NCBI GenBank assembly: GCA_001516045.1
Contig: LOEW01000166.1
Coordinates: 47,220 to 79,219, forward strand
From: Desulfosporosinus sp. BRH_c37
GTDB lineage: Bacteria; Bacillota; Desulfitobacteriia; Desulfitobacteriales; Desulfitobacteriaceae
Reading direction: 5' to 3'
DNA length: 32,000 bases
Shown here piece by piece: positions 1 to 32,000 of this stretch. The position numbers and the translations under genes were made by a program. Position 1 is the first letter of the stretch. Every line of letters starts with the position of its first letter. The notes below the pieces were generated by a model that was given only the letters and a program-made list of their open reading frames with translations, was not told the DNA's origin and searched no databases.

Positions 1-474
1 ACTTTAGTGAATGATGATGAAATGATTGAAGCATTGAAATCCGGAAAAGTAGGTAGATATGTCACTGATTTCCCCAATCCAAAGGTAGCAGCTATGGAAA
101 ATGTCATTGCAATTCCACACTTAGGCGCGTCTACGAATGAATCAGAAGATAACTGTGCGGTTATGGCTGTTCAGCAATTGATGGATTACCTTGAAAATGG
201 GAATATTAAAAATTCGGTGAACTATCCTAACTGTGATATGGGTGTATGTACTCATGCTGGACGGATCGCCATTAATCATAGAAATATACCAAATATGCTA
301 AGCCAATTCACATCAACTTTTGCAAATCAGAACATTAATATTCCCGACATGATTAATAAAAGTAAAGGACAGTATTCCCTTACTATACTCGATATTGACT
401 CCCCTTCGACCCCTGAAATAGCAAATAAGATTAGAGAAATTGACGGAGTTTTGAAAGTAAGAATTATTAAATAA
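1..474 (+). CDS. serA: D-3-phosphoglycerate dehydrogenase, C-terminal part (5' end lies outside the window)
   Basis: Frame 1 is open from base 1. IPHLGASTNESEDNCA matches the end of a 2-hydroxyacid dehydrogenase catalytic/NAD domain. It is followed by an ACT-like regulatory tail (YSLTILDIDSP...IDGVLKVRIIK). Stop TAA at 472-474. Confidence 0.8.
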   Translation, partial: TLVNDDEMIEALKSGKVGRYVTDFPNPKVAAMENVIAIPHLGASTNESEDNCAVMAVQQLMDYLENGNIKNSVNYPNCDMGVCTHAGRIAINHRNIPNMLSQFTSTFANQNINIPDMINKSKGQYSLTILDIDSPSTPEIANKIREIDGVLKVRIIK

Positions 475-850
475 GTGGGAAAACCTTTAATCCGCTTCTG
501 TCTGAGTTCACCCAGCCCCTTACCGCTTGTTGCCGTAAAGCCCCTAGCTTCAGCTATGGTGATATAAGGCAAATCTAAAGATTTCATTGTATGCAATAGT
601 ATGGTATAATTAGGCAAGCGTCAAGACACGGGCGTTATACTATCGCTAATGTTGTCGATGGACTGCTTGGTAGTAAAGTCTTAGGGAAATAGACCAGCCT
701 TTATATGTTGTACCTTGCAGATGAGTGCTATACCTGTAAGCGAGAGTATATTGAAAGTCTTCGTACCTAAGAACCCACCAGCTTTAGCTGTGTAGAGTTT
801 CAGGCCAAATTGTTTCAGATATGGAATGAAATTAGTATGTTCTCCACGTA

Positions 851-897
851 ACAAGTCTCCGACAAAGCATGTTTGTCGGAGACTTGTTTTCAATTTT
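851..897 (+). terminator. Rho-independent terminator-like hairpin: 16-bp perfect stem with a T-rich tail on the plus strand
   Basis: ACAAGTCTCCGACAAA (851-866), loop GCATG, TTTGTCGGAGACTTGT (872-887), then TTTTCAATTTT. It lies 34 nt beyond the stop of the minus-strand ATPase gene, so it may act on both strands. The U-tract is only on the plus strand. Confidence 0.6.
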
Positions 898-920
898 GCA
901 TAATATGCTGTACAAGGATA

Positions 921-2138
921 TTATTCGTCATCGACAATACAACCATCTAGGGAAGGCAATTCCTCCTCTTGATATTGTGGTTCTCCAAGGGCATTGATTT
1001 GAATAGTCCCGGCCTGTCCGTACTGATAAAGCTGATCCAACACTTCTACGGCAGCACGAATTCTGGTTCTTAACAGGTATCCTCTATTTTCCGAGGCTTT
1101 TAGCACTTCTCTTACATCAATCTTCGGTTGCCAATCATAGGCTTGACCGTGAAAATCCTGAACCTGTTTAAGAACAGCCAAGATTTCATCCTGGTTCAGC
1201 GGTTGAAGCTGGGGTGCGGAAATAATAGCGTTGATTACTTTTTCGATGGGCTCCCGTTGGGCACGATCCACATAAGTTGTGGCGAGGTTTTCAAACTCAT
1301 GCTTAGACTCTATGACATCCTCTTGATACGATGCCCCCAAAGCGAACATGGTAAAAGTTGATTCGAGGCGCGAATATTTATCAGGAAACAAGAACGATGC
1401 CATATTATTATAAGCCTTGAGGCGGGCTTTTTTGCCCAGACGGCCGACCAATTCTGTTTCATCAAACAAGATAACCCAACCATTGTAACCCAGCAATTTA
1501 AAGAGGTGACTTAACATCGTGTAGTAATCCATACTGTGACGAGTTTTACTAAAGGGAACGGCGTACTTGACTGTTTGGGCAAAAATCCGTTTGTAGATCT
1601 GTCTCAAAAGGGCATTATTGATAAAGTCACCCTCTAGATCCGACATGAGTAGGTATTTTTCATCCGAATCATCCACGTTTAGAAAGGACCGCAAAACGAA
1701 AAACAACTTGTCAGTCTCTAAGTGTTTACTGGTAAAGGAGATCATATCTTGAGCAATGGGATTATTCGGAGTAATATCTTGCATGATATGTTGAAATCCT
1801 GGTTGCAGACGCCCTGGCAGGTATGTATTGCTAACCAGTTTCTGATAGGCTAGATAAAGTTTGTCAAACGGGGTTTCCTTACTTAGGGAAACCAGGCTGA
1901 CCACCATATTGTTGCTATGGGCTAGATTAAACACAGTATTTAAAAGGTGGGTTTTACCCTCTCCGTACTTTCCAGAAACAACCATACCAGTGGATTCTCC
2001 GGTGTCTCTAATCCGGTCTAACTTGCGGGAGATCTGCTCCATTAATTCTGGACGGGCTGAGGAGAAGTAATGTCCAACCGCCCGAGAAGACACTCCCGAA
2101 CGCAAGGCTTCAATAACTCGCTGCGCTTCAAAATCCAT
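921..2138 (-). CDS. P-loop ATPase, BrxD/DUF2791-like (downstream paralogue of a tandem pair)
   Basis: 405-aa ORF. N-terminal AQRVIEALRSGVSS segment, Walker A GKYGEGKT, Walker B VILFDE. The ATG at 2136-2138 shares one base with the TAA (2138-2140) of the upstream paralogue (TAATG), indicating translational coupling. Confidence 0.75.
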   Translation of the reverse strand: MDFEAQRVIEALRSGVSSRAVGHYFSSARPELMEQISRKLDRIRDTGESTGMVVSGKYGEGKTHLLNTVFNLAHSNNMVVSLVSLSKETPFDKLYLAYQKLVSNTYLPGRLQPGFQHIMQDITPNNPIAQDMISFTSKHLETDKLFFVLRSFLNVDDSDEKYLLMSDLEGDFINNALLRQIYKRIFAQTVKYAVPFSKTRHSMDYYTMLSHLFKLLGYNGWVILFDETELVGRLGKKARLKAYNNMASFLFPDKYSRLESTFTMFALGASYQEDVIESKHEFENLATTYVDRAQREPIEKVINAIISAPQLQPLNQDEILAVLKQVQDFHGQAYDWQPKIDVREVLKASENRGYLLRTRIRAAVEVLDQLYQYGQAGTIQINALGEPQYQEEELPSLDGCIVDDE

Positions 2139-3358
2139 TATTCTGCTCCTTCCTGCAAAGTAGTGAAGGCTACTTTTCGAGGCAACGAAACTTTGCCAAA
2201 CCGGGACCGGGCGTGGAGTTCTTCCGCCGTGTTCAAGCTTATAGGAGTGGCCCCTGCATCGAAACGGTTTATGACCTGAGCCAGACGGGTGGACATTTTT
2301 AGGATATTTTCTGGTGTATAGACCTCATCAATCAGACGATCTAAATCCACAATATCAGCGAATCGGTTAAAACGCTTGCCTTCGATTTCATTTTGTATAC
2401 GCATCCACAACGCCTGATAAGACTTCATACCCCTCACATCATCATCGATTAGACTGCGATCGAACGAAAAAACGAACATGGTGTGCTTTAAGGTGTCAAT
2501 TTCATCGATCAATTCGCGAATACTCTCATAGGCGTCTTCCCGTTTTAAACGAGAATAACGAATAGCTTCTGCACTATCTGCGCTCACAAGAACTTCCATG
2601 TTATCAATAGATATCACCAGACCCTTGAATCCGGCCAGACAGCAGACCTCTACGAGGGAACGCAGCATATGCCGGGCATTATATTTGGTGATTTTACTCG
2701 GCGACAAACCCAGACGGCGCAGGGAAGACAATTTAGCTTCCCGACTTCCCTCCAGCCATAACATCAACAGCTTACAGTTGGCTTCTTCCAAGGTGGGGTG
2801 TCCCAAAATTCCGCCGGTCAACATGGCGCAGGCAAGAGCAAAGTTATTATCAATTAGGGGGTTGTCGAGAAAGAGCTTTTCCAACTGGTGCCTTATCTCC
2901 CGCTTGGTCAACGGCTCTAGCAGTCCCTGGCTGGATAAGTAATCCGCAAAGCTAATATTTTCTGGAATAATCTCGGGATCATACCCCAACTGCCGGATAA
3001 CCTCGTGGCTGCAGAGTTGTAAGCGTGCCAGTAGATTCACCTGGTGCAATATTGCTGTATAGATTTCCTTAAAATCATGAAGCCAGAGTTCCCGAGCTGA
3101 GAGATCAACCGAGATATAGCCCATGTTTTCTGCTTCCATAGCCAATATTTCCAGGAAATGTGTCTTTCCGCTCCCAGTACGTCCCGTCACGAACTTTATC
3201 TTGCTGCCTCCCTTAGCCAGATAGTTCTCCAGATATTTTTCCTTCCAAAAATCCATAATAAACTCGCTGCCCACAGATATTTCTTGCAGGATTTCGCGAT
3301 TACCTGGAGCTTGTCCCTTCCTTAAACTGGCTAGGGCAGCTTTAATATCATTTTTCAA
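2138..3358 (-). CDS. P-loop ATPase, BrxD/DUF2791-like (upstream paralogue, atypical Walker B)
   Basis: 406-aa ORF. TTG start at 3356-3358 with GGGAGG 8 nt upstream. ALASLRKGQAP segment and Walker A GRTGSGKT. The Walker-B-like strand is LVISIDN (Asp-Asn instead of Asp-Glu). Confidence 0.72.
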   Translation of the reverse strand: MKNDIKAALASLRKGQAPGNREILQEISVGSEFIMDFWKEKYLENYLAKGGSKIKFVTGRTGSGKTHFLEILAMEAENMGYISVDLSARELWLHDFKEIYTAILHQVNLLARLQLCSHEVIRQLGYDPEIIPENISFADYLSSQGLLEPLTKREIRHQLEKLFLDNPLIDNNFALACAMLTGGILGHPTLEEANCKLLMLWLEGSREAKLSSLRRLGLSPSKITKYNARHMLRSLVEVCCLAGFKGLVISIDNMEVLVSADSAEAIRYSRLKREDAYESIRELIDEIDTLKHTMFVFSFDRSLIDDDVRGMKSYQALWMRIQNEIEGKRFNRFADIVDLDRLIDEVYTPENILKMSTRLAQVINRFDAGATPISLNTAEELHARSRFGKVSLPRKVAFTTLQEGAE

Positions 3359-3383
3359 GTCTATTACCTCCCATCAAATTGAT

Positions 3384-3411
3384 GTTCGAGGCACGAAGTT
3401 CGAGGTTCGAG
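3384..3411. repeat. Heptamer direct repeats GTTCGAG / GCACGAA / GTTCGAG / GTTCGAG in the spacer between the 273-aa gene and the first ATPase gene
   Basis: Read directly: three exact GTTCGAG copies at 3384-3390, 3398-3404 and 3405-3411, with one diverged unit between them. Each contains the self-complementary TTCGA core, so alternative hairpins are possible. Confidence 0.6.
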
Positions 3412-3486
3412 TGCATATGCTTTTTTAGGCCTTGAATGACTTCGTAGCGAGTTTTCGTTCTCTGATGCATGCATATTTTCATCAAA

Positions 3487-4308
3487 TCAGCTCAATTCCG
3501 GTAACGGTACCGTAGGTGCTGTAGTCCCGAAAAAACGGATGGTTGCCAAATACTGTTCCCGACCATCCTGATCAAGGATGCGGATAGCCTTGTTGATATT
3601 GCGACTGGGGCCAAATTGAAACTTCCGTCCATCCTCACAGGTACGTAGGTCAGCTGCATAAAGGCGGGCCAAGTCGAAGGCAAAACTCTGCAGGTCATAA
3701 TCTTTACGGAAGCGACGCATCGGGGTTAAAAGGGTGTAAAGACTCTTTAGATAAATATCCCCGACCGCCGAAGTTAATAATTTACCCTGGTTTTGCTTTA
3801 GTAGCATCAAATCATAAGCGGTAGCAAGCTCTTTGACGAAGCTCTTGGGATCAAAAGTAGCCTTCAATAGTTTATCCCTACTGGCCTTAACGTCTTGCAC
3901 AAAGGCCAGAGGGCGAAAGCATTGGACGCGTTTTCGATCAAGGTATAAGTCCAGATTCTCTGGATCGATCCTGACCCGGAAAGGAAACATCTCATAAATT
4001 GGATAATCTCCTTTAACGTCCACCTCTAGCCGATCGCAATGAGCTAGCAATTGTTCCACAAAGCTGCCATTTTCCACATAGTCGCGAATCCCGAATTCAT
4101 CAACTTGATTCTGCATCTCTTCCATCAAGGTTTCCTGTTCCTTCAGATAAGTACGCATGGAGGACAGATCCCTAGTCCAGCTCTTAAGATCACCCTTCTC
4201 CATATTTTTGCTCAAGCTCTTAAATAGTTTTTGCTGACTGTTAATCTTATCCTTGAGCTCTTTTTCGACGCTTAACATTTGTTTATATAAGTCTTCATAA
4301 TCCGTCAT
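3487..4308 (-). CDS. Hypothetical 273-aa protein with a coiled-coil-like N-terminus; first gene of the ATPase operon
   Basis: ATG at 4306-4308 with GAAGGAGA 7 nt upstream. Residues 1-70 are K/E/Q/L-rich (YKQMLSVEKELKDKINSQQKLFKSL...EQETLMEEMQNQVDEF). I recognise no catalytic motif. Confidence 0.7.
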   Translation of the reverse strand: MTDYEDLYKQMLSVEKELKDKINSQQKLFKSLSKNMEKGDLKSWTRDLSSMRTYLKEQETLMEEMQNQVDEFGIRDYVENGSFVEQLLAHCDRLEVDVKGDYPIYEMFPFRVRIDPENLDLYLDRKRVQCFRPLAFVQDVKASRDKLLKATFDPKSFVKELATAYDLMLLKQNQGKLLTSAVGDIYLKSLYTLLTPMRRFRKDYDLQSFAFDLARLYAADLRTCEDGRKFQFGPSRNINKAIRILDQDGREQYLATIRFFGTTAPTVPLPELS

Positions 4309-4344
4309 AGTTCTGTCTCCTTCTTCAATTTTTTAGGGAACGCT

Positions 4345-4359
4345 CACTTCATTGAAGTG
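4345..4359. promoter_or_regulatory. Perfect 15-bp palindrome CACTTCAtTGAAGTG in the divergent control region; candidate operator
   Basis: 7-bp arms around one central base, about 37 nt upstream of the 273-aa gene start, inside the 277-bp region shared with the helicase gene. Confidence 0.35.
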
Positions 4360-4585
4360 GGCATCTCGCAGTTGGATGAATCAAATTACTAATAATCATC
4401 CTAATTTTCATGAGAATGAATGGCTTTGATTCCAAAATCGAATGATTAGTTTTCTTTTTTTGCTAGTGTTCGACACAAAACAGAGTTTTCCTTCCCTGCT
4501 TGCCTCAATAATCCAATAATGTCATACTAATACCATAACAAATATTACATCTAGACAACCATGAGGGAGACTGGGGAGAGAAAGT

Positions 4586-6238
4586 ATGACTTTTCATAAG
4601 CAAACTTCCGCAGAGGCAGCCAAATCCACTTCAAACGTATATGGTCAAGTGAAAAAGCCATTATTTGCCTGGCAGAAGGAATGCCTAGATATCTGGGTTC
4701 AGAATCAAGGCAAAGGGGTTGTGAATGTCGTTACCGGAGCAGGCAAAACGATCCTAGCCTTAGGAGCCATCGCTAGGCTGGAATACATATTGCGTGCAAA
4801 ACAAGCACTAGCCTTAAAAATAAAAATTGTTGTACCCAAGGTTTTTCTGGCAAATCAATGGGTTAAGAGTCTCCAAGACGATCTCTCTGTTTCTAGGGAT
4901 GACATAGGGTTATACTCCGGGATTCACAAAGACCCTCCCTCTCGTAAATATATGATTTATGTGGTAAACTCAGCCCGCAACACGTTAACAAAGCATATTC
5001 TAGACGATTATCATCAGGGTAGCTCCATCTTGTTGATCGCAGATGAATGTCATCACTATTGCAGCCCGGAAAATTCGCGCATATTTAATTTTATGGCTCA
5101 AATCCTAATTGAAGACCAGGCCACACATTACTATGCACTTGGTTTATCCGCCACCCCGGAAACTGCAACCTTTAACCAAACGCTGCTTCCCGCCTTGGGG
5201 CCAGAGATCTTCAAATACAGCTTTGTCGAGGCCTTGAATGCTAATATCATAAGTTCCTTTGCGATCTTTAACATAAAGTTAGCTTTCACTCCGGACGAAG
5301 AGCACCAGTATTTGGATTTAAGCGAACAACTGACGCATGTCCGAGAAAGCCTTATGAATCGCTGTCCTTTCCTGAAAGGCTTAACCAGACTTCAGTATTT
5401 TGCCAGCCTAGAGCAATTGGCGCAAAGTTCTGAGGATGACACCATAGCAGCTCTTGCCCGTTCGCTACTCATGCTTGCCACCAAGCGCAAAGATTTGGTC
5501 TACAGGGCCGAAGCCAGGATAAGCTGTGTCAGCAATCTAGTGACACAGCTCCCGCGAAGTTCAAAGTTCTTGGTCTTTTGCGAAAGAATTGTTGTGGCGA
5601 ACACAATTTATGAACAGTTACAATACCTGTTTCCTGGACAGGTCGGGCGTTATCATTCCGAAATGGACGAGTGGAGTCGCAAAGAAATCCTTCGTAAATA
5701 TCAAGACGCACAAATTCGCATCCTCGTAAGCTGCCGCGCTCTCGATGAAGGGTTGAATGTACCCTCTACAGACATCGGGATCGTCGCATCCTCCACCAGC
5801 AGCAACCGACAGCGCATCCAGAGATTGGGTCGAATCCTGCGCCAGTCTGGCATGAACCGCACCGCCAAACTTTATTACCTATATATTGGTGCATCCAACG
5901 AAGAAAAGGACTTACTGTCCGAGATTTCTCAGGACCTGACAGGGATAATTCCCATCCTGGACATGGAATATGATCAAGATAGCCAGACCTTTCAGCATTC
6001 CTCCTACCAAGCCTTGGCTAACCAAGTCATAGCCTATACTCAGCACAAATGCTGGAGCGCGGAGATCATTGCAGAGATCACTAAAAACCTAGAGCGAGGT
6101 ATGCTGGGATGCGATTGGTGGCTCTCCGAGCAAAACTGCCGCTTGAAAATTCAGAATGCCCCCTCTCGTTCAGAACAGAATTACTGGATTAGCATGCGCT
6201 TACTTGTACAGGCAAGTCTTGGCCGGTTGGCCGAATAA
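4586..6238 (+). CDS. Superfamily 2 helicase (ResIII/DEAD-DEAH type)
   Basis: 550-aa ORF with GGGGAGAG 5 nt upstream of the ATG. Motif I VVTGAGKT, motif II LLIADECHH, motif III LSATPE, motif VI QRIQRLGRILR. The C-terminal ~110 aa have no motif I recognise. Confidence 0.8.
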   Translation: MTFHKQTSAEAAKSTSNVYGQVKKPLFAWQKECLDIWVQNQGKGVVNVVTGAGKTILALGAIARLEYILRAKQALALKIKIVVPKVFLANQWVKSLQDDLSVSRDDIGLYSGIHKDPPSRKYMIYVVNSARNTLTKHILDDYHQGSSILLIADECHHYCSPENSRIFNFMAQILIEDQATHYYALGLSATPETATFNQTLLPALGPEIFKYSFVEALNANIISSFAIFNIKLAFTPDEEHQYLDLSEQLTHVRESLMNRCPFLKGLTRLQYFASLEQLAQSSEDDTIAALARSLLMLATKRKDLVYRAEARISCVSNLVTQLPRSSKFLVFCERIVVANTIYEQLQYLFPGQVGRYHSEMDEWSRKEILRKYQDAQIRILVSCRALDEGLNVPSTDIGIVASSTSSNRQRIQRLGRILRQSGMNRTAKLYYLYIGASNEEKDLLSEISQDLTGIIPILDMEYDQDSQTFQHSSYQALANQVIAYTQHKCWSAEIIAEITKNLERGMLGCDWWLSEQNCRLKIQNAPSRSEQNYWISMRLLVQASLGRLAE

Positions 6239-6245
6239 TAGTAAC

Positions 6246-6285
6246 AACAAGTCCCCGACAAATGCTAGCTTGTCAGGGACTTGAT
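6246..6285. terminator. Hairpin between the convergent helicase and ligase genes; near-copy of the 851-887 hairpin
   Basis: ACAAGTCCCCGACAA (6247-6261), loop ATGCTAGC, TTGTCAGGGACTTGA (6270-6284). One internal mismatch. Flanking U-tracts are weak on both strands. Confidence 0.5.
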
Positions 6286-6295
6286 TGTAATAGTC

Positions 6296-7618
6296 TTAAG
6301 TAATGTGCTGCATAACCCGCTTTGCCGCACCCCGGTTAAACCGTTCAGTTTCAACCTTGATCTGGATAGTCAGTTCATTTCTGTCTATTGCAGATTTGAT
6401 ACCAGGTAAATTTTCCAGTGCACTGTACATGTCTTGCAAGGAAACGACGTTTGCGGTCTTTGCCAGATTAACCTCAATATCAATCAAGTCTTTCCTTCTC
6501 TCGCAAGTAACACTCGTCCGAAAGTCCAATATCCCCGCTAGCGGAAACAATGCCTCATCAAGATCTCCTTGTCGTAGAATGATACCGCTTTTTAAGCTTA
6601 TCTCATCCGCCCGTCTTCCGATTACCAGGTCCATAGTCTTCAAAACGGTACCGCATTGGCAAGGTTGTGGGATAAACCGACTAATGTCTCCGGTACGATA
6701 ACGAATTAACGGCATTCCCTGCGCCGTAAGACTAGTAAAAACGATTTCACCATACTCGCCATCTGGGACTGATTGACCAGTATTACTATCCACTATTTCA
6801 AACAAAAGATCACTTTCCCGTAAATGATATCCACCCAAAGCTTCACATTGAACAGCACCGCCCAAACCCATTTCTGAGGCTCCATAATGATTAAACACCC
6901 GACAATTCCATGTTTTTTCCAGTACTCTCACAATAGCCCTCGGAACATAATCGGTGGACAGAAGAATGCTTTTTAGTTGTGTAGAAAAGGTTTTTAGGCT
7001 AGCCTGATATCTTGCTAAGATAAGAATTTGTACAGGAATGCCAACAAGTACATTCGCCTTTTCTTTTTCCATAATCATTAAAACCTTTTCTGGGTCGACC
7101 ACAACACCATGCTTGATACCAGTGGCTCCCAATCTTTCTAAGGCCTTCTGTAATAGGTCTCCCACACTTCCCGGCAATTCACTAGGAAGAAGAATTAGTA
7201 CCCTGTCACCTGCGCAGGCCAGATTAGTCATTCCATGTTGAAAGTAATCAATAGTAGCTTCCTGATCCTCTGCAGTATAAAATATCCTTTTGGGTTCGCC
7301 TGTCGTTCCAGAAGTCGATATTGTCATAACGCGAGATATCTGTTGCTGGGAAACACAAGAAAAAGCATTTGGATTCCGAAATAAATCTTTTGAAGTAGTG
7401 AAAGGCAATCGCCCCATATCTTCAATGCGAGAAATTGCCCCAGCCTCTACGTCCTTCAGATGTTCACGGTAGAATCGGCTCTCTTTTTTGACCTTGGCAA
7501 TCACTGCATTCAACTGCCTCACTTGATACTGTTCTAGTTGGGCAGTGGTCAACGCTCCTCCAGCAACCCCAAAGATCTTCTGATGTATCCACGCTTCCAA
7601 CGGACTTTTTTTTATCAT
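6296..7618 (-). CDS. Phenylacetate-CoA ligase / coenzyme F390 synthetase family adenylate-forming enzyme
   Basis: 440-aa ORF with AGAGGGG 6 nt upstream of the ATG. AMP-binding motif TSGTTGEPKRIFYT and YGASEMG. The size is typical of the PaaK family. Confidence 0.8.
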   Translation of the reverse strand: MIKKSPLEAWIHQKIFGVAGGALTTAQLEQYQVRQLNAVIAKVKKESRFYREHLKDVEAGAISRIEDMGRLPFTTSKDLFRNPNAFSCVSQQQISRVMTISTSGTTGEPKRIFYTAEDQEATIDYFQHGMTNLACAGDRVLILLPSELPGSVGDLLQKALERLGATGIKHGVVVDPEKVLMIMEKEKANVLVGIPVQILILARYQASLKTFSTQLKSILLSTDYVPRAIVRVLEKTWNCRVFNHYGASEMGLGGAVQCEALGGYHLRESDLLFEIVDSNTGQSVPDGEYGEIVFTSLTAQGMPLIRYRTGDISRFIPQPCQCGTVLKTMDLVIGRRADEISLKSGIILRQGDLDEALFPLAGILDFRTSVTCERRKDLIDIEVNLAKTANVVSLQDMYSALENLPGIKSAIDRNELTIQIKVETERFNRGAAKRVMQHIT

Positions 7619-7778
7619 TCATGACCCCTCTGTTTATATATAGAATTACCAGTTATGTCGCTTAAATAATATGCACAAAACGGTATTACATTTCCTGCCG
7701 GACTTAGCACATGCAAACTGCATTCGCGCAGCCGTTCTAAATCAATTGTCCGCTAAAAGAGCGGGTTTTCTTTTCACT

Positions 7779-7961
7779 TCAGGAATGGTACGAAGGTTCT
7801 TCCTGACCCCGCCATATTACTGTGGAAAAATCCCCATGCTCTGCACATGTTTTTTGAAGGTAGATATCCCCGCCTACCAGTTTATTCCTAGCAGGAATTA
7901 TTTGAAGACAGACCGGACAAACACTCTGGGTATCGTGAAGAGCGGTCTCAAACTTGTTCAT
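7779..7961 (-). pseudogene. N-terminal zinc-ribbon fragment of a radical-SAM (COG1964-like) gene; the catalytic body is missing
   Basis: 60 aa with CPVCLQIIPA...KTCAEHGDF, the N-terminal signature of this radical-SAM group. There is no CxxxCxxC. It ends at TGA (7779-7781) and is followed by about 160 bp without an ORF. A GGAG SD sits 5 nt upstream, so a mini-protein could still be made. Confidence 0.5.
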
Positions 7962-7993
7962 GACGTCTCCATTTTAAGCATTTAGTGCTACTC

Positions 7994-8194
7994 TTATTTT
8001 TCTTCAAGCTCTTTCTCTACCTGTTTCATCTTACCTTTTACTAATTCCTCAGATATATATGCCTGCCCACAGCTTGGACATCTATGCAGATCGGCGGCAA
8101 ATTTATATCCCTGGTAGCTGACCTCCGTTTTCCTAAGCTCTAATGCGACATTGCATTTATAACAAACAACCTGTTTCTGATCTTCGTCCTGCAT
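7994..8194 (-). CDS. Small zinc-ribbon protein (two CxxC pairs)
   Basis: 66-aa ORF with CYKC...CPSC. It starts 2 nt after the stop of the upstream gene. It possibly corresponds to the small redox protein family found beside Desulfovibrio aldehyde oxidoreductase (from memory, unverified). Confidence 0.6.
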   Translation of the reverse strand: MQDEDQKQVVCYKCNVALELRKTEVSYQGYKFAADLHRCPSCGQAYISEELVKGKMKQVEKELEEK

Positions 8195-8196
8195 GA

Positions 8197-10515
8197 CTAT
8201 GATCCTTTCTCATCAATCTGCATTCTGTGAGCGTACACGTTGAAGACTTCATAAGCATTACCCTTGGGCAGATACTCTGCCCAATAAGTAATAATCCCCA
8301 ACTGCAAGTGCGCGACAAAGTGATTGTTGGCAGTATCAATTATCTTATTACCAGTCTGCTCAGCATAATAAATGACCTCTTTAACCTCGTTAAGCAAGAT
8401 AAGCTCTCTCTCCATTTTTTCCTGGATTGTAGCTGAATAGCTCAACTCAATTTTTTCATACTTTTGCTGGGCTATTTCCATTGTTTCACCCCATATACTT
8501 TCCAAAAGGTACGTCTTCAAAGTGATCCGGTTGTTCCTGCGCTCCGTATAACCAGGTACTTGCTGGTTTGCTTCAGCCTCACTAACTTCACCAAATAGTA
8601 GATCCAGCAAGTACCAGACAGGTTTTCCTTTGGCAGCAAAATCATTCCGACAGTTGATACAGTAAGTTACGTAAGGAAGATGACTTGCGGAAATTCTTTG
8701 GTTTGTAATTTGATTAGCGAGTTCCGGATTAACAGCTTGTATCAGCCCGCCATAACTGCAGCATTGCGCATAAATTCCATGTAATGGCAATTCAGTGATA
8801 TCACAACCCAGTTCCTTTAGTATTTTCCGCACACTCCCTTGACTTTCAGGATCATACCTGCTTGAGCACGGATCATAAACCGCAATTGACAGACCTTTGG
8901 CACTATTGTCTTTACGTGAGAATCCTACTTGCGCTATTAACCCCCATAACGACTGCACGGGAACCTCAGGCAAGTATTCCTTAAACATTTTTATACATGT
9001 TGGACAAGACAAAATAACCTTGGGTCTACCCAAACTTTCCCAATGACCTTGAAATTGCTGTAATTGCTCCTTGTAAACCTCGGTTCTCCCGGACCATTCG
9101 GCTGGTGCGCCGCAACAGCCAAGCATAAGTCCTACCCCACCTGGAAGCATTGTCATAAGATATTTGTAAGCCTTTTCTACATTACCAGGAGAAGATGCGC
9201 TTAACTGGCATCCAGGAAAAAAGAGATAGGAGCAGGCTTGCGCACCTGGCTGCTGCCTAACCAAAAAACTTTGCTCACTGTTGGCAAACATCATATCCCG
9301 CAGGAAGAAATCATGAAAAGCAGCCGGCATATCTCCCTGTTCTACCATAATCTTTCTGGCATCTAAGCATGCTACACCCATATCAAATTTTGTTACACAA
9401 ACCTCTTTGCAAAGCCCACAAACACTGCAAGAGTTAACTAACCGAGACGCAAAACGTGTGCCCATAGTAGGGATTACTGTTAAACTTTTACTAATATTCT
9501 TAACATAACTTTTAGGATATTCAGAATATGACTCAAGAAAACAACATGTTTTTACACATATTTTGCAATCACATTGAAGACAACGGGCCGCTTCTTCTTT
9601 TGCTCCTGCTTCACTATAACCCCGAGCGGAGTCATTAACCGGAACCATAAGCTTTATCTCTTTATCACGTATATCCGTATAAAGCCTAGTCTGATAGCTT
9701 CCTTCTTTTTCCCGCTCGCCGCTTAAAGAGAGTTTTCTAAAATATCTGTCAATAGATTTACCCGCGCGTACCCCCTGAGATACCGAATAAATTGGCGAAT
9801 AATGCTGCTCTGGGACCAGCATACTACCCCCCACAAAAACTCCTTCCATCGAAGTAGCCAAAGAAACCGGATCCACGCCTTTTGATTTTTCTGCCGACTG
9901 CGTAAGGGCGAAACTTTCTCCAATTATACCTGTGCCAACATATACAGCCTCAAAATCCAGTTCAGACAAACTGACAACAGCAGAATTCAGACAAACTCTA
10001 ACTCCCGCACCTTCCAGCTCAGAGAGCTCATTAGTAATGATTTCAGCTGGCAATAGTAACCGATCAAAATCCCATAGTCTGCCACCAAGACGTTCGGTTT
10101 TTTCATACAGAGTCACATCATATCCCTTGCTCACTAATTCTACAGAACAACTCAAACCACTCAAACCGCCACCGATCACAGCAATTCGTTCACTCTTTTT
10201 CACCTTTCCCGACCTATTGTGCCGCTTTACGACAGTATAGTCAACACATGCCTTTTCTATGAGCCTGACTGCAAGGGAATCATCTAACTTTTTACGGATG
10301 CAGACTGCTCTACAAGGTTCATCACATACGCGGCTGATAATCCTGGGAAACTTGACTTGTTTAGCATAACTCTTGAATGCCTTCTCAAAACTACCTTTAT
10401 TAACATAAGACATCAACGCACGAACATTTACATGTACAGGACATTCGGCTGTACAATATGCCGTTTCTTCCTGAATGCACAGTGCTTCCATTTCTCCTAT
10501 TTCGTAAGCATTCAT
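8197..10515 (-). CDS. Pyridine nucleotide-disulfide oxidoreductase fused to ferredoxin-like and CCG (HdrD/GlpC-like) cysteine-rich domains
   Basis: 772-aa ORF. N-terminal Cys cluster (CTAECPVH...CDEPC), dinucleotide fold IAVIGGGLSGLSCSVELVSKGYDVTLYEK, 4Fe-4S motifs CLQCDCKICVKTC and CSVCGLCKEVC, and CCG-type motifs (FFPGCQL, GCCG). Confidence 0.8.
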   Translation of the reverse strand: MNAYEIGEMEALCIQEETAYCTAECPVHVNVRALMSYVNKGSFEKAFKSYAKQVKFPRIISRVCDEPCRAVCIRKKLDDSLAVRLIEKACVDYTVVKRHNRSGKVKKSERIAVIGGGLSGLSCSVELVSKGYDVTLYEKTERLGGRLWDFDRLLLPAEIITNELSELEGAGVRVCLNSAVVSLSELDFEAVYVGTGIIGESFALTQSAEKSKGVDPVSLATSMEGVFVGGSMLVPEQHYSPIYSVSQGVRAGKSIDRYFRKLSLSGEREKEGSYQTRLYTDIRDKEIKLMVPVNDSARGYSEAGAKEEAARCLQCDCKICVKTCCFLESYSEYPKSYVKNISKSLTVIPTMGTRFASRLVNSCSVCGLCKEVCVTKFDMGVACLDARKIMVEQGDMPAAFHDFFLRDMMFANSEQSFLVRQQPGAQACSYLFFPGCQLSASSPGNVEKAYKYLMTMLPGGVGLMLGCCGAPAEWSGRTEVYKEQLQQFQGHWESLGRPKVILSCPTCIKMFKEYLPEVPVQSLWGLIAQVGFSRKDNSAKGLSIAVYDPCSSRYDPESQGSVRKILKELGCDITELPLHGIYAQCCSYGGLIQAVNPELANQITNQRISASHLPYVTYCINCRNDFAAKGKPVWYLLDLLFGEVSEAEANQQVPGYTERRNNRITLKTYLLESIWGETMEIAQQKYEKIELSYSATIQEKMERELILLNEVKEVIYYAEQTGNKIIDTANNHFVAHLQLGIITYWAEYLPKGNAYEVFNVYAHRMQIDEKGS

Positions 10516-10531
10516 GACTTTACCCCTATAC

Positions 10532-13417
10532 TTAATTACTCAAATTATTTTTGGTAGAAGCAATATACTTCAGCTTCATTTCCGCAAGTCTTTCGCGGAA
10601 ATCCGGTCCTAAATCGTACTTAGCCTGCTCTGTGACTTTACCAGATTCGATAGCTTTTAGTCCTGCAATTACTTTTTCCGGGTAAGCCGGCAATTCATGA
10701 ATCCTTACACCGCAAGCATTATAAATGGCGTTTAATATCGCTGCGTGCGGCGCTGTAAGCGGCAATTCGCCGCAACCAACAGATCCAAATGGTCCGGGGG
10801 TTCTATATGTTTCTAAATATTCAACATCTAGGTCGTCGGGAATATCTTCAATAGCTGGAATCCCTAATCCGATGATATTACTCTTTTTAAGATCTTGGTA
10901 ATCTTCAGAAAGAGCCAATCCAACACCTTGCGCCATACCGCCGTACATCTGTCCATCAACCGCCAGCTTATTGCCAATGACACCCACATCGGCATGTATG
11001 GTGGATTTTAAGACTTTCGTTTTGCCAGACTTAGTATCAACTTCTACTTCCGCCATGAAGACCCCATACATGTATTCAAGATTAGGATCTCCTTGACCGG
11101 TAAAAGGATTTAGTGCCGAGGTTAACCCAATGGTGCTATAGGTACCGGTATACCGGGTAGGGATACCCTCAGCAACCATCTCAGCATGAGTACGGTAAGT
11201 TCCGTCAGGTTTACGCATGGCGTTCATCAATTTATTAGCAGCATCAATGGTGGCGTTACCATTCATAAAATGTGAGCGGCTACCAGCTGCCGGACCTGCG
11301 GTTGGCGCTAGGGCTGTATCATTCATATTGAGAATAATCTGCTTCGGATTGAGTCCTAACGGCTTTAATGCTTCATGAGTTAAAACTAATGCACCGACAT
11401 CTGCTCCTTGCCCCTGATCCTCCCAGCCATTCCAGCTTGTCACTGAACCATCTGCATTTAATTCAAGATCCATATTGCTAGTATCATTTTCACCACCGCA
11501 TACATTGTAAACACCAACGGCAATCCCGACACCTCTGCGTTTTTCAGGAGTAGACTCCTGTTTTGACCGTTCTAATGCTTGCTTATACTTTGGACGCAGC
11601 ATATCCAACAACTGCGGCAAGGGATGTACGGAAAGCTCGGTGCCGTTTGGAGTAGTCGAACCCGGTCGGTAAACATTAATGTAACGAAATTCCAGAGGAT
11701 CCATACCAATTTTTTCAGCTAACATATCTATTAATTGCTCTGATGCCGCATAAGCCTGAGGTGAACCAAAGGCGCGGAAAGCTGTCCCAAAAGAATGATT
11801 GGTAAATACGACTTTTGTCAACCCAAGAATGTTGGGAATGTGATAGCCAGCACCTATATAGCGGCTGATTTTAGTAGCCACAAGTTCGGCTTTTTCCGAA
11901 TAGGCCCCATGGTCTAATACTGCGTCAAATTCCAGACCTATTAGCTTTCCGTCTTGATCAGCGGCCATTTTAATATTGCTGTAACTTGGCGCACGTTTTC
12001 CGGTAAAATGCGTATGTTCGTCATATTGCAATTCTAAACATACTGGTTTCCCTGTAGCCATAGCCGCTACAATCATTAACGCAGCTGCTTGCGGAGTTAA
12101 GGCAGAACCAAAGCTCGCTCCTGTTGGGTTTTCAACAACCCTTATCTTTTCCGGCGGAAGTCCGACACCAGCAGCTGCCCAAAAAATTACCGCCTGAAGT
12201 GCCAGAGTTTTGCAATGTACAGTTAAACGACCTTCTTCATCCATATACGCCATGCCGCATTCAGGTTCGAGGACACCATGCGGCTGACGCTGCGTATAGA
12301 AACTACCTTCTACTACATAAGGCGCAGAGGCAAATATCCTTTCTGTTTCTTCCCCTTTGATACAAGGTGCTTCTACATAGATGTTCGGCGTTCCTGGATG
12401 GATTTCAATCGCATCGTCGTCAAGTACATCCAAGGCATCCATATATTCTGGCAGTAGCTCCAATTCCACTTTGACTTTTTCCGCAGCAGCCAAGGCATTC
12501 TTACGCGTGTCAGCGGCAACTATAGCCAAAGTATCGCCATACATATGCACTTTTACATCATTAAGAATAGGACGGTCCCAAGAATTACATTTATTATACG
12601 GTCCAGCTACCGGACTGAAAATACGGTTTTTGCCTTGAACATCCTGATGAGTGATTACTTTAAATACTCCAGGCATCTTCTCTGCTTCTGAAGTATCAAT
12701 TGATAAAATTTTAGCATGGGATACTTTAGGGTGAACTAAAGCTAGGTGAAGCGCACCGGCAGGCATTTTCAAATTCATGTCAGCGCCAAAATCACTGGTG
12801 CCGGTTACTTTAGCAACTGCCGCGGGTCTTGGATAGTAAGTGTTATAAATCCTACCATTCTCAGGAATTTTGAAGACAAATTCTTCCATTTTCATTTCGC
12901 CACGCATTACTTGTGCTGCTGCCATTACTGCATCAACAAGCGGCTTATAACCTGTGCAACGACATATATTTCGATGTTTTTGAAACCAACTACGAACTTC
13001 CTGACGCGTAGGATTACTATTTGTATCTAGTAACCCCTTGGCCGATACGATAAATCCAGGTGAACAGAATCCGCATTGTACTCCGCCATATGCGATCCAG
13101 GCCATTTGAATCGGGTGCAAGTTAGTAGGAGTTCCGATTCCCTCTATCGTAATAATTTCAGAAAATTCTTTTAAGGATTTCATTCTTCGAGTGCAAGACC
13201 TAATTACCTTACCGTCCAGCAAAATTGAGCAAGCCCCGCACTGCCCAGCATCACAACCGATTTTTGTTCCGGTTAATCCCATTTGTCGTAAGACGTTCGC
13301 CAGATTATCATCTGGTTCGTACACTACCATTCGATCTGCCCCGTTGATGTTAAGAAACATTTTACTAATTGTCATACTATACTCCTCCAATAATACTTCA
13401 ATCTTCTCTTTATCCAT
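10532..13417 (-). CDS. Molybdopterin-dependent aldehyde oxidoreductase (Mop/xanthine oxidase family, single polypeptide with two [2Fe-2S] domains)
   Basis: 961-aa ORF. GCDAGQCGACS and CGFCSPGF [2Fe-2S] motifs are followed by a large MoCo domain. There are two in-frame ATGs (13417 and 13375), each preceded by GGAGGAG plus 6 nt. The D. gigas MOP N-terminus aligns better with the 13375 start (MTISKMFLNING). Confidence 0.85.
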   Translation of the reverse strand: MDKEKIEVLLEEYSMTISKMFLNINGADRMVVYEPDDNLANVLRQMGLTGTKIGCDAGQCGACSILLDGKVIRSCTRRMKSLKEFSEIITIEGIGTPTNLHPIQMAWIAYGGVQCGFCSPGFIVSAKGLLDTNSNPTRQEVRSWFQKHRNICRCTGYKPLVDAVMAAAQVMRGEMKMEEFVFKIPENGRIYNTYYPRPAAVAKVTGTSDFGADMNLKMPAGALHLALVHPKVSHAKILSIDTSEAEKMPGVFKVITHQDVQGKNRIFSPVAGPYNKCNSWDRPILNDVKVHMYGDTLAIVAADTRKNALAAAEKVKVELELLPEYMDALDVLDDDAIEIHPGTPNIYVEAPCIKGEETERIFASAPYVVEGSFYTQRQPHGVLEPECGMAYMDEEGRLTVHCKTLALQAVIFWAAAGVGLPPEKIRVVENPTGASFGSALTPQAAALMIVAAMATGKPVCLELQYDEHTHFTGKRAPSYSNIKMAADQDGKLIGLEFDAVLDHGAYSEKAELVATKISRYIGAGYHIPNILGLTKVVFTNHSFGTAFRAFGSPQAYAASEQLIDMLAEKIGMDPLEFRYINVYRPGSTTPNGTELSVHPLPQLLDMLRPKYKQALERSKQESTPEKRRGVGIAVGVYNVCGGENDTSNMDLELNADGSVTSWNGWEDQGQGADVGALVLTHEALKPLGLNPKQIILNMNDTALAPTAGPAAGSRSHFMNGNATIDAANKLMNAMRKPDGTYRTHAEMVAEGIPTRYTGTYSTIGLTSALNPFTGQGDPNLEYMYGVFMAEVEVDTKSGKTKVLKSTIHADVGVIGNKLAVDGQMYGGMAQGVGLALSEDYQDLKKSNIIGLGIPAIEDIPDDLDVEYLETYRTPGPFGSVGCGELPLTAPHAAILNAIYNACGVRIHELPAYPEKVIAGLKAIESGKVTEQAKYDLGPDFRERLAEMKLKYIASTKNNLSN

Positions 13418-13837
13418 CTTGATCTCCTCCGAAAGTTAGAGATATCGGTTGACAAAGGTATGTCTGAATTCAGTGTAATATGTTTTATTGAACTACTCCA
13501 ATCTCATTAATTCTTAGTCTTACATCCAATCAAATAGTATGCAAAGATTATGCCAGGTTAATCCATTACTTTGAGCCCTTACAAAGACTTGATATTAAGC
13601 CTATATCACTACTTACTTAATGAGTAAATGCTTTTCTGATGCAAAATATCATTGCAATAATGCGAATAGGCATTTTTTGCGGTTTGAATAAGTATAGTTA
13701 AGTTAGTTTAGATTAGATATATATTTGTTTAGTATGCAAAAGTTGTTGATCTGACTGAGATTATCATAAGTTGAAAATTGAACTCAGTAAATCCTCAGTG
13801 TGACGTTAATGAGGAGAAGTTGACAACGAAATTTAAG

Positions 13838-13883
13838 CCAAAAACATAAGGGCTTCACATCTTTAAAAACGCGAAGCCCTTAT
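13838..13883 (-). terminator. Rho-independent terminator downstream of the HEPN gene
   Basis: 11-bp perfect stem ATAAGGGCTTC (13846-13856) / GAAGCCCTTAT (13873-13883). On the minus strand it is followed by GTTTTTGG. Confidence 0.7.
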
Positions 13884-13914
13884 ATCGGCGGAATTGACTA
13901 GTAATAATAAGGAA

Positions 13915-14430
13915 TCAATGTGCTATGGAATCACTTAATTTCTCAATAAAATGCATAAACTCAGATATCCTTTCGTCTAGGACCTTAGTCATTGAATCTA
14001 TCCCCTTCGCTAAGGGCTCCATCTTACGCCAGCGAAGCTCCGAACCGTAGGAATGCCTGAACATATGGCGAAAACGTCGGTATTCATCTAATTCCTCTGC
14101 TAAATCACGTGAGATAATACTCGGTCGTATATCCGGAATCTCTATTGTCATGGAGCGTAATACCTCCCGATGATAGTCTCCACCCGATGTTAATCCTCCA
14201 TCGAAAGCTCTAGAAATACGCTCAAAAACAGATTCTATACCTGTATAAAAATGATGTAAATACCCAGCACAGGCCATCAAATCAGACCCTCGTACCATCC
14301 CTTTCTCATTTTCTAAGACCTGAGTAATTCCTTTAATGTCATCAGTAATTTTTCGTATTGAATTCAAATCATCTTTAATGTCCACAATAAGCCTTTTATA
14401 CTGAACTCGTTTCTTCTCTTTACCCGTCAT
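13915..14430 (-). CDS. HEPN-domain RNase toxin (HepT-like)
   Basis: 171-aa ORF with the Rx4HxY motif in RFRHMFRHSYG (R-HMFR-H-S-Y). The ATG overlaps the stop of the upstream MNT gene (ATGA at 14427-14430). Confidence 0.75.
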   Translation of the reverse strand: MTGKEKKRVQYKRLIVDIKDDLNSIRKITDDIKGITQVLENEKGMVRGSDLMACAGYLHHFYTGIESVFERISRAFDGGLTSGGDYHREVLRSMTIEIPDIRPSIISRDLAEELDEYRRFRHMFRHSYGSELRWRKMEPLAKGIDSMTKVLDERISEFMHFIEKLSDSIAH

Positions 14431-14777
14431 ATCCTCACCCCATCCCTAGCAATACGCTCTTTCATAGATTGTTGAGCAAATTCAAATTGTATGAAATCTA
14501 GAGGAAATGGTTCAGCAATATCTTCGGCAATCCGATATGCCTTAAAGAAATCCTCCTCCGCCAATTGTTTCACCGCAATATCAATATCGGAATCTATGTC
14601 AAATAAATCTGTGGTCAGTGAACCGATAAGATATACTTCTACATCGGGAAATTCTTCTCGAAGAGCCTTGGCGATTTTTTCCGCTATCTCATGTGCTTTC
14701 TTATAGTAAGTTAAGCGTCTTTGTTCCTGAACTTCAATTCTCGATTTATTCCCTACAACGTATGGAGTTATGTCCAT
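14427..14777 (-). CDS. Minimal nucleotidyltransferase (MNT) antitoxin
   Basis: 116-aa ORF with GGAGG 7 nt upstream. Pol-beta-type NTase motif IGSLTTDLFDIDSDIDIAV. Confidence 0.8.
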   Translation of the reverse strand: MDITPYVVGNKSRIEVQEQRRLTYYKKAHEIAEKIAKALREEFPDVEVYLIGSLTTDLFDIDSDIDIAVKQLAEEDFFKAYRIAEDIAEPFPLDFIQFEFAQQSMKERIARDGVRI

Positions 14778-15215
14778 AGCCTATGCCTCCATTACAATAT
14801 TTCCTTTATATACCATATCATAAGTAAGGCAAACGAACAATAGGCGCATAATCAAGTAACCTATGGAATTACAAACCCTTAAATTTCCGAGACCCATTAG
14901 GCGAGATCCTAGCCGTAAAAGAAGCATCGGTAGAATAGCTTTCTTACAAAGCAATGCAAACTGAGACCAACACTTTCGAATTTCTCCCCATATTCCGTCA
15001 ATTAAGTCGCTTAATTCAATTGTCGTTGTCTACATTATTTATTGAAGGATTTCTTCCTGAAAAGCATTCTATAGGAAAAATATATTGCAATTATTAAAAG
15101 AAATATTAATCCCAAGAGCAGTCCCAACTGCGTTATCAATTCGTTTATTGTCTCCCATGCATCACCAAACCAGTATCCAATACCGATGTTGCGCGGTAAA
15201 TGATATGCTGAATTT

Positions 15216-15248
15216 AAAATCCCACGGATTCCTGATCCGTGGGATTTT
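15216..15248. terminator. Symmetric (bidirectional) terminator hairpin
   Basis: AAAATCCCACGGAT (15216-15229), loop TCCTG, ATCCGTGGGATTTT (15235-15248). The A/T runs are symmetric. It lies about 110 nt downstream of the flavodoxin remnant on the minus strand. Confidence 0.7.
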
Positions 15249-15359
15249 AAGTCGAGTACTAAATAGACTGTTCACTTGAAGAGTTCAACTGTCTTTCTAG
15301 CTTATCCTTTCCCCAAATATTCTTGCTCTTTCTTTTTGACCTTCATCCCCCTCTTGAAT

Positions 15360-15782
15360 TCACACAGGACCATAGTGAATAAATAGCTTTCCCTCAGCAC
15401 CCCCTGACGAATAGACAACCATCCCTTTTACCAACAACTGAGCAATCAATGCTACCTCTGCTACCTCTGCTCCACCACCTACATAATTCGCTGTAGCAAA
15501 AACGGCCCCTAGCTTTCCACCAAACTTAATATTTCTCGTCATATCCAACCATTGTTATATTTACCATGAAAAGGTATCCAAAATAGTTGGGGAGGCAAAA
15601 ATAACTGTTTTGGCCTTCATTAAAAATTCATTATCTGCTTCTTCAATAGACATACATTTTACTTCTACCTTTTCAATTATCTTAGCACCTTCTGCAATGA
15701 GTTCTGCAACCTTTTTGGTATTTCCAGTTTTGCTAAAATAAACGACAGCGATTTTAATAAAACTCTCCTCCTTAAAATACAT
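15360..15782 (-). pseudogene. Flavodoxin-family gene interrupted by two in-frame TAA codons
   Basis: ORFs 15561-15851 and 15360-15548 are in the same frame: ...IKIAVVYFSKTGNTKK...FASPTILDTFSW-TAA-I-TAA-QWLDMTRNIKFGGKLGAVFATANYVGGG... The stops are at 15561-15563 and 15555-15557. A perfect SD (AAGGAGGAG, 15765-15773) sits 6 nt before an ATT codon (15756-15758) at the position where homologues start MKIAVVY. Confidence 0.65.
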
Positions 15783-15923
15783 TATTTCAACTACTCTGCC
15801 CGAAGAATAACCCTGAGTAGCACCATATTTCAAAAATAAGTATTTTCCCATATCTTTGCCGATAAGAAAGTAGAGAACAATTGAAAAAAGGTGAGCCTGT
15901 GATAAAAATTGCGATCGTAGCGA

Positions 15924-16433
15924 TTAGCTATCGGAAAAATCTTCTTCATAATTAAACCCATTATGGCTCTTAATAACCCTTAATTCTAACTCAAAATGTT
16001 GACCGAACTTTTCTGTGTTATCCGTAAATTTCAAATAATGAGGTACTAGACAGTGCCAGCGAACATTGGAAACTCCCTTAAAAGCGCCCGGAGTCTGTAA
16101 AATGTGCCGGGCAGTAGAATACTTTTTACAATATGAAGCTAAGAGTACTGCGACCTCCTTTAAGTTAGTAATTAAGTAGACATTCCCTTGCAATTGAATA
16201 CCTTGTATTTCCTTCCAATCCCCATAGTCTTCGGTGATAACCGCTGCAGATAGAGACTTTTTCTGCAAGTTAGAGCTGTGTTTAGAAGTAAGTTCTGATA
16301 AAAAATATATACGAAATCCGCGATTAATAAAGAAAACGGGGGTGGCCCACGGTCCGTTTTCTCCATAAGTAGAAAGGATCATTGTGTTATGTTTGCCTAG
16401 GTAATTAAGCAACTTTTGGGCCTTTTCGCTCAT
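15924..16433 (-). CDS. Pyridoxamine 5'-phosphate oxidase family (FMN-binding split-barrel) protein
   Basis: NTMILSTYGENGPWATPVFFINRGFRIYFLS is typical of PNPOx-like proteins. The likely start is MSEKAQ at 16431-16433, which forms an ATGA overlap with the fni stop. The ORF track extends to 16460. Confidence 0.7.
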   Translation of the reverse strand: MSEKAQKLLNYLGKHNTMILSTYGENGPWATPVFFINRGFRIYFLSELTSKHSSNLQKKSLSAAVITEDYGDWKEIQGIQLQGNVYLITNLKEVAVLLASYCKKYSTARHILQTPGAFKGVSNVRWHCLVPHYLKFTDNTEKFGQHFELELRVIKSHNGFNYEEDFSDS

Positions 16434-17494
16434 ATATCTATACCCCTCCAGTTCAGCCATTCTGCAGTACTTCCTGTAATAATCACAGGTTTCCCAGCCA
16501 ATTCCTTCAAATTTGAAGCCCCAACCATTAACATTGTTCGTCTTAAATTATCTATGATTCTATCAACCCGCTCGTTAAGTCCATACTCAGCACCCTGAAA
16601 TAGAACCTGCAAGAAATGCCCTGCAATCCCTACTAATTCAGCCCCTAAAGCAAGTGCACTTGCTACATCACTCCCACCCCTAAAACCACCGGAGGCTATA
16701 ATACCAAGCGGTAAATTTAAGCTATGAGCTCCAATAAGGCTTGCAGCAGTGGATATACCGATATTCTGGTAGTTCCCTAGGTAGTCCTGACCTGAGCGCA
16801 TACATTCAATCTTAATAAAATCAATTCCCCCCTTTCCGGCAACATCTATGTAATGCACTCCAGCATCATAGATTTTTTTAATAGTCTCACGAGACAAACC
16901 AAAACCAACCTCTTTAACGATAACCGGTACATTTGAAAACGATACTATCCTTTCGATATTAGCCAATGTACCCTTAAAGTTCCTGTCACCCTCAGTCATA
17001 GCAAGTTCTTGAGCCACATTTAAATGCAATTGAACCCCGTCCGCACCAATCATTTCGATAGCTTTTTTTACCATTACCGACGGAGTAAGCGCACTGACAT
17101 TAGCCAATAAAACTCCATTCGGATTCTCATCGCGGGCAACTTTATACGTATCTTGCACATCCGGGTCTTCCAGCCCAGCTATCTGAGAGCCAACAGCCAT
17201 TGCAATGCCTGCCCGAGCAGCCACTTTTGCTAAACTTCGGTTTATGTATTTCACCTCGGGATGACCCCCTGTCATGGCATTTATTAATAGTGGAGCATTT
17301 AGCCTCTTGCCCAAAAAGCAAAGGGTAGTGTCAATCTCATCCAGATTTAGTTCCGGCAAGGCCTCATAAAGCAAATGAACATCGGAAAAACCGTTACTTC
17401 CATTTGATTCTGCGGCGGCCTTCAAAGCAAACTCAATATGTTCCTTTTTCCGATTTTGCCTGACTATCTTACTCTTTTTATCATCGTTATACAT
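16430..17494 (-). CDS. fni: Type 2 (FMN-dependent) isopentenyl-diphosphate delta-isomerase
   Basis: 354-aa ORF. KKEHIEFAL, PLLINAMTGG, GIAMAVGSQ and a glycine-rich C-terminal TIM-barrel segment are typical of IDI-2. Confidence 0.85.
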   Translation of the reverse strand: MYNDDKKSKIVRQNRKKEHIEFALKAAAESNGSNGFSDVHLLYEALPELNLDEIDTTLCFLGKRLNAPLLINAMTGGHPEVKYINRSLAKVAARAGIAMAVGSQIAGLEDPDVQDTYKVARDENPNGVLLANVSALTPSVMVKKAIEMIGADGVQLHLNVAQELAMTEGDRNFKGTLANIERIVSFSNVPVIVKEVGFGLSRETIKKIYDAGVHYIDVAGKGGIDFIKIECMRSGQDYLGNYQNIGISTAASLIGAHSLNLPLGIIASGGFRGGSDVASALALGAELVGIAGHFLQVLFQGAEYGLNERVDRIIDNLRRTMLMVGASNLKELAGKPVIITGSTAEWLNWRGIDI

Positions 17495-17566
17495 CTTTAT
17501 CTACCTCTTTAGAAGCCCCATAAATATTTTTTTGATGGCTAACTCTTCACAGCCCCTATATTTCTC

Positions 17567-17603
17567 TGACATCCTCCTACCCCTTCAGGGGTGGAGGATG
17601 TCA
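17567..17603. repeat. Imperfect inverted repeat (hairpin) in the ubiX-fni spacer, with no U-tract
   Basis: TGACATCCTCCTACCCC / TTCA / GGGGTGGAGGATGTCA, with one bulged base. There is no T-run on either strand, so it is not a canonical terminator. Confidence 0.5.
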
Positions 17604-17615
17604 GTAATATTTCAC

Positions 17616-18179
17616 TTATTCACACCATCTTTTAACTAGGGAATTTTCTATTCCTAATTGGTCAAATATTCTCCCGACAATTTGCTTCATAGTATCCTCG
17701 ATTGTCTTCGGGTGCTGGTAAAAGGATGGAATCGGAGGCATGATTATTACTCCGAGCCTTGCTAGTTTAAGCATATTTTCCAGGTGGATAGGGCTTAATG
17801 GAGTTTCACGCACCAACAGGATCAGCTTACGTCTTTCCTTAATGGTTACATCGGCAGCACGGTTAATCAAATTATCTGCATATCCATTGGCTATCGCGGA
17901 AAGAGTTTTCATACTACAGGGAGCTATCACCATTCCCTGATGCAAAAAGGAACCACTTGCCGGAGGCGCGGCGATATCACCATAAGGAAACTGGTAGCTG
18001 GCCATTTTTCCGATATCATCAAGTGAATAATCCGTTTCCAACTCAATTGTTTTTTTCGCCGATTCACTTATAATTAGTTGTGTTTCTATCTTGGCATTAT
18101 TAAGTTCTTCAAGAAGTTTGATACCGTATATTGCTCCGGTGGCACCTGATATTGCCACAACCATTTTATTCAAAACCAA
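17616..18179 (-). CDS. ubiX: UbiX-family flavin prenyltransferase (prFMN synthase)
   Basis: 187-aa ORF with VVAISGATGAIYGIKLLEEL and APCSMKTLSAIANG. The listed TTG at 18179 directly abuts the SD (AAGGGGGA). TTG at 18171-18173 or ATG at 18162-18164 is a more likely start. Confidence 0.85.
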   Translation of the reverse strand: MVLNKMVVAISGATGAIYGIKLLEELNNAKIETQLIISESAKKTIELETDYSLDDIGKMASYQFPYGDIAAPPASGSFLHQGMVIAPCSMKTLSAIANGYADNLINRAADVTIKERRKLILLVRETPLSPIHLENMLKLARLGVIIMPPIPSFYQHPKTIEDTMKQIVGRIFDQLGIENSLVKRWCE

Positions 18180-18270
18180 TCCCCCTTTTTCATCTTAAAG
18201 GCCTGTTCATTAAATTAAAAGGAATAAGTTAAATTAAATCAGCCCACGATAAAAAGCACTTGTTCCTTGA

Positions 18271-18329
18271 ATATAAAATGAGGTTTCACCTTGCTTGTAT
18301 AATTTTTTAGCTATTAGGTGAAACCTCAT
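18271..18329 (-). terminator. Terminator or attenuator between decarboxylase subunit D and ubiX
   Basis: 14-bp perfect stem ATGAGGTTTCACCT (18278-18291) / AGGTGAAACCTCAT (18316-18329) with a 24-nt loop. On the minus strand it is followed by TTTATAT. Confidence 0.6.
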
Positions 18330-18353
18330 CATTTTTCTAATAAAAAACTTACT

Positions 18354-18581
18354 TTATTTCTTTAAAGGAGGAACCGGAACCAGAACCAGCAAATCGTCTA
18401 TATTCACACCGTCGAGCTGGAAATATGGATCGCGTTTTTCTGGATTTATAACATGTTCCTCTTCTGTGCTACGCCAAGTAAAGCTACAACGGCTGCAACC
18501 ATACATTTCCCAGGCACCACTTCCGTCAGGAGCGTTAGCCACTTTTGTTGCAGTATCTTCTAAACAACGAACACACTTCAT
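18354..18581 (-). CDS. Non-oxidative hydroxyarylic acid decarboxylase small subunit D (VdcD/BsdD-like)
   Basis: 75-aa ORF with GAGGAGG SD. The zinc-ribbon pattern CVRC...GCSRCSFTWRSTEEE matches the VdcD/BsdD family. Confidence 0.75.
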   Translation of the reverse strand: MKCVRCLEDTATKVANAPDGSGAWEMYGCSRCSFTWRSTEEEHVINPEKRDPYFQLDGVNIDDLLVLVPVPPLKK

Positions 18582-18611
18582 GATTTTACCTCCTCTTGCT
18601 TTTTGAAATTC

Positions 18612-20033
18612 TTAGCGGCCAATAGCCTTTTGGAGATCAGCGATAACTTTTTCATAGGCTTCTGATCCCTTAATCTTATCAACCATTCTTATTTCCCGCA
18701 GAACTGAATCCGGCGGAGTTGGGCTAGTAGCGTCTATAATCAGTTTATTACCCATACCAGGCGGATCCGAGGAAGGATCAAGGGGCATTCCGGGTGTGTT
18801 TGGAATCACGATAACATCTTTATCGGCACGAACCCTAGTAGATATTGCCCACATGACCTCCGTGAGGTTAAACGGATCAACGTCTGCATCAACCAAAATA
18901 ATGTTTTTGCAATAGGAAATGCCGTGCGGTGTAGAAGCTAAACGGAAAGCAACGGATTTTGCATAGCCACCGAAACGGTTAGCGGTGGCAATAATGGCGG
19001 TTAAACCGTGCTGGTATATAGCATTGACTGCCTGTACCTCCGGCATTTGTTCCTTTAACTGTTGGTACAGCGGAACACAAGTATTCAAAGCCAGAAGGTA
19101 ATCTATTTCAGTCCAAGGCCTACCGATGTAGAGGTTCTCAAAGATGGGATCTTTACGGTGGGTTATGGTCTTGACTTTTATTCGCACCTGTCGGCGAACT
19201 CCAGAGTAACTACCAGGGAATTCACCAAACGGTCCTTCCGCGTACCGCTGCCGAGGGATAATTTCTCCTTCGATCACATACTCGGCGTTGGCTGGTATAT
19301 TAAGGTTACTTGTCATTGCTTTAGTGAGTTCCTGCGGTATGCCGTTCAATGCTGCGGCAAATTTGTATTCAGACTGGTCATAAAAGATAGGTGTACTGGC
19401 CATAAATGTCAGTACAGGATCGACGCCTAGGGCAATAGCTACTGGCAATGGCTTATTCTCTGCTTCCGCCTTGGCTAGCTGCTTGGAAATATCATGGAAA
19501 GCTAAAGCCTGCATGCCAATGATATCTTTGCCCTGCACCTGTAATCTGTACGTACCGACGTTTTCTTTATCGGGGTTATCCGGGTCGTCAGGATCTTGAG
19601 AAACAATCGATGCCTTAGAGAAGAAACAACCGCCGTCATATTCGTTAATCCGGAATATAGGAAGCATCTCAAAAAGGTTGATGTTTTCTGTAACCACAAC
19701 CTCCTGGCAGGGTGCTTTGTCTACAAAACGAACTTCCCCAGGGTACTTTTTCCATTTATCCAAGAGTTCAAAAAATTGTGCTTTGGGAATTGCATTTTTA
19801 TCCATACCAAGCATTAAGGCATGATTTGCCCATGAACCGTGAACATTCATCACCACACGCATACCCTTGTAACCTTTAATATTATCCATCATGACTGCCG
19901 GACCATTTGGTATATCTCCGGCTGCGCGGGAAATAGATCGAATATCTGGCTCCGGCAAAATTTCATCATGTATATGAACCAGTTGGCCTTCTTCTTCTAA
20001 TTTGGTCAAAAATTCACGCAAATCACGATACAC
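18612..20033 (-). CDS. UbiD-family (prFMN-dependent) decarboxylase/carboxylase, subunit C type
   Basis: 473-aa ORF. GTG start with GGGGGGA 5 nt upstream. N-terminal YRDLREFLTKLEEEGQLV and overall UbiD/VdcC-like sequence. Confidence 0.85.
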   Translation of the reverse strand: MYRDLREFLTKLEEEGQLVHIHDEILPEPDIRSISRAAGDIPNGPAVMMDNIKGYKGMRVVMNVHGSWANHALMLGMDKNAIPKAQFFELLDKWKKYPGEVRFVDKAPCQEVVVTENINLFEMLPIFRINEYDGGCFFSKASIVSQDPDDPDNPDKENVGTYRLQVQGKDIIGMQALAFHDISKQLAKAEAENKPLPVAIALGVDPVLTFMASTPIFYDQSEYKFAAALNGIPQELTKAMTSNLNIPANAEYVIEGEIIPRQRYAEGPFGEFPGSYSGVRRQVRIKVKTITHRKDPIFENLYIGRPWTEIDYLLALNTCVPLYQQLKEQMPEVQAVNAIYQHGLTAIIATANRFGGYAKSVAFRLASTPHGISYCKNIILVDADVDPFNLTEVMWAISTRVRADKDVIVIPNTPGMPLDPSSDPPGMGNKLIIDATSPTPPDSVLREIRMVDKIKGSEAYEKVIADLQKAIGR

Positions 20034-20105
20034 ATAAATCCCCCCAATTTAACTATTTTTTTCTATCTGATGGGTCTTAATAATGGTAAAGTCGGTAGTG
20101 GGAAA

Positions 20106-20291
20106 TTAGGAACCTAGTACATCTTTAACATCGTTAATGCCAAGTTCCAACATTTTTATCATTGCGGACATTCTAATAATATTCATTTCGATAAATTTGA
20201 AATTGCCACCCAATGTTTTTAATTTATCCACTTCATTTTTAATGTTTTGCACAGTATTTGACAATTCACGCAGGTTGCTCTGTTCTACCAA
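20106..20291 (-). CDS. Hypothetical 61-aa protein between the CoA ligase and the UbiD-type subunit
   Basis: TTG start at 20289-20291 preceded by AAGGTGGTG. It is tightly packed between neighbours (16 nt after the ligase stop). No motif recognised; the sequence looks helical. Confidence 0.45.
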   Translation of the reverse strand: MVEQSNLRELSNTVQNIKNEVDKLKTLGGNFKFIEMNIIRMSAMIKMLELGINDVKDVLGS

Positions 20292-20307
20292 ATCATATCA
20301 CCACCTT

Positions 20308-21654
20308 TTAATGTTCGTTTCTAAGATCCTTGAAGCGCTTGGCTTTTACTTGATATCTAGGCAAAGACTCATACGGACAACTTTCATAAACATAGTTTAG
20401 GTTGGTCTTCAGTCTCAACACTCGGGCTAATTGCGTTTCTACTTCTTTTTCTTGACCCTCGTAACCAGTCGCCAATTCATATCTTAAGGTAATCTTATCG
20501 ATATCTTTTTCTCTTGAGACAATTAATTCAAACTCGTTACCTAGTTGAGACATGCTACGCACAACTTCTTCTACCGAAACGGGGCTAAAGAGCACGCCTT
20601 TAACTTTGGTGATATGGTCTATACGGCCCTGGATTCCACCTTTCAATACGCGGAATGTCCGACCACACTCACATTTTTCTCCCCACATGGCTACGTCTTT
20701 ACTGTCGAAGCGGACGCACGGCTGCGCCTGTCGGTCGAAAGATGTTATGACAACCTTGCCAAGCTTGCCTGGCTCTTCGATTGTCTCCCCGGTTTCAAGA
20801 TCCAGAAGTTCTACCAGGAACATTGCTTCGTTAACATGTATACCACCTGGTTTAGATGAACACTCAAATCCCCAGCCGCCAATCTCGGTCGCGCCGATAT
20901 GGTCATAGACATCACAGCCCCAGGCTTGCTCCATCCTTTTTTTGGTACTGGGAACACTTGCTCCGGGTTCTCCTGCGCACAGTATTCTCTTAATACCCAA
21001 TTCCTTAGGATCTATGTCCAACTTTTTGCAAGAATCCGCCATGCCAAGAACATACGTAGGAGTGGCCATAAAAGCGGTTGCCTTTAGCTCCTTCATTTTC
21101 AGAATTCTTTCTTCGGTGTTAAGCATGGCCCCCGAGACAACCTCACAGCCGATTTTCTCAGCGGCATAGTGCCCTGCCCAGTAGGCAACGAATACGTTAT
21201 AACCAAATGGAATAAAAACTCTGTCGGTATTTCTGAAACCCTGTGCCCATAGGATGTATGACCAACACTCAGTCCACCACTCCCAATCCTGCCAGGTGTC
21301 AGGCTGAAAAACTGGCTGTCCGGTTGTGCCACTGGTCTGGTGGTATATGGTAACATCTTTGGGCGGTACACACAGGGAATCACCATAAGGCCACGGTTCC
21401 TTATACTGTGCTTCGCGATAGTGCTCTTTTTCCAATAAAGGTACTTTTCTTACATCGTCCCATGTTTTGATATCTTCGGGCTTTAACCCTGCTGCATCAT
21501 ATAGTCCCCGGTAAAGTTTGGATTTGTCATAGCACCACTTAAATATTCTCTTGAACTTCATGAGCTGCAGGTCCTTTAGTTTTTCCACCGGTATAGTTTC
21601 CAAGAATGGGTTCCAGTAATTGTCTACACTCTGCGCTATAATTGCCACCCCCAA
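20308..21654 (-). CDS. Phenylacetate-CoA ligase family aryl-acid CoA ligase
   Basis: 448-aa ORF with YHQTSGTTGQPV and NYWNPFLETIPVEKLKDLQL (PaaK-like N-terminus). The start is uncertain: TTG at 21654 or GTG at 21648. Confidence 0.8.
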   Translation of the reverse strand: MGVAIIAQSVDNYWNPFLETIPVEKLKDLQLMKFKRIFKWCYDKSKLYRGLYDAAGLKPEDIKTWDDVRKVPLLEKEHYREAQYKEPWPYGDSLCVPPKDVTIYHQTSGTTGQPVFQPDTWQDWEWWTECWSYILWAQGFRNTDRVFIPFGYNVFVAYWAGHYAAEKIGCEVVSGAMLNTEERILKMKELKATAFMATPTYVLGMADSCKKLDIDPKELGIKRILCAGEPGASVPSTKKRMEQAWGCDVYDHIGATEIGGWGFECSSKPGGIHVNEAMFLVELLDLETGETIEEPGKLGKVVITSFDRQAQPCVRFDSKDVAMWGEKCECGRTFRVLKGGIQGRIDHITKVKGVLFSPVSVEEVVRSMSQLGNEFELIVSREKDIDKITLRYELATGYEGQEKEVETQLARVLRLKTNLNYVYESCPYESLPRYQVKAKRFKDLRNEH

Positions 21655-21775
21655 TTTTTTTAAACAATTGCAAGTCTGTTTATTAAAAAACCTACTTAAT
21701 TGCTTACCTGGAAAGAGCTTAGCATATAGTAAGAATCGATTCTATACTCTATCAAGTCAGAAAATTCACAAAAAT

Positions 21776-21793
21776 ACTGTTACACTTAACAGT
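21776..21793. promoter_or_regulatory. Palindrome ACTGTTA-N4-TAACAGT upstream of the ligase operon; candidate operator
   Basis: 7-bp perfect arms, about 120-140 nt upstream of the ligase start and downstream of the regulator gene. Confidence 0.3.
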
Positions 21794-21847
21794 TATATAT
21801 TTTCATTTTCCTAAATTTTTGTACTAAGTGTAGGAGATATGACACAC

Positions 21848-21887
21848 AAAAAAACCGAGGATTAGGTAAGCCTAATCTCGGTTTTTT
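21848..21887. terminator. Bidirectional terminator downstream of the regulator gene
   Basis: A7 run, CCGAGGATTAGG / TAAG / CCTAATCTCGG (one bulge), then T6 run. Confidence 0.7.
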
Positions 21888-22041
21888 ATGTACGCTCTGC
21901 ATAGGATTCAGGTCCAGATTGAAAGTTAAAGTAGTCCATGGTATGTACCGTAAACTGTAAAATAACCTTATCCAAAGCTTGTTAGCAGGGGCTGGCAGGT
22001 GACTTATATTTGATCTATTAATCATGTGCTATTTGATTAAG

Positions 22042-23991
22042 TTACGTTGCTTTTGTAATACACCATATTTTTAAAGCCAACTGTAAATTGAATCTTTTAT
22101 TCGGATCTTTCAAAGTAAAGTCGCTAACTTCACAAATCTTCCCAAGGCGATATTTAAAGCCACTCGGCGTGATAGACGCAGCCCGGGCAGCCTTCTTAAT
22201 ATTCTCGTCATATGTAAAAAAATAGTTAAGGGTTTCAACCAGTTGAGTTTGGTGCTTGATATCATATTCCAGTATTTTACCAAGCTGGTCATGCATAAAG
22301 GAAAGCAGGTCTTTCTGGTTGGCAGCATGGAAAAGCAGGCCATAGGTACCCAGGCTGTCAAAGGAAATCACTGTATTTTTTTGGTTTAACCCTTTTATTA
22401 CTATTAATGATTGCTGAGCTTCCTGGTAGGACAAGGAAAAGCCTTTGGGGGAGTGGTAAGTTCGGCCTATGCCAATCGAAACTGAAATTTTCGGGAATTG
22501 TCGATTAATCCGCTCTTGGATACTTTTTGCAAGATCGATAACTTCGGAAGAGGTTGTATTTGCGTCTAACGAGGTGAGTACGATAATATTGTTGCTTTTA
22601 GCTGTGACCATATTATTCCTATTACAGCCATTAAGCAACTTGCTAACTGTTTCGCAAAGTTGACCCTTGAATCCTAGAAGCTTTTTTTCGTCCTGCCCGT
22701 ACTGGTCTATTATATGTGTAAAGTTTTCTAAATCGATGATCAGGACCCTGTGTGGCTGGCTGATATTATAACCAAGGTAACTCGCCCTTTCAATAATAGA
22801 ATTATCTGAGTCAAAGTTACCCGAGACTAAATCGTCAACAAAGTTACCTTTAAGACGGTTTTCTACTTCTACTACAGTTCTAGTCTGCATTATCTTTAGG
22901 GCGAAAATCAAGGCCGCGCGCTCAAGGATCATCTGATTTAGCTCAGTGAACTCCTCTGAAATTTTGAAAGTACTAACATAGCCCAAAATATCCTGGCCGA
23001 TTACGATCGGGGAGATAAGCCTAGAAAACGGTTTATTGGACGATTTTGCTGGTAGTAAGACCTGTCTTTTTTCCTGGGTTAGCGTGGTGGACAGGTGGCG
23101 GTGGTGCCAATTGCTAAAAATATCCTTGGCTGAACAAGAGTTTTGAGTCGGGAAGTTCTTTTTAATTGACATTGGGGCCGAAAAAAAAGCAAGCGGTCGG
23201 AAAAGCGAGTCTTCCACAATTACCGTACCACCAATGATCCGACCTACGGTGTCAGCAATGGCTGAAATATCCTCACCGTTTAAAACCATTCTGGTTAGCT
23301 GTTCGTGGATGTGCAGTGATTGTTTTAATATTTCATTTTGTTCAGGGATCTTGGCGTGCGCCAGCTCTAATGCTTCATTCAGATTTTCTTCCTGGTAGTA
23401 GTGCAGGTCAGGAAGAATTTCTTTGCCCCACGCGCCCAATGTCTTACCTATATAGGTACAGTGGGGGTCACCCTTAGCAACGCAAGACACTTCCTTGATA
23501 ATTACTCGTTCACCCAAAAAGGCCGACATGATACCACTGGCGTATCCCTCTAGCGTCCAGCAAACCGGTTCTGATGCGAGATCGAAATGCTTTATGTGAT
23601 ACTCGGCTTCATAAGAATCATCCCAAATGCCTTCGCAATGCCAATTGCGTTCGTCTTCATTGGAGTGTATTTCAACAGGGGTGACGCGGGCCATACCCAC
23701 AAAGGTATGAAAAAGTACGCCCAAATTGTAGCTATCATTTTTACTGTTCAGGGAGAAATCTTGCATGATGCTTACAGCATCGCTGTAACCGCTGGTAAAT
23801 CCATAGCGAATTAATAGACCCTTTGCTTTTTCTGTACCCAGTGTACAAATAAGTTCCTTGCGTAGAGCCCCGATTGCGTCAACATTATTAATTATTACGC
23901 GCATGTTCTTTAGGTAGTTCTTTCCTGCTTTGGACTGCAGGCTAAGCATTTTTTCCAGATGAACGTTCTGAATCTTAATCACCCCACCCAT
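22042..23991 (-). CDS. Hybrid transcriptional regulator: XylR-N/V4R aromatic-effector domain plus PucR-type GGDEF-like and C-terminal HTH domains
   Basis: 649-aa ORF. AIGALRKELICTLGTEKAKGLLIRYGFTSGYSDA and WHCEGIWDDSYEAEYH...PVCWTLEGYASG...GDPHCTY match the DmpR/XylR A domain. The C-terminal LVETLNYFFTYDENIKKAARAASITPSGFKYRLGKI matches a PucR-like HTH. Confidence 0.8.
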   Translation of the reverse strand: MGGVIKIQNVHLEKMLSLQSKAGKNYLKNMRVIINNVDAIGALRKELICTLGTEKAKGLLIRYGFTSGYSDAVSIMQDFSLNSKNDSYNLGVLFHTFVGMARVTPVEIHSNEDERNWHCEGIWDDSYEAEYHIKHFDLASEPVCWTLEGYASGIMSAFLGERVIIKEVSCVAKGDPHCTYIGKTLGAWGKEILPDLHYYQEENLNEALELAHAKIPEQNEILKQSLHIHEQLTRMVLNGEDISAIADTVGRIIGGTVIVEDSLFRPLAFFSAPMSIKKNFPTQNSCSAKDIFSNWHHRHLSTTLTQEKRQVLLPAKSSNKPFSRLISPIVIGQDILGYVSTFKISEEFTELNQMILERAALIFALKIMQTRTVVEVENRLKGNFVDDLVSGNFDSDNSIIERASYLGYNISQPHRVLIIDLENFTHIIDQYGQDEKKLLGFKGQLCETVSKLLNGCNRNNMVTAKSNNIIVLTSLDANTTSSEVIDLAKSIQERINRQFPKISVSIGIGRTYHSPKGFSLSYQEAQQSLIVIKGLNQKNTVISFDSLGTYGLLFHAANQKDLLSFMHDQLGKILEYDIKHQTQLVETLNYFFTYDENIKKAARAASITPSGFKYRLGKICEVSDFTLKDPNKRFNLQLALKIWCITKAT

Positions 23992-24244
23992 GTGCTACTA
24001 GCATTAGTTTAGTAATAAATATATAACATTTTTCCAATTTATTCACAATATTCTAATTTGACAAAACTATTGGAATTCCTCCTTATGATCTATAAAAGAT
24101 TTACAGTTAATCTTTTTTTGCGGTATTGTTATCTTATGCGCTGATTTTCATTTGTCCAGCCTAGGCTCCAACTGACAGTTACGTCAGTACAATGGAACAA
24201 CGTGGGTAACCTTTTGAAAAGGCCAGTCAGGGTGCGCAAAAAAA

Positions 24245-26713
24245 TCAGATGGAGCCACTGAGTTCCAAAGCTTTCTGAACAGCGCGAATTCTGTTCATAT
24301 ACGAAGTATATTTATCATCATCGTTTACGATAGCTGCTCTAAGTTTCGCTTCTAAATAAACAGAATCAATCGTCTCTTGAGGGCTGTTCGTCGATAGGGA
24401 CTCTAATTTCGAAATAGTGGCGTCAGCCTCTTGTTCCCGCTGTAACTCAGAGTATTGAATTTGTTTGTCTTGCAAATGTGTATCTCGCATTTGTCTATTT
24501 TGCTCTTGTAATTGTTTATCTTGCTCTTGCATTTGTCTGTTTTGCTCTTGCAATTGTTTATCTTGCTCTAATAATTGTTTATCTTGCTCCGGTGTTTTTT
24601 CTTTGGGCGGTTTTTCATCAACCACTTGCTTTTTGGTGTCGGGCTTTTCAAAGGAGTGCTCAGAAAACATATCCTGTCTTCCTGTGTTAAAATCAGTAGG
24701 ATTACCTTGTTCATCTATATTTTTATAGACGATACCCGGTGGTTTCAGGAAATCTAATTCAGGCAAACCCTCGTGTATCTTGGTCATGTAATCTAACCAA
24801 ATGTGCCCCGGATAGCTGGAACCGAATAGATTGTCAACTGTGGCAGGGATATCGTAACCACTCCAGACTACGGTCGTATAATAGGCGGAATAACCACAGA
24901 ACCACCCGTCCTTACTCCCTTCTGTTGTCCCAGTTTTCCCCGCTACTATTTGTCCATCGATCTTTAAATTGTGGCCTGTGCCATAATTCGTACTGATGAC
25001 CCCTTTAAGTATATCTGTCATCATATAGGCAGATTCAGGTGAATAAACTTGCTTTTTTTCTCGAGTGTTCTTATAGACCGTATTTTGTTCTAAATAATCA
25101 ACCTTGGTGACACAACTTGGCTGAGTAAAATACCCCCCGTTTACCAAAGTGTAATACCCACCTGCTTGTTCAACTGGCGACACTCCATTAGTAAATCCCC
25201 CAATACTTGCTATTGGGTTATTATCTTCCGGATATATCCCCGCGTAGTTCATGTTGCCCAAATAAGCTAACCCAGTTATTGGCTTTATCTTATTAAATAC
25301 TTGATAAGCCACGGTATTAAGAGACATTTCAGTTGCCCAGCGGATCGTTACTGGACCGAAGAACATGTTCTCGTCATTTTTAGGTCCGTTCGGGAGGGGT
25401 TGATCCGTTATCTTGGATAGAGGATGATAACCCAATTCAAAGGCAGGCGCATAATCTAGTACGGGCTTAATGGATGACCCAGGTTGCCTAAAACTCAAAA
25501 AAGCTCGGTTGAAAATGTCCGTATCGCCACGGCCCCCCACGATAGCAACTACATAACCCGTCTTATTGTCGATCGAAACCGCAGCACCTTGCATTTCGTA
25601 TTTGTTATTGGCCGGATTTATCGACGTAAAGTCACTTAATCCATTATCAAGAGATGCTTGTAGTAACGCCTGTTTAGTAAGATCCAATGATGTATGGATA
25701 GTGTAGCCACCACGACGTATATCTTTATCGCGCTGGAAATAGGCCTCTTTATACATGGCCACATAGCTTTTTCTCTCAGCATCAGTATTAAATATATACT
25801 GAAATCTGAAGCCATCTTGCTCCATCAACGCTCTCGCTGTGCAGTCTATGGTGTAACTGGTCATGTAATTTTCAGACGTTGCCATAGGTTTTCGAATCGT
25901 TAGTTTTAAGACCGTATTTTTAGATTCATCATACTGTTCCTGCGTGATCATAGCTTGTTCTAACATCTCACTAAGTACAATATTTCTTCTTAACGTCGTC
26001 TTTTCAGGATTCACGATCGGATTAAATAAGGAGGGATTGTTTGATACTCCGCAAAGAGTCGCAGCTTCTGCCAAGGATAATTTTAAAGCTGATTTCGAAA
26101 AGAAATATTGACTAGCGCTTTCTATCCCGTAACACCCATCGCCGTAATAACAATTGTTAACATAAAATTCAAGAATTTGGGGTTTAGTGAATCTTTTCGC
26201 TAAATCTAAAGCTAAAAATATCTCGGTTAGCTTACGTAAAAGCGTTCTATCCTGTGTTAAGAAAACGTTTTTCGCCACTTGCTGAGTAATCGTTGAACCG
26301 CCAAATGTCGCTTTTCCTCCATTTTTTATATATAAAAGCGCAGCTTTTATTGTACCTTTATAATTGATGCCACCCTCAACAAGAAAGTCTCTGTCTTCAA
26401 CAGCTATGTAGCCTTTCGACACATATTCAGACACCTCCGCTAAGCTTAAGTACTTATAAGTATTTAAGCTTAGCTTGGCAATTTGTTGATTGTCCTTATC
26501 TAAAATTATAGTGCTTCCCGCTCTCCTAAATGTTGTGTCATTAATAGTACGTTCCTTAGCAAATGCTTCTTCTCTTGCCGAATCAATCATAGTTTTGTAA
26601 TTTAAAAATAAGCCCCCCAAAACAATAGTTATTAACACAATCAAAGCTGCTATGGAAATTAATGAGACTCTAAAAAACTGTTTCACTCGGCTTATTTTCT
26701 TGATTTCATCCAT
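24245..26713 (-). CDS. Class A penicillin-binding protein (glycosyltransferase plus transpeptidase) with a Q/E/K-rich heptad-repeat C-terminus
   Basis: EDRDF, GGSTITQQ and RKLTEIFLA..ILEFYVN (GT51); SSIKP, SLN and KTGTT (transpeptidase). The likely start is MDEIKK at 26711-26713 (GAAGGA SD, TM helix follows). The ORF-track start at 26809 is a GTG with no SD. Confidence 0.85.
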   Translation of the reverse strand: MDEIKKISRVKQFFRVSLISIAALIVLITIVLGGLFLNYKTMIDSAREEAFAKERTINDTTFRRAGSTIILDKDNQQIAKLSLNTYKYLSLAEVSEYVSKGYIAVEDRDFLVEGGINYKGTIKAALLYIKNGGKATFGGSTITQQVAKNVFLTQDRTLLRKLTEIFLALDLAKRFTKPQILEFYVNNCYYGDGCYGIESASQYFFSKSALKLSLAEAATLCGVSNNPSLFNPIVNPEKTTLRRNIVLSEMLEQAMITQEQYDESKNTVLKLTIRKPMATSENYMTSYTIDCTARALMEQDGFRFQYIFNTDAERKSYVAMYKEAYFQRDKDIRRGGYTIHTSLDLTKQALLQASLDNGLSDFTSINPANNKYEMQGAAVSIDNKTGYVVAIVGGRGDTDIFNRAFLSFRQPGSSIKPVLDYAPAFELGYHPLSKITDQPLPNGPKNDENMFFGPVTIRWATEMSLNTVAYQVFNKIKPITGLAYLGNMNYAGIYPEDNNPIASIGGFTNGVSPVEQAGGYYTLVNGGYFTQPSCVTKVDYLEQNTVYKNTREKKQVYSPESAYMMTDILKGVISTNYGTGHNLKIDGQIVAGKTGTTEGSKDGWFCGYSAYYTTVVWSGYDIPATVDNLFGSSYPGHIWLDYMTKIHEGLPELDFLKPPGIVYKNIDEQGNPTDFNTGRQDMFSEHSFEKPDTKKQVVDEKPPKEKTPEQDKQLLEQDKQLQEQNRQMQEQDKQLQEQNRQMRDTHLQDKQIQYSELQREQEADATISKLESLSTNSPQETIDSVYLEAKLRAAIVNDDDKYTSYMNRIRAVQKALELSGSI
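24463..24597. repeat. Tandem 21-nt (42-nt super-unit) repeats encoding QEQDKQL/QEQNRQM heptads
   Basis: Read directly: CTCTTGCATTTGTCTGTTTTG / CTCTTGCAATTGTTTATCTTG units, about 5-6 copies. They lie inside the 3' part of the PBP gene. Confidence 0.75.
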
Positions 26714-27044
26714 ATTGATCCTTCTTATGAATTCATTTCGTTTTATGTCAATAAATCTACTGAACCTTAACACTATATCTATCTTACAAGGAGATACCAT
26801 TAATGTCACCGATTTTTATCGGTATTTATTTAAAATTTAGATACTATGTTTCTATCTTTTTTTCTACCAGCAAAGAATCAATAAGCTAGACCCTAGCGGT
26901 GGAAATGACACAGCATGGTCCTTGTCTGAGTTTAGACTAATCAATCGTCGAAATTTCAAAGGACTCCGCCGTATCCAGCGGCTGAGTCTCTTTTATACTT
27001 ATCAGACCCCCATGCCGCTGCGCGGCACCACTTTATTTACAGTT

Positions 27045-27953
27045 TTAAAACAACTGAATAGTATTAGGCATTTCGCCCAACAAAGACTCTCGAATATACT
27101 TTAGCCATAAGTGGGTAGCGTATGAAAGGTAACGTCTTTTGTGCCAGATCAGTGACAGTTCAAGGAATATTTGCGGGTCACTTAAAGGAATAAATGCCAT
27201 TGTTTCCGGATCAAGTTCAGCACATAGTTTACTTGGCAGCAGGGCTATTCCAAGTTTAGCAGCGACAACCTGAGTCATCAGTTCACGTTGTGAAGTTTCA
27301 AAGACCACCTTAGGCTGAAAACCGGCCATTTTACACCGGTTGACGATTTCATCATATAAATTAAAATCCCGACGAAATAAGACAAAACTTTCCTCGACGA
27401 GCAATTCAAATTCGATTTTTGGATACTCTCGTAACGGGTGTTCAGGGTGAACAACCAACCATAAAGGGTCTTTGGTAAAGTTCATTATATTATGCTCACT
27501 ATTCGTGGGACAACAGATCAGGCCTACATCTAACGAGCCATCCTGGATACCTAACTCCACACTTTTAGACCCATATTCAAATAAATTAATCTCGATATTT
27601 GGATAAGCTTTCTTAAACTTACCTAATAATTCGGCAAATGCGGTAGCTGCTGTAATGGGGGGCATACCAATATTAAGCTTGCCTTTTTCGGTTTTTGCCA
27701 TAATGTCTAGTTCTATGGGGATGCTGCGGAACATCTCCACTATTTGCGTGGCCTTCGTTAAGAGCACCTCTCCGGTATCTGTCAGCTGAACAAATTTTGA
27801 ACTTCGGTTAAAGAGCGATTTTCCCAATTCATCCTCCAAGTCCTTAATCGTTTTACTAATTGTTGACTGGGAAACATGGGTTGTGTTCGCCGCATTGCTA
27901 AAACTCTTTTGACCTGCGACCTCTATAAAGTACTCCAAATGACGTATATCCAA
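27045..27953 (-). CDS. LysR-family transcriptional regulator
   Basis: 302-aa ORF. N-terminal HTH MDIRHLEYFIEVAGQKSFSNAANTTHVSQSTISKTIKDLE. Divergent from the cidA/lrgB-like pair. Confidence 0.85.
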   Translation of the reverse strand: MDIRHLEYFIEVAGQKSFSNAANTTHVSQSTISKTIKDLEDELGKSLFNRSSKFVQLTDTGEVLLTKATQIVEMFRSIPIELDIMAKTEKGKLNIGMPPITAATAFAELLGKFKKAYPNIEINLFEYGSKSVELGIQDGSLDVGLICCPTNSEHNIMNFTKDPLWLVVHPEHPLREYPKIEFELLVEESFVLFRRDFNLYDEIVNRCKMAGFQPKVVFETSQRELMTQVVAAKLGIALLPSKLCAELDPETMAFIPLSDPQIFLELSLIWHKRRYLSYATHLWLKYIRESLLGEMPNTIQLF

Positions 27954-28101
27954 AACTGCACCTCCCTTATGCCAGGTATTATACTATCTAGTTTTGGAAT
28001 AATCAACATTCTAATTATCTATTTTACAGATAGTACCCTTAGTAGTAAAATAAATTTAGGCATATGAAAGAAAATAACAAGTCATGATGCCTTGGATATT
28101 T

Positions 28102-28163
28102 TGCGTCAGACAAGGAGGTATATGCCCCTCATAGCGGGGCTATTAGGGGCATATACCGACGCA
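28102..28163. repeat. Nested inverted repeat in the LysR / cidA-like intergenic region
   Basis: TGCGTC ... GGTATATGCCCCT (28117-28129) ... ATAGC-GGG-GCTAT ... AGGGGCATATACC (28145-28157) GACGCA. That is three concentric complementary layers. Confidence 0.6.
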
Positions 28164-28240
28164 GTATGACACAAAATAGACTGGCAGACTGACTAGTTAT
28201 TTTCTTGAATGTGCCTTAAGTCAAAACAAGCTCATTTGGC

Positions 28241-28645
28241 ATGAAAGAAGATGAATTTATGAATTACTGGTTACGCGTGACTCTACAGATTACTTTGCTT
28301 TGGGTGATCTACCAATTAGGAAACATTCTGGTAGGAATAATGCACTTACCTATTCCTGGTAATGTCCTAGGAATGATTATCCTATTTGTTTTGCTGAGCA
28401 CCAGAACTATTCCCTTAGTCTGGGTAGAAGAAAGTGCGGATTTACTGCTTAAGCATCTTGCTTTTTTCTTTATTCCGATTGCTGTTGGGTTAATGGAATG
28501 GGTAGGTCTATTCCAGACGAGTGGCCTACAACTTTTGTTGGCTATTTCACTTAGCGCGACCGTAGGCATTCTAGTTACAGGTTTGGTAGTTCAGATTTTT
28601 GCAGGTATACGTTTTGTCAAGGAGGAAATCAAATGCATCAACTAA
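28241..28645 (+). CDS. CidA/LrgA-family holin-like membrane protein
   Basis: 134-aa ORF with four hydrophobic segments and LPIPGNVLGMIILFVLL, typical of the family. An alternative start is MNYW at 28259. Confidence 0.8.
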   Translation: MKEDEFMNYWLRVTLQITLLWVIYQLGNILVGIMHLPIPGNVLGMIILFVLLSTRTIPLVWVEESADLLLKHLAFFFIPIAVGLMEWVGLFQTSGLQLLLAISLSATVGILVTGLVVQIFAGIRFVKEEIKCIN

Positions 28646-29322
28646 TCGTACTCTTTACTATTGCTATTTCGATAGGGGCCTATACCTTCAGCCGTTTTCT
28701 GAGTAAGCGTTATCCTCACCCGCTCGTCAATGTGGTATTCCTGAGCACCGCATTAATTATTATGGTTTTGCTGAGCACCGGAATCAGTTTTAGACAGTAT
28801 CAACCCGGCTTAAACGTTATGACCTCGCTTTTAGGACCCGCAACAGCTGCTTTAGCGATACCCCTTTATCGCAACCGTAAGATCTTGTTAAATAATTTTA
28901 TTCCCGTGGCACTAGGGATTGTGTTAGGAGCAACGGCGAATATGACGACGTCGATACTCGCAGCTAAACTCTTTGGTTTGAGTAAGGTCACCGTGGTCTC
29001 CTTGGTACTTAAGTCAGTCACGGTGCCAATTGCGATAGACATCTCAAAAATCTTAAGTGGCGACCCCTCTCTTACTTCTGCTTTTGTAATTGCTACTGGT
29101 ATTTTAGGTACCGTCTTAACTCCCATTCTGCTTAACCTATTCAAGGTTACTAATCCGTTAGCCCGAGGAATAGCTTATGGAACCACCGCGCATGGTCAAG
29201 GCACTGCAACGGCTCTGTTAGAAGGACCTGTGCAAGGTTCAATGTCTGGGGTTGCCATGGGGCTTGCAGCTATCTTCACTTCATTTTTAGCTCCGCTATT
29301 GGTTAGTAGCTTAGTAGGTTAA
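28633..29322 (+). CDS. LrgB/CidB-family membrane protein
   Basis: 229-aa polytopic ORF with AAGGAGG 7 nt upstream. It overlaps the upstream gene by 13 nt. The C-terminal AYGTTAHGQGTA motif is typical of LrgB. Confidence 0.8.
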   Translation: MHQLIVLFTIAISIGAYTFSRFLSKRYPHPLVNVVFLSTALIIMVLLSTGISFRQYQPGLNVMTSLLGPATAALAIPLYRNRKILLNNFIPVALGIVLGATANMTTSILAAKLFGLSKVTVVSLVLKSVTVPIAIDISKILSGDPSLTSAFVIATGILGTVLTPILLNLFKVTNPLARGIAYGTTAHGQGTATALLEGPVQGSMSGVAMGLAAIFTSFLAPLLVSSLVG

Positions 29323-29366
29323 CATCCTCACTCCGAAATATGGGGGTGGAGTGAACATATAAACAG

Positions 29367-29396
29367 GCCGGAAGCATTGCTTCCGGTCTATTTATT
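29367..29396 (+). terminator. Rho-independent terminator after the lrgB-like gene
   Basis: GCCGGAAGC / ATT / GCTTCCGGT followed by CTATTTATT. Confidence 0.7.
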
Positions 29397-29446
29397 AGTT
29401 GAAATAGAGATTTTCCAGGTATTTCATGAAATAATTTAGAGGAGAT

Positions 29447-29475
29447 TTGCATATTTAAGTCGAATGTTTATTAAT
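29447..29475 (+). promoter_or_regulatory. Candidate sigma-A promoter for the riboswitch leader
   Basis: TTGCAT, 17-nt spacer, ATTAAT. The predicted start is about 20 nt before the aptamer. Confidence 0.3.
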
Positions 29476-29499
29476 GACCCGACAAAAGGAAAAGAAATA

Positions 29500-29615
29500 A
29501 GGAAAGCTGAATCTAGATTTACCTAGAACGGGGGATCTTTTTATGGGGTGAAACGCGTACCACGCGTCGGGCTAACACCTTGTGTCCGAATCCGTCAACT
29601 AACCTCGTAAGCTAA
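29500..29615 (+). promoter_or_regulatory. ydaO/yuaA-type cyclic-di-AMP riboswitch
   Basis: Signature segments GCTGAATC, ACGGGGGA, GGGGTGAA and CCGAATCCGTCAACTAACCTCGTAAGC appear in the canonical order. It lies directly upstream of a cell-wall hydrolase gene, a classic context for this class. Confidence 0.75.
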
Positions 29616-29630
29616 GAAGGGTGTAACTAA

Positions 29631-31061
29631 ATGCATTTGAATTTCAATTGGTCTCAGAAAAAAGTACTCGTCCAACAATTGTTCCGTGTCAATCTACAAA
29701 AAATATCCTGGAAATCACCGCGTGTCCTCGGTAGTATCTCGATGACAATTATCCTAACTGGCGGGCTCACTTATTATTTTTCGACAACGACTTCTGCTGC
29801 TGCCGTGATACTTAACGGTCAACAGCTTGGCTTAGTTCAAAATGTTAACATTGGTAAAAATCTCGTTGAAACGACTTTGAAACAACATGGCGAGTCCTTT
29901 GGGCTAAGCGCCAAAACTCATGACCAAATTACCTATAAAAATGTCAGGGTTAATCCAGCAGTCTATCTTGAATCTACTTTGAGCGATAAGACGTTGGAAG
30001 ATAAGTTAACGTTTTATCTTGAAGGTTATAAGTTAGAAGCAGACGGTTCTGTGATAGCAGTTTTACCTAGCAAAGAAGCTTCTGATCAAGTTCTAAAAGA
30101 CTATCAAGACTATTTTGTTAAACCCAGTAATGAGAATAAGGTAACTACCGTTAATTTTACCGAAAAGATTAGTGTCGAAGCGGCAGAAGTCCAACCTGAT
30201 CAAATGAAAAAAACCGATCAAGCTTTAAAAATGTTGATTGACGGTAAAATAAGGACCAGGGATTACACTGTCCTAGCTAATGATTCTTGGTGGCTTATTG
30301 CCCGCAAAAATAATATGTTGACGGATGAAGTTTTGGCTAGTAATTCGGGGGCAACCAAGGATACGAAGTTGAAGCCGGGCCAAATTATTAAACTTGTTGA
30401 TTCAACACCCTATCTTACTGTCGTAAGTCAGGGAACCTATTCAGGTCCTGAAACAATTCCCTATGATGTCGTATCAAAAGTTGATAACAGTTTAGGAGTC
30501 GGCCAAACCAAGGTCATCAAACAAGGTAGTACTGGTTCAAAAGTAGTTACATATTCTTATGTGCAAAAAAATGGCATAGACGTTTCCAAGCAGGTATTAG
30601 ATGAAAAGATCACTCAAACTCCTGTCAATCAAGTCATCGCTAAAGGCCCCAATAGTCGACCTGTCAATGTAGCGTTTGCAGCTTCTCGTGGAAGTAATGG
30701 TTCTTCTTCCATCGTAAATCGCGCCCTTAGTTTGCAAGGGACACCCTATGTTTTTGGCGGAACAACTCGTAGTGGCTTTGACTGTTCGGGTTTTACCAAG
30801 TATGTCCTCGCCAGTGCTGGGATATCCCTTCCTCGTACATCTTATGCGCAATTCGCTTCAGGATCTTTGGTCGGTAAGAATAGTCTTCAGCCGGGTGACC
30901 TAGTTTTCTTTTCGACTTATTCTTCAGGTGCCTCTCATGTGGGCATTTATATCGGGGGAGGCCGTTTTGTTCATGCCAGTAACCCCACTAGTGATGTTAA
31001 AGTATCAAGCCTTAGTGAAAGTTTTTATGCTTCCCGTTATCTCGGAGCACGCAGGTATTAG
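29631..31061 (+). CDS. Secreted or anchored cell-wall hydrolase: N-terminal TM, LysM, G5 and C-terminal NlpC/P60 domains
   Basis: 476-aa ORF. LysM (YTVLANDSWWLIARKNNM...LKPGQIIKL). G5 (IPYDVVSKVDNSLGVGQTKVIKQGSTGSKVVTYSYVQKNG). NlpC/P60 (GTPYVFGGTTRSGFDCSGF...HVGIYIGGGRFVHA). Confidence 0.85.
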   Translation: MHLNFNWSQKKVLVQQLFRVNLQKISWKSPRVLGSISMTIILTGGLTYYFSTTTSAAAVILNGQQLGLVQNVNIGKNLVETTLKQHGESFGLSAKTHDQITYKNVRVNPAVYLESTLSDKTLEDKLTFYLEGYKLEADGSVIAVLPSKEASDQVLKDYQDYFVKPSNENKVTTVNFTEKISVEAAEVQPDQMKKTDQALKMLIDGKIRTRDYTVLANDSWWLIARKNNMLTDEVLASNSGATKDTKLKPGQIIKLVDSTPYLTVVSQGTYSGPETIPYDVVSKVDNSLGVGQTKVIKQGSTGSKVVTYSYVQKNGIDVSKQVLDEKITQTPVNQVIAKGPNSRPVNVAFAASRGSNGSSSIVNRALSLQGTPYVFGGTTRSGFDCSGFTKYVLASAGISLPRTSYAQFASGSLVGKNSLQPGDLVFFSTYSSGASHVGIYIGGGRFVHASNPTSDVKVSSLSESFYASRYLGARRY

Positions 31062-31139
31062 AGACTCTTTTTTTCAGGTTATACTTCCAGAAAGTTATAA
31101 TTTCCGACTAGTACCGCCACACTAAGCCTAAGAGCGCCC

Positions 31140-31190
31140 CCCAGTAGCCTGAACTATGGGGGAGCGCTCTTGCTTATTCTGGGGTTCACT
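31140..31190 (+). terminator. Probable terminator after the hydrolase gene
   Basis: AAGAGCGCCCCCC (31140-31152) / 15-nt loop / GGGGGAGCGCTCTT (31168-31181), one bulge. The T-rich tail is weak. Confidence 0.45.
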
Positions 31191-31272
31191 CGATAAAGGT
31201 TAGCTTTGATCCGTAGTAAAGGGCTCATTGACAACTTTTCTGAGGTTTTCCCACTTCAGGCTTTACCGTTCC

Positions 31273-31536
31273 CTAACCAATCGAAGTATATCTCGCCAAG
31301 ATACTTTTCCATACATAAGAACGCCCACTCGATACATATACTATTTTGTCTTGCCAGCTAATTTGCCCACTATCCGGTCTAATAATATCTAAGATCATTC
31401 GCATTGTAGTGGTTTTTCCAGCACCATTAGGTCCTAGAAAGCCGAAAACCTCACCTTCTGGTATAGTAAGGTTTAGATCTTCGATCACACGCTTAGCCCC
31501 AAAGGACTTGTTCACAGAGCTCAGCTTTAGAGACAT
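31273..31536 (-). pseudogene. Truncated ABC-transporter ATP-binding gene (N-terminal ~60 aa only)
   Basis: MSLKLSSVNKSFGAKRVIEDLNLTIPEGEVFGFLGPNGAGKTTTMRMI (Walker A), then non-homologous sequence and a stop. There is no Q-loop, signature or Walker B in any downstream frame. Confidence 0.6.
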
Positions 31537-31581
31537 GTTTCGATTAAGCAGGGTTTTTCCCCCCTTCCGGAGCTGGTAATT

Positions 31582-32000
31582 TCACAGCTGATTAAGATAA
31601 TACCAGAAGCCCTTGACCGAGTTCATCAAAGTTTGATCCACCCGCTGTTTATCGAAACTTAATTCCGGATGTTCCGCAAGATTGTATCCCTGATTGAACA
31701 TGGACCGGAACACGTAACTGTTGATTTGTTCTATAGCGGTTTCCAGCGGCTGACCGGCTTTAGAAACCTTCATAATTATTTCGGACCAAACCGAGAACTG
31801 ACCCAACATTCTTTCAATGATGGCTTGTCCATGCTTTTTGCTGCCAAAGTGACTGAAGTAAATATTATCAATATTTAATAACGCCATTTTCTGCATTGAA
31901 GCAAGCATCATCTCCAGTTTAACTGGGTGCGGTGCCCCTGGAATAATAATATCGTCATCTAGGAAGGCCGAAAGCCTTGGAAAATAAAGGCCTAAAGCGT
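31582..32000 (-). CDS. MBL-fold metallo-hydrolase-like protein, C-terminal part (5' end lies outside the window)
   Basis: The frame stays open upstream of the listed Met, to the window edge (...AFLDDDIIIPGAPHPVKLEMM...). IYFSHFG resembles the last metal-binding strand of MBL-fold proteins. Confidence 0.45.
   Translation of the reverse strand, partial: ALGLYFPRLSAFLDDDIIIPGAPHPVKLEMMLASMQKMALLNIDNIYFSHFGSKKHGQAIIERMLGQFSVWSEIIMKVSKAGQPLETAIEQINSYVFRSMFNQGYNLAEHPELSFDKQRVDQTLMNSVKGFWYYLNQL

Follow-up and report, generated by a model that had tools for sequence, protein, structure and literature searches.

A conserved cassette of paired PF10923 ATPases, an SF2 helicase and a protein without family match in Desulfosporosinus sp. 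BRH_c37: a candidate anti-phage or anti-foreign-DNA system

In this study, four genes of Desulfosporosinus sp. BRH_c37, encoding two PF10923-family ATPases (A and B), an SF2 helicase and a 273-aa protein (protein X), were found to form a conserved cassette. The cassette is a self-contained mobile module and, with confidence slightly above even, we consider it most likely to be an unnamed anti-phage or anti-foreign-DNA system. The initial annotation had proposed an uncharacterised defence or DNA-surveillance system. This proposal holds in that no named system fits the cassette and its proteins are homologous to defence components, but defence genes are just sporadic neighbours and the role is one that we infer. 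The window referred to below is the whole 32-kb stretch of DNA that was analysed.

Results

Organization of the cassette

The features of the locus, by position in the window, are as follows.

850 to 888, no strand: left hairpin with a 17-bp perfect stem, 5-nt loop and T-rich tail; terminator-like on the plus strand
921 to 2138, minus strand: ATPase B gene, 405 aa; PF10923 match
2138 to 3358, minus strand: ATPase A gene, 406 aa, TTG start; PF10923 match
3487 to 4308, minus strand: protein X gene, 273 aa; no family match
4309 to 4585, no strand: divergent control region, 277 bp, between the X and helicase genes
4500 to 4528, plus strand: promoter-like element (TTGCCT, 17 nt, (TGt)CATACT) facing the helicase gene
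4586 to 6238, plus strand: helicase gene, 550 aa; Pfam ResIII, Helicase_C and ERCC3_RAD25_C
6248 to 6283, no strand: right hairpin (stem of 15 bp), located between the stop codons of the helicase gene and the convergent ligase gene

The four ORFs, the 1-base TAATG overlap and the 277-bp divergent region described in the initial annotation were all verified in the sequence, as was every motif that it quoted for the two ATPases and the helicase. Base 2138 is common to both ATPase genes, the stop of A overlapping the start of B (gaaTAATGgat), and the two genes are translationally coupled via TAATG. The TTG start of the ATPase A gene is preceded by a GGGAGG ribosome-binding site 8 nt upstream. Chance adjacency of the four genes was rejected, because the set is conserved over 80 genome loci.

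Partial nucleotide conservation of the 277-bp region, seen with blastn and in an intergenic alignment, reaches other Desulfitobacteriaceae and Syntrophomonadaceae loci. The promoter-like element lies ~55 nt 5' of the helicase ATG, and its TTGCCT and CATACT hexamers both fall inside a conserved block of the alignment; it is a candidate promoter of the helicase gene. The hairpins flanking the cassette had been described as near-identical. Both are present and have in common the 15-nt arm CAAGTCyCCGACAAA, which has no other perfect site in the 32 kb (0.05 expected), but their loop sequences differ. Hairpins were also looked for beside the cassette in other genomes and were not found.

Conservation and distribution

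Relatives of protein X are encoded in 193 of 185,579 species genomes (~0.1% of species), and 80 genome loci drawn from these 193 were inspected. The order X-ATPase A-ATPase B was kept, with all three genes co-oriented, in 80 of 80 loci; the helicase gene was present in 73 and was divergent and directly upstream in 69. The flanks are diverse, with 576 ORFs falling into 486 clusters. Nor is the cassette a fixed core locus: Desulfosporosinus relatives whose X is 81-91% identical carry it elsewhere on the chromosome, beside neither serA nor the ligase gene. The four genes of the cassette are intact, and family members in Desulfitobacteriaceae, Syntrophomonadaceae and Lachnospiraceae keep the motifs at 35-64% identity, which indicates purifying selection. 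In Blautia, the cassette adjoins IS66 and IS21 elements. Phage, viral-contig and plasmid collections were searched for the cassette and it was not found; none of the 80 loci shows an accompanying integrase, relaxase, capsid or other element gene. Judging from this distribution, the cassette is a conserved, sparse and horizontally mobile accessory module.

The ATPase pair

The placement of both ATPases in the DUF2791/BrxD family was confirmed by matches to PF10923 (BrxC_BrxD) at 4e-32 for A and 2e-27 for B. In PADLOC, ATPase A matched BrxD (9e-22) and SngB (4.3e-18), and ATPase B matched SngB (2.3e-15) and BrxD (1.5e-13). These SngB matches agree with the initial annotation, which placed the Shango ATPase in the same family; they are partial in both proteins and were judged no better than the BrxD matches. 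The sole match to the BrxC model was a weak one at the P-loop (0.023, PADLOC). Against the NCBIfam BrxD equivalog NF033438, the ATPases scored 48.9 and 75.5 bits vs a cutoff of 350; public annotation calls them "BREX system ATP-binding domain-containing protein". A sequence search for solved structural relatives found none. On the basis of the PF10923 match and published work (PMC12839542), the ATPases probably belong to the ORC/Cdc6-type AAA+ clade; of the features of this clade (Walker A, Walker B, arginine finger, C-terminal helical bundle and oligomer formation), Walker A and B were checked and were intact in ATPase B and deviant in ATPase A.

ATPase B carries EALRSG, GKYGEGKTH and VILFDE, and ATPase A carries SLRKG, GRTGSGKTH and LVISIDN, a non-canonical Walker B (ID-N). 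ATPase B is the best-conserved protein of the cassette across the 80 loci, and its Walker A and D226-E227 vary little or not at all over 71 orthologues. Of 73 ATPase A orthologues, 37 have D at the Walker B +1 position, 29 have N, 5 have Q and 2 have E. The P-loop of ATPase A is absent in the distant lineages L093, L098 and L100, and in L093 ATPase A is fused to ATPase B, which argues for a physical interaction of the two. The suggestion that one subunit is hydrolysis-impaired is strengthened by these data: D, N or Q takes the place of the Walker B glutamate in 71 of the 73 ATPase A sequences, and both the P-loop loss in distant lineages and the fusion to B in one of them give further backing. 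Judged by its motifs, ATPase B is the catalytic paralogue that has kept a canonical ATP site, and the site of ATPase A is degenerate. The ATPase had also been described as duplicated. Two paralogues are indeed present, but they are 24% identical over 90 aa (E 2e-4), and the pair consists of ancient PF10923 paralogues, not recent tandem duplicates.

The helicase

The helicase was verified as an intact SF2 enzyme: it matched Pfam ResIII (5e-20) and Helicase_C (5e-14) in addition to ERCC3_RAD25_C, and its motifs I (TGAGKT), II (DECH), III (SAT) and VI (QRIQRLGRILR) are kept over 73 orthologues. The ResIII domain is preceded by 25 aa at the N-terminus, and the C-terminus bears an acidic, Trp-rich extension of ~110 aa. 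Its best defence-model match was PADLOC PbeA (1.5e-56); the best-scoring stretches of the PbeA profiles lie solely past ~position 235, and no HKD (PLD) nuclease domain was among the Pfam matches. NCBIfam TIGR04095 matched at 1.6e-40, and the NCBIfam XPB equivalog NF045503 gave 74.4 bits (7e-21) vs a cutoff of 610. The closest solved relatives in the PDB are archaeal XPBII/Rad25 (XPBII 6p4f, 1.7e-24; 2fwr, 3e-19). The best 25 PADLOC matches (to E=0.0011) comprise PbeA, DpdE, Cas3 and similar models, and SngC is absent from them; the match to the BrxHI/BrxHII model (1.6e-4, PADLOC) is confined to the C-terminal RecA-like domain. Taken together, these profiles place the protein among SF2 helicases of the XPB/PbeA type, without the HKD nuclease of PbeA.

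Protein X

Protein X had been said to match nothing recognisable, and searches with Pfam, PADLOC and NCBIfam profiles, and with Foldseek in PDB and BFVD, likewise gave no match; PDB chains including the XPBII entries 6p4f and 6p4w matched neither by sequence nor by Foldseek. TerB, TerB_N and TerB_C had no match in it at E<=1, and none in 62 diverse members of the X family. Its confident AF2 model (pLDDT 85.8) predicts a helical hairpin at residues 4-72 and an alpha/beta globular part. The earlier description as a coiled-coil protein therefore suits the N-terminal hairpin but not the whole, which is not purely coiled coil. Protein X has 797 homologues (580 representatives at 50% identity); its gene is always the first of the X-A-B triad, and in all informative loci one or more PF10923 genes come next.

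Genomic context and sister variants

The reported lack of BREX components, nucleases and methyltransferases was confirmed by Pfam, which revealed no PglX, PglZ, PglW or BrxC and no methyltransferase or nuclease gene in the 32-kb window; no TerB domain was listed among the neighbouring genes there. In a PADLOC search of 368 neighbour ORFs of other loci, PglX, PglZ and BrxC were not among the commonest matches listed. PADLOC and NCBIfam profile searches yielded no named system that absorbs the four-gene set. Defence genes are sporadic neighbours of the close subfamily (~5% of the 368 are defence-like by a rough count); one set of 96 immediate neighbours held almost none, and the majority of neighbours are ordinary metabolic genes. 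A complete Wadjet system adjoins the cassette in Blautia producta and in one second locus; type III restriction enzyme, PDC-S01, LmuA and reverse-transcriptase genes were other neighbours seen, and HicB and PIN genes adjoin the triad in two loci.

In the distant triads L093 and L098, the partner helicase is of the SNF2 instead of the XPB/PbeA type. The SNF2 partner matches ZorD, DpdE and DrmD models (L093 helicase vs ZorD, 7e-71), and in L098, one of the two SNF2 lineages, an Mrr_cat nuclease is fused to it; these triads lack the remaining components of Zorya, DISARM and Dpd. The L100 triad lies in a cas locus: one flank carries ParE and a Cas3-like gene, the other Cas2/Cas4. X-A-B is an invariant triad linked to an SF2 DNA translocase, with the translocase family varying by lineage.

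Discussion

A role in defence is favoured by the invariant triad, its sparse mobile distribution and the asymmetry and fusion of A and B. The ATPases match BrxD and SngB, and the helicase matches PbeA, DpdE and Cas3 models; sister variants carry an Mrr nuclease or lie in a cas locus, and complete Wadjet adjoins the cassette in two loci. However, this subtype has no nuclease or toxin effector gene, defence neighbours are sporadic, and the phage and plasmid collections are without the cassette. Protein X, with its coiled-coil hairpin and basic alpha/beta domain, and the A/B heterodimer may act as sensor and ATP-dependent loader/activator; as no fold can be assigned to X, its sensor role is a guess. 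The X-A/B complex would deliver the helicase to invading DNA or to a replication/transcription intermediate. The translocase of this subtype could then interfere with the invader by itself, either unwinding DNA or stripping off proteins. Alternatively, the translocase may recruit a host nuclease; the cassette encodes none. The loader mechanism is carried over by analogy from the proposal for BrxD.

Other explanations were weighed against this one. The cassette might be an accessory DNA-repair or replication-restart module acting on host DNA, in which an XPB-like translocase has the help of an adaptor and a pair of ORC/Cdc6-like loaders. Among solved structures, the helicase comes closest to XPBII and Rad25, which are repair helicases from archaea, the NCBIfam XPB match stands at 7e-21, a nuclease or toxin gene is missing and the neighbours are mostly ordinary metabolic genes. 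Yet occurrence in ~0.1% of species, at another site in close relatives, is unlike that of core repair genes, and the helicase reaches 74 of the 610 bits required by the XPB equivalog. There is no Bax1-like partner, because X matches no PDB chain structurally, and sister variants have an Mrr restriction-type nuclease or lie inside cas loci. We regard a repair function as unlikely.

It is quite improbable that the cassette is a replication/maintenance module that an integrated mobile element has left behind, with an ORC/Cdc6-type initiator pair and a helicase. No integrase, relaxase or capsid gene co-travels in the 80 loci, the flanks are unrelated, and the phage, viral-contig and plasmid collections are without it. 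The similar hairpins that flank it here would suit such an origin but are not tied to it in other genomes; its shifting location, the IS66/IS21 elements in Blautia, and the fact that ORC/Cdc6-clade ATPases and helicases are typical of replication modules also speak for it. XPB/PbeA-type and SNF2 helicases, however, are not known as replicative helicase types. A decayed remnant of BREX type 2 (BrxD and BrxHI) or a TerB-less Shango, with no function of its own, is hardly credible: the PF10923 and BrxD/SngB matches and the BREX wording of public annotation may suggest it, but this reading is effectively refuted by the conservation data, namely four intact genes with motifs conserved at 35-64% identity, pointing to purifying selection. 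With 49 and 75 bits, the ATPases stay under the BrxD equivalog cutoff of 350, the window has no PglX, PglZ, PglW, BrxC or TerB gene, and X is a dedicated third component that is always present.

Among known systems, Shango consists of a TerB protein, an ATPase and a helicase and confers 10-100-fold protection (PMC10250203). Shango and the cassette resemble each other, as noted in the initial annotation, in that both lack a nuclease and join an SF2 helicase to a PF10923-family (SngB-type) AAA+ ATPase and a third protein that is not an enzyme; the resemblance fails in that SngA is a TerB-domain protein and X has no TerB, TerB_N or TerB_C, and in that the helicase, of the XPB/PbeA type, has no SngC match at E<1e-3. 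Shango also has a single SngB gene instead of an ancient asymmetric pair, whereas the cassette has four genes with the helicase divergent. In type 2 BREX, the ORC/Cdc6 AAA+ ATPase BrxD forms a tight pair with the BrxHI helicase and has been put forward, on computational and not biochemical grounds, as the loader of that helicase (PMC12839542). The cassette likewise links stand-alone, probably ORC/Cdc6-type ATPases tightly to an SF2 helicase; unlike the Pgl system, however, its window lacks PglX, PglZ, PglW and BrxC genes, BrxHI is Ski2/Lhr-like and matched by the cassette helicase at just 1.6e-4, and X has no counterpart there.

PbeA is an HKD endonuclease fused to a helicase (PMC10853773). 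Its helicase module, part of PbeABCD (CxC-ABC-ATPase-DndE), is specifically related to the cassette helicase, from which the HKD nuclease is missing; PbeC (CxC-type ABC ATPase) and PbeD (DndE-like) had no match in the cassette proteins (PADLOC) or the neighbours. Archaeal XPB (XPBII/Rad25) provides the closest solved helicase cores and is also a nuclease-less translocase with partner proteins, but the cassette helicase falls under the XPB cutoff (74 vs 610 bits), a Bax1-like protein is missing, and a mobile, sparse distribution differs from that of repair genes. ZorD (Zorya), DrmD (DISARM) and DpdE resemble the SNF2 partners of L093 and L098, not the window's own helicase. In sum, the cassette matches no named system and shares its design class with Shango and the BrxD-BrxHI dyad, of which it is a plausible relative.

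Gene organization of the cassette

The four-gene feature at 921–6238 is real. Its open reading frames lie exactly where the initial annotation placed them, and every motif quoted there was found in the window proteins.

Genes of the cassette
921–2138, minus strand: ATPase B, 405 aa
2138–3358, minus strand: ATPase A, 406 aa; TTG start, with GGGAGG ahead of the start
3487–4308, minus strand: protein X, 273 aa
4586–6238, plus strand: helicase, 550 aa

As had been described, the stop codon of ATPase A and the ATG of ATPase B have one base in common (gaaTAATGgat), which suggests translational coupling of the two genes. The divergent gap between X and the helicase is likewise 277 bp (4309–4585). A block of ~30 nt in this region is kept at the nucleotide level as far as Syntrophomonadaceae; the conserved block (4500–4528) reads TTGCCT, 17 nt and TGtCATACT, is oriented toward the helicase gene, and is inferred to be a putative helicase promoter. 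The spacer between X and ATPase A contains three copies of GTTCGAG within 28 nt (3384–3411), out of four in the whole window. A two-copy GTTCG[A/T]G cluster occurs in the same spacer in L012 (Desulfosporosinus) and L013 (Desulfitobacterium), and upstream of X in L015; the cluster at 3384–3411 may be a regulatory site. A structured RNA in this spacer was rejected, as its fold is not unusual (z = -1.0), and Rfam gave no match within the cassette.

The flanking hairpins reported earlier are terminator-like and lie on either side of the cassette, at 850–888 and 6248–6283. Their common arm, CAAGTCyCCGACAAA, has no other perfect copies in the 32 kb (0.05 expected by chance). The likeness continues just beyond the stem (gtaaCAAGTC versus gtaacaaCAAGTC). 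The pair could be one terminator duplicated at cassette insertion. The hairpins were rejected as the ends of the cassette, because the motif flanks it in no other locus. Metagenome contigs gave no match to an empty site (serA, hairpin and ligase without the cassette), nor to the left flank alone. The 375 bp from the serA stop to the left hairpin (475–849) contain two small minus-strand ORFs without a Pfam match. This stretch matches no other locus at the nucleotide level; it may be what is left of a decayed gene or of an insertion. The GC content of the cassette (0.448) is slightly above that of the remaining window (0.413). The exact proteins on record are KUO75014.1 and KUO75015.1, from the rock-porewater MAG of Desulfosporosinus sp. 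BRH_c37, in which X and the helicase carry the annotation 'hypothetical protein'; ATPase B relatives from the same 90% cluster are listed under 'BREX system ATP-binding domain-containing protein'.

One ATPase with a canonical and one with a degenerate site

Both ATPases matched Pfam PF10923 (BrxC_BrxD; ATPase B, 2e-27; ATPase A, 4e-32), in agreement with their earlier description as BrxD/DUF2791-like. The PADLOC models of BrxD and of Shango SngB matched both about equally (1e-13 to 1e-22), and the NCBIfam BrxD equivalog scored 49 and 75 bits for the two proteins against a cutoff of 350. Thus, the ATPases are members of the BrxD/SngB family and orthologues of neither. A and B share just 24% identity over 90 residues (E 2e-4), indicating that the duplication is ancient. 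A profile search with A2 for distant named homologues returned only close, unnamed ones.

The two paralogues differ in their active sites. ATPase B keeps GKYGEGKTH and hhhhD226-E227 essentially invariant in 71 orthologues. Among 73 orthologues of ATPase A, Walker A is mostly kept (K65 in 63), and the Walker B Asp is followed by D in 37, N in 29, Q in five and E in only two. In three distant loci, the A paralogue has no P-loop, with 'FLVSKQEYLAEQ' in L093, 'ILIPSETEQGEE' in L098 and 'TAGERGTVAE' in L100; ATPase B keeps GxxGxGK[ST]H and DE in all three. In L093, A and B are fused in a single protein of 752 aa, whose N-terminal half matches the A profile and C-terminal half the B profile; since fusion is classical evidence of association, this points to a physical interaction of the two. 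The site degeneracy, P-loop loss and fusion support and extend the suggestion of the initial annotation that the pair may form a hetero-oligomer with one hydrolysis-impaired subunit.

The helicase

The helicase has the Pfam domains ResIII, Helicase_C and ERCC3_RAD25_C, and the SF2 motifs I, II (DECH), III and VI recognized previously are present and conserved in 73 orthologues. Among solved structures, archaeal XPBII and Rad25 are the closest (1.7e-24). The best defence-model match was PbeA (1.5e-56), with the best-scoring stretches only past ~position 235 of the PbeA profiles. PbeA is an SF2 helicase with a fused HKD nuclease (PMC10853773); from the position of the match, the nuclease part is absent from the window helicase.

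Protein X

Protein X had no match in Pfam, PADLOC or NCBIfam, and the same was true of 62 diverse family members. TerB, TerB_N and TerB_C were among the models without a match, as the earlier reading of X had it. The AlphaFold model is confident (pLDDT 85.8) and predicts a long helical hairpin (residues 4–72), a sheet of five strands accompanied by helices, and a second, small sheet at the C terminus. Foldseek searches of PDB and BFVD found nothing significant for the full model or for its globular part (residues 88–273, pLDDT 83). The globular part is basic (pI ~9), which is compatible with nucleic-acid binding.

Two identities were considered for X. Weak Foldseek matches to MutH, together with the conservation of D97, E106, D115 and D124-R-K126 among close homologues, would fit a PD-(D/E)xK nuclease. 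Across the wider family, however, only P109, F157, L161, Y165, Y204, D212 and G249 remain conserved; this reading was rejected because the candidate acidic residues are not kept and no fold match is significant. A cryptic TerB-N, TerB-C or Bax1-like protein was also rejected, given no Pfam match in the 62 members and no sequence or fold match in PDB. The 646-aa protein P0193 was discarded as an informative fusion of X, as it looks like a chimera of a glycosidase and an X fragment.

Distribution and the wider family

Relatives of X occur in 193 of the 185,579 genomes scanned, one per species. Most of these are Clostridia, including Desulfitobacteriaceae, Syntrophomonadaceae, Lachnospiraceae, Christensenella and others. 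Each of the 80 fetched loci has the order X, ATPase A, ATPase B, as far as the contig allows. Of these loci, 73 have a helicase homologue, which in 69 lies directly upstream in divergent orientation; among the remaining seven, five stop at a contig edge, and L059 and L062 have none within ~10 kb. In Lachnospiraceae, identity to the window proteins is 57–64% for B, 50–58% for X and A, and 35–46% for the helicase. The flanks are unrelated, with 576 neighbouring ORFs falling into 486 clusters. The initial annotation had raised the alternative of a fixed core-genome locus, to be checked between serA and the ligase gene in relatives. The relatives of the cassette sit elsewhere: serA or the ligase adjoins it in no other locus, including those of Desulfosporosinus with an 85–91% identical X, indicating that it is not a fixed core-genome feature.

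Among 1.84 billion cluster representatives, a profile search identified 580 clusters of the X family (E<=1e-3), with few exceptions stand-alone proteins of ~260 aa. In seven of the nine distant representatives examined, one or two PF10923 genes directly follow X, often overlapping it by 4 nt. The other two are L092, where X lies alone on a 3-kb contig before a convergent gene without a Pfam match, and L094, where the contig ends within the gene downstream of X. The partner helicase differs between loci. L093 encodes a 183-aa protein and an SNF2 helicase (ZorD, DpdE and DrmD models, 7e-71), followed by HicB. L098 and L099 encode a homologous 162-aa protein and an SNF2 helicase; the L098 helicase is complete and has an Mrr_cat restriction-type nuclease fused to it. 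The small protein (L093, 11267–11818; L098, 3670–4158; 37% identity) is encoded between ATPase B and the helicase; it has no Pfam or PADLOC match and no counterpart in the window cassette. In L100 (3221–10374), the order is Cas3-like helicase, ParE toxin, X, A, B, Cas2 and Cas4; here the X-A-B triad has no helicase of its own, raising the question of whether it cooperates with Cas3. The L101 locus adjoins a PIN gene. These varying partners indicate that the window cassette is a nuclease-free, XPB/PbeA-helicase subtype of a modular family.

Evidence for and against a defence role

Some neighbours of the cassette are defence genes. For example, in Blautia producta (L007, 8999–16500), a complete type III Wadjet system lies immediately downstream, with JetD3, JetA3, JetB3 and, at the JetC position, a 1476-aa gene; IS66 and IS21 elements lie past the helicase gene on the opposite side. 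Wadjet also adjoins the cassette in a second locus, and occasional neighbours include a type III restriction enzyme, PDC-S01, PDC-S27, LmuA, a reverse transcriptase, PsyrT and a DpdF-like protein. However, after ABC-transporter false positives (mad3, mad8, AriA) were set aside, a rough count gave only ~5% defence-like genes among 368 immediate neighbours in 76 loci, and one batch of 96 neighbours had almost none. The Pfam domains of the neighbours are mostly those of transporters and metabolic enzymes. Both observations count against a defence role, as does the absence of any match in collections of phages, viral contigs and plasmids. A defence role is nevertheless favoured by the Wadjet and other defence neighbours, the relationship of three cassette proteins out of four to components of defence systems, the sparse, mobile distribution, the swapping of helicases, and the variants with an Mrr nuclease and in a cas locus. 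The candidate-defence interpretation put forward earlier is supported, with the defence function putative.

Other features of the window

An MNT/HepT toxin-antitoxin pair (13915–14777, minus strand; 4-nt overlap) lies 7.7 kb from the cassette among aromatic-catabolism genes. The region 6296–26809 is largely an anaerobic aromatic-acid catabolism cluster, with two phenylacetate-CoA-ligase-like AMP-binding enzymes, a Mo-hydroxylase, a heterodisulfide-reductase-like Fe-S flavoprotein, UbiD and UbiX-like decarboxylase genes, and an XylR_N/V4R/PucR regulator; a class A PBP, LysR and LrgAB lie toward its right end. A c-di-AMP riboswitch directly precedes a gene for a LysM/G5/NlpC-P60 cell-wall hydrolase (29631–31061).

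Additional features
13915–14430, minus strand: HepT-like_2 (1e-35)
14427–14777, minus strand: MNT-type nucleotidyltransferase (NTP_transf_2, 7e-9)
29495–29628, plus strand: c-di-AMP riboswitch (RF00379, 89 bits, full-length)

Proposed mechanism and comparison with known systems

The cassette is classified as an ATPase-helicase-type candidate defence module with a third component of no recognized fold. We tentatively propose, as a possibility that falls somewhat short of probable, that X-A-B is an undescribed, fairly large prokaryotic immune-system family. In this proposal, a novel-fold protein and an obligate heterodimer of an active and a degenerate ORC/Cdc6-like ATPase would be a dedicated sensor/loader for interchangeable SF2 translocases (XPB/PbeA-type, SNF2, SNF2-Mrr nuclease, possibly Cas3), and the Desulfosporosinus cassette would be a nuclease-free subtype that stops invaders by translocase action alone.

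BrxD is classed as an ORC/Cdc6-type AAA+ ATPase; it and the BrxHI helicase make up a tight dyad, in which BrxD is proposed to be the loader or activator (PMC12839542). Shango consists of an ATPase of the same family, a helicase and a TerB protein, and protects 10–100-fold (PMC10250203). By analogy, X and the A/B heterodimer may form a sensor-loader complex, with A as a regulatory, nucleotide-binding or pseudo-ATPase subunit and B as the motor. The complex would recognize invading DNA or an infection-specific structure, and load or activate the XPB-like translocase, which would then disrupt replication or transcription, or pass the DNA on for cleavage by a nuclease. In sister subtypes, this nuclease is part of the helicase protein itself. 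The role of X is the weakest step of this proposal.

The literature examined gives no mechanism for the ATPase-helicase defence class, and a literature search found no description of the X-A-B-helicase set. The family offers informative natural variation, namely an active ATPase with a pseudo-ATPase (a single fused protein in one lineage), an exchangeable helicase that may or may not carry a nuclease, and a third component without a recognized fold; with this variation, the helicase-loader hypothesis for BrxD-like ATPases can be tested directly. Many candidate systems exist, and this one brings clear, testable structure-function predictions. If validated, ~580 clusters now annotated as hypothetical would be flagged as one coherent system.

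In comparison with known systems, the cassette is not a member of XPB-Bax1, and differs from PbeABCD in having no HKD nuclease, CxC-ABC ATPase or DndE. The core genes of BREX type 2 are absent and the cassette BrxD scores are sub-threshold; the TerB domain and SngC-type helicase of Shango are also absent. In sum, the cassette may act in the manner of Shango and of the BREX type 2 BrxD-BrxHI dyad while belonging to neither, and the ATPase-helicase defence class that these two represent would, on validation, gain a new family.
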